Positions 1 to 64,000 of a DNA stretch of 64,000 nucleotides are shown one piece after another (position 1 is the stretch's first letter; each line of letters opens with the position of its first letter). A program made the translations under genes and the position numbers. The notes beneath the pieces were generated by a model. The model made no database searches. It was given only the letters and a program-made list of their open reading frames with translations, and was not told where the DNA came from. Source of the DNA: Marsupella aquatica (lineage: Eukaryota > Plantae > Marchantiophyta); contig OZ316897.1 in NCBI GenBank assembly GCA_973895155.1, positions 17,280,058 through 17,344,057 of the forward strand, given 5' to 3'.

Positions 1-2013
1 GGTCCGAAAGACGGACGACGACCTCTTTCCACTGATGAATACCATAGGAATACATACAAGCAGAGACTTTTACCGGCTCATGGTCAAGGTCCGCCCCTTG
101 CCGCTGTGGGTGGCGAAAGTCGTCAATTCGTACCTGTAAGTCAGTTTCTGAAGTTATGTTCTCGCAAATGCTTTCGATAAATGACTCAGTTTTCTTTACT
201 GTACCGGCAGTACTGAAGCTTACATTTCCCTGCACTGTGGCAGGTTGGGTATCAAGTTGAACATGCCTATGCCAAAAGCCTTGCAAAATTTGGTGCGGGG
301 TTAGGTCCGAGGGCGTGGCACTTTGTTGCGAAAAGGCTTGAACTACTTAATGCTCCCCCTGTCCAGCGGGGGACAACAAATGATTCTTTAGACGCAGACA
401 AAATGAGGGTGCCATTACCAAGCCAAACAGGAGCTACTACAAACAGCAATCCTCCTGCTGGTGGCAAATCAGTAGGCATTGGTGGAGGTCGAGCACCTAG
501 TACGTCCCAGTCTAGGCAAGTTGGAGATGCCGTTCCCAGTCGTCCATTTGGAGAAGCACATAGTGGGCAAGGCGTAGACTCGACTCTCAGTCGGCCTTCT
601 GGGGTACCACATACCGGACAAGTTGCGGATTCCACTCCTGGTGTACCCTTTATTTCATCAAATGTGGGCCAAGGAGGAATCTCCAATCTCGGTTATCCTA
701 CTGGGGCGTCACGTGTTGCAGAAGCCGTCGTTTCTATTACCAGTCAGACTGCGGGTGTCTCGAATGTTGGTGACGCTGTAGGTTCCTCTCAAAATTATCC
801 ATATGGAGGTTCACTGGTTGGACAAACCGTGGTGTCCGCGTCCAAGAATCCATCCGGAGGGGAAGCGCATATCCCGCAAGCTGCAATTCCCGCACTCAAT
901 AATCCCTCTGGAGCGTCACAAGCTGCAGTGCCCATTCCCAATTTCCCTTTTGGGCAACCACATGTCGGGCAAGCTTTGGGTTCGAATCCCAGTTCCTCAC
1001 CGTCACACGCTGGCCAAGCTGCAGGATCCAGACTCAATTCCTCTGGACCGTTACACGCTGGTCAAGCTCTAGGATCCAGTTTCAGTTCCTCAGGGCCATT
1101 GCATGTTGTTCAAACTCCTACCAGTTTTCCAGCTGGGGGCATAATTGGCACTACTGATCGAACAACAGTAAACAACCTGCAGGTGGGTTCTCAACAGGGT
1201 GGAGGTCCTCCTGATACTCAACAAGAAAGGGGGAACGGTAGGCTGGACAACGCTCGGAGTGATCCGGGGAGTGAGTCTTTGGTACATACTTCTGGAACTA
1301 AACAAATTTTGGGCTTAGATAGTGACGGGTCTTCAGAGGAGAAGAATGCGAGAAGACACGGGTGGACTCCTGTGACTGGAGTCGACCAGGCAGTCAGTGG
1401 TTTGGCCGTTGGTGCCAGTAAAGCTTTTTCTCAAGCTTGGAGTGCTACTCCCTTGAAGCATGGCTCGACTAGCTACGCTTATGCGCCCATGCCGTCATCA
1501 GCTGGGAGAGATGAGTCAAATGCTCAAGCTCAAGCTTGGGCTCAAGCAAGGGTTATGAGTTTGACTAGTTCAGCCGATGCCAAGAGAAACGTTCCACGTG
1601 ACGCACAGGTTTTAGCATTCCTTGCACAGAATAGAGAACTTACCTCCGATTTTGCAACCAATTTACCTCAAATTTTGCAATCAAATGCCTATGCAGATTA
1701 CAATAGCAGGCCCCCCAGGCAAAGTACAGGTCTGTTGTCGTCGACTGCTTCAATGCCACAAACTCAAGACCAACGACCTGAAGCGTTTGGAAACAATTCA
1801 GCCGCCCCTGAGCAGAAGGGCCCTTCTCCAGGTCTGCACTCCCAGGGGACCATGCGACCAGCGCCCTTACAGCAGAGTTCGTTGCAACAGAGGGCAATGC
1901 CACCGGACTTGAATGTGGCCTTGCTATCGCCATCTGCGTTGCAGTCACCTCCACCTCAACAAGGCTCGACCCCAACGAGTGCACGACATCCTGATCTCAA
2001 ATTGCAACTGTGA
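1..2013 (+). CDS. 3' part of a plant bromodomain-containing protein (BRD7/9-like; Arabidopsis BRD1/2/13 family); exons 1-135 (5'-truncated) and 244-2013
   Basis: GT-AG intron 136-243 joins ...DEYHRNTYK...GESRQFVP to VGYQVEHAYAKSLAKFGAGLGPRAWHFVAKRLE, resembling the conserved post-bromodomain block of this family. The C-terminus PPDLNV...PDLKLQL* matches the family's PPDLN/PDLALQL tail. The bromodomain itself would lie upstream of the window. Confidence 0.8.
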
Positions 2014-3800
2014 GTCCTCGAGGTGGAATTTGCAAGACTTAGGAAGTTGATTGGGTTCTAAAAGGTTGATGTTTCGGTGATCTACTGGAAATTTTGTGCC
2101 TTCTAGATGGAATAGTTGCATCGCCACTGTATGGAGCCGGACATTGCCGGCTTTGTAATATATTTGACTCTGCCTGGAAGGATGCCAAGCGTGGCTCGGG
2201 TCCAGTCTTTCAGGGTGCAATCTCCTGAGATATATTGTGTTTCTTCAAAGATATGTGATTGCAAATTGCGTGCTAGGTCATTGCTTGTGTGCTGCCAGCT
2301 TATCGTATCCTTCTTTTCGTTGGAGTCGGGCGAGGGATTTGGTCAAGATTCGTCTATCCGCTGTGGTCGTATGTTCGATGTTACTACCGAATATGTTACC
2401 TAGTGGTACGAGTATAAGTGTGGTTAGTTCATTCGATGCGCAAGCAAATGGCTTCGACCCTGAGACGACTTTCCTTGGAACCGATCTGAGAGGGTCGTAA
2501 ATTGGCGCTGGAACATGTTTGTAGCTTTTTAGGATGCTGCTCTCCGTGTTGGATGTAGAGAGGCAATGTTCTCCCTGAAAGCGGTGGTGGTTATCAGACG
2601 ACCTTGACTCACCATTGTTCTCCCTTATAAGTGCCGGTGTCCTTCATCGGACCTGGTTCCAGTAGTGCACCATGTAAGCAAGATATCCACGAGAATTATG
2701 TCTTTAAGCAAAGGCAAGACTAGGATCGCCAGAATGTTTTCCCTTTAAGAGCCAACTCGCATATAGCACACTCAACATTGTGTTAGCACTTGCAAGCCGA
2801 GTGGAAAAAGTGCACAAGGTCGCTAACTGTTCGGGGAAAAATGCAAAAGGTCTCAAAGTGTTTGAGCGAACGTCATCTTCTACCGTGCAATAAATGTCAT
2901 CTGCACAAGGCTGGTTGTGTCCTTTGTTCTCATCGTCCCCATACAGGGCGCTCTTTGTTTTATTATGAAGTTTAAGGTTCAGGATTTTAAGGGAAGTTTC
3001 TAGCCCTTGCCTTTGAACCTCCAAAACGTTTGTGGGCCAGAAAGGTTCTTGTCCTTTGGACCTCCAAAATGTTTGCAATCAGGCAATGAGGGAGTTCAAG
3101 CATGGCTCATTTATATGCTGCATGCTCCAGGGCCTCGCTGCAAATTGACTCTAATCACACGGTTGACTCTAAGCACATGCTGAATGTGAGAGAAATGCAG
3201 AGGTACTTCGCTTTACACAAGAACTTTCAAGGAGGATACCACAAGGGTTACACCGAGTGAACGTCACAGGTAACTCTCAGTACGTTCCGCAAGCGAAATG
3301 TCTTTTCGGAGGCTCTACGTTCACTTTAGAAGAACTTTAGAGGGATTACCCTGAGCTAGTGTCACTGCAAACTGTTTCGACCCTCATCAACCAAGTACTT
3401 TCGAATTACACTCACTACTCACCTGAAACCCAGCAAGTTGCCAAGATAATTATGTCCCTCTAGGCAAATTGAAAATCTATTCTTCTCAGTAGCGCATGTG
3501 GAATCTACCAGGCACTACTCTGAAACCGCTGTAAGGTGCTCTAGAGCTTCGTCATTAAATGAGCTTACACCTAACGAAACCACCATCCACCCTCTGAGAT
3601 TAAATCTGCCCCTTAGAACGAGTGGAGCTGGTCCTGGGTTTCGCCATTGTAGAGCCACTTAAATTGACCTCAGGGTGGCTTTACAAGAGTGGGAGGCCGT
3701 TGCTTCTTTTCATTCCCTGAGATTAAACAAGGATTGGAAACGGTGTTGCGTGTTTCCATCACTCAAACTTCATTCACCCACGATCTAAATCATAGCAGAT

Positions 3801-3969
3801 GCCAATAGGAGTTCATAACAACTTCGATCTGAAACATGACCAGTGCAAGGCTTTAAACTGGCTTGAGGACCCTATAAGCACAACTGCCAATAAGAGTCCA
3901 TAATACCTTTCCATCTGGAACATGACCAGCGTAACCTTTAACTGGCTTGAAGGCTCTATAACTGCAACT
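3801..3969. repeat. Imperfect tandem duplication, ~85-bp unit x2
   Basis: gccaata(g/a)gagt..ataa...atctg(a/g)aacatgaccag...tttaactggcttga..ctataa..caact occurs twice in tandem. Confidence 0.7.
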
Positions 3970-4314
3970 ATTTAATGCCCGCCGATTTGTGTCCTCTCGT
4001 CACTGAAAGCTCACACAAATGGACTCCACCAAATGTCAGCTACACATGCTTCAATAGACTGGAGTCGCAGCTAGATTAAACGCAGGGACAGAAATCGAAA
4101 GACCTTAAAATTAGCCTATTAACCTCTACTGGGGAAATCCACTGGGGGAAGTCGTCCGATGGTCCATGAAAAGGATGGACACTCTACCTAATGCCTCGAA
4201 TGTAAAACATACTCGTATCTATCTCAAATCTTCCGTTTAGCTTGCCCCTGCAATAGTCCACTGAAACATGCTGGAAATTCCAGAAGATTTTCATGACCTA
4301 TTGGGCTTCACTGC

Positions 4315-7300
4315 CTATCTGTCATCTTTCTTAGAATTCCCAGTGTTGGACAGATCCCTCCGCTCTGCGTCAATCAATTCCCTCAAATCTTCCAGGTCTA
4401 TGAGCATCGATTTCATGGCACCTGTTAGATTGTCCAAAAGCTTATCCTTTTGTACTTCCACCCAGTCCTGTATCTCAGCAGAATTCCGTATTTCCTCCAA
4501 AGTGCATTTTGGTGCCAAGTTCGCATGCCATCTCCGAAAATCGGCATTAACATCACCCAACCTGATGAAAGAACCCGAAGGTCAGACTAAATTATATTGG
4601 AAAACGCATGAAATAGTCTCTTGTCCCCAGTAGTCTGGGTAATCTGCTCCCTTCTTGAGGCTCTATAAGGCCCGGAAGAACGACCAGGCCTAGACTTTAA
4701 GCAAACACACTGTTATATTCTGGACTCAGGGGTTTACCATTACCGAGGACACATTCACGACTGTCAAAACCCTTCACGTATATGGAGACGAGTCAAAACC
4801 CTTCACATATATAAGGTGTGACAGGCGCATTATCGCAAACAAGACAGACAGCCATCACAATAGGAAAACAACTGAACTCAGTAGCTTGCAAGAGCAGATT
4901 TCACCTGTCCAGTATCTTCCGCATGTTCCTCCGTTCATTTGGATGGTAATAAACATCAACCACACCTTCCTTTCTCTGCACAATGTTGTCCACTCTACCG
5001 ACCTTTCCACAGTTTTGAAGGATTAGGTTCTCTGAAGCATTGCCGATATTTGAAAGCCTTACAACAGTCGTCAAAATTGGCTCCCCAGTGGTTATTCGAC
5101 ACCAACGCCCGCCAAGGTAAACCCTATTTGATGCTAAAGCGCTGTCTCGTGCTTCCTCAGTCTGTGTTGCCCATTTTAAGAAACAAACTGTTAGAGACAC
5201 CTAGAAGGGAACATACAGAAACATTAAAATTTTGAGACACTCGGTAAAATAAAGGAGAGCAAAGGTAGATATAGTATAATACGTTAAAATTCCCTACACA
5301 GGTTGGATCGCGGCAATTCATAAATGTTAGAAATCTACTTTCGTAAGAAATTGCTTTTCTGCAATTGTTTCCTTCAAGGATCCTTCATTATAGCAGACTG
5401 GTATCCTTCGGGAGGAAACATTAAGTTAATTTAAGGTTGGACTTTATGTGTGTCCGTGAGAAAACAAACATGACACGGTTTGACAACCGCAAGATAAAAA
5501 CAGCAATACCTTGAATTCTACATGCGCTGAGTATGTTCCCCCGTCTTCCCGTGCGAGCTCTGATCGAGAGATGCTACCATGTGCAGACAACATCTTCTCC
5601 ACTGCACTTATAGGCATGGGATACGGCAGGCCTTCAACTGCAACTAGATAAGACCCATTACTTGAGGCTTTATTCGGATTCTCGCTGCCTGTATGTGATC
5701 TAGATCTGGTAGTGGGCAAACTCCGGGCACCATTGGTAATACGAGCATCAGAATTTCTGTCAGACGTCTTGTATGTCTCCGGTTTCTTGTTATATTCTGA
5801 TGGCAGCTTGCGACCAGACCGACTCTCTGACCCAGTCCTCCTTGAACCAGAGCAGGCCTCTGTTAGGATTGTAGACCCCTTGATGAAGACTTTGTCTTTC
5901 CTAAGAGCTTTGGCTAGAGCCTCAGGTGTCTGCACACAAGGGGAAAAACAAAAGGAAAGCCACATCAAAGATCGCATCCCTCCTGTCCTTGAAAGGCACT
6001 AGATACCCCTGACGTAAGAGGATTGTATAGACTCACTCATAACCAGAAGGCCGCAGGAAAATGTCACTTGGACAGAAGTAGCAAAAACGCAAATACCAGT
6101 TACCAACACTAAACACTATTTTGGCTGTACAAATTGTGTGGAATTTCCGTACGTTTCTGCCCTTAGATCCTTTACTATGGACGGATTAACCCAACGAAAC
6201 TATTGGACCAAAGATTCCCGTGTTGAACAACAACATCATTGCCAAAGCGAAGACCATGACCACTGGATAACGAAGAGTGAAATCGACTTAGAACTACCCG
6301 TAAACTCTATAGAAGATACACATATCAAAGGCAGTAAACTTTTCCATATCTTCGAACATAGGACCCTAATTTTTCTGATTCGTGAAAACCCCACTTTTCC
6401 AACATTTCACAACTGTTGAGTTACTAGGACAAAGCCTTGAATCAGAGTTGACATAAATCTCGCTAGAAAAATGTGCGTACCAACTAGTTTCGGAAAATTC
6501 AACTACCAGGAAGATGAGATGAACGGGTGTACGAGGGACAAGTCGAAAATTCCAGAGGGAATGCATAATACAAAGCAGGCAGTCGGGAACACACGAAAGG
6601 GGAAACATCTAGCATAATAAGGAGAAAGGTGAGGTCATACCGTAAAATCTACGAAGCCATAAGTGAACTTTGGGCCCGACCCCTTGGGTACCATGGCCTG
6701 TGCCCGTACGATCTCACCACAATCATCGTAGGCTGCCCTGAGATCCGCCTCTGTGGCAGCTAGGGGCAAAAATCGAATAAATAACCCGTAGTTCTCACCT
6801 GTACTAGATTCTGATCGAGATCTTCGGCTGCGTGACCTCGTATGATTGTCTGAAACTCCCATTTGTCTAGCTTCCTTGTATGTGTAATCCAACGCCCGCT
6901 CATCATCATCGTCATCGTCATCATCGTCCTCATCATCTTCATCATCATAATCATCGTCAATCTCAGTAGATGAAATAATTTCTTCTTCCCGAGGTTCAGA
7001 CTCTCTGTCCAGCTGACCAAGGTCTCGCAGCCGTCTCCAAAGGCCTGGATCAGCCTCAACTTCTCCAGATTTGGATTTCGACGGCTCAGACCTACTCTGA
7101 GTCTCGTCATTTGTGACGTCAGTTTGTTCCCAAAGCAGAGCTTCCGAGTCAAATTTTGATGCTTCTGTAGCCTCTGCCTCCGCTAGAACCTCTTGGGACT
7201 TCCTTTCATTGTCGATGTCCTCAGCAGTACGTCCATCGGCGCCAATGGTGGCTTGAGGTTGTCCATTATTCTCCGTGTTTGGGGAGTGGTCTCCCTCCCT

Positions 7301-8476
7301 GTGGGTAGAATTCTTCTCCAACTCCTCTACTATGTGCTTGACAATTAGACGACTACCTCCTATCTCCTTGATAATTGCATTGACACTGGGCCACTTTCCT
7401 TCATGAGCTTCCTTGTGTCTGCACCCCAATACATATTGACACATAACATATTTATTGGAGAGATCTGTTTGGATAAACGAATGTACAAAAGGGATTTGCT
7501 ACAATACAATACAACACCCGCAGGTCTGGAAAGTTGGGCTTGCCAAATATATGTCATTCTTCATTGTTGGCCAAGAAAACATTGGTATATGCGATGTGAG
7601 TGAAAAGAAGCTAAGACAGTACCTCAGGACAAAGTTTTCCACAAGAGTATATCTTTCGGCCCTAGATAGCCGCGAACCCCTCTTTTGATGTAAGTCGGAA
7701 GAATCTTCTACTGCTGCCGCATGGGCGATAAATCGCACATGTCTTGCCGACGCTGGACTTTGCTGCACTGCCATTGATTTCCATCCAGTCCGGAGTTATT
7801 TACGGGCACACAAGATACGAACACAGTCATGATACGGAGATCAAAATACCTATCAGAACATAGGTGTCTGGCAAGAATTCCTCGAAAATGAAAACAGTGC
7901 AGATACCGTGAGAGGTCAGATGGTCCGATACTATTACAAAGAACTTTTTCAACAACATTTCCGTAGCTACCTCGGCTCTCCTGAGATTCAAATCAGGAAA
8001 ACGGAATCTCAAAGCTCTCTGCACTACACATAAACCTCAAACCAGACTGCAGGACTGCGAGATGGTTTAAAAGTTTTTAAAAACCCTGATCAACCCCTCC
8101 AAACATATTCTCCAATAGCTCCGATGTCTCACAAATTCAGGAGAAATAATCTAGGAAAACGGGAGCTCCAAGGGATGGAACTCTCAGAACACGTAAAACC
8201 CTCGTTGGCGGCTCCCACAAACAAAGACAATTCACCATAACGGCAGCAAACAGAGTCCAATAGCACCGAAATTGAACTGAGTCGAGCTACAAGAGAAGCA
8301 AACGAAAATTCGGCAGCCCATCCGAAATCACCACCGGCAGCCGCAGCTCACTAACCTTTGTGCTCACACGCAAGGGCGTGTTGAGACCAGGACCCGGAGA
8401 AGGCCACAGGGCTGAGAGAACAATGCAGCCTGCGCAAGCCCGAAAACCCGTGGCCCCAAGCCCGGGAGACTGCCAT
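4315..8476 (-). CDS. Putative organellar nucleic-acid-binding protein: AT3G52170-like helical domain + acidic tract + about three RRM domains (~655 aa)
   Basis: Exons 8476-8356, 7767-7623, 7418-6641, 5929-5510, 5161-4905, 4561-4315, all GT-AG, phases consistent (1968 nt). RLSRAERYTLVENFVLRHKEAHEGKWPSVNAIIKEIGGSRLIVKHIVEEL resembles the AT3G52170 domain. RNP-like motifs: LFIRFLP...TYGFVDF, VAVEGLP...SAHVEF, VVRLSNI...VVDVYY. The start codon and the first two exon boundaries are less certain. Confidence 0.75.
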
Positions 8477-9056
8477 GATATCTTTCGATCCTACCACTGC
8501 TACTCCTCCACCCCAACTCACAATGTGCATTCTGATTCCCAACCCGTCGCTGCTCCTCCTCCTCCTCCCTGTGCCAAACTCTCCTGCCAGGACATGCCTA
8601 AACCCCTTCCTCCTCTTCCCTTCATTCCGCTCTTCCTCCCCACATTCCTCTTCCTCCTCGTACTCCTCCGCCTCCTCGTACTCCTCCGCCACCTACACAA
8701 ATCCTGCTCGTTTCCATTCGACCACTCCTAAAACCCCTCCTCCTCCTCCTCCTGTGCTCTCTCTTCCTCGTGTAATCGACTGTAGATCTGTCTGCTCCTC
8801 CCAAATCCCAATCCCGACCTCGAAACCTAAACCCTCCCCATCCTTCGACTGCGTGCTACACCCATCACCGCCACCGCACGCATCTCCGAGCTCGCTCGCT
8901 CGCTCCACGCTACAGTCGCAGTGGACCACAGTACCACGGTTGGAGCTGAAGGAGCGCAACGCTGCATCGATCTCCCCTCAAGCGAGCGTGCGCAGATTGG
9001 AGCTCTCCGCCATAGCAAAGCAAGGCAAGGCAAGGCAAAGCAATAGAAATGGTGGT

Positions 9057-9070
9057 GTTTAGGGTTTAGG
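9057..9070 (-). promoter_or_regulatory. Telo-box (AAACCCTAAAC on - strand) near the likely transcription start of the RRM gene
   Basis: gtttagggtttagg sits at the edge of the GC-rich 5' region. Telo-boxes are common plant promoter elements. Confidence 0.35.
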
Positions 9071-9121
9071 AGAGCTTTCGTCTCGTGGGGAAGGGAGGGA
9101 GCCACCCAGCCTTCAGGGTTT

Positions 9122-10010
9122 TGTGGACTGCCACTCTTCCAACGAAAAGCGAAGAAAGAACACATCAGTATATTGCATTGTAAACTGAATTTTAGTCTCT
9201 TGCCATTTTTGGGGGGGGAGGGCCCTAATACATACTTTACCAATTGTTTAGTTATATTTCCTTTTTTCACCAGTCTTCAAACAGAAAGCAAAGAAAGAAC
9301 ACATTTGTATTATAATGTGGACTGCCATTCTTCAAACGAAAAGCGAAGAAAGGACACATCTGTATATTGCATTGTAAACTGAATTTTAGTCTCTTACCAT
9401 GTTTTGGGGGAGGGCCCTAATACATAATTTACCAATTCTTTAGTTCTATTCCTCCTTTTTCATCACCCATCACTTCTAACGAAAAGCGAAGAAAGAACAC
9501 ATCTGTATATTGCATTGTAATCTGAAATTTAGTCTCTTGCCTTTTTTTTGGGGGGGGGAGGGCCCTAATACAAACTTTACCAATTGTTTAGTTCTATTCC
9601 TTCTTTTCATCACCCATCACTTCTAGCAAAAAGCGAAGAAAGAACACATCTGTACTAAGATCTGACATTTACTCTCTTGAGTTGTTTTTAGAGCCCTGAT
9701 ACACACTTTACCAATTGCTTATTTTTATTCCTTTTTCTGGCCACTCTTCAAACTAAAAGCAATGAAAGAACAACCGTGTATTATGATCTGACATTCACTA
9801 TCTTGCCATTTGTTTTGGGGGCTTTGATACATATTTTAACTATTGTTTGGTTGAATTCCTTTTTTCTCACCACTTTTTTGCACCACTTTTCAAACGAAGG
9901 GCAATGAAAAGAGCAAGTGTGTATTATAATGTGAGGTTTACTATCTTGACATTTTCTTGGCCAAATACACACTTTACCAATTGTTTACTTTAATTCCTGT
10001 TTTATTCACC
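9122..10010. repeat. Degenerate tandem array, ~120-150-bp unit, ~6-7 copies
   Basis: Recurrent aacgaaaagcgaagaaagaacacatc...tattgcattgtaaactgaattttagtctcttgcc...gggccctaataca.actttaccaattgtttagtt, progressively more decayed toward 10 kb. Confidence 0.85.
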
Positions 10011-10655
10011 ACTGGTTACTTAGAATGATCCCACCATGGTCATCTTGCACCCTGTTTGAGCCATATACAGCAGTTGAAACTAAGGTGAACTACTGTTTCT
10101 GTTACCCTAATTGTTGGCACATTTTTCTCAACAAGCTGTTTTGAATCTACAGTACTTACTACCAGGTTAGCACAGCAAAAATATAATTATCTGGGCATTT
10201 GAGTCCCTAGACAGAAATTTCAAGACTGTTTTGTGAAACTTGGAAAAACAAAAACAGTGCATATTTCAGGTATATTCTTAGTATTGTTGATGTGAAACAC
10301 TGCTTTATCAAAGTAGAACTTGATATCTAGGAAAATGTGGGCTGCTGTGCTATCCTTTGAAAGGCAAAAGTATAAGGCCTTGCACATGGGATGCACTCAT
10401 GTGATAGCCTGTATAGTATTAATATTATTCTGACAATTTTCCTAACTTGCCATTTTTGGGTCCAAACACCATTTTTTAAAGTTTAACTACAGTAGTACTT
10501 TGATCATCCGTGCACCTTGTTTGAACTAGTTGAAAGTCCACTCAACCTGTGATTATCTTGCACCTCATTTGAATCAAATAGTTGAAAGTCCACTCAACCC
10601 TGACTATTCCACTCTTGCGTCTGCCCTCCACTTAGGGATGAGTCTCTTGCTATCA

Positions 10656-10720
10656 TCCCATCCCAACCATCCCATCCCATCCCATCCCAACCATCCCATC
10701 CCATCCCATCCCAACCAACC
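10656..10720. repeat. (CCCAT/CCCAACCAT)n simple repeat
   Basis: tcccatcccaaccatcccatcccatcccatcccaacc... read directly. Confidence 0.85.
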
Positions 10721-11182
10721 CTGCTCCTGGTCACCTTTAATTTGTAACATGGAAATATTTTGAGAAAAACATGGCAGCATATTAAATCTCAGAAACTATC
10801 ATTTGTGATGAAGTCTATCATTCATGACCTACTTTGTAGAGTGAGGCCATAGGCTCTAATTTCTCTTGTGATAGACAATTTGATCCTTAGACTATGCTTG
10901 TGAGGAGGAACATGTAAAAAATGCCGATTCCAGAATAGACAACAATGCGTAACATGAGAGCACTCAATTTCACACTACACCAACAGGACACCATGATAAA
11001 TAAACTCATGAAGAATACATAACTCATGAGAAAGTACATGTGAAGATTGAGAGAGAGAATGATTGTTCTCCCCTAACTATTACATTCCAAGGGGACCAAG
11101 ATGTGTGGGCCTAATCTAAGCAAATCTTATCCTAATGTAATCCAGGGTTAACTAACCCTAATAAGGCCAAACTAACTAAAAC

Positions 11183-11526
11183 TGTTAGATATTGCTCTAG
11201 TCTTGTGACTCATGAGCTAATCACAATTAGGCTACCTCGAGTTAGGACCTAGCTAATGTTAGCGGTAGTGCTGTTGTGCATATAGCCAGGGCTGATGCCA
11301 GACCTTGGTGGAACTTAGGCTCATTGTTACGGAGCTAGTTGAGAGGTAGGGAGAGCTTGTGCTGTGGATGCTTGGTATGGCCGGTCGGCCTAGAATGCAG
11401 TAAAGCTCTTGTGTGTTCCCGTGGACATAGCCTCACGTGGAAGTGAACCACGTATCTCTCTATGTCGACTATTGTGCGTTGGATGGTTCATGGGCTTGCC
11501 GTTGCGAATGTCATCTATGCTCAACA
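11183..11526. mobile_element. Solo LTR (344 bp), TG...CA termini, 5-bp TSD AAAAC
   Basis: Begins TGTTAG and ends CTCAACA; AAAAC at 11178-11182 and 11527-11531. Highly similar to the reverse complement of 53860-54215. Confidence 0.9.
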
Positions 11527-12838
11527 AAAACCAGGAACTCGAGGTCAATCCTAAACCTCTTGCGACTACCCAGGCCCGATGGTTTATGCAGGGGAGAGTT
11601 GCGAGAGGGGAAGCCAGCCCAGGCAAAGGAGTCGTCGTCGGGGCTGGGATGACCGGGGTTAAGCACAACCAATTGCGCCTCACCACATGGCAGATGACCA
11701 ATGAGAGCCAATGTTGGGTTAGCCCCTGCGGTTAAGTAAACCCTACATACGAAAAGGGGGGGAGGCAGGAAGTAATTAAAATAGAATGGGGGACAGCTTA
11801 GCGATTTCAGCCATTGTGGTGGACAGGTTATTAAAAACAGGTTCTCTGAAAAGTGCCAGCCTAAGGGTTTGCGACAATTCACAAATTAAGCTCCATGAAA
11901 ACTCTCGCAAAAATTTGTGGGTTCCATGATGGTTTTCTGGGGTTGGGATTGGACACTCCCACTCCCAATGGTGGGTGGGAGCCTGGTTCCATGGCAGACC
12001 CGGGTTGTCCACTAAAATGGGTCCAATATGCTCACTCCTGTACTACATGAAATGAATACTAGTGCTTACGTAACGTTGATATTGCCACGTGCCATTCTCT
12101 GATATGTGCCAGCGAAAGGCTGAATTGCACGGAAACGAAACACTTGTCCATTTTCTGAAGCCCGGCTGCGTCAGCAGACACTTGGCATCAGATCATCAAC
12201 GGCACTCACAGTCGTACATTCCTGACTCCTGAGGTTCTTTGGTGGACTTCGATTCAGCCATTCGATGGAATTCTTGTGGGCATTCTTGGACTGGAATTTA
12301 ATGCGTCTCGATTTCTCCATGGCCGACTAAGGTTTTTGGAATTTAACCCAGAGAGAATCTTCACCATCACTTTCTCCCTCTGAACGGTTCGGATTGTTGC
12401 TGCCATTCTTCTTTCTTTCTCAAGGTTCTCAAGGTTCTGAAGGTGAGTCAGCTGTAATCAAGGATTCACTGAGTTTGGTGCTACCCCCAACGCTCGTACA
12501 TCATTGTACACTTGTAGAGTGGAGCTGAGAAGTCGCACTGACTCGAAAAATTGGAAAGCAAGCCCAGGTGTGCATGGAGCGGAGAGGCTTCTTATAGCCA
12601 GGAGCTGCTCAGGGTCCATCAGATTGTCAAGCAACTTTTCAGGACTGAGCACACTCGAACACTTTAGGCGGAGGTCTTTCAGAGTATAAGATTTGGGCTG
12701 AGATTGCAGGAACTGACTTCGGTATCTCACATAAGGATTGATTGTGTGCACTCTTTCGAGCAAAGAGAGGGGTCATCATTTATCACGCTTTTGAGGGACA
12801 AGCTCAGGTCAGGGGCGGAACCAGCACGTTGCAGCAAA

Positions 12839-14422
12839 ATGGCACAACAGATGGGGAAGTTTGCGTACACTGTGGTATATGTGAAGGATGTGGTCCAGTC
12901 CAGCGAGTTTTACAAGAAAGCTTTTGGGATACAAGTACGCCGGTTGGAACAAAATCAAAAGTATGACTTGCTTTACTTCTTTTGTTTGCATGAAGCTGCT
13001 TGGAATGATTGGATCCTCAATCTTTTCTCATCTGGATTTCTCAATATGCTCACCTTGATCGGGGGTTTCAATGTGTTCATTAGCCATCAACCTACGCCTA
13101 GTGTAATCTGTACGTTTGTTTGCAGTCTTGCCTCACGACATTGACGTAGAGTCAATAGAAGCTAGGTACTGGCATGCTCATATGAATAGAGGTCCTGTTG
13201 ACGACATTAGACGATACGCTTGCAATGCAATAGTGCTCCTGAATGCTCCTACCTAGTGTCTCTCGAGCACAACAGGTCCGATTTCAACTCCGAGATGGCA
13301 GCAGATGAACGAACCAGGATTCAAAACCTGTTGTTTATACCCAAACGTATTCTCCACAGATTGTTGAGTATGAAGTACCTAGCTCATTCCGATCGATGAG
13401 TCATGAACTTACGTTCGACTCCTTCAAGTTCGGAAAGGGTTAGAAAAGCAATATACTTTCGTTCTTCCCTTTCTTCCTTTGTTTGGTGGACCCCGTCTCC
13501 TCCACCACAACCAGTCTGGCGGACGAAGCAATAGAAAGTTTTAATCTCTTAATCGGTGGCGTTTAGTCTTCGTAGTTATGTGACAGCCAGCAATAAACCC
13601 GTGCGGCATGTTAACGACCACCAGATGGAGGATACGAGACGTTCTCAAGGCCGACCAAATTAATCATTCTTGGGTCTTTTTCGAAGTAGTGGGGACGAGA
13701 ACCTCGGTCATGAGAGTGAAAGCTGGAACAATGAGACGAGAGTCAACTGGAAAAGAGTTAGGGCTGAACTGTTGAAGTTCATTTGGTGATTCTTGCAACT
13801 ATGTATTCAGGTGGGGAGAGTTGGATTCGGGTGAGACGACCATCGCGTTTACTCCTCTGGAGCAGCACGAAACAGCCATAACCGGGGGAGTGCAGACAGC
13901 CGACCTGGGAGAGCCGAGGCACAATGTCGAGCTTTGTTTCCACTTCAACGATGTAGACGAGGCGTTCAAGGTTGGTTTCTCCTTCTCATCATTCATGTCA
14001 AGATAGTTAAATTGATCAATCAATTGGACACAATCTTAGTACAATAGACACAAGACGGGGTTTCGAATCACGACAAAATACCCATTCTAATTTTTACTCT
14101 GCCACCTTTGAATTGTGCTTGCAATGCAAACTGTGGAGTGGTACATTTCTAGTACAACGGACATAAGATGGGGTGTCTCGTTGAGTCTTGAACCCAATGT
14201 GTTCAGCCCATTAACATTACGATGTTAGCTGATGTTTTTGCAACGCATTCTGTGAAATGCTGAGAACTAACATACAGGTGAATTGTGATGGATCAGCACG
14301 CAGTGTCAGTCGGGGCAGTGCCGGTCGCTCAACCTGAGGATAAACCGTGGGGCCAGAGGGTTGGGTATGTGCGTGACATAAACGGTGTCATGGTTCGTCT
14401 AGGCAGTCCGGTTCACGAGTGA
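12839..14422 (+). CDS. VOC / glyoxalase I-like (lactoylglutathione lyase family) protein, 135 aa
   Basis: Exons 12839-12960, 13811-13970, 14297-14422 (GT-AG, 408 nt): FAYTVVYVKDV..S.EFYKKAFG...KWGELDSGETTIAFTP...ELCFHFNDVDEAFKHAVSVGAVPVAQPEDKPWGQRVGYVRDINGVMVRLGS. Confidence 0.92.
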
Positions 14423-15954
14423 AACTGAAGCGGAGGAAACTTTGTGTCCACCTGTAATTCCACTGAATACAAACTCTGTTTAGTTACAGCAGGGTTGATT
14501 TTGAGAATATGATGCTTTGTAGATACAGATTCTCGAGGAAATCAGTAGTGAACATAATGAGAACTAGTCTATAGTGAAATTTTCCAAAATACTTCACGTT
14601 ACACATAGCCAACTGCTTCTCTTCAAAAGCATTGTCTGGAGTGTTCTCAGACAATTTTGTGTACATGCACAATACTGAAAATTGATGCCAACTATCAAGG
14701 ACTTTTCTGCGGTATCTAGTCCAGTATAGCTGGTTTTAAAGTCTCAGTAACTTGAGCTACCTGATTTTCCAAAGCTTTGTGCAATGATGAGTAAATGAAG
14801 TTTTCTAATTTGAGTTCATCCAACATAAACTCTCAATAACTTCAAAAAATAAGTTTCCAAAACATTGGGTATGGCGTCCAGGGTAAGACTCAATGATTGA
14901 GAAAACTGCTTAAAAAAATTTCTGTAACCGCTGCTGAACGAAGTTTGCCAATATGAGTCCCTTCTACGTGAAGTTTTAATGATATGACAGGATTAAATCC
15001 AAGAGTTGTGCAATACTTACATTCTTAAAATCTTTTTCAGAAACTGCTTCCCGTGGTGGACGTTGTGTTAATACTCGGTGTCGCCTCGAGAAATGCTTAT
15101 GAAATGTCATCTTCAGCTATACTTGGTAACATGCACATATAGCTTCAACTGCATGCGCATTAGAGCAAAATGTATAGGACAGTTCTCATCAACGCATAAA
15201 CAAGCTCTTATTGGAGAGTAGCAAACACTAAGCACCGGCCAGCCAAGAGATCCGCATGGTAAACTGAGAAGCGACAAGAATGTAAATGCTATTAGAATTT
15301 AGACAAAAGGGACAGTGAAACTATGCTGAGACTCCCTCCGTGAGAGCTGGATCGATGAAGTATTGCGAATCTTCATTCTCGATTTGAGCACCCGCTAAAT
15401 CTAAGCAACATCTCTATGGTAGATACGCTGGCACTGTATGAACGTTCTCGACAGTATCAGCTATCTGAGGCGCTATTTTCCAGCTCAAATGTCCCACCAC
15501 CAATATCCCCTGAATCTTTTCAACAGCCTTGACAGGTGAAACTGCTCAAACCTTGGTCTCTCTGAAATATAATAAAAATTAATATGATTCAAACTACACG
15601 ATACTTCAGTTGAATCTGAATATTATAATAACATTCTGCTTTAAGGTATGATAGAATGAAGATTACTATTGAGAATCAGCACAGCACTATCATAACCATT
15701 GACAAATTAAATAATTTAGCTATACCTAAAAAATAGCTTTCACTGAACAGAGAACAATGACCTTAAATCCAGTATAATGCGAAGGTAAATCAGACACTCT
15801 CAACACCCAAAACTTGCTTAAAGACAATGTTGAGGTCCTTAAAAATACAGGTTGTCCACTGGGACAGTACATAACAACCACTACGGCGGTCAACCACCTC
15901 CTGGTAAACCTCACTGAATAATGTTTTCCAGAGCCTGTGTCCAGGGGCTGTTGC

Positions 15955-17993
15955 TCATGAGACCAGAGCCTTCTCCAATGCCTCCTGCAGATCACCGCTC
16001 CTAAACGCCTCTGAAATGCCAACCGCACGGCTTATCAGACTCCATTATACAATTAAATTTCTGATTGCATTACCCTTTGCACAAACGATCTAAAACAGTT
16101 TTGCTGCGAATACGTGAGATGACTCACTACAGAAATCTTTCTCTCCAACTAATATGATCCTTTGCTTTGAAAGGAGAAGAGTACAGCGTACCATGAGCTA
16201 TATGACACCAAATTCCACATCTTGAAGGCCTTAGGACCTTTAGAAACGCAAAATAGTGTAGGCTGAGAGGGACAAACCTAAAGTGATATCACAGCCACCA
16301 TAAAACTCGCCGTCAACATACAGTTGAGGATAGGTTGGCCACCTCGAGTACTCCTTGACACCCTGGCGAAGTGAATCATCCTCTAGGATGTTGACAGTCT
16401 CGTAAGGTATGTTGCACTGGTTGAGGATCTGAATACATGTGTTGGAAAAGCCGCACTGTGGGAAGTTCCGGTTGCCTTTCATGAAAAGTACTACCTTGTT
16501 CGATTGTACAAAGTTATCGATGGCTGACTTCAATTCTGGTGATAAACCTGCTCAGACCATCCAAAGAACCAGCCAAATTTAGGTCACTGTGATTCTCAGT
16601 ATAGAGAGGACATACAAAATACAATAGACACCAAGATTGGTTCAATCCATCCCGGTGTAGATTTTGAAATTCATTAGGCAGAAAAGTTTTTTTTAACTCT
16701 GGACCAATGGCACCATCATCACATACGACTAGACTTAGCAGACATGAGTTGATCAAGTGATGCAAAATTGCTTTTCAACACAGTAACCCGTTTGGAACAG
16801 AGTTGAACGACAACATTGGGAGACGCTGAAATGTCAATTGTTAGTTTCCAAATAGGTGGTATCCCTATGCACCTCGAATCCTGATCTAGCAGCATTGCGA
16901 CTCTGATCTCCCGCTTACCTTCCCACCAATGGCTACCAAGATCAACTTTTCTTGACAAAGCAGTGAAAAGGTTTAGGTTGTTGCTAGTCGGAAGGTCGCC
17001 CCACCTTGCTCAAGTTCGAGAGATGGGCAAGAATGGGACGAGGCAAATCGTAACACTAATTCACCTTGAGTCGTGATACCTTCGGTCACATCCTCGGCTC
17101 TAAGTAGTCCCAGATTTGCAGGTGCTTAACATGTGTGTGCACCAGTTGGTCGCTTGGGTGGCAAGCTCCATGATTTCGTTGGCCGTTTAAAGGCCTCAGA
17201 AATTCAAGATGGAAGCTTGCGCTATACATCGAGAATTATGCTCCCAATCTAACAATTATAGGCAGAACAGTTCAATGTTTCGGATTGGGTGTGAGACCCT
17301 TATTCCTATTTCCAAAAGCAGCAGGACTCATAACCGGTTCGGAACATTATATGATCAAATTTTCTGGCTTTGGAAATCACTTTACCTCCAACGGCTCTAA
17401 TCTTCAAACCTCTCGCCCTCAGAATGCGGTGGTTGAATGGAAAAGCGGTGCACAAAACACTCGTATTGGTAACAAATCAGGCCCATGGGCTAACCAAAAG
17501 AATGGAAACTATCACAAATCACTGCAACAAAACCTGACTGGACGAATCACCAAATGAATGCATGTTTTTCACAATCAACTCTCAAACGGTAGCACCTCGT
17601 TAACGGATTTGAAGCCCTATCTCGTTGCTTCATTCTGAGTACACGAGTCTAGTGCGGCAATAATTACAATTAGCGACATGAGAGCTGACCTCCACCACCA
17701 CCACCCCCGAAACTTGCTCTGCAGCCCAACAAAGATCCCCTTCTCCCTCTGACTTGCCGCCGCTCCAGGCTGCCGCTCTTGACAATCGCTCCAGTTCTAC
17801 AACTACCGGACAATCCCTGTGCGTTCCATGCTGTTCGCAACCAGGACGACGACGACGTCGAGGGACGAAACGTTGGGCAGGAGGACGGCGAGGAGGAATC
17901 CGAGCCAGAGCAGCTGCTGCTACCCACTTGAACACACGAGCGGAACGATGCCACACTCTGCAGTGCCTTCTGAGCCCCAACGGCCATAGCCAT
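15955..17993 (-). CDS. GRXS14: Plastid monothiol (CGFS) glutaredoxin, GRXS14-like, 209 aa
   Basis: Exons 17993-17690 (Ser/Arg-rich transit-peptide-like), 16547-16278 ([16 protein letters not shown]...[19 protein letters not shown]), 16010-15955 ([18 protein letters not shown]); GT-AG, 630 nt. Confidence 0.9.
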
Positions 17994-18311
17994 CTCTGCT
18001 CACCTTGTGATTATGTCAGCAACACTACACAAACCCAATTGTTTCACGAGTTCAGCTTTGCCGTCCTCTCCCTGCAATTCTGTCTTCCTCCCTTGAGCAA
18101 CCCACCTCCAAATTCCTTCTTCAGATTGCCCCTTCTTCGCCACACACTCCCTGGAGCTAAAAGTAGCCAAGCTCACAACCAGAGAGCGAATTCAGTGCTC
18201 TGAATGAAGACCCACCCACAGGTAGAGCTCGGAGAGCGAGGCTGCAGCAGTACTGTAGGATTGGGATGAGCAGCAGTGGATTGCGTTGTGATTTACTGTA
18301 GAATAGTTTGT

Positions 18312-18970
18312 TATCTTATGGGGTATCCGGTGCGTCCCAGATTGATTTTTAGGGATTTTTTCGTTTTCTTGGTGTGGCGAATGTGACCTTTTTAAGAATC
18401 TTAATTTTTTTAATTTTTGGTGGCGTGGCGAATGTCACCTGAAGGAGAAGATGCTAGGAATATTGTTCATCTCAGTTTTTAATATTAATTGCTGACCATC
18501 GGATCTCACTAGAGTAAAGGAGGGCTGTTAGATTAATCTAGCTAATGGGATCTGTGTGTGAGTAGGTGGGGAACTGGCTGATTAATGGAGTACAGAGAAT
18601 CTATTGAGTTTATCTTATGAGGGTATCGTGTGCCATCCAAGCTTAATTTAAGGAAATTGTTTTTTGGTGGTGTGACTTATGTCACCTTGTGTGAAGGAGA
18701 AGATACTAGGAATATTGTTTATCTAAAATTTCAAGATTAATTTTTGACCAAGGTATCAGAGAGGCATGACTTTGTGATAGTTCACTTGATTAGAGATTGA
18801 TAGGTCTTGGGTTCAACCGTTGTGGCCTACACTTCCCAACTATCCAACTATTGTGGCTGATTATTTCCTTTCTGTGGGGTTTCACAGATTTCCCCTAACT
18901 AGTTTAAAAAAAAAAAGGCCTATTAGATTTGGGTAATGGGATCTGTGGCTAGGTGGGAAACTGGCTAGTG
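18312..18970 (+). repeat. Two tandem copies of a ~250-bp dispersed repeat module; the second copy is interrupted by a SINE
   Basis: Core aatgtcacct..gaaggagaagatgct.g.aa...gacca...gatctc.ctaga...ttagatt...ctaatggg...gtggct.ggtggg.aactggct. Also found at 39670-39810, 52938-53385 (x2) and inverted at ~60090-60330. Confidence 0.75.
18757..18916 (+). mobile_element. tRNA-derived SINE-like element
   Basis: A-box-like tagttcacttga, B-box-like gggttcaacc, 3' ctgtggggtttcacagatttcccc and a poly(A) tail. Homologous to 58019-58222 (-) and 58577-58720 (+). Confidence 0.7.
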
Positions 18971-20213
18971 GATTATGGAAAATCTATGTTGAGAGGTGAA
19001 ACCTAGTGAATTTTTGCAAACTACAAAATGCTGATGTAATTGACTGCAGTCAGAGAGGATGGTTAGCCCAAGGGGGTAAAAGGCCATTTGGGGGAACCAT
19101 GAAAAAAGTAGCCCTACCCAAAGTATATATCTTCATGTTTGTCTTGAATTTATTCTTGTAAAGTTGAAATATTAAATGGAAGTCTTAGACCAAACTATGT
19201 AGAATCATCTCCAATGTATAACTTTAATAAACTAAAATTGGTCAGTGAACATTAGTAATATAATGACTATTCATAGAATATAGTCCTAGATATGGCCCAT
19301 GGCCAGGCCTGCCAAAGATGCTTTCAGGGAGACGTAGCCTTGAGAGATTGCTTTAGGGTGCTTGGAACCAAACTCAGATTTTTCTTACTTTGAGTATGTT
19401 TGTAGATGCAAAGATCTGGCAAGGGCACTCTCACACTGCCTGGAACATTATGTCATAGTGTTGCAAAAAACAAAAAAATTGGGGGAAGGCTGTAAAGGTA
19501 AATTTGGCAACTTGTTGGGGGCAATTTGGTATTTTCAAAAGAATTGTGCTTTTTCAGGGACAGAGAGTTGGCATTAGGTCATGTCAAATAACAAGACTGC
19601 AAAAAACCAAACTTTTGGGGAAACTTGTGGTCATCAGGTGAGGTATTGTATGATGCAAACAAACAAGAAGTTTTCATAGCAAGGAGATTGGTGTTAGCGA
19701 GTCACTAGTGGCTTTTAATTTATTTTAAAACATTTGTTTTGCTCATTTGTATATATTTTTGTGCACTTTAAGACTCCACTGGCCTGATTACTGGTTCCTT
19801 GAAAGTAAATAGATATGAGAGAAAACATCTTGCATAATAAAACTTCTATGCTATTTTAGTCAATTCTTGTTTTTTGTCCACCCTCATTTCAGTTTTGTCT
19901 ATCCTCATTTAGAGATTTTTTATTGACACTCATGATCACTTTTGTGTGTATTAAGGGTTATGGTCTAGAGGCTTCACTCTAGACCCTAGGCCCTAAAGAG
20001 TAGATTTCATTCGCGCTTTTATAGTAAGATATTGCTAGCAATTTGCTAGCCAAGAATGGAATCCCAATATTGAATTTCAGTAACCAGATTTTGGCTAGCT
20101 AGGAACTAACTTTGCTAGTGTAGTGAGTTTTTTTATTTAGTGTTTGCTATCACGCTACAGGTGAGGTCATGTTATGTCATGTTCTATTTCAGGCTAACAA
20201 AGAATGCTACTTT

Positions 20214-20537
20214 TGAGAGAGAGAGAGAGAGAGATATTTGAGTATCATTTGGTGGAGACAGAAAAAAAGAAAGATGGAATTGATTTATTCAAGAGAGAGA
20301 TATTCACAAGAGGTTCGTCAGTACCGTTTGGTGGCTTTTGCAAAATAAGACAGAAAAAATTTGGATTGATTTATTCACAAGAGAGAGAGAGATTCACAAT
20401 GGTTCGGGTTCTTCAGTACCTTTTGGTCATTCCAGAGAGACAGAGAGAGAGATGGTATTATTCACAATGGTTCGGATTCTTCAGTACCTTTTGGTATTTC
20501 GGGTGCTTCATTGAAGTGAAGTGAAGATTGTGTTCAT

Positions 20538-20572
<35 letters not shown>
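20214..20572. repeat. GA-rich short repeats and (GA)n microsatellite upstream of the PPR-SMR transcription unit
   Basis: About three copies of attcacaa.ggttcg..tcttcagtacc.tttggt interspersed with (GA)n; long (GA)n at 20542-20572. Confidence 0.75.
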
Positions 20573-20576
<4 letters not shown>

Positions 20577-23500
20577 TCCCATTTCATTTCAAGGAAGGAG
20601 ATTCGGAGGCCGGCAGATTCGGAGGAGTGCAAATGATCAGGAAGGGCAAGAGGAGGAGAGAAAGGAGACGGACTGATTGACGGTAGAGAAAAGAAAGGGC
20701 GGGAGGGGACTCGTAGCGGAAGCAGCAGCGAGAGTTCAGGGACCACTCTCTGCTCTGGCCCCTCCTGTTGGATCGATCTTGCTTTGCGCTTGCCTTGTTG
20801 TCTGCTGGATCACAGACAGACATGGGTTGTGAAGAACAAGCAACAACAACTACTACAACAACAATGCCTCGATCTCCCTTCGCCCTCCTTCCAATGTCCT
20901 CTCGTGCAGCCGAAGATCCAAAGCTCTGCCACAGCAAGCAGCAACACCCTCCGCCCCCCCACACACATCTGGCGTTTGAGCCTGACCACATCAACACACA
21001 ACGTGCAGACTGCGCCTGAAGAATTGGGGGCTGCTCATCTTCAGCAAGGTCTGACCACAAGGTTCACTTCATTCCTCTTTAGTGCTAGCCTCAACCTCTG
21101 TCGTTGAGGAAGTGAAGAATGCTCCAAGATTATTGCAGTGTCGTGGAAATGAATGTACTTGAAAAAGAGTCGATGCGAGGGAGGAGAAAGGGTATCTCCA
21201 CCACCTTGTGTCTTACCTTCCATTGTGGTTTGGGGAAGAAGATTGCAGTATCGGCGTTCGACATATTGCAGACGAGAAATGAGCGCTTGAGGGTCTGATT
21301 TTTGTCTACGGCACACAGGACAGTGGGTTCCCTTCCACGCAGATCAAATGTAAGTGGATTGCACTAGGGGAACCGTGGTCGCTGTGGCGGTAACAATCGG
21401 ATATGGTGGATGAGATTCTGACCCCCAAATTTTCTGGAGCGCGCAAGAGTTGGAACCACGATGCCTGTTCGAAATGTGATTGCTTCTGACATGCCCAAAT
21501 CGTTGTCAATGTCATCATTTTCTTCATCACTCATACAGGGCCATTGATTGGCCGTGACATTGCATTGCCAGCCCTTAGTTGAGAAGAATTGACGTGTTAC
21601 CCGGGAGGACAGGTATTTGGCACCTGTTTAAAGAGGAAATTGGAAGGCTTGTGCGTGGAAGTAATCATGGGTATTTCAAGATCATACGTGCCGTCATTAA
21701 TCATATCAAACGCACTGGAGGAGTTCGGTACCTCATGGCAGATGTATGGTTAAGGAAGAGGAACTTTTCATGCTCAGCAGCAGGAGTTCCTACCTTCCGT
21801 GGTTTTTAGTTCACTTCTCCGTCCGTGGAATCGGCTAAAGACGAGAGAGTAAAGGGATTGACGTAATTAGTATATTAGGATCTATGCCTGCCGTTTTCGG
21901 TTGCTACGACGATGGCTGGCGGCATCGGTTGTGCAAGAACATCTTGGAATTACGCTTGTCAGCAGCCCACTGTGACGTGCGATTGGTTTTCCCAGGCGGT
22001 CAATGTAAGCAGTAATCTTCCTTTTGTTCGTTCTTCCTCCATTGAGTGATTGACGCTTTCTGGGTTCGTTCTGCGTTACGGACGTTGATTCTTGTGGGTT
22101 TCCTTCCATGGACCTTGAATGGTACAGCGATCCAATTCTCTTGAGAGCGGTGCGTTCATTCATTATTCATGAACAATCGCCTCACCTGATACAATTTCCT
22201 TGGTCCTGCAAACTGTTTCCTCCAAAATGTCTGCAATAAATCTTTGCTAACTGGCACTTTAAGATATCGTACATGGACATTCTTTCTTTCTCTCCAACGT
22301 GTGGACGCATTGTGCACGTTTGTCAGATTCATGATTCTCTCAGTTAAAGGTTTAAACTGAAATATTCCAAAAGAGGGAGATTTCTACAGAGATTTGAGAC
22401 CAGATGGACGGGAGAGCATTAGGCAGTCAAGAACGGGAAGCAGTACGAGCTGTTCGACAACCTAGGAGTGATCTTCTTCCCGGGAATTGGCGAATCTAGT
22501 TGTTTTAAGCGGTAGTGTGGGACGGCTGCCAGCTTTTGCGGAAATTTTCTTAACGTCCAGTGAACCGAGGAGATGAGAAAACATGGTTTAGATAGGTCTC
22601 TCGAAGCATCTTAGGGCTGGCTATTCAATTCAGTGTGGGAGAGTCACTGGTGTCACCACTCCCGTTCTTGGATATCACAGAATATTTAAGTGGAGTACTG
22701 GTGGTAAGCAGATGAACTGGTGCAGAGCACCAGCAATAATTTGATGAGCAGCGTCGAAACACTTGTTTCATCACATTATTGCCACAATGGCGTGCACGCT
22801 TAATTTCTATGCAGGATCATGAAGGTCCTAAGCCTTGAAAGTAAACAGAGCTTCAAATTTGATTCGCACACCTCATAGCTCTTTCATTGTGGCCTTAAGA
22901 CATGGTCATTCCTACAATAGAAATGCTTGGCGGTAGCGAATTCAATCGGAAAGGCTATCCACGATCGTTGAGAGGTTGGCGAAGAAAGTTGACCTGCACT
23001 TAGTTTGATAATCCCTGGAGCGCAAATGTGCTCGATTCAAATCTCGAAACTTGCACTCACAGAAACTTGCATTCAGAGAAATGCCGTTCTTGCGTTTGGG
23101 CAATGCCATGTGTGTTGACCAGATTTGGGGGTTTTTGGTCTTTAGGAATTGTATCCTGAAAGAGATTCTACGGTTCTGACCAATGTGTAATTGTTAGCGC
23201 AACTTACGTCGGATGATCGCATCAGAATTTCCGTCTCTTGATAATTGTACACTAATCTCTTGGCTCCAACTTTTGTTCATGTGCGTCATCACTTAGAGGT
23301 GGTGAACGAATATTTATCCCACTGTGGTTGTTTCTGAACATTGAATTTGATTATCTTGCAGTTGTCTTTAAGCTTGAGTTCTGCGATCTTGAGTTCTCTA
23401 AGGAAAACAACCTTATACTCTGGCTGTAAATCTGGACTCGTTTCAATATCTCGGTAATGTGAGTATTTTACCCTGACTAGTCGCGTAAGGTCAGATAGAG

Positions 23501-23989
23501 GTAACTGCTTGAAATTTAGCTCTTCGAGCTTCGAGATATTGATCAGAATTTGTCAATCATGAGAAGCTCGACCATTTTTTCCTTCAGTAATCATTTAGGC
23601 AGTTCGATCTCTATGTATGAACTACGCGCTTTTTGGTCACGTTCAGACCTTGTGACATGGTAATTTGCTTCACATTATTTGCTATGACATAACACATTAA
23701 TTTGGAGTTGTCGATTGCAGGAGCCCTATGGCGTTTCCAGATTGAGATGCCGTCCAGGGATGACAGGACCCCTTCGTTTTGCTCTGAAAGGGTATGTTAA
23801 TTCCATGAATGTCTTGGGTAGTATGTTTCTAAGAGTAGGCTGATGAACGCATTTCCCCCCTTGCCCAACTGGACAAGGAGATTAATTTTGACGAAGTTCT
23901 TTCTGCACTAAGAAGGGCTTTGCTTTTGGTGGACATACTTTGCAACCAAAGAGATTGATTAGAAGTGTTTGTCTTGGACCTCAACGCAG

Positions 23990-26900
23990 ATGAAGATTTG
24001 TCAAAAGCACCTCTCAAATGTTTACAGCCGCTCCAAAAAGCTTTTGATCTCTGCACGTGCTGGCAAGGTGGTTCCTGAAATCACGAGTAGTGCTGCTAGA
24101 GGGTTTTCTGATGGGGGAGGAAACAATCCAAAAGACGCCCCTGGCTTGACCAAGTTTGAAAAGAACAACCTTTCTCCATATCTGGGTGCTGTGTCTGGAT
24201 TATTTGATGGACCATCTCTACTGAAGCAGTTTCAACTGAAAAGGCTTTGCGGTGGTCTGGCCGACAGAAAACTCAAAACAAGTTCACAGTCAGACTGTCC
24301 CAAATCCTGTTTTGACAGCAGTAGTAAAGATTCAGGCTCAGTGCCTTTCTTCAAGGAAAATGTCCCAGGGCCAGCTCCAACGAGCAGCACGTCAGGAACT
24401 TTCTCAACTAAGACAGATAGCACGAACAAGCATGAAGGTGACGGCTTCGTTGAGCCACCTGTCAGCAGCAACTTTCCGAGTTATGGATCCACTAGTGACG
24501 TCCTGCCGACTTCCAATGGATCTGCTTTAAGCACCATTCCAGAAGAGAAGACAAAGGCGAAAAAATTACGTAGTGATCAGCAGGTTAAGAAACTCGACAG
24601 TTTCAAGCCCAGTAACTTTAAGGTTGATGACATGGGGAAGTTGGGAAGCGTCCCCACTCACTTACCAAGTATTAGATCTGACCAGAAAGCATTGCCTAAC
24701 GTAGTCACTCCTCAATCTTCAATTCCCTCAAACAAGCAATCAAATGGATCCAATGGGAGGAAGCCTTCCCAACTGGCGTCAAGTAATGTTTCCACCAAGA
24801 ATGGTAGAAATTCGGAGCCAGAACAGAGAGCAGGTCCTTCCAAAAGACCAGGAACTGAACTGCAGGAGAAACCAATATCCACTCCTGGAGGCGGGAGGCC
24901 TTTTTCCAAATTGCCAGACATAGACACACAGCAGAAAGGAAGAGTTTCAACCCCTGCGGATTCTCAGTCTGGCACTTTTGCGTCCCGATTGCAAAAGGGG
25001 TCAAAAAACACCAACAATGTCCTACAAGCTTCTGTGGCGAAGGTGTTTGGCGCATCAGTGGGACCTCCGAAACCGTTTCAACAGATGTTGACAGCGTCAC
25101 AACTTCATGATGCCATATGTGATCATTCTACACCTGATTGTCCAAGCTTTAGAAAGAGAGATATGCCAGGGGCAGTTCCTCAAGTGCCAATTTCAGCAGT
25201 TGCGCAGTCAAGTGATCCAGTGGAGGACTCTGACCTATCATTACAAGTGGGTGCCTCGGGTACAGGTGACTTGCCTCCTTCTCATAAGGAGATCGTCGTT
25301 GCAAATGAGAAATGCTCACAATTGGCGTTTGAAGTGAAAACAGACATGAGGCGACAAGAGAAGAGCTCAGCCAACCTCTGGAAGTATGGTAGCATGGCGG
25401 TTTGCACCGAGAACCCTGGAAGAGATTACACAACTGGTGACAGCCCACCAGACGCATTGGAGGTAATTACCAAAAAGAAATTGGAAATAAGCGGATTCCA
25501 TTGGTCCAGGTCCGGGAGCCGGAAAGTTGTGAACCATGTTTCTCAGATTTTGAAGAGTAACCAGTGGGGATCAGGTGTTATTGAACAACTTGATGCTATA
25601 AAGGGAACGGTAAATACTCACTGTGTCAACGCAATACTTCAACAACAAAAAGACCCATATCTGTGCCTGGCGTTTTTCAAATGGGCTCAAAGTCAGAAGG
25701 CCTACAAGCACGATGTGTTCGCTTTTACAACGATGATTAACATTCTGGGGCGAGCTAGAAATCTGAGAGGTGTGAGGCATCTGCTGGAGGATATGCATAA
25801 AGCTGGCATCGAACCTAATGTTGCAACATACAATAGTTTGATACTGTGTTATGGCAAGGTGGAATCATTGAATGAATCTATTCGAGTGTTTCGGATCATG
25901 CAGGAAGCCGGATGCAAACCCGATAATGTTACTTACTCAATTCTCATTCATTTGTGTATAAAAGCTGGGTACTTTCAAGAGGCCTTGAAGTTATACCAAG
26001 GCATGCTTGAGGCTGGCGTCCAGCCGGACACGATCACTTACAGCATTGTAATTGATTCACTTGGTAAATCAGGCAAATTGCGAGAAGCTCGCAAGCTGTT
26101 TCGTGAGATGAAGGAACGAGGTTGTGTTCCTAATGAGTTCACGTACAACAGTATTATCCATCGCCATGCCAAGGCTCGCAAGACCCAACATGCACTGAAA
26201 CACTACACCGAAATGCGAGCCGCTGGCTTCAAACTGAATGCAGTGACTTGCACAATCATGATGGGTGTTCTGAGCAGTTTAGGTAAGTTTGACCAGGCAG
26301 AAGGTTTGTTCTCTGAAATGCAGCAATCAGGGATTGCCGCAGACAGTGCTGCCTTTAGCCTGATGATCAACATGTGGGGTAATGCTGGAAATCTTGACAA
26401 GGCCGTGAGTTGGTATGGGAGGATGCTTGGTAGCCTGGTGACTCCCAGCTTAAGCGTCTTCAGCTCGTTGGTTGATGCTCACCTCAAAGCAAATCTATAC
26501 CAATCTGCTCAGCATTTTCTTACGAGTATGGTCATGTGGGGTATCAATCCTGATCTAAAGCTATACACTATTCTTTTGCGTCACTGTATATTATGTGAGA
26601 GGCAGGAGCATGCGGATGCCGTTCTTGGCATCATGGACCGGCTAGGACACCCGGCTCACCGTTTTTTGTATGAATTGCTAACTTCACCTAACCAGGATAG
26701 ACAGTCGATTAGAGCCCGGGTAATATCATACTTCGACTCGGCTGATCAAGAAGAGCAGGACAATAAGCAGGGGTTCGCTAATGCCTTGATTGAGTTTCTT
26801 CATAAGTTGCAGTGCAAGACAGACCCAAGAGTTGTGTGGGAGACTTGCATGGAAAAAGGTGTCTTTCCATCGTCAACTGTAAGACGGGAAGAACCCAATC

Positions 26901-27229
26901 ATTGGTTGGTTGATCTCCACTCGTTTTCAGTGGGAACTGCATTGGTGGGATTACCAAAACTATTGATGATACTAAGGGACCACTGGGTCAAACATCCCAC
27001 AAAAAGGGTTTACATTGTGACTGGGTGGGGCAAGCGCAGTCGTGTCAGTGGTACTTCAGCCTTGAAGCAGGCAGTGCTTGCTGTACTTGACGCTACAAAG
27101 TCCCCATTTTCGCTTGATCATGCTAATGCGGGAGTTTTTGTCAGTTATGGATCTCCATTTTGTGACTGGATGGCTCAGCCTTTAATTATGAAGAAGTTGG
27201 GAGCTATAGCCTTAGAAGGTGTTGTGTAA
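23990..27229 (+). CDS. P-class PPR protein with C-terminal SMR domain (At1g18900/At1g74750-like), 1079 aa, single coding exon
   Basis: ATG immediately follows a CAG acceptor. About 9-10 35-aa PPR motifs (DVFAFTTMINILGRAR..., PNVATYNSLI..., PDNVTYSILI...). SMR motifs VDLHSFSVGTALV and IVTGWGKRSRVSG. The N-terminus MKICQKHLSNV resembles the MIRAKHISNL start of the Arabidopsis proteins. Confidence 0.93.
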   Translation: MKICQKHLSNVYSRSKKLLISARAGKVVPEITSSAARGFSDGGGNNPKDAPGLTKFEKNNLSPYLGAVSGLFDGPSLLKQFQLKRLCGGLADRKLKTSSQSDCPKSCFDSSSKDSGSVPFFKENVPGPAPTSSTSGTFSTKTDSTNKHEGDGFVEPPVSSNFPSYGSTSDVLPTSNGSALSTIPEEKTKAKKLRSDQQVKKLDSFKPSNFKVDDMGKLGSVPTHLPSIRSDQKALPNVVTPQSSIPSNKQSNGSNGRKPSQLASSNVSTKNGRNSEPEQRAGPSKRPGTELQEKPISTPGGGRPFSKLPDIDTQQKGRVSTPADSQSGTFASRLQKGSKNTNNVLQASVAKVFGASVGPPKPFQQMLTASQLHDAICDHSTPDCPSFRKRDMPGAVPQVPISAVAQSSDPVEDSDLSLQVGASGTGDLPPSHKEIVVANEKCSQLAFEVKTDMRRQEKSSANLWKYGSMAVCTENPGRDYTTGDSPPDALEVITKKKLEISGFHWSRSGSRKVVNHVSQILKSNQWGSGVIEQLDAIKGTVNTHCVNAILQQQKDPYLCLAFFKWAQSQKAYKHDVFAFTTMINILGRARNLRGVRHLLEDMHKAGIEPNVATYNSLILCYGKVESLNESIRVFRIMQEAGCKPDNVTYSILIHLCIKAGYFQEALKLYQGMLEAGVQPDTITYSIVIDSLGKSGKLREARKLFREMKERGCVPNEFTYNSIIHRHAKARKTQHALKHYTEMRAAGFKLNAVTCTIMMGVLSSLGKFDQAEGLFSEMQQSGIAADSAAFSLMINMWGNAGNLDKAVSWYGRMLGSLVTPSLSVFSSLVDAHLKANLYQSAQHFLTSMVMWGINPDLKLYTILLRHCILCERQEHADAVLGIMDRLGHPAHRFLYELLTSPNQDRQSIRARVISYFDSADQEEQDNKQGFANALIEFLHKLQCKTDPRVVWETCMEKGVFPSSTVRREEPNHWLVDLHSFSVGTALVGLPKLLMILRDHWVKHPTKRVYIVTGWGKRSRVSGTSALKQAVLAVLDATKSPFSLDHANAGVFVSYGSPFCDWMAQPLIMKKLGAIALEGVV

Positions 27230-28161
27230 AGTACAAACAACAGCTAGAATTCATTCTATAATTCTTTCATTCTTTTACTGAGGAAATAACAGTAGGCTTT
27301 ACCGATTCACCGGCATTAACCTACGTGCCTGTTTGGGGTCGAAGGGCAATTTCTTGAGATAACGTCCTACAGCGTGAAAAGTTTCGTCGGTCACATGAGT
27401 GAATTCCACAGGCAGGTGAAGCAACGCAGACTAGCTTCCTCGTCTATCCTTGTATTTGCATGGCTTGTGCCGCAGGCAATGTAGACGTGAACGTGCTGAA
27501 ACGTCATTTGCATCAGATCTTTATTCAGATATCATCCTCTTGAACTACTGCAACGTCTTTCTCAATATGATCGGACCCCTGATCGGACTGACTGCCACTT
27601 CTATTTGTCCTGCTATTGTGCTCCAGTCTCGCATTCCCTCAGAATGATGCATGAACATTTATTGCAACGAAACAAATATCAGAAAAAGGGCGTGGGGAGG
27701 GGGATCGACGTTGGCATCTGAGGATTGCCAGTCACTCAAAGCGCATGCAATCTGGTAGCTTTGGCAAGACAGTAGAGTGAAAATACATTTGCTGGATTTC
27801 CCAAGTTGTCACTGGGGGTGCCAATTTTAGGATCGGGGAGCAGCCCAGGCAAGACTGTGTGCTGCCAAGGCACTTCAGGATTTTGCACAGGGAATTTGTT
27901 ACACCTTATAGTGTGATCCCATCCTGCTCACATCTGCAGCTCTTAGCTGCCCCTCTCTTAATAACAAGCTTAGGAAATCGTGACTTCTACGTCTAATAAT
28001 ATTCTTGAACATGGGTTTGATAGGGTGATATATACCCTAAACCTTTTCTGCTTGCCCTTGCCCTTAGGCTTAGGGCAATAATATTCCACAAAGGTTTTGC
28101 TAAGACTTTATCGTAATTGCTTAAAGACACTCATCCCTTTTTCTCGTGTCCACATACAATG

Positions 28162-28243
28162 GGTCGCGTACTGTACTCAATGAAGACCATAAGAAAATCA
28201 TAGGTCGCGTACTGTACTCAATGAAGACCATAAGAAAATCATA
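28162..28243. repeat. Perfect 41-bp tandem duplication
   Basis: ggtcgcgtactgtactcaatgaagaccataagaaaatcata x2. Confidence 0.9.
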
Positions 28244-29459
28244 TGTTATCAATCTTGATGTTGCTATACCGTGAATGCAACTTTCAGTATTTTGTCTTAT
28301 TCAATATTCTCTAGTTATGTATTTTTATTTCAATGTGTCTTACCAAGGTGCATTCCTTGTATAGTTTAGATTTTGAATTTATTCTAGCACCCCTCTAATT
28401 TTTAAAATCTTTTCTATATTTAAGATCATCCACCCTTTAACAAAGTTCATGTATTTTCTAGTCCTTAATCTCATGAGTGAAGAAGAAATGATCTAAATAA
28501 AGTGAACTCCTTGTGTTTTAAAGTTCTAATCATGGTTTTGTGTACTAAATTTTTGGTTTTAATTAATTTGAGTGTCATTAACTAATGTAAGTATTTTTAC
28601 TGGTGTACATTATGTGCACAATCCTCAATACCATAGACAAATTTTTACTGTTCATTATTACTTTTCTTTAAATGTGTACTTTTACTCTGACTTGTACCTT
28701 ATGTGCACAACTTTTCAATATCATAGACTGTAAGTCTTCCTAGTCAATGTCTTGTTTATATTTGCCACAAAAAATTAGATCACCAACATATCACTAAAAA
28801 GCAAAACATGAAGCATGTTCCAAGATGCTATATGCTATATCAACTAGCCTTATCCAATAATTGCACAAAAATATTAAAGTGCCCCTAACAAAGGTACCCC
28901 ATCCACCAACTTCACCTATAGTTGCTATTTGTCATTTATTTAATGGAATTGGAATTTTATAACTTAGTTAATTTATTGGGAATTCAGGACAAAGAACATT
29001 CTCGTGGCTGGTAAATAAGCCTTAAGCCTTCCTACCCAGCTGCCCCTACTTCTGCTGCAGTCACGACACCTTGTCTGCCAAGTGTTTCTCAAGTGTGGGC
29101 AAATAGGTTAGGTGAACCTTTCTTTGGATGCGGTTTGTGTTTTAGTATACTAACTTGTAAGCTTGAGCTTTGTGTGTAAATAGATGGTGAGTACCATTGT
29201 GCCGGTTTCTAGTTCCACCCCCAACCACAACGTTACAATCTAAAGTCTTCACTCTAGACCGTAGGCTCTTATCTAAGTTTTGATTGCGGTTTCTTAGATA
29301 GATAGCTATGCTACCTACACAAACCCTTGAACCTATGGCCTCTGTCTTCACCCTTACTTAGGGCTTTCAATCCAAGGGGTGTCCCATATCATGCGCAAAG
29401 TTTTGGGGGAATAAACACCTTAAAACTTATGTCAATAAAGTTTTTTGACTATTTTGTCT

Positions 29460-29582
29460 ACCCCTAACTTAATGGAATATTTTTGGAATATTCTAAAATT
29501 TGGTTTCAAAAAACCCTATGATTCTTATAATTCTCAAAACTGGATTAAAACAACCCTAATGTTCTTCAACAAAAACTTAAAA
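29460..29582 (+). repeat. Dispersed AT-rich repeat (second copy at ~54857-54965)
   Basis: tggaatattctaaa.ttgg.tt.aaaa..cccta..attcttataa.tctcaaaa.tg.at.aaa..aaccta.tgttcttc..caaaaa is shared with 54.9 kb. Confidence 0.7.
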
Positions 29583-30035
29583 AGTTTTTCACTAAACCCA
29601 ATAAAAAATCACTATACTTAGTCGCACGTGATGGGTTGGAAGGAAAAAGTGTGGACCCCAGGCCTTCACCACTGAAGCAAACTACCATCCACCTACTCCC
29701 ACTTCAAGAATCACTTTCATTTGCTACTAGTATCTAGCATATACTCAAGTCATACAGGCTCTGGTGCCGTGGGCAACCTCAGGTTATTCACATCTTGAAC
29801 ACATTTATTAGACTATGTCAGTGAATGTTTTGGAATTTAAAAGAAGGCTTTTGGAAACTTCATTTTAGAGTTTTAGAAAATTTCCATCATGTTTTGGGAA
29901 AGTTAAAATCAATGTTTTGGAAATTTTACTTTTAACTTTTGACAAAAGAATATTCATAGTTAGTGAAATCTCTGATCTCTATATTAGGAAGTCTCAAACC
30001 TCCTTAAGAAAGTCCCTGGCAGATGTGATTTAAAA

Positions 30036-31615
30036 GTGGGGGCCTGGGTAGCGATGCCCCACCATTTTGGACCCGCAATCTGGACAGCATCCTTAGCTGA
30101 CTGTATGAAGTCAGGGAGCAGCCTATGTTTGAGACACCCTAATAGCTATGTTTCGGACGCAACAATTTTTTTTAATGTGAAGACAGTTTTTGGCAGGTGT
30201 TTGCCTCCCCTTGATAGCAGCTGTCCTGCAGTATGTTTCCACTCTTTCAAATAACCCCTCTTTTCCAAGGAGGGGAGAAGCTATTCTGGTTGGAGTAATT
30301 CTTCAAGTTGATAGGAAAGCTCTGACTAGCCATTTCCAATAATAAGTAATATCTATCATTCACTACCATAGTATTATCTGACTGACCCATTCAGTAAAGT
30401 GCTCTCCAACCTTGCAAAAAGCTGTTTTTTCTTGTTATGAAAGGAATACTGTACTTATTGACAAGTACAAACCCAGTAAAAAATGGGAGTAACATGGCCA
30501 GACCACATGCGGTCAAAGACCAGAAGTACCTTGAGACCAGACACATCTGGACACAGGGACAAGGGCAAAAGCAGGAACATGAGTGGAAAGTAGCAATACA
30601 TCACCCACTCAGAAACAACTAACAACTAGAACGCAAATCCAAGGGCTGACTCAACCCAAAGATCATAGCAAGAGAACCAGCCAAGTCAAGCCCTGAACAA
30701 CTGGGACCTGGGCAGAAATCCATGAGGATTAACCATCTACAGGAAAGAAACCAGCAACTAAAACTACACCAAATGGCATCACCAAAAAGGAACATGAAGC
30801 CAAATAAAAACACACAGACAGCCTCAAGGTGGGTTAAATGTTCACAGAGGACAGTTGTCGACAATGAAAATACCATTGCTAAATAATTCTCATGTCCCTC
30901 TCACGTCCAAAGTCCCTAAGTACACAGTAGTCCAATTAACTCCAGTTGACTCATGTCCAAATGCAAAAACAATTTGGCACCCAAATTTTGTTGTACCAGT
31001 CCACCTCCACATGGCACGTGGGCTTCCGGGTAGCAGCTAAGGATACAATCCAGACTGAATCCTTAGCTGACTGTATAAAGTCCTTAGGCAGCTTATGTTT
31101 GAGACACCCTACTTGGCTGTGTTTGGGGAGTCTCATATATTAAAAAACAGGCACCTCACAGGAGCACTGCAACAAGGTATAACCCGGCCAATTATGTTTT
31201 TTGATATGGAAAAATGAGTGACCTCACAACACACTGAATGCTATTGTGTTTCCTGTGAAATTGGGGCCTCTAGCTCTTACTGTCCCAGGTGTGACTGGTT
31301 GGGCTCACAATAGGTGTCCGACCATTCATGATTGTTATACCAAACCACAACACACCCAGGCGCAATCAAAACATAAAAATGGGCGTGTTTGAGACACTCT
31401 AGTGATTAATAATTTGTGAAAAAATGTTTTGGGCATATGTTTGCCTGCCCTAGACCAATATTTATCATTCACTACCAAATTATCATTCGACTGACCCATT
31501 CAGTAAAGTGGCCCCGCGGCCCTCGCAGAAACTTTCGAGACCGAGTTCCGTTGGACGGGTCCACTTCACGCGGCACGTGGGATTCCGGGCACCCACGGGC
31601 AGCCAAGGAAATCAG
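30036..31615. repeat. Patchwork of locally repeated blocks (decayed tandem/TE array)
   Basis: atccttagctgactgtat.aagtc...gcagc.tatgtttgagacaccta at ~30088 and ~31059; tatcattcactacca...gactgacccattcagtaaagtg at ~30355 and ~31463; gtccac.tc.ac..ggcacgtggg.ttccggg at ~30999 and ~31559. Confidence 0.65.
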
Positions 31616-33541
31616 TTGGTCCGTCAGCGTTCTTTCTTCGGCTCTTCGCCATCGGGCAGGAGGCCCAAAAAAGCCTCTCGCATTATTTTCTCGCCAGTTA
31701 GTTCTCGGTCAGGCACGCTCAACTTTATTTCTTCACTCGCGGGCAGGGCGTGGATGCTGCCAAGTGCCCAAGCATGCTCGGGCAGTCGGGCATCTTGTTC
31801 GTCTGCCCGAAGTCCTCGGTCCCACACGGTCAGCTTATTTTCTTTTTCACTCGCCGGCAGGAAGTGCGCGCCTGCCCAGACTCTCGCTGCTCGGGCATCA
31901 TCCTCGTTTTTCTTTCCGCTCGTCGCCGGAGGACTTGGGTGCCTGCCCGCTGCCCCAGAGACTCGGTCAATATTAGTACTATATATTATATTTCGACTTC
32001 TCGGTTACCGGTTCGCTCAAACAAATGATTTTTAGGTAGAGTAAAACTTTGGAAAACCTTCACTAAATATATTCAGAGTATTTTGAAGAAGACTGATTGA
32101 TTTATCAATGTATACATTTGAAAAATAGTAAAACAAGAAATCCAGACGACTGAGCCGGGAATTGGGCCGGGAATTGGGTGAGTGGAAGGAGCTTGGGTCG
32201 AATATACTAGATCAATTTCTCACCGTATCTATTCAAATGTAAGGAGTAAACGTCAGATTCTGGACAGGCTAAAATGGGGTCTCGCTAGATAAGAAATTCG
32301 CTAATCGAACACAAAAACGTGGCTAATTTTCGCCCCAAGTGGCGAGTGCTTTCAGTGACGTGGCAGTTGCCGCTTGACTGAGCCTGTCGCCGGGCAGGCA
32401 GGCGGGCAGACAAGGAGTTCTTTGACTTTCCGTTAACCAACCCCATGCCCGGAACGTGGCGGCTATATAGTATTGGTACTAGTATAGAATACTGATACTG
32501 TACCGTATTATATTTTACAGTTTACAGTGTACAGTAGTTTGGGCGGTAAACCTAACCGCTGCCTCCAGTTCCGTAACTGTAGAGTACAGTTACCCGTGAG
32601 AACCACCATCTGCTTCCCTCTTCTCTTCACGTCGAGAGTTCTTCGAGAGTTCTTCGAGAGTCTTGAGTCCGTGCACGCTTTTTTATAAAGCTGCTCGTCA
32701 CACTTTCGGCCTCGTCCTCAGCCATCACGACTCTCTGTCGTCAGCAGCTTCACTGTTTGGGCGAGTCTTCAAGCTTTGGAAAAGTTCCTGAGAGCTTTTC
32801 CCCAAAACGAGAAGCTGGTAGGCGCCAAGAAGGATCGTGGGTCGTCGCGTGGTGCTCTGGACTCGCCCTTGTACTTGTGCGAGGCGAATGACTCCTGGAG
32901 ACTTGTAATCGATTCCTCTCCAAACATTTCTCGTCACCCCTCTCTCTCTCGCTCTGCGTCTCCCGGAATTCCTTTGGTTTCTCGGTCTTTCTGTACATAT
33001 GTACTCGGCTTGAGACCTGAGCAGGCTAGACTGGCTTCACCAATTCATATCGTCGACCTCCCTCAGCAGAAGTAGTCGTCAGTTTATTTCGAATCGATTT
33101 GGACTCGATTGCGTCAAAGGAATGAAGCGGTGTGAATTTGTTGGTAGACGCTGAGTGTCGGGTCTTGGGCGGTTTTGTTTGTGCTTCGAATGCGTTTTCT
33201 GCTTCAATTTGGAAACGTTGGGAGTGTTGGATTAGCTGAGGACTCGGATCTTGGACGATTCTCGGTGTCTGTTTGATTGGACTTTCAAATTGGTTCGGTC
33301 GAGGCGAGAATTATGCTCTGAATCTGCAATTGACAGGGCAGAGGAGTTCCTCGGCCGCCTACAAAGATTTCTTCGTTCCGAGCGCTTGAGGATCTCGGAA
33401 TTTCATAACTCGAAGTCATAGCAGGAGGAGTCGCTCATCAAGGTTGATGGATTGACGTCGGATACAAATATCTTTCAAGCTTTGACGAACGATCAGGAGG
33501 CCGACCAGTACGTTTTCGGGAGCGCTTGTTGGCAGTGCAGA

Positions 33542-34384
33542 ATGGACGCGAAACGCGTTATCTTTGCTCTCTTTGTCGCCGGGACAGTTGTGTTGAGCAT
33601 GAGCCATCAGGTTTCGGCTAGGCGTCTCCTTAAAGGTACGCTGAGAAAAAATGGTTTCAGCACTCTGTCAAGTCTTCTTGCTAGGCTGCGTTGCCTAGCA
33701 GCCGGGGAGAATGGCAGAACTAATTACTGACATTGGGACTCATTAAATTGCAAAGCACTTTTTTCATTTTGCCGGAAGTTGCTTTGGTCGCATAACATCT
33801 TCGGAATCTCACGTTTCTCCGCTTGGTCATAACAGAAGGAACCGTTCAACTGCCCACAACCTTGGAAGATGCCAATGACGAACTGCGGGAACAAAATGGA
33901 CAGCTGGGCTCCTACAAATCAACTGAGTTTCATAACTTGGAAGAGGTAAGTAATCTACCGGCTTCTGTACCACGGGTGTCACTGTCAATAGGACGAAACA
34001 AAATGAGGATCTCACGGGGGCCAATGTTGAGTTCGAAAGTCATGTTTCTCTTTGCAAGTCTTGTTGCAAGCTCGACGCCATTTATGGTTGAGCCAATAGG
34101 TAAGAAGTCTTGAAAATCTATCAAGACTCAGAACAGAATTGGGGAAGTATTGGAGGCAATGTGAGGCCTGAAGGCGATCTTTCTTCGTGATGATGAATTT
34201 TCTTGATTCTTTTTCTCCTTTGCAGATCGACCGACTCAAATTGAGCATCAACAAGCTTATTTGCGGATCGATGGAGGAGGGTTGTGGTCATATGGATGAC
34301 GCTGAAGACCAATCAGACACCGCAGACCATTCGGCAGAGTCGTTTGCGAATCTCAACCCGCAGGATTACGTGCGGGAGTACTGA
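33542..34384 (+). CDS. Small secreted peptide precursor (120 aa), phytosulfokine-like architecture, C-terminal DYVREY
   Basis: Exons 33542-33635, 33836-33945, 34226-34384 with strong GT-AG sites and consistent phases (363 nt). Signal-peptide-like MDAKRVIFALFVAGTVVLSMSHQVSA followed by RRLL, an acidic prodomain, C-x6-C, and terminal PQDYVREY*. Confidence 0.75.
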
Positions 34385-37300
34385 GCGAGTCATGGTGCGG
34401 TGTGTACATAGACATATTTATGACGGAGCCATCACGAGCTATTTGGACAACTCCAGTCGACCTCCTGCACGAATCACTCCTGCCAGACAGTGATTGAACC
34501 TGTTATGTCATAGGAAGACATAACGGGACAGATGAGGTTGGCTGGCTGGATGGGCTTTCGTCTTAAGGCGTGGCGCAACGAATTCTTTCTATCTCGGCAA
34601 GGCGTTTCTTTCTATCCCACCACCTTGGGAAGAAACGCCAGTGTATATTACAACTTCGGTCTCGACGTGTGGTAGTCGATGGACGATTTTATCAAGAAGC
34701 GTATGATTTTTGTGCTCAGAGGGGATCCTGTCTTGATTTCCTCGCTGGCTGGCTTGAAACTCTTCACTTGCGCCCAGGGCTGCAGAACGCAATGGAATTT
34801 TCCATGGGCGCAACTTTGATTTTGTCACGATTCTAGCTGGGGACTGACACCCCAGGACTAGAAGTCTGTTCGTCACCAAGACGACTTTGTAAATTAGAAA
34901 CAGTAGCAAATTGCTAAGATCGGAGTCAAGCAATCATTCGCTTCACAGAAGCAATATTTTTCGAGAACGATGCAACGAAGATCTCCACTTCTCGAGGATG
35001 GGTTAGGCGGCCAGAATAAGTTGTAAGCAAACACGGATTACAACACTAGAGTAAACGACGGCAAATAACCGGAATTTCATGAACACTTCTGCGGGCCAGA
35101 AAACGACCTGTCAACGAGGTTCAACGCGAATAAGACTCGGTAAATTCAATACGGCCTAGAGAGGTTCAATCTTGAAGATAGTCAAGCTTGGGTTAGGAAC
35201 ACTAGATTAGATTGTAGGGCTTTCGAGGTTTTTATGGGCAATCCAGGAATCTGTCGTCTGAAAATACAGTCTGGATGGTCTGTGGAAAAATTCTTTGATC
35301 GAGATAATTCGGTCATTTGGGTACCGGAGCTCTGCTCTACGTCCCCTGTTTTAGTGCAGAATATATGGTTTATGGCCGTGTCTGTGCATCATCGAAGTAT
35401 TCTGGATAGTTCTGGTTCTCTCGGCAATTTTGTTGTAACTCTTGATCGTTGAGTTACTGCGCCTACAATTTCTCGGATCGCTCTCATGTAAATATGATCC
35501 TCGGCTGTACCAAAATTAAATTCTGATCTGCTCCCATGTAAATATGATGCTCTTTGGGACCTGAATGAAAATTTGCTCCATACGCTCCAGGGCCGTTCAT
35601 AAATATTTTCGTGATCAGTGGTATTGCATTTTCGGATTCTGGACAAGGTAGGATTTAATTTTCCAGTTTCGTCCAATGACTTAGGCAAATCATTCTCCTG
35701 ATATCAAATGTCGGGAACATTATTGTTCGACTGACTGACTCTCCGGGATCTCACGAATTGCTGGGCTGAAATTCATCTGTGGCGATTGGAACCAGGACTG
35801 TCTCGCTCACAATTCGGTGGTGTGACATTGTGACTTGTGAGTGAGCTTTGCCCATTTCTTGATTGAAATTTGAAAGAGACCGGAAATTGATCAGAACTTC
35901 CTTAAGCAAAAGATCGCACAAGTTTAAGATATGCTGAATTAAGACAAAAGGTAGTTCAAGGCCCACGCAAGACATCAAGTGTCACTGAAGCAGCAACATC
36001 TAAATTTTTCGAGAGGGATCTGCTACAACTGTCATAAGCCCTCGATGGGGAAGTCTGAAACGGACAGCAGTGAGTGAACGGCTCCATGGCATTGAATTCA
36101 GTTCGCGTGAGTCCGAAAGGAACGGTTGTGCGTGGAAGGTTGCATTTGCATTGAATTTTAGGCTCTCAGGGCGGTAGCGAGTCGCTCTCGGTACGTCGTT
36201 CCTTCAAAAGCACCGTCGGCTTTCAAGCTCCTCAAATCAATACAAACTCATCTCTCGGAAGTGGTTGCGCTACCGGGATCCGATAAGTTGTGCACCGCTC
36301 CAACATTGGACGACAGATTACAGTTAAGACTTACAGTGGATAAGACCATGAATGGGAAAATATCGACGCAAAGCACTTTCTGTTTTCGAGACCGTTTCTC
36401 GAAAACATTGTACTATTGTCGATCCTCAAGACAACCACTTGCAGGATTGTAGCGAAGACTCAGCGGAGCTGATCTCGTTGATCTAAATGGCGTCGGCGCC
36501 GCACGAACTCTGATCCGAGGTGGGCCTCGAATTCATCCATCCAACCTAACAAAATTCATCCCGGAAGCGCTTCCCAAGAGCCCAATAGAAACTTGTCAAG
36601 AGTCCACACAAAATTTGTCACTCAGAATGATCAGACTGCTACTAAGAAATTTATAGGCTGTTGATCAAGAGTGGTGACTGCTAATACGAAATTTACAGGC
36701 TGTTGATCAAGAGTGGTAGTTCATGGCGCGCTAATGCCACAGAAGGTACTGTGGCTCGCTCACCTATGGCAGACATTGCTGGTGAGTGGTGACGGCCTTG
36801 ATCACTACCGTAGGGGAGAGGGACTCATCGAGGCACTTTGAGGGGACCCGCTGCTCAGGAGATATGGCGAGGGTTTAGGGTTTAGGGAGCGCCGTCAATC
36901 TAGTTGAACGGGAAACGCCTGAGTGATATACTTTGTTTTTTTGAGAAGAAAGGCCTATCAACTGCCTTGGAACACTTTTCATTTTGGGGCTTTATCAAAG
37001 TACATCTCTTATCTCTTGGAAAAGTCAGGACCACAAAAAATATGGAGAACATGATCTTTCATTTTGGGGCTCCATTAAGCATATCTCTTATCTCTTTGGA
37101 AAAGTCAGGACCACCAACAACTTCGAGTACATGATTTTCCATTCCCAAAGTGAATGAATTATAAACTGTATAATAATATCTGCAACTTGATTAGTACCCT
37201 CATAGCATAGAAAAGGTTAATACCCAAAGTAAATTTTGAATATGAACTGTTGAGTAAATGACTTCGTAAGGACATTGAGGATATTGAGAGAGGTTAACAA

Positions 37301-40300
37301 TATGACATTCCATTTGGGTCCCAAAAATGTTCAGACCCCTATATATCACACGGCCTAAGAGGAAAAACCTTGTTCACCGATGCTATAGAATTACATATGA
37401 GTACATTGTCACTAAAGATGTGAGTAATTAAGACAGTGTCACAGTTTTAAATGTATTTGTAGAACTGCCATGGTTTTGTCTATGGTTATTACTGTTAACT
37501 CAACATCCACATGAGTGTCACATCTTGAATGTAAGGATTCTCTGTCTGGTCTATTTGGGGTTTAGATACCCATCATGGGGCAGTTTTTGAGACAATAAAA
37601 AGAAGAAACCAGGAATGCAAAAGAGCCAAATTAGGTACACATGACCTCCAAAGGTAGGAGACAATTAAAAGAAGAAACCAGGAATTTCAAAGAGCCAAAT
37701 TAGGTCCACATTACCAGCTCTAATTCTTTGATAAAAGTACATTTCATTCCCAGTTTACAAGGTCCCCTATTTATTAATATTTTTCCCCAAGTATGCTTTA
37801 CTGTGTTTTTAAATTTTTCATGAGCCTACCATCCAATCCTAGTATTTTCTGAAGTATTCTTTAATGGTTTCTTTTCCCTTTTGATGAGGCCCACCACCCA
37901 ATACTAAAGTTTTTCCAAGTAGGCTTTAATGGGTCTCCTATCTTTTTCATGTGGCCCACCACCCAATCCTGTGGGAGATGCTTGTCACATAGGCAAGGTG
38001 GCTCACACACATGACATGACATAGATTTTCCTAATCCATTGATCACACTCCAACGTCTTATGCTATGGAAATCTTAGCATATTGATATATCAATAAATCT
38101 TTGTACATATTATACTTTGAGATATTATATATTTTAAATTATTCTAAGTAAACACTAGCCTGATTACCGATTCCTTTGAACCTAAACAGAGATGAGGAGA
38201 TGAGACACAAATACTTGTAGAAGAAAGGATTCCCAGTTCTTTCCTGTTCATATTTGCCCCATTTACACACTCACTTTCAATTATGCCCTCACTTAGAGTG
38301 CACAGTCACTTTCACCTATGCCCTCACTTTCACTTATGGTCTAGAGGCCCAGCAAGTAGCTTTTGATAACAGTTTATTAGTTAAGATCAAGTTAATAATA
38401 CTATTATGATTCATTGAAGTCAAGTATGATGAGTGTGTTAACTATTTCTGTATTTTTAAGTGTCGTTTTCCTTAACAAAATCTCTGGTGTAAGATATTGT
38501 GAAAATAATCCCTACGAAACAAAAACTCAAGCATGTTCCTGAAGAGCATGCTGTATTTTGATATAAGAAATATTGTGTCCATGGAAATATGCTTCACCAA
38601 CCCATGCACACTACCTAACCAGGCATGGAAGAAAGTTCTCTCCCAAGTCCCTCTACTCAACAAGACAAGCCCCACCCGCCCAGTGACTCGACCATGGACC
38701 ATGGAAGGTGGGTGTCACCTGTATGTCACCAATTTACCACTCTAAGAATACTAATGCAAAAGCTACACTTTCTTTTCTCTTTCCATGCAATCACTGCCCA
38801 TTCAATAATTCCATTATTATCACTCACGAATAAACCTCGTGAAGCGTTTCAGATGCAAAAGCAGCGATTCTTGATTTTTCTTTCGCCGCCGCTCTCTTCT
38901 TTCACCCAACAGCAATGTCGGCTCTTCTTCTGGAGCAAATTACCATCATGATACGGCATCCTTTGCCTGAGCAGCAGGCTCATAATGAGTGTTGTTCAAT
39001 GACTGCTCTCTGCGTTGAATATACAAGAGAACCCAGATTTGATGAGAAACGCAAGAAAAACCATCAAGAAAAGTGATGTCTGAGATTGATGTGAAACGGA
39101 AGAGAGAACCGATACACCTCTCTCAGTCTGCGCTTTATATGGAACATGGCACAGTCTTTTACGGAATGGATCGATATCTAGATAATTGCTAGTTGCTGTT
39201 TGCCACGTCTGGGGGTCTGGGACTATGGTGAGAAAGAGACTAGAGCAGCAGGTGGCTACAGTAGTTTTCGCAGGTGTTTCTCCAGTGCCCATCCCAATCC
39301 GGCCACAAAATGTGTCTAGAATCAATTATTCGTTGCACTTCTGCTACGGAATATCACACGACACGGAACTGGAAGCTCATTTGCTCCACGTAAAGTATGG
39401 AGACGTGTCATGTGTCATTCGTGCCACGCCTCGTGTTTAAACTTTACTTGTGAAGCTTTTTTGGAAGACTTCGTGCACAATCGCTCGTCGTACCTTTTTT
39501 TTATAAAATTCGTGCATGATCCCTTATTTGTAGGGTGGGAACCAGCGTTTTTTGAATTTAAGCAATTTGGTTGATAGCTGCTATGGCTACAGCCTATTCA
39601 TTTCTATAATAAGAGCATCTTTACTAAAGGGGTAGGTGGAAAAGTTCTCTACCGTAATGATTAGGTTTTTATTCGAGAAGGAGCAGATGCTAGGAAATTT
39701 CTTTATCTGGTTTTTGCCAAATTATTTAATTCATATTGATTCCCCTAGATATGAAATTTAGGTTTTGGCTAATGGGGCCTGTGACTAGGTGGGAAACTGG
39801 CTATGTGGAACAAAGAAAACCTAAAAAAATTTGCCAAAAGTGAGGATTTTTTGGGGAGAGGTGCCACTAAAAATGAGGCTGGTCCCTACAGTCCATCTTT
39901 TTCATTTGCCAGTCATTTTTCCAGGCCCAGTAGCCCCAAACAGATGAAGGCCGACCACCCAAGTGGCAATAGGGGGGTCCGTCACACTTGGCATCACTGG
40001 TGGTCACCCTGGGAAACCCCAAAATGCTTTCCCATATTGATTGATTGTGTTCTAGCTACAATTATGGGGCAAGGCTATCACATTATGGAGTTGATAGGAA
40101 AACATGCAGAAAAAATATGAAGTTAATTCTCTCAAGGGGATTGAACCCCTTCATGTGTTCAAATAGAATACAGACTGGGAGGAGGCCTTGGATTCCCTCC
40201 TCCCATTTTCCCAAGTTGTTGAGTTGAAAGTGGAGACTTCATGCCCTTGAGGGTTCCCCAAGTAGTTGAGTCGCAAGTGGCAACTTCATGCCCTTGCTCC

Positions 40301-41088
40301 TCAGGAGTGGTGGGGAGTTGCCACCAGATTGAAGTCCAATTTTGTTGGGTTTTTTTTATTGAATGTTTTTACCTATCAACTCATTAATCTAAATTGACAA
40401 TGTTGTGGTAGCAGTAAGATACGTAGAAGGAATGAAATCAGAGATACAAAAGAGGAATCAGCGTTATTGTGGTATGGAGAATCCATTCAACCTGTGTGCG
40501 CTTGTCACATAACAAAATACACCATATGCTGTTGCTTTTTAATGTGCAATTACAAAAAGGCTTATTGGTGGGGGGTAGTGATAACTCCACTTCAAAAAAC
40601 AACAGTGGGATCTCTAAAAAAAACACTCAATGGTATAAAAGAACAATCAGGTTTATCATGATATAGAAAATTCATTGAATCACTGGGTGTTTATTCCAGT
40701 GGCACAGTACACCTTATGGTACTAGATGATAATAAAATCATTCTTCTGTTTGCATGTTTTTCTGCAGATTATTTATCCCAGTAGCACAGTACATCTTATG
40801 GTACTAGATGATAAAGCATTCTTCGCAGATTAGGGACCAGCAATCTGAAAGAGAGTTGCTTAACATTCAGAAAACACACAGTGTTGACTCCCCTGTTATA
40901 GACGGATTGATTGGTCAATGTGGCCTGGGGTGTAGAGGCCTGGTCTGTGCACATGCACCATCGTCGCTTTCGGATCACATATTTTCTGTTTAATATGGCA
41001 TGCCAAAGCAGGGCCATGAGTGAGGTACAACCATGGACATTAATTGGTTTTACAGTCAGGACAAAAACCTTACTGATCACCTATGAAC

Positions 41089-41249
41089 GGATCAGATGTC
41101 TAAGTTAATCACAGCCAGAAGACCTTGATTATGGCCGTGCTTTGACACACCCTATGATTATGAGGATGCTTTGACATACCCTAATAGGATGTGTCAAAGC
41201 ACTACCATAAGAAAGGTCTTATGGAGGTGAATTTTTGGACATCTGATCC
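41089..41249. repeat. Imperfect ~160-bp palindrome (MITE-like fold-back)
   Basis: ggatcagatgtc...aagacctt..ttatgg..gtgctttgacacaccctat pairs with ataggatgtgtcaaagcac..ccataa..aaggtctt...gacatctgatcc. Confidence 0.7.
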
Positions 41250-41405
41250 TTGCAGATCACATATCTAGGTTATCTATAAGGTTTTTGTTTTGGGCATACA
41301 AGGGTTTCATGTCGTTGCCAGTATTTCACTTAAGGGGCTCTTTTCACACACCCCTAATAGCTCCTTGAACAAAGCACAAGCGTCCTTCCCACAAATGGTA
41401 AAATC

Positions 41406-41521
41406 ACAGATTCATTCTTGCAACATTGACACTTCGTGCAGAAAGTACAGATTCATTCTTGCAACATTGACACCTCGTGCAGAAAGTACAGATTCATTCT
41501 TGCAACATTGACATCTCGTGC
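41406..41521. repeat. 41-bp tandem repeat, ~3 copies
   Basis: acagattcattcttgcaacattgaca..tcgtgcagaaagt at 41406, 41447 and 41488. Confidence 0.9.
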
Positions 41522-44394
41522 TGAATCAAGGAGCCGCCCAAGGAAAACATTCGTCCCATTTCGCCCTTACAGTGCATGTTTCCTAGGACGAGGTGCGCAT
41601 GAAGCTACCATGGCTCAATGCAATTCCGGGCATCGCCGAGTGAACACCTCAATTATTGCTGGGTCCATCGAATGATCCAAATGCAGCAGCAAGTTAACGC
41701 ACACGTACTCCACGAAAAGCACATCCCCGTCGCTGCTACTAATCTTGTGAGCCGCCACTATGCTCGGCATCGTGGGGTAAGTGGTTCATCGCGGGATCCA
41801 TGGGCTTGGTGATGAGTGAGACAGACTCCATGAAAGCTAGCCAAGGCTTGAGCTGGGTGATGGAGGGCTTTTGTCATTCGCTCATTTCCAGTTTTGGGGT
41901 GTTTTGTCCAGGAGGTTGGTAGGTGTCCATGCAAAGAAGGATAAGTGACCCAAAAGTAGATTTTGAGGACACCATAGAAGCACCAGAGTGACCAACCAGA
42001 AAAACAAAAAGAAACCAGACCTTAGTTGCCATGCATGCACTTTCCTTCAGATGTAATTTTTACGGGCGTGGCGTGGGTAATCAATGGGCAGTCAGACAAA
42101 GGCAGGCAAGAGGGGGTAAGGACTGTTCACCAGGGGACGGCTCATTTGCAAGCACTGATCAATAAAGGATTACGGGAAGAAGCTAACAAACTGTCAACTG
42201 CTTAGGCAAACGTTGTGGGCGGAAGCAGAGGGTATGGCAGCAGGGGACCTCTCCGTGACAGCAAACAGCAAACAGTAAATAGCAAACAGCAAACAACAAA
42301 ACTCATACCAGCAAATATACAACAACAAAAAGACACCGAATGATAACAATATATATAATAAATATCATTTGAACCCCCAAAGTCAAGGTTTTATTATGCA
42401 CCTTACCCAAAGTTTGTCCGATCATGAGCATAAACTTTCATAAAAAACTCGTTGCGCGAAAAGAATTTTCACATTATGTTGGACCTCAAGCGGCCCTTGA
42501 GTACATTTATACTAGCGCCCGACGCTATAAGGAAAACATCCTAATCAATACCTCTTTGAACTACCGGCTAGAGTAATAGCGTCGGGCGCTACTCTAATAC
42601 GACACGCCACGGAGTTCTTCTTTCGTGTCGTTGAAGTGCCATGTGCAAAATGCATGGAATGCCATTGGGAAAACCTCATCCACAGCATTCTGAAGCCCCT
42701 TCTCTCTGTCTGAAATGAAAACAGTACCAACAACAAACAACTCTGGAATTGCATCATCGGGGAACCTGGAAGTTGAATTTCACAAGACACAAATTGGAAG
42801 GCTATCTGTTAGACAAAGGGCGCAGAAAAGACCAGGCAATTGTCAAGACATGGTGGCCTACCAGTTGGATTCCTGGTGAGGAGTCAAGACGTGACTGCCT
42901 ACCCAGCTTTCTGATGGATAGAGGTGTACAACAGCAGGGAGACATGACTGTTTCCTTGTTGAAGAGCTCGGATGCGAATTGGAATGCTGTACTGGGAAAT
43001 TCGAGAGGTTCTTCACAGGGGCTTTTGATCAAAGAGTCCTAATACGTATTACTCAGCAGTTGACCTCAGAAAAATCAACGCCAAGACTGGGGGACCCTGG
43101 TACATGACCTTGCGGGAAGGATGGACTGAGGGGCCGGCAAACTGGCTCTTGCAACCAGATATTTCTTGTCATAAATTTTATTTACTTCAGTCTTTTTCCC
43201 GAAAGGGGGCCACCCGGAGCTATACGAGTGGCTTGAGGCGTGTCACCGTCCATACATCATGACAAAACGAATCTTCTCGGAAGACATGAGCACCTCGTCT
43301 TGACTATCTGCGCTTATAACCACTTTAGGCTACGTTTGAAAGTAATAACAGCAATCATTGCATAGTTTGGTAGTTTTCTGTATATGTCCTGGTCGTGCTA
43401 TGTACGAATCCTCCACTGTGCGAAAGTTGTTAGTCTCCACAAATGCAGCACTCGGGAATTCATACATTAAATCAGTACAGAAACCCTTTCAGTGCAACGA
43501 ATATTTGTGGGTCGGTACGAGATTTGATGAGCTCAGACCAGTATAATTTTCTACGATTGGCTACCAATATGTCTTCTTTGTCAATACAGGGACACCAGTA
43601 CAAAACATCGCAGTCTCAGATGTGGCGAATTTGATTTCTATGAGTGGGTGGAATTGGACTCTGAATTGAGCAGCAGTCCGGCAGTAGAATATCATCACAC
43701 CTTTTGTTTAGAATTTACTTTCTATTTGTTTAAGAAATTTAAAGACATACCAGGTAGAGACATCTCAGCAATGGTATTACTTTGTTACGCGTGAAACAAA
43801 CCCTTTGTCAACTTGATTATGCGTTCAGGTGATGATACGAGACAATGCAGACGAGTTCAAATGACGGTGGAACTTGTGACTTCTAAAAAGGTGAAGGACG
43901 CTTGGAATTCAGAACAAGTCGTGCTCACTAGTTAGAATTTATGACACCAGTCGTGCGCAGTAAGTGAAATTCACCACTTCTATCATCGAACCAGTTTCAG
44001 GTTCAAAAATTGTGTTGGAGTACATAGAATGTACACGCTTGATCCATAGAATGCTAGTCCAGCTTTACCAGTGGAATTTACCACATCGGAAAAGTATGAG
44101 CTTTGGGCGATTCAGATGGTCAGGCTGGGAGGGATGTTATCATCCAGAAGGACCCAAAAATCGGCCTGGAAGGGCCTCAAATAAAATGGATGTCCCAGAA
44201 AAAAAATAGGCTGAAGATGAGTGATGCTCATCAACAAATTTCGTGAAACAATGCGTACGAACAAGGGCCTACTTCAACGAGATTGGCGCCAGTGGGAAAA
44301 ACCCCGAGTCAAATTGTTCATATGTGTACAACGATAATGTAAGCAGTGGGAACATGTTCGTAGAGTCCCAGCACCACGAGAGGCGGAGAGATTT

Positions 44395-50738
<6,344 letters not shown>

Positions 50739-52937
50739 TTTGTTGACCTTCCCTCGATCTCCTGGCCTGTCCTGCTCTGCTATGCTCTGCCCTGCCAGAC
50801 TCTACTTTGCTGCTTCCTCTCTGGAATGCGCTACAGAGGTGGTTCGGAATCAACGACCACACGCTGAACGAAGAAGAAGAGCATGCACAGAACAATGAAT
50901 AACAGCAAAACCTCAAAAACCTCAAGCACGCAAACGAAATCTATCCTCATCTGACGGAAACTTGTCCACACGGACTTCTGCCCTCTGTGCTGGCTGATTA
51001 GTGCAATGTCAATCTCCAGAATTCCGTTTCAGGAAGAAAACCTCGCTCATCTCTCGCCGGCTCTCTCGAAGAGAAACGCTTCAAGAATGGCTTGCGTTTT
51101 ACCTTTTCAACTTTGCTCCCGTCGGTCTGTATTGGGTAAGTCACACCTCGTTGAACGCTCAGCTCCAGATCCAATCTCCTAAGGTAACAGCCGCCCTGGA
51201 GGTCCTCCTACACATTGGAGGCTTCGTCCTTAGATCACTACAGGTACCAATCTCTCTCGAATTTCTGTGAGTTCTTCGTTCCTGCTGGAGTTCACCGGAG
51301 CTGCCTCACACCCACATTCTTGCAATACCGTTCAAGAAGTGGGAAAGATGGGAAAGGCAGATCTCTGTCATTAAGTACTGGTTGAGAGCACCATACCATC
51401 ACCCCACAAATCTGTTCAATTAGAGGTTCTGATTATTAACGCTAATGAGTGGAGAACACATGCCTCATAAAATGGACGGAGAATAAGGTTGACTCAGCAG
51501 ATTTAATTAATATAATAGTACTACAAGCCTACGAGGGCTATGAAGAAACCTGGCCGAATCAGCTTAAAGCCTATAGGGAAGAAGCAGCCACTCTACTACT
51601 GCCACATGACCGGATAGTCTCCCACTCTCCCTAGTCCCTACAGTACACGCCGTATGACTTTCTCATGCACCGATTTATTATTACAGTAGTCATCCAACTC
51701 ATTCTCCGCTGGTTCCCCTGCTTCACACCGACAGTTTAGTACCCCAGTCCAGTAATCTCACATCCAAAGTCAGACTACGCGTGTTCTCCAAGCTCATTCC
51801 TGGACAGAACTTTTGCCTCTGCTGCTGCTATTGGCCCCGTATTTCTGTATCTAGCTAACCGACCGTGAGATCGTCCCACCCTACTCAGCTATGTACTACA
51901 CTACAACTACTCCGTTCGCAATTCCCGAAGGAGTCAATCCTGGTATGGGATACCACGTCAAAACCAGAACAATGTTGAAAGAGCACCCAAACCACTAGAA
52001 TAGAAAAGTCCGTCCCCTGGTGAAGCGAGGACCAATAAAGGCTACAACAAAGGTCTAGGAACTCTAGCAAATATGCAAAACCAAGCCCAATTTCCACCTA
52101 TACGAGTCAGCGTGGACCACGCGCTCTGCAGTAGGAGCCCAATGTGACAACGTCCACCTAAAGGAGTCAATCTTGAAACTCAAAGCTCTGTAAGCCTAAC
52201 TTCAACCAAAACCAGTCAATCTTGAAACTCGGAGCTCAGCAAACTGATGAGCAGTGCTGTTGTTTTGTTTGTTTGCTGGGAATTTTCCACAAACACGTGC
52301 AAACTCTGGAAAGGCAGAGAGAGAGAGAGAGATCTACTCTTCTACGGCGCAATTGAAACTCTGTTTCGTCTTCCTGGCGATCCTCACAGTCCAACAAGAT
52401 TACAGCAAGACCAATCGAATTGCAGCTCATGCTTACGCATGTCCCCGGGCCCAAAGATGGTTGACTCTTTACAAGTGTTCACTTCAAGGCAAAAAGGTGC
52501 AGACTAAACACTAAAGAGCCCCAAGCCCAAGAGTCGAACAAGACCCATCAAAACAAATAGATTCAATTGGCAGTCATGATTACGAGATGCAGACACGGCG
52601 CGTTTCGACTACTGGAGGTCTGGAGCGGTGGAGCAGGAGATGGTAATCATTCTCTGAGCTACAGATTGCAAGAATGATGCTTTGGTGGGGTCATGGACTC
52701 AAACAGTAGACTGTTGTTACCAGAAGAGAGTTGGTTGCCTGGTTGGTATGTTGGGGAACAGCTACTACTGTAGAACATTTCTGGGTTCCCAATAATTGAC
52801 ATTATTTTTAAGTGGAAGATTTTCGTAGGCCGAACTGAACCCAGCAAAGCCGGAGACGACGCCGCATTCTCGGCACATGCGGGTCCAGAACCCGCAGTGC
52901 GAACGAGCATTAGTGGGAAACTCATTTGTTATTGCTC

Positions 52938-53385
52938 GTTGGATCCTGCACTGTTTAATTTCTAAGGTTTGTCCAGTTGTTCTTTTTTTGCCATGGTGTG
53001 AATGTCACATTGTGCAAAGGAGAAGATGCTGAGAACACCTCTATTTCTTTAGAAAAATTTCTGACCACTGGATCTCCCTAGATTTAAAGATAACCGTTGG
53101 ATTCTGGCTAATGGGTTGTGTGGCTCCGTGGAAAACTGGCTAATGGAAGACCAAATTTGTTAATTTTTGCATTGGATCCGGCACTGTTTAATTTCTATGG
53201 TTTGTTCTTTTTTTGCCATGGTGGTGAATGTCACCTTGTGCAAAGGAGAAGATGCTGAGAACATCCCTTCTCTATTTTTTTTAGATAAATTTTTTACCAT
53301 TAGATCTCCCTATATTTAAAGATAACTGTTGGATTCTGGCTAATGGGGTGTGTGGCTTGGTGGAAAACTGGCTAATGGAAGACCT
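52938..53385 (+). repeat. Two tandem copies (~230 bp) of the dispersed module also found at 18.3 kb
   Basis: ttggatcc.gcactgtttaatttcta.ggtttgt...gccatggt..gaatgtcac.ttgtgcaaaggagaagatgctgagaaca...gatctcccta.atttaaagataac.gttggattctggctaatggg...gtggaaaactggctaatggaagacc x2. Confidence 0.85.
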
Positions 53386-53859
53386 AACAAGAAAATGGCC
53401 TGGCCACTCAATGCTGTCTATATATTACTACATGGTGTCCATAGCGCATCGAAGGTGAGTACGTACAATGCTAACTACATTGAGTGAGTCCAGAGATGCA
53501 TAGAGTTGTTCATCACTGGCCTGATTACCTTGTTCTTTGAACGGAACCAGGGATGAAACAAACAAAAACAATCTTACAATTGAAATCCTTATTGTTTCCT
53601 ATCATCTTTGTTTGCATCCTTGTTACATGTATGCAATTTGAGTTATTTCGTTAGATTCCCGGTCTAGAGGCTTCACTCTAGACATTTGAATTATCCCATT
53701 AGAAAGGTCCACAATACCTGCCTAAACCTTCACTTTGAGATTGATGTGAAATCATGGTCTAGAGGCTTCACTCAAGACAGTAGCCCTGGTGACTAGGTTG
53801 AGATCAACCTTTATCAGTAAGATTGGGTGTCCAGCAAGCATAGACTAGCAGTAGTAGTC

Positions 53860-54215
53860 TGTTGAGCATAGACGACATTCGCAACGGCCGAGGCAACGGC
53901 AAGCCCATGAACCATCCAACGCACAATAGTCGACACAGAGAGATACGTGGTTCACCTCCACATGAGGCTACGTCCACGGGAACACACAAGAGCTTTACTG
54001 CACTCTAGGCCGACCAGCCATATCAAACATCCACAGCACAAGCTCTCCCTATCTCTCAACTAGCTCCGTAACAATGAGCCTAAGTTCCGCCAGGGTCTAG
54101 CATCAGCCCTGGCTATATGCACACCAGCTCTACCGCTAACATTAGCTAAGTCCTAACCAGAGTTAGACTAACTGTGGTTAGCTCATGAGTCACAAGACTA
54201 GAGCAATATTTAACA
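53860..54215. mobile_element. Solo LTR (356 bp), same family as 11183-11526 in opposite orientation, 5-bp TSD TAGTC
   Basis: TGTTGAG...TTAACA termini; TAGTC at 53855-53859 and 54216-54220. Carries an extra ~12-bp internal duplication (gcaacggc). Confidence 0.9.
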
Positions 54216-55609
54216 TAGTCTTCTTTGCGAAAAGCAAGGTTCCGAACTCGATTCCAAATTCAAGTTGCCTAAGTTGATCAGCTTTGCACAAACCCCATCC
54301 CAAAGTGAGGTTCACCAAAGCACTTTGTACACAAAAGACTTGACACTTAGCCCCGGGGGAGTCACTTGGTATAAAACCCCTAAAACATGTGACTCGAACA
54401 AACCAATAAAATTTGGAAAAACAAATTAAAAAAGACCATATTCCCGCTCATATTAAGTTATTAATGGTCACTTCAAAGACTATGCATGCTCTTTTAGATT
54501 TAAAAACAACTGCTCAATCATACTCAGTGATTAGTCCATGCTCACTTGACATGATCAAAATTGAGAGGTCACTTGTACAAGAAATCTCCCAATCCTACAT
54601 GGACTGGACTTTGAGTGATTTTAAACCACACTCTATATATGTGTCACAACCACATGCACGGATGCTACCTCAGGCCAACAGGCAAGGTACTGGCCCCAGT
54701 GGAGCAGCTTAAGCTCACTTATAGGGAACAATCTCTCTATATTATCAAGCTCAAGGAGTCTTCTCGGGGGTCTCACTATATAGGGACCTCCCCATCACCT
54801 GCGATGTTTTTAGGCCTCGGACCCCCTAAAATGTAAGAAAAAACAATTATATTTTAACCCCTATAAAGATGGAATATTCTAAATTGGATTAAAAAGACCC
54901 TAATATTCTTATAAGTCTCAAAATTGAATAAAAAAACCCTATTGTTCTTCTGCAAAAATTCTTAAGTCTTCTCACACTATTTGGCTGGAGATGGAGGGGG
55001 CCATGGAGAAATAAAGGGCAATAATAAAGATGCATTCATGATTGGAATTATAATTGTAATAAATCGTACAACCTACTCAGCCCAGCCCAGAGGGGGGGTG
55101 GGGAGGTGGGGGACGACACATGGATACCTCCCAAAAATGTGACACATATATGGTAACATCTCCCAAAGGATGACAAATGTCACATCTAGTAAGCTGGTGG
55201 TGGAAATTTTGGTGTATTCTTAGGGGCAGTTTCAAGGTCCTACCCAAACTGAATAATTGCAAGAACCCAATTACTTTCCAAGTTAGTCTTGTTCTATACT
55301 AGTGCATTTCAAACCCCTCGCCCCCACCCACCAACAACAAAAAAGCTCTCAAATTGGTACGTACTCTTATATTTTTCTTTGGTTACTCTAGTATGTCCAT
55401 CCTTGCAATTGTCTAAGTAAGGGGCTCAATTGTTAGCACCAACCATGGATTTCCAGACAAACATACAATTCCAGATAATCCAACTTACCATTGATTTGTC
55501 TAAAACTCTATTAGTCTAAAGGGGCAGATATGAGAGCTCCTGAGAATCTGGAGAACTCAAGAGCACATCAGGTCCCCATCATTCTTGTAAAGCCCGCCTC
55601 AAACCATAA

Positions 55610-55641
55610 TCTTCTTCTTCTTCTTCTTCTTCTTCTTCTTC
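55610..55641. repeat. (CTT)n microsatellite
   Basis: About 10 CTT units read directly. Confidence 0.9.
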
Positions 55642-56579
55642 ATGGAAGGCAAGACATGTATTAATTGATTGGTTGCTACAAACAAGAGTGTATGAAATTA
55701 AACCTTGAGGTTATTTCAAAAGCAAAAACTTTTGTTGTTATGAAGAATAATTTTATCTCTGGCAATAGGGCCTGATTATGCTAGTCCCGATACTAGTAGA
55801 AAAAGGGTGGGTTTATGACTGCAAATTCCAACTTAGCTTAACTACTTTTGACTATCTCTTTGGAACTATCTACCGTATATAGTCAATAGTTACATATAAA
55901 ACTAAGCATCTCATTTATTCCCAAAATTAATCCGTGGACCCCCATGTTCATCCAAGGAATGTGTACGTGTGTGATGAAGTGAAATATTTTCAGCAAGGTG
56001 GTAACCGATAGTTTTGAGTCTCCCAGTAGTCTTGGTTGACATGATCTCTTTGGTTTATCAAACGGAAGGTTGAATGTGGAGGAATTGATTTTTTTTACAG
56101 TTTTCGCTTACACATTGGAGAAATCGTGTTTCTACCAATCCTAATTTGATCGTTGTGAGTTACGTTGAGCATTACCGCCACAAGACAGACCAGAGGACAA
56201 CACTTAGTTGTTGGCGAAATGGTGCTTGTCATTTTGGTGGGAAGAACACACAAAACGGACGAGCCATCACTTCACATGAAGGTTTTGTAGTTTTATTTAA
56301 GAAAGCTATAATGTGAGAGGAAGACCAACAATTGTTTCTTCAACATAGAGGCTACATTTGGCGTTAACTTGTGTTCAGAGTGAGCTTCATTTGAAGCCTG
56401 GAAGGACGCAAACAATTTAAGCTGGGAAGCAAAAGTTGCAGACAAGCAATGAAGACATAATCAAAGAAATCAATTTGCAGCGGCTAAGTTTGTGACGGTG
56501 ACGGGATTGTGACATCTCTTAATTGAAAAAGGTTTCCAATGAGCCTCAGATTGACAATTAAATTTTGTCAATTTCCAAA

Positions 56580-57030
56580 TGAGTTTCTAAATTTCTCAAC
56601 CTTTGCAATGAGTGAAACAATAAGAAATTTTGATCATGAGTTTATGAATTCTTTTAGCTTTCGGACAACATTGAGTCCGACATTGACAAATTTCATGTCA
56701 AATTTTGTCACGGTACTAAAGAGTTCATGATGTTTTCAATCTCTCTAGCATTCTAGTGTATGACATTGGGAGTATTCATCAAGAATTAGGGCGATCATGA
56801 GTATCCAAATTTCTCTAGCTTTCAAATGAAACCTAATATTGATAGATTTGGTCAAGTACCAAGGAGATAATGAGTTTATAATTTTACTCTAGCTTTCCAA
56901 TGAATGTGACATTGAGAGATTTTATAAAGACACTACTAAAGAGGTCATGAATTTCTAAATTTGGATCTTGAGCTTTCCAATGAATCAAACATTGACAGAT
57001 TTCATCAAGTACATACTAAGGAGTTTGATT
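56580..57030. repeat. Degenerate tandem array (~65-80-bp unit), probably a DNA-transposon remnant
   Basis: Recurrent ct(ct)agctttc.aatgaa...acattga.agattt..tcaag...tactaa.gag.tcatga. The transposon origin is inference. Confidence 0.6.
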
Positions 57031-58018
57031 ATTTAGTTTTACAATGTGGAGCCAAAGGGTTTCTAATTATGTACATTAATTTCTATCGATTGATTTTTTC
57101 AAACTTGCAAACAATTAAAAAATGCAAGCATTTTGATGTAAAACATTAATATATCATTGACAAACATCAGAATGCTAACTTTATTTTACTAAATTACATC
57201 TCTTCCTTTGTATGCTGATTTTTTTTACATTTAATACTTACGGCATGGCGCCCCCAAAATTACGTTGCTTTTGCCACAAACATGAATGTGCAATTTTGTT
57301 ATTGTCAAAAATACAATTTTCCGTGTTTGTGGTTGGCTGTGCTGATGTGGTACAACCTCGTGATAGGGAATTTGCAAGGGACCTCTCATGGGGGTCCGTA
57401 ATGAAAAATGAAATTAAAAGACAAATTTGAAAAATAAGATTGAAGGTTTTGAAAAACTTTAAATGTACGTACATAGATAAAAATTAAGATAGGTTCATTG
57501 AAGATTACATGTAAAACAAAAAAGTCCTCACTCCTATTGTGTGACCATTCCATGCTTAGACTCCACATTGACACCTCAAGGGGGGGTCACTTCCACAAAT
57601 GTTAACATCATGGGCAAACAAAGTAACTAAGGGGCATTTTATTCAGTTTAGGGAAGTACTTAGAAGTAGCAAGCTAGGAAGTAAGGGGTAACAATTCAAA
57701 AGCGCCACTTGTCATCACATGATTCATTGCTTGCCCCATGTCATTAAATGATTGGTGGGTTTTTTGAGCTTCCCATTCCTTTTAGAGAAAGTGGTTAAAT
57801 AGGGGCATTTGCACAAGGTATACAACAATTTCATAGGGTGAACCCCCCAAGATTGACACCCTTGTGTCCTTGTGCACTAGTCTTAGTCCCCCCCCCGACA
57901 ACAATGCTACAACAACAACAGTGACTAAAATGATAACATTTTTGCAACAACACCAACCCAGCCAAAATGACAAGACTTCCACACTTCCTAACTATGATAG
58001 ATAGTCACATCTTATCTT

Positions 58019-58222
58019 ATCTTATTTTTAATTTTTTAAAATTTTTTTAAGGGGAAATCTGTGAAACCCTACAGAAAGGGAAGAGACAACCACAAAAGTT
58101 GAACCCAAGACCTATCAATCTCTACTCAAGTGAACTATCACAAAGTCAGCCACAAAAGTTGAACCCAAGACCTACGAGTCTCTACTCAAGTGGACTACCA
58201 CAAAATCATGTCTCTCTGGGCA
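58019..58222 (-). mobile_element. SINE copy with duplicated tRNA-like head, A-rich tail and 14-bp TSD
   Basis: TCACATCTTATCTT at 58005-58018 and 58223-58236. On the - strand there are two heads tttgtg.tag..cacttgagtagaga...taggtcttgggttcaac, then ctgtagggtttcacagatttcccc and an A-rich tail. Confidence 0.85.
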
Positions 58223-58576
58223 TCACATCTTATCTTTAAATGGCTGTATTATAAAAAATTGATATATTCCTTGCAAAGAAAAGGCTGGGATTAAATTATG
58301 ACATCTTTAATGCAACCATGTCTTTTAGTAATTTTTTTATCAATGATGTCTTTTGAGCATTGAAACCCTTACGACACACCTCTTTTGTGGAATGGCCTCC
58401 TTTTGCACAATGTCATCTTTTATGCAATGACTGTTTTTAATAATGACACCTTTTGCACAATGATATCATTTTTGCAACAACATCTCTTACACAATGTCAC
58501 CTTTAATGCAACCATATCCCCATATCTTCTCTGCAACACAGGTACTGAGCTAGTTGCAACATAAAGATCATATAAA

Positions 58577-58720
58577 GAGGCAGAGTGACAGCTCACTTGA
58601 GTAGGGACTCATAGATCTTGGGTTTAAAGGATGTTATTGTCAATAATTGGTGTATGTTGCCTTGGCTTATGTTGCCTCCCTTTTTGTGGGGTTTCTGTCA
58701 CAGATTTGGACTTTAAAAAA
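58577..58720 (+). mobile_element. Diverged SINE copy, same family
   Basis: gctcacttgagtagggactcatagatcttgggttt ... tgtggggtttctgtcacagattt..aaaaaa. Confidence 0.55.
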
Positions 58721-60087
58721 CACTAGACATGACTAGGCAATTGTAAAGAAAATGATGAATAATACATGTGACTAGAGTCAGGGCCAAGCTTGGTTTTCCA
58801 GCGTAACTGCACATGACTATCTTGTCATACTCATGACTTTGGTCACGACGATGTGATGCAATTTGGATGACCAGATACCAGTGACATGGTTCCATGTGCA
58901 GGACCTTCAGCAGGCGTGTCTCCTTTGGCTTGGATGGTTTTTGCCCCTTTGCCTAGTATTGATGGGGCTTGACCCTCCTGTTCAAAGACAAACACTTCAT
59001 CAATGAATATACTAGGAAAATTATATGGATGGAAAGATTTATATGACAAGATCCATTTTGGAGTATTTCTAGCCTTTTAAGTTTGTCTCCTATTTTCTTA
59101 TTTGTTTTATAATTTTTTTTGAGATGGGGGTGGGGCACATAAGAGAAGAAGTGAATGCATTGCCAATGTTTCCACAGATGCCTTTATAATTGGGTTGACA
59201 AACAATTTGGAAGTTAGTGTACTCTTTTGCAATGAGGGAAGTGTCTCTTCGTTCTCCTCTGGGATACTCTAACAATGTACCATAGATGGTATTGAGGTGG
59301 TATGATTGTCTTGGGCGTGACTCCTCTAGTACTGTGGGTTCAATTCTGGCCGTGCAAAAAATAAATACTTGGTAAAATTTTGGGCCTCACTTAGGGTGGC
59401 TTTACAAGAGGTTGGGGGCAGTTTCCACATTTTTTGGTCTGATCAGAGCCATCCATTTGGGAGAAATTGCTACTGTTCACTTTACAAAATGTTGGGGGCA
59501 CTTTCAACCTAACCTGTTATCAATCCTACATGGAATGCAGTGGGGCCCAATTTTTGCTTATGTGGAGCACTCTTTTGTCCTAGATTTTAGACCACCTCTC
59601 TTGGTGGTCTCTTTTTCTGGCCTCTTGGTTCATTTCTATTTTAAGTCATTTGCATTAAAAAGGGACCCACAAGTCCTTCATAAGATCATCTTTTTTCACA
59701 TTTACAAAGACTTTAGCCAAAGATTACGTGACATTCAGGGTGGAGTGGGTCCTCAATCTGTCTTTTAGTCAATCAATCTAGCACCATTGGCTGCACTTGG
59801 CTTTACAAGACCTTGGGGGCAATAAAAGGATTCGAAAAATGCTTTTAGCCCTGGGACACTATATTTAGTGTGTGCAATGGCCCTCCAGTTTGCTTTGGTA
59901 AAAAAACTTCCAAGTGCCCCGGAGGTCTTGTAAAGTACTCCTTACAAATATTTTTGGGTACTGTGGAAACCTCCACAGAATTTTATTATTAATGTTGGTT
60001 CCCAAGAAGATTGCACACATCTTGACGAGATATATGTCTGTGCAGGACCGTCATTTCACAACTGCGACATTTTGTGCAGGATGAAAA

Positions 60088-60330
60088 TCTGCTAAATTTC
60101 ACCTCTCTAAAAAGTGCTGACCGCTTTTGGCAAAAATTAACTAGATTTTCTGCCATCCATTAGGTACTTTCCATCCTAGCCACAGACCCTAGCCAAAATC
60201 TAAAGTCCACTTGCTAAATTTCACCTCTCTAAAAAGTGCTTGACCACTTTTGGCAAAAATTGGCTAGATTTTCTGTCATCCATTAGGTAGTTTCCCACCT
60301 AGCCCCATACCCCACTAACCAAAATCTAAG
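60088..60330 (-). repeat. ~125-bp tandem duplication containing an inverted partial copy of the 18.3/53-kb module
   Basis: tgctaaatttcacctctctaaaaagtgct.acc.cttttggcaaaaatt..ctagattttctg.catccattaggta.ttt.c..cctagcc...ccaaaatctaa x2. Confidence 0.75.
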
Positions 60331-61179
60331 GTTGACTACTTAGTTGCTGCAGGAGTACTTTTGGGCACGCTCTCTTCATTATTGAGCACTGAGAGTGAGG
60401 GACCTATTTGGTGCTGTATATATCACCACTAGCCCATGACAAAATTTGGATTCACCATGTTTCATCATAAATAGTATTCTTTTTCCTGAAATTGTGGAGC
60501 TAAAAGGGAGGACAGAGGAGACTCTTTTCCTGAAATTGTGGAGCTAATTGGCAGGCAGAGGAAAATAATGTGAAAAGAGAGAAATCTTGGACACGTACTC
60601 CTTTTAGTCCACTAGTGGGGTGCTAGTGGGGGTTTAAGGGAGAGATATACTTGATGGTCCCTTCGTCGGTTATTTCATCAGTCACTCACAGGGGTCTCAG
60701 GAGAGGAACACACGCACGATGAATTGAAGCAGCTGCAGTGGTTCCTTCTGAGGAGCCAGGCATGGAACTGGTCGGACTTACTGTAGATGCCTCATACATG
60801 GCAGCCAGATGTTGAAAGAAATTGCCGATGGAACAATGCAGCCGTGATATTTGTTCTGAAGGAAAGGGGAGCCAGCTGCAGGCTTTTTCAATCCTCGTCT
60901 GAGCTCACCTGATCCTCCTGAGTGAGTTGATCCTGACATAACCACCTCTGCTGAATAATGTCTTTTTGGCCCAGATCAGCAAAAACCTATTGGCTATTGT
61001 TCTATAGAATCCCTGCAGCACAGCCTGCCTCCCTGGTTGGCTGCCTGGTGCAACAATTTGATCGAAAGCGATCAAGCCCATACGAGGCACGAACGGCTAG
61101 TTTGATTGTTGATAAACTAAGAGCACACAATAACTCTAGGAAACGAATACCAATCGCGTGAACTGCAAAGGCTGTGTGA

Positions 61180-61565
61180 TTTCGAGATCTGTTCGATCAC
61201 AGATGGGCTGCTGCCGCCGGCCTGGGTAAAACGGAAGCGAGCAGTTGGATGGCGGCCAGGAAGCGCGAGACCACCGCCACCACCAGAGGGTGACACACAC
61301 GAACTATAGAAACTCAATTTCTATACATACGTGACTCCAAGGCGCAAAACGAATTGAATGTAACTCGACGAAACGTACACCATGGAGTGAAATGGAAAGG
61401 CTGTCAGCTTTCGAGACCTGCTGCCGCCGGCCTGGGCCAAACGGAAGCGAACAATTGCCAAACGGAAGCGAACAATTGCATGGCAGGAAAAGCGAGACCA
61501 CCACCACCACCACCACCGAAGGGTAGGACGCATGAATTATGGAAACTCAATTTCTATACATACGA
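61180..61565. repeat. Imperfect direct duplication of a ~130-160-bp GC-rich block
   Basis: ctgctgccgccggcctggg..aaacggaagcga.ca.ttg.atggc...ggaa...gcgagaccacc.ccaccacc...gggt...gaa.tat.gaaactcaatttctatacatacg x2. Confidence 0.75.
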
Positions 61566-63530
61566 GCCGTCCGCAAAAACCACTTGAATGCGAAGTTAAA
61601 GAACTACAGTAGCCTGACTGCCAGTTCGCAAATCGAGGTGGACAGAAAGGATTTTACAAAATAGGATTTGATTTTTTCAACCTTTCACTTTCTAGTGACT
61701 TGCCCCCATTTTCTTCCTGTTTTCCGTCTCTTGCTCACCTGTAGTTATGTCCATACAGTTACAGTCTAGAGATTTCAGACAATACTTGTCACAAGGCCCA
61801 ATTTCCATTCTTTGAATATTAATGTAAATGATGACAAATCATCATGCATGATACATAGTGACCCATCCTTCTTTCTATCCACATAAGTTTTGGTATTAGA
61901 GTCAACGTCTAGAGGCTTCACTCTTGAAACCTAGACCCCAATTTGAGTATGTTCATTATTTGTATATCATGTAGAGTAACTTAGTTAATTGCTAGAGAAG
62001 CCTTTTTGCAGATCAAAGTGACTATATATACTATGTAGAGTAACTTAGTTTAAATACTTTCCGGTAATTGCTCATCAGACTTTATATATCATGCAGAGTA
62101 ACTTAGTTTACTTGTTAGAGAATCCTTTCCAGTAAATGCACATCAAAATGCCACATCCCTGGCCACATAGGGTATATTCAATGTAGTGCGGCAAGTGCGT
62201 TGGATGGATTTTCCAATACCACAATAAATTATGTTGCAAGTGAGTTGGATGGATTTACAATACCACAATAAATTATGTTGTTTTAATTTGTGCCCACATA
62301 CTGGTTGGGTGGATTTTTCCCTACCACAATAATTCAGATTATTGTTATATCATTGAGTGTTGTTCCTTCTATGTTAGTATCTGGCTGCTACTATTTGATG
62401 TGCAATAACTGGGACATTAAGCAAGGCTTCTTATCTTCAAACTTCAATGAGCTTAGTACTAGATTTGAGTAGCTCCAACTAGTGCAAAGGGCACCCCCGT
62501 CCATTAAACTAGCTACTTCCAACTGTCATTCTCAATCATGGCAGTTGATGGCAAACAACTTGTTGTGTAATCTCCCAGAGTTGGTGCCTCAAATGAAAAG
62601 TTGGTATAGAACCAGACAATGTTAGTATACACAACCATCAGACCGGCCACCAGACTAGAGCTAGCCACGATCAGTAGATGGATCTCAAGTACAAAGGATC
62701 GAGTGCGTGAAATTATCCTATGACTAGAGTGTTTGTCTAGACAAAGTATTGCAAGCCCATGCTAACCAATGAAGTTGAAGTAAAGTTCCCCATATGAATT
62801 CCAAATGCCAAGTTCTTTTGGAGTCGTTACTGTGGACTTAGTTGGGATACTTTGCTTCAACTTCATTTGGACATCAAAGTTATTAAACAGATGACTTAGT
62901 CTTGACTTTTCTGGTTTTGGTAAACTGATCATCAGCCATAGTTGGCAGGACAGCTTAGTATATATAGTGGTTGATTAAAGTACATCATGTTTCACTAGAC
63001 AAATAATGCAAGTTAATTTGGGAATCCGAACCATGGACAAGATTTCATTGGGAAGTTCATAGGAACAGTCAAATAAGAGTTTTAAGAGTATTGATGATTC
63101 TAAAAATAAATTATTCTACTGTTCTCGATGAATGTGCCCCCATCACAATCGATTAGAAGCAGGAATCTCCATCAAGTAACGCCTTTCCAGGAAATGAATT
63201 CGCATCTAGACCCATGCATGCTCGACTTTGTTTTTGGCTCGAAATTAGTTCATCAGCAAGAGATCTGGAATGCATCCATGCCACATTTTATCATCCAACC
63301 TTAGACATTCTCTAGCTGTGTATTCCAGTAGACTTTTATCCCTTCCAACATGAGTTTGGACTAAAGCTATGATACGAAATCAATGCTGGCAACTGTGCTG
63401 TGGAAATTTGCAACTGAAGGCACCATGTCAAACTTTTATCGTAATTCAACCTTTTCCATTGTCCAGATGTATGTGTACTAGCCTGACTGTCCAGTTCTTT
63501 CAGTGTAAGGAGAGATGAGTACTTCAAGCT

Positions 63531-63648
63531 AATTTTGTTTGACTTGGAACTTGAGTCAGTGACTCCACGTTGTCAGAGACAATCCCATTTCAGGGTGAGT
63601 CTCTGAAAATGTGGAGTCACTGACTCAAGTTCCAAGTCAAACAAAATT
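63531..63648. repeat. Near-perfect 118-nt hairpin (38-bp perfect stem plus extension)
   Basis: aattttgtttgacttggaacttgagtcagtgactccac is the exact reverse complement of gtggagtcactgactcaagttccaagtcaaacaaaatt; inner stem tcagagac/gtctctga. Confidence 0.9.
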
Positions 63649-64000
63649 CACATAGCAATTATATTAACATTAAAATTCAACACAAATTGATCGGTTCCAA
63701 CGTGAGTCTGGAGTAAATTAAGCAATCGAAAACTGGTGATGTCAAGCCTGCTGATAGTCCACACAAGGCGTGAGTCAACAACATTGCAGTCGACATTTTA
63801 CATATCGAAGTCCACTAAAGCAGAGATGACGACTGCAATGGAGTGAACCTTCATCTATATAGCTTGCGTGACCTCACCCACTCAGAGACTAGAGCAAGCT
63901 ACAAAGAATAATTATCTACATCCGCCGGCATCGCGTCGTTGCGGCGGCTCTGGAGGGTGATCTAGAATCGGAGCAAGTGTACCTCGAAAGAGGTTACTGA

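Follow-up and report, generated by a model that had tools for sequence, protein, structure and literature searches.

The locus at 33542-34384 of a 64,000-nucleotide stretch of the Marsupella aquatica genome (the window, meaning the whole stretch of DNA analysed) poses the question whether a small liverwort gene encodes a tyrosine-sulfated peptide hormone akin to phytosulfokine (PSK), as an earlier note had proposed from its C-terminal DYVREY, or whether a different part of the protein carries its function.

The gene and its surroundings

The proposed three-exon gene is well founded. Its exons join in frame across GT-AG introns into 363 nt, from an ATG at 33542 to a stop codon ending at 34384, giving a protein of 120 residues (Table 1). 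Splicing into three exons is predicted from these sites, and a 5' UTR with introns may occupy the interval between the TATA-like box and the ATG. An AG ending at 33838 provides an alternative acceptor for intron 1 and would give a 119-aa product; since a G>A exchange at 33838 in contigs of a related organism abolishes this second acceptor, the 120-aa model is favoured. The introns are present wherever contigs from four runs cover the gene, without spliced joints, which bears neither way on expression. A tblastn search of the 64-kb window with the protein returned no match beyond its own three exons.

Table 1. Features of the locus; positions are those of the window.
Feature	Position	Strand	Remarks
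Candidate promoter, TATA-like box TATAAA	32684..32689	+	~860 nt 5' of ATG; putative role
Coding exon 1, with ARRLL and a predicted signal peptide (residues 1-26, to 33619)	33542..33635	+	Hydropathy, translation
Intron 1, 200 nt, GT...AG	33636..33835	+	Second acceptor 3 nt further 3'
Coding exon 2: pro-region, acidic and rapidly evolving	33836..33945	+	Final three codons (33937-33945) open the conserved core
Intron 2, 280 nt, GTAAGT ... pyrimidine tract CAG	33946..34225	+	Phase 0
Conserved core, residues 69-93 (66-68 from exon 2), candidate mature peptide	34226..34300	+	9-sequence alignment
RxxL, residues 71-74	34232-34243	+	Within core
CGSMEEGC, Cys81-x6-Cys88, residues 81-88	34262-34285	+	
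Acidic linker, residues 94-105	34301..34336	+	Sequence and length variable; alignment of relatives
C-terminal tail, residues 106-120 and stop: E-x-F-A-x-L-x-P-x-[DE]-[YH]-V	34337..34384	+	7/9 sequences
DYVREY, residues 115-120	34364-34381	+	Within C-terminal tail

Matches to liverwort proteins, relatives that are collinear with the window protein across the exon 2/3 junction, and differences that all spare exon 3 confirm at the sequence level that the gene is more than chance. In contigs of a related organism, exon 3 (159 nt) carries no difference, whereas 1193 nt of flanking sequence contain 34 (Fisher p 0.027), and in the contig over 34153-34480 all 8 differences fall outside exon 3. Exon 2 has at least 7 differences in 110 nt against the 0/159 of exon 3 (p 0.002), a lower bound drawn from the 40 of 142 differences listed, in a comparison whose exon 2 and exon 3 contigs possibly represent separate haplotypes. 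The 7 listed exon 2 differences alter 6 codons, all of them non-synonymous. As read from these alignments, exon 3 is under a purifying pattern of change.

Over 33184-33648, the 5' region and exon 1 occur once more, in diverged form, in three of the four runs. In run X1 this copy differs by 21 letters and 9 gap positions across 33322-33645 and departs from the window sequence just inside intron 1; a single exon 3 contig was found in X1, at 80%. The signal-peptide exon may have been reused by another gene, or the copy may be a partial duplicate.

In all, 74 frames around the gene were scanned against Pfam. Between 27229 and 45008, about 50 ORFs of at least 75 aa gave no match at E 0.01, in a scan that genes of short exons would escape; no receptor or processing enzyme was therefore recognised beside the gene. 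Further out lie a single-ORF 1088-aa PPR protein (23963-27229, + strand), an RRM protein (5444-7498, - strand), a glyoxalase-family exon (12668-13144, + strand) and two tandem malic-enzyme genes (45008-50867, - strand), in which the N-terminal domain is found twice and pieces of the NAD-binding domain three times, one copy having a 402-aa open stretch. Local tandem and dispersed repeats occupy 9122-10013, 11183-11526 / 53860-54215 and 52924-53387, and a 356-nt inverted repeat pair of 90% identity is spaced 42 kb apart. The repeats of the window are probably small mobile elements.

Relatives, conserved core and C-terminal tail

A search with exon 3 gave four candidates, all four annotated liverwort proteins (E 8e-26 to 5e-5). 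The profile built from the first alignment recovered 6 relatives among 7995 scored proteins, and another copy from Calypogeia fissa (P0007) came from a cluster look-up. An exhaustive profile search of 1,835,955,588 representatives produced 4 matches at E <=0.001, all of the same family and one of them new (P0008), while a core-only profile retrieved 7 of 7360 candidates, each already known. The family set thus holds nine sequences from five to six species: the window protein, two from C. fissa, two each from Riccia fluitans and R. sorocarpa, one from Marchantia paleacea, and P0008. The latter is an unnamed relative whose entry gives a single protein of 124 aa on a contig of 1,948 nt; this points to a form of the gene, in a relative, that is spliced or lacks introns. 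The seven proteins from the four named liverwort species are annotated as 'hypothetical' or 'unnamed' only. No moss, hornwort or vascular-plant protein scored in the profile searches, whose thresholds a short diverged motif could miss, and no M. polymorpha protein was among the matches of the exon 3 or profile searches. The tree places the window protein together with those of C. fissa and P0008 (support 100/99, with a long-branch warning), a position that makes a leafy liverwort its probable source.

The two C. fissa copies are 98% identical and lie on different contigs. In run X4 (organism B), window positions 33901-34078 are covered by one contig identical to the window and another with 6 differences. 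Allopolyploidy or a mixed sample may account for such paired near-identical copies. For R. fluitans as for R. sorocarpa, the locus numbers of the tailed and the tail-less copy are consecutive (P0002-P0005).

The literature searched, including the available parts of the supplements of PMC8462819, PMC9191895 and PMC9901580, did not describe the family; subscription papers and bioRxiv supplements were mostly outside this search. Core motifs are absent from the available parts of the PMC8462819 and PMC9901580 supplements, and in those of PMC9191895 they occur only within receptor alignments. In the CTNIP alignment, the Marchantia row differs from the liverwort family at its start, the part compared. 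Searches for family motif or accession strings led to unrelated papers only, and receptors for PSK in liverworts are not dealt with in the accessible text of PMC10834447 and PMC11756074. The gene may appear, uncommented, in catalogues of Marchantia small peptides. The family appears to be new, an undescribed group within secreted peptide precursors.

The overall architecture claimed in the earlier note is recovered. Residues 6-18 are hydrophobic on the Kyte-Doolittle scale, with a nine-residue mean of up to 2.6 at residues 10-18, and relatives have an equivalent hydrophobic N-terminus; ARRLL follows at residues 26-30. Small residues at -3 and -1 point to a putative signal peptide cleavage site after Ala26. 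The pro-region is acidic and variable, as had been stated, with 3-15 of 35-40 residues identical to relatives; Asp makes up 10% of the post-signal residues of the window protein. Its length shifts by about 30 residues, and its sequence is exchanged entirely from leafy to thalloid liverworts. An extra pro-segment is conserved in Riccia and Marchantia and absent from the leafy-liverwort-type proteins. By hydropathy and composition, the protein has the layout of PSK precursors (an N-terminal signal and an acidic pro-region within about 80-120 aa) as well as the general one of secreted precursors, with a signal region, a variable pro-region and a short conserved C-terminal block.

This block contains the Cys pair of the earlier note, in which the spacing of 6 is kept in 9/9 sequences and both Cys are invariant. 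Thirteen core positions are invariant in 9/9 (L66, E68, I69, D70, R71, L72, L74, I76, N77, C81, G87, C88 and D93), and in pairwise comparison 19-28 of the 28 residues 66-93 are identical to relatives: 28/28 in C. fissa, 22-23/28 in the other four tailed relatives, and 23/28 and 19/28 in the two tail-less Riccia paralogs. As these paralogs retain the core without the tail, the core can persist where the DY region is missing. Averaged over seven relatives (P0007 was set aside as 98% identical to P0001), identity stands at 0.81 over residues 66-94, 0.35 across the signal region, 0.18 across the pro-region and 0.31 across the linker; along the tail it declines from 0.55 (106-113) through 0.40 (114-118) to 0.29 in the last two residues. 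The tailed Riccia and Marchantia proteins share 22-23/28 core residues with the window protein, as opposed to 4-7/40 in the pro-region.

AlphaFold models the core as a helix at pLDDT ~50-65, in a model with a mean pLDDT of 58.8 and a pTM of 0.23. The invariant residues, both polar and hydrophobic, are distributed all along this helix, which suggests a partner-binding surface. The hydrophobic moment of the helix does not exceed that of shuffled sequences (1102 of 10000 reach it). A homodimer prediction for P0001 residues 52-92, made with the alignment unused, scored 0.06 against a mark of 0.32 and speaks neither for nor against a dimer. A PDB sequence search with the core profile gave 0 matches at E 10. 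The full profile had five weak PDB matches (E 0.78-1.2), which we judged to be chance, and the Pfam matches HTH_CHD6-9, Helicase_dom4_arc and Tad (E 0.028-0.3) were rejected as below the cut-off. The best ESM Atlas feature matches, to be taken as leads only, were two unnamed streptophyte clusters (0.86 and 0.84) and Organ_specific (0.82); for the C-terminal part, the Atlas offered no usable named match, its structure rows being short and below the bar. A metagenome scan left one locus of 394 pattern matches (L001:3094-3198), which had been picked by the search pattern and was rejected as chance. It is a stretch of a 626-aa bacterial protein that resembles the core, including residues around the second Cys, and that reads like a chemotaxis receptor.

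DYVREY indeed forms residues 115-120 of the window protein, but it is not a family trait. Asp-Tyr occurs in 2/9 sequences (the window protein and one R. fluitans protein), Glu-Tyr in 4/9 (both C. fissa copies, R. sorocarpa and M. paleacea) and Asp-His in 1/9 (P0008); the remaining two have no tail. Even the closest relative, C. fissa with its 28/28 core, has Glu-Tyr. The ending YVREY is limited to the window protein and the two C. fissa copies, and the Riccia and Marchantia tails continue with different, longer residues after YV[RK]. With the pair in 2/9 and the ending so restricted, a sulfated pentapeptide YVREY as the product is unsupported. The tail as a whole fares better. Among the seven sequences that carry it, E106, F108, A109, L111 and V117 are found in 7/7, P113 and Y116 in 6/7, D115 in 3/7 and the D-Y pair in 2/7, and the residue preceding Tyr or His is acidic in all seven. 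Tail-bearing relatives share 7-13 of 15 tail residues with the window protein versus 4-15 of 35-40 in the pro-region. The terminal DY is thus largely unconserved, the outcome that the earlier note had named as speaking against its proposal, yet the tail overall is better conserved than the pro-region. Some constraint acts on it, and it could be a second, moderately conserved element (7/9); the DY tail is probably not the signal. Tyr116 may be sulfated in this species, though we consider this doubtful and it would be no family trait.

Comparison with known peptide families

PSK precursors resemble the liverwort proteins in size (about 80-120 aa) and in having a signal peptide and an acidic stretch; in both, EE stands ahead of the second of two Cys, and Tyr-aliphatic is found with an acidic residue near the C-terminus. 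Four real precursors from a published supplement served as reference; these have a Cys spacing of 7-8, EE[ED]C and 10 residues to DY. The liverwort proteins, in contrast, are of the EEGC type with a spacing of 6, have a ring-to-tyrosine gap of 20-26 and lack an RRTL-x-AH-type segment (both regexes 0/9). The expression DY[IV]Y[TS][QH] also matches 0/9, YIYTQ is missing, and the best conserved stretch lies upstream of the ring rather than at the tyrosine. No Pfam PSK family was found at E up to 10 in the nine members and the three window exons, in a search where HMMER filters hide most matches above E ~0.1; the Pfam library presumably includes a PSK model. Without YIYTQ or a Pfam PSK match, and with a Cys spacing of 6 instead of 7-8, the PSK-likeness claimed for the protein is unsupported. 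Remote homology to PSK is possible, as the two have so far been set apart by motif patterns and Pfam.

The published bryophyte PSK candidates are themselves atypical. By its motifs, the Marchantia candidate Mp3g14960 resembles an alpha/beta hydrolase. It and Pp3c7_6940 of Physcomitrium are 257 aa and ~180 aa long (PMC8462819); in both, YIYT lies internally and a signal peptide is not evident. A 2026 survey reports no PSK in non-vascular plants (PMC13091385).

The mature RALF peptide contains four Cys, whereas the liverwort proteins have two after the signal region in 9/9 and a C-terminal part that is acidic, not basic; no Pfam RALF match was obtained for the nine members. RALF precursors are alike in that an acidic stretch is followed by an RxxL-type site (S1P/SBT6.1) just upstream of a Cys-containing C-terminal peptide (PMC13082318). 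Among the RGF/GLV/CLEL, PSY and CIF peptides, liverworts are reported to retain one DY peptide, MpRGF, which is highly conserved (PMC8329595). These peptides, however, start with DY and comprise 13-20 residues with conserved Pro, His or Asn (PMC11534595, PMC8329595), while in the liverwort family the sequence ends 4-5 residues after the Tyr, and D-Y is unconserved (2/9).

The closest model for how the liverwort proteins might work is found in the CTNIP/SCREW phytocytokines, which are reported as ligands of HSL3/NUT with BAK1 (PMC13261660, PMC9191895). They too derive from a small precursor with a signal peptide, a variable middle and a conserved C-terminal two-Cys region, and their active unit is given as about 23 residues with one disulfide (PMC13261660, PMC9191895). 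Membership is another matter. The C.N.P motif is present in 0/9 liverwort proteins and the Cys spacing is 6 versus 9-11 (by the criterion given in PMC9191895), the liverwort core is an acidic helix as against a Pro/Gly-rich, IDA-like N-terminal part, and CTNIPs are reported from angiosperms, whereas the liverwort family was found only in liverworts.

A candidate disulfide peptide ligand and its alternatives

We propose, with a probability of about 0.5, that the gene is one of a liverwort family whose secreted precursors likely give rise to a peptide ligand closed by a single disulfide, acting in the manner of CTNIP/SCREW without belonging to that family. The starting point is an open three-exon frame with a hydrophobic N-terminus, conservation concentrated at residues 66-93 and two invariant Cys. 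The precursor would enter the secretory pathway and lose its signal peptide after Ala26, and a Cys81-Cys88 disulfide would close an 8-residue ring behind the helix. Subtilases could then release a peptide of about 19-28 residues (71-93 gives 23) by cutting at RxxL (71-74) and/or at Asp70 and Asp93. Plant subtilases are documented to cleave at RxxL and at Asp (PMC13082318), and a 23-residue single-disulfide peptide is a proven type of LRR receptor kinase ligand, as reported for CTNIP/SCREW (PMC13261660, PMC9191895). By analogy, an LRR receptor kinase with a SERK co-receptor would perceive the peptide, perhaps as a developmental or stress cue in the gametophyte, and the tail would be a second, dispensable element. 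That the family is a new, liverwort-only class of peptide hormone, in which a helix and an 8-residue disulfide ring, hardly altered from leafy to complex thalloid liverworts, together form the ligand of an orphan LRR receptor kinase, we rate slightly short of even odds. Of the earlier claim of a peptide-hormone precursor, the real gene and the secreted-precursor layout would thus stand, and the PSK-like identity and the YVREY product would fall away.

The conservation profile, typical of peptide precursors, supports the disulfide ligand. On the other hand, conservation alone is no proof of signalling, and a small protein acting whole would look alike. Pro-regions are conserved in places (P0002 and P0006 share 25/62 residues, and within Riccia 52-61 of 68-69 are identical), which in Riccia and Marchantia appears to exceed what would be expected of a throw-away spacer. 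Since the invariant block spans RxxL, a cut there would leave part of the block outside the peptide. A tail kept in 7/9 sequences is likewise unaccounted for by a ligand confined to the core. The core is also very acidic, in contrast to Pro/Gly-rich ligands of the CTNIP/IDA type, and its helix is weakly predicted. The tail-less Riccia paralogs could stem from faulty annotation or be copies in decay; among them P0005 has changed most in the core.

The like-looking alternative, a small secreted or vacuolar protein that acts whole in protease inhibition, binding or defence, is unlikely but would not greatly surprise us. It would fit a conserved block as long as 28 aa that is helical in the model, and the extra conserved pro-segment common to Riccia and Marchantia. 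C-terminal vacuolar propeptides act as sorting elements, and the invariant tail residues, mostly hydrophobic (F, A, L, V) and not Tyr, would suit a sorting or packing role. However, no compact fold is predicted (pTM 0.23), neither Pfam at significance nor the PDB at E 10 (core profile) contains a match, and the pro-region varies in length by some 30 residues and is exchanged wholesale between leafy and thalloid liverworts. At the other extreme, a pseudogene or an unexpressed chance ORF is hardly credible: although the exons are short and the model is built on sequence and homology, frame and splice sites are intact, four named liverwort species have annotated relatives, exon 3 shows the purifying pattern, and P0008 is recorded as one protein of 124 aa.

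Two further explanations give the tail the leading or an equal part. In the one closest to the original proposal, TPST would sulfate Tyr116 (and Tyr120), an Asp-specific subtilase would cut after Asp115, and YVREY would be a PSK-like hormone. The window DY lies five residues from the end in an acidic setting with a second Tyr, both C. fissa copies share the pentapeptide, exon 3 is unchanged in the related organism, and liverworts are reported to possess TPST (PMC8462819). We nevertheless hold this to be very improbable. Plant TPST reportedly requires Asp directly before Tyr, with GLV9 as the only Glu-Tyr example, a weak and unproven one; the mature PSK sequence is said to be fully conserved across species (PMC6698702); here Asp-Tyr is found in 2/9, the closest relative has Glu-Tyr and P0008 Asp-His, two paralogs lack the tail, and the Riccia and Marchantia endings differ and run longer past YV[RK]. 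With Asp at 10% of post-signal residues, a chance DY is also cheap. The other explanation, a diverged proPSK relative in which a longer tail peptide, sulfated where it has Tyr, and the Cys ring both act, is somewhat less far-fetched, though still improbable. Its parts stand in the same order as in real PSK precursors, the seven tails share five invariant residues (E106, F108, A109, L111, V117) and an acidic residue before Tyr or His, the place of a liverwort PSK counterpart is in effect vacant, and one PSK precursor is reported to give a second active peptide (PMC13755522). What argues against it is the lack of any Pfam PSK match in the nine members and the window exons, PSK motifs in 0/9, a family profile that scored no PSK precursor, the differing Cys spacing (6 versus 7-8) and ring-to-tyrosine gap (20-26 versus 10), and an invariant pre-ring helix without visible counterpart in the four PSK precursors. 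A bolder variant, in which the family is the missing liverwort proPSK counterpart, its Cys loop the ancestral signal and the sulfated pentapeptide a later product of the tail, we regard as quite improbable.

Should the protein be an ordinary small secreted one, its interest would be low. If the disulfide ligand holds, its place in the field would be an open one. Liverwort peptide signals have been found mostly through relatives of flowering-plant families, lineage-specific ligands are largely unexplored, and few single-disulfide signalling peptides of plants are reported as characterised (PMC13261660). Because the published candidates are unlike secreted precursors, the family also asks whether liverworts hold a true PSK. 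The neighbouring tailed and tail-less Riccia copies form a natural experiment on what the tail does. With copies in Marchantia paleacea and in tandem in Riccia, a defined, synthesisable peptide of 20-28 residues and a knockable gene are at hand in tractable liverworts, which would offer a direct route to pairing an orphan receptor.
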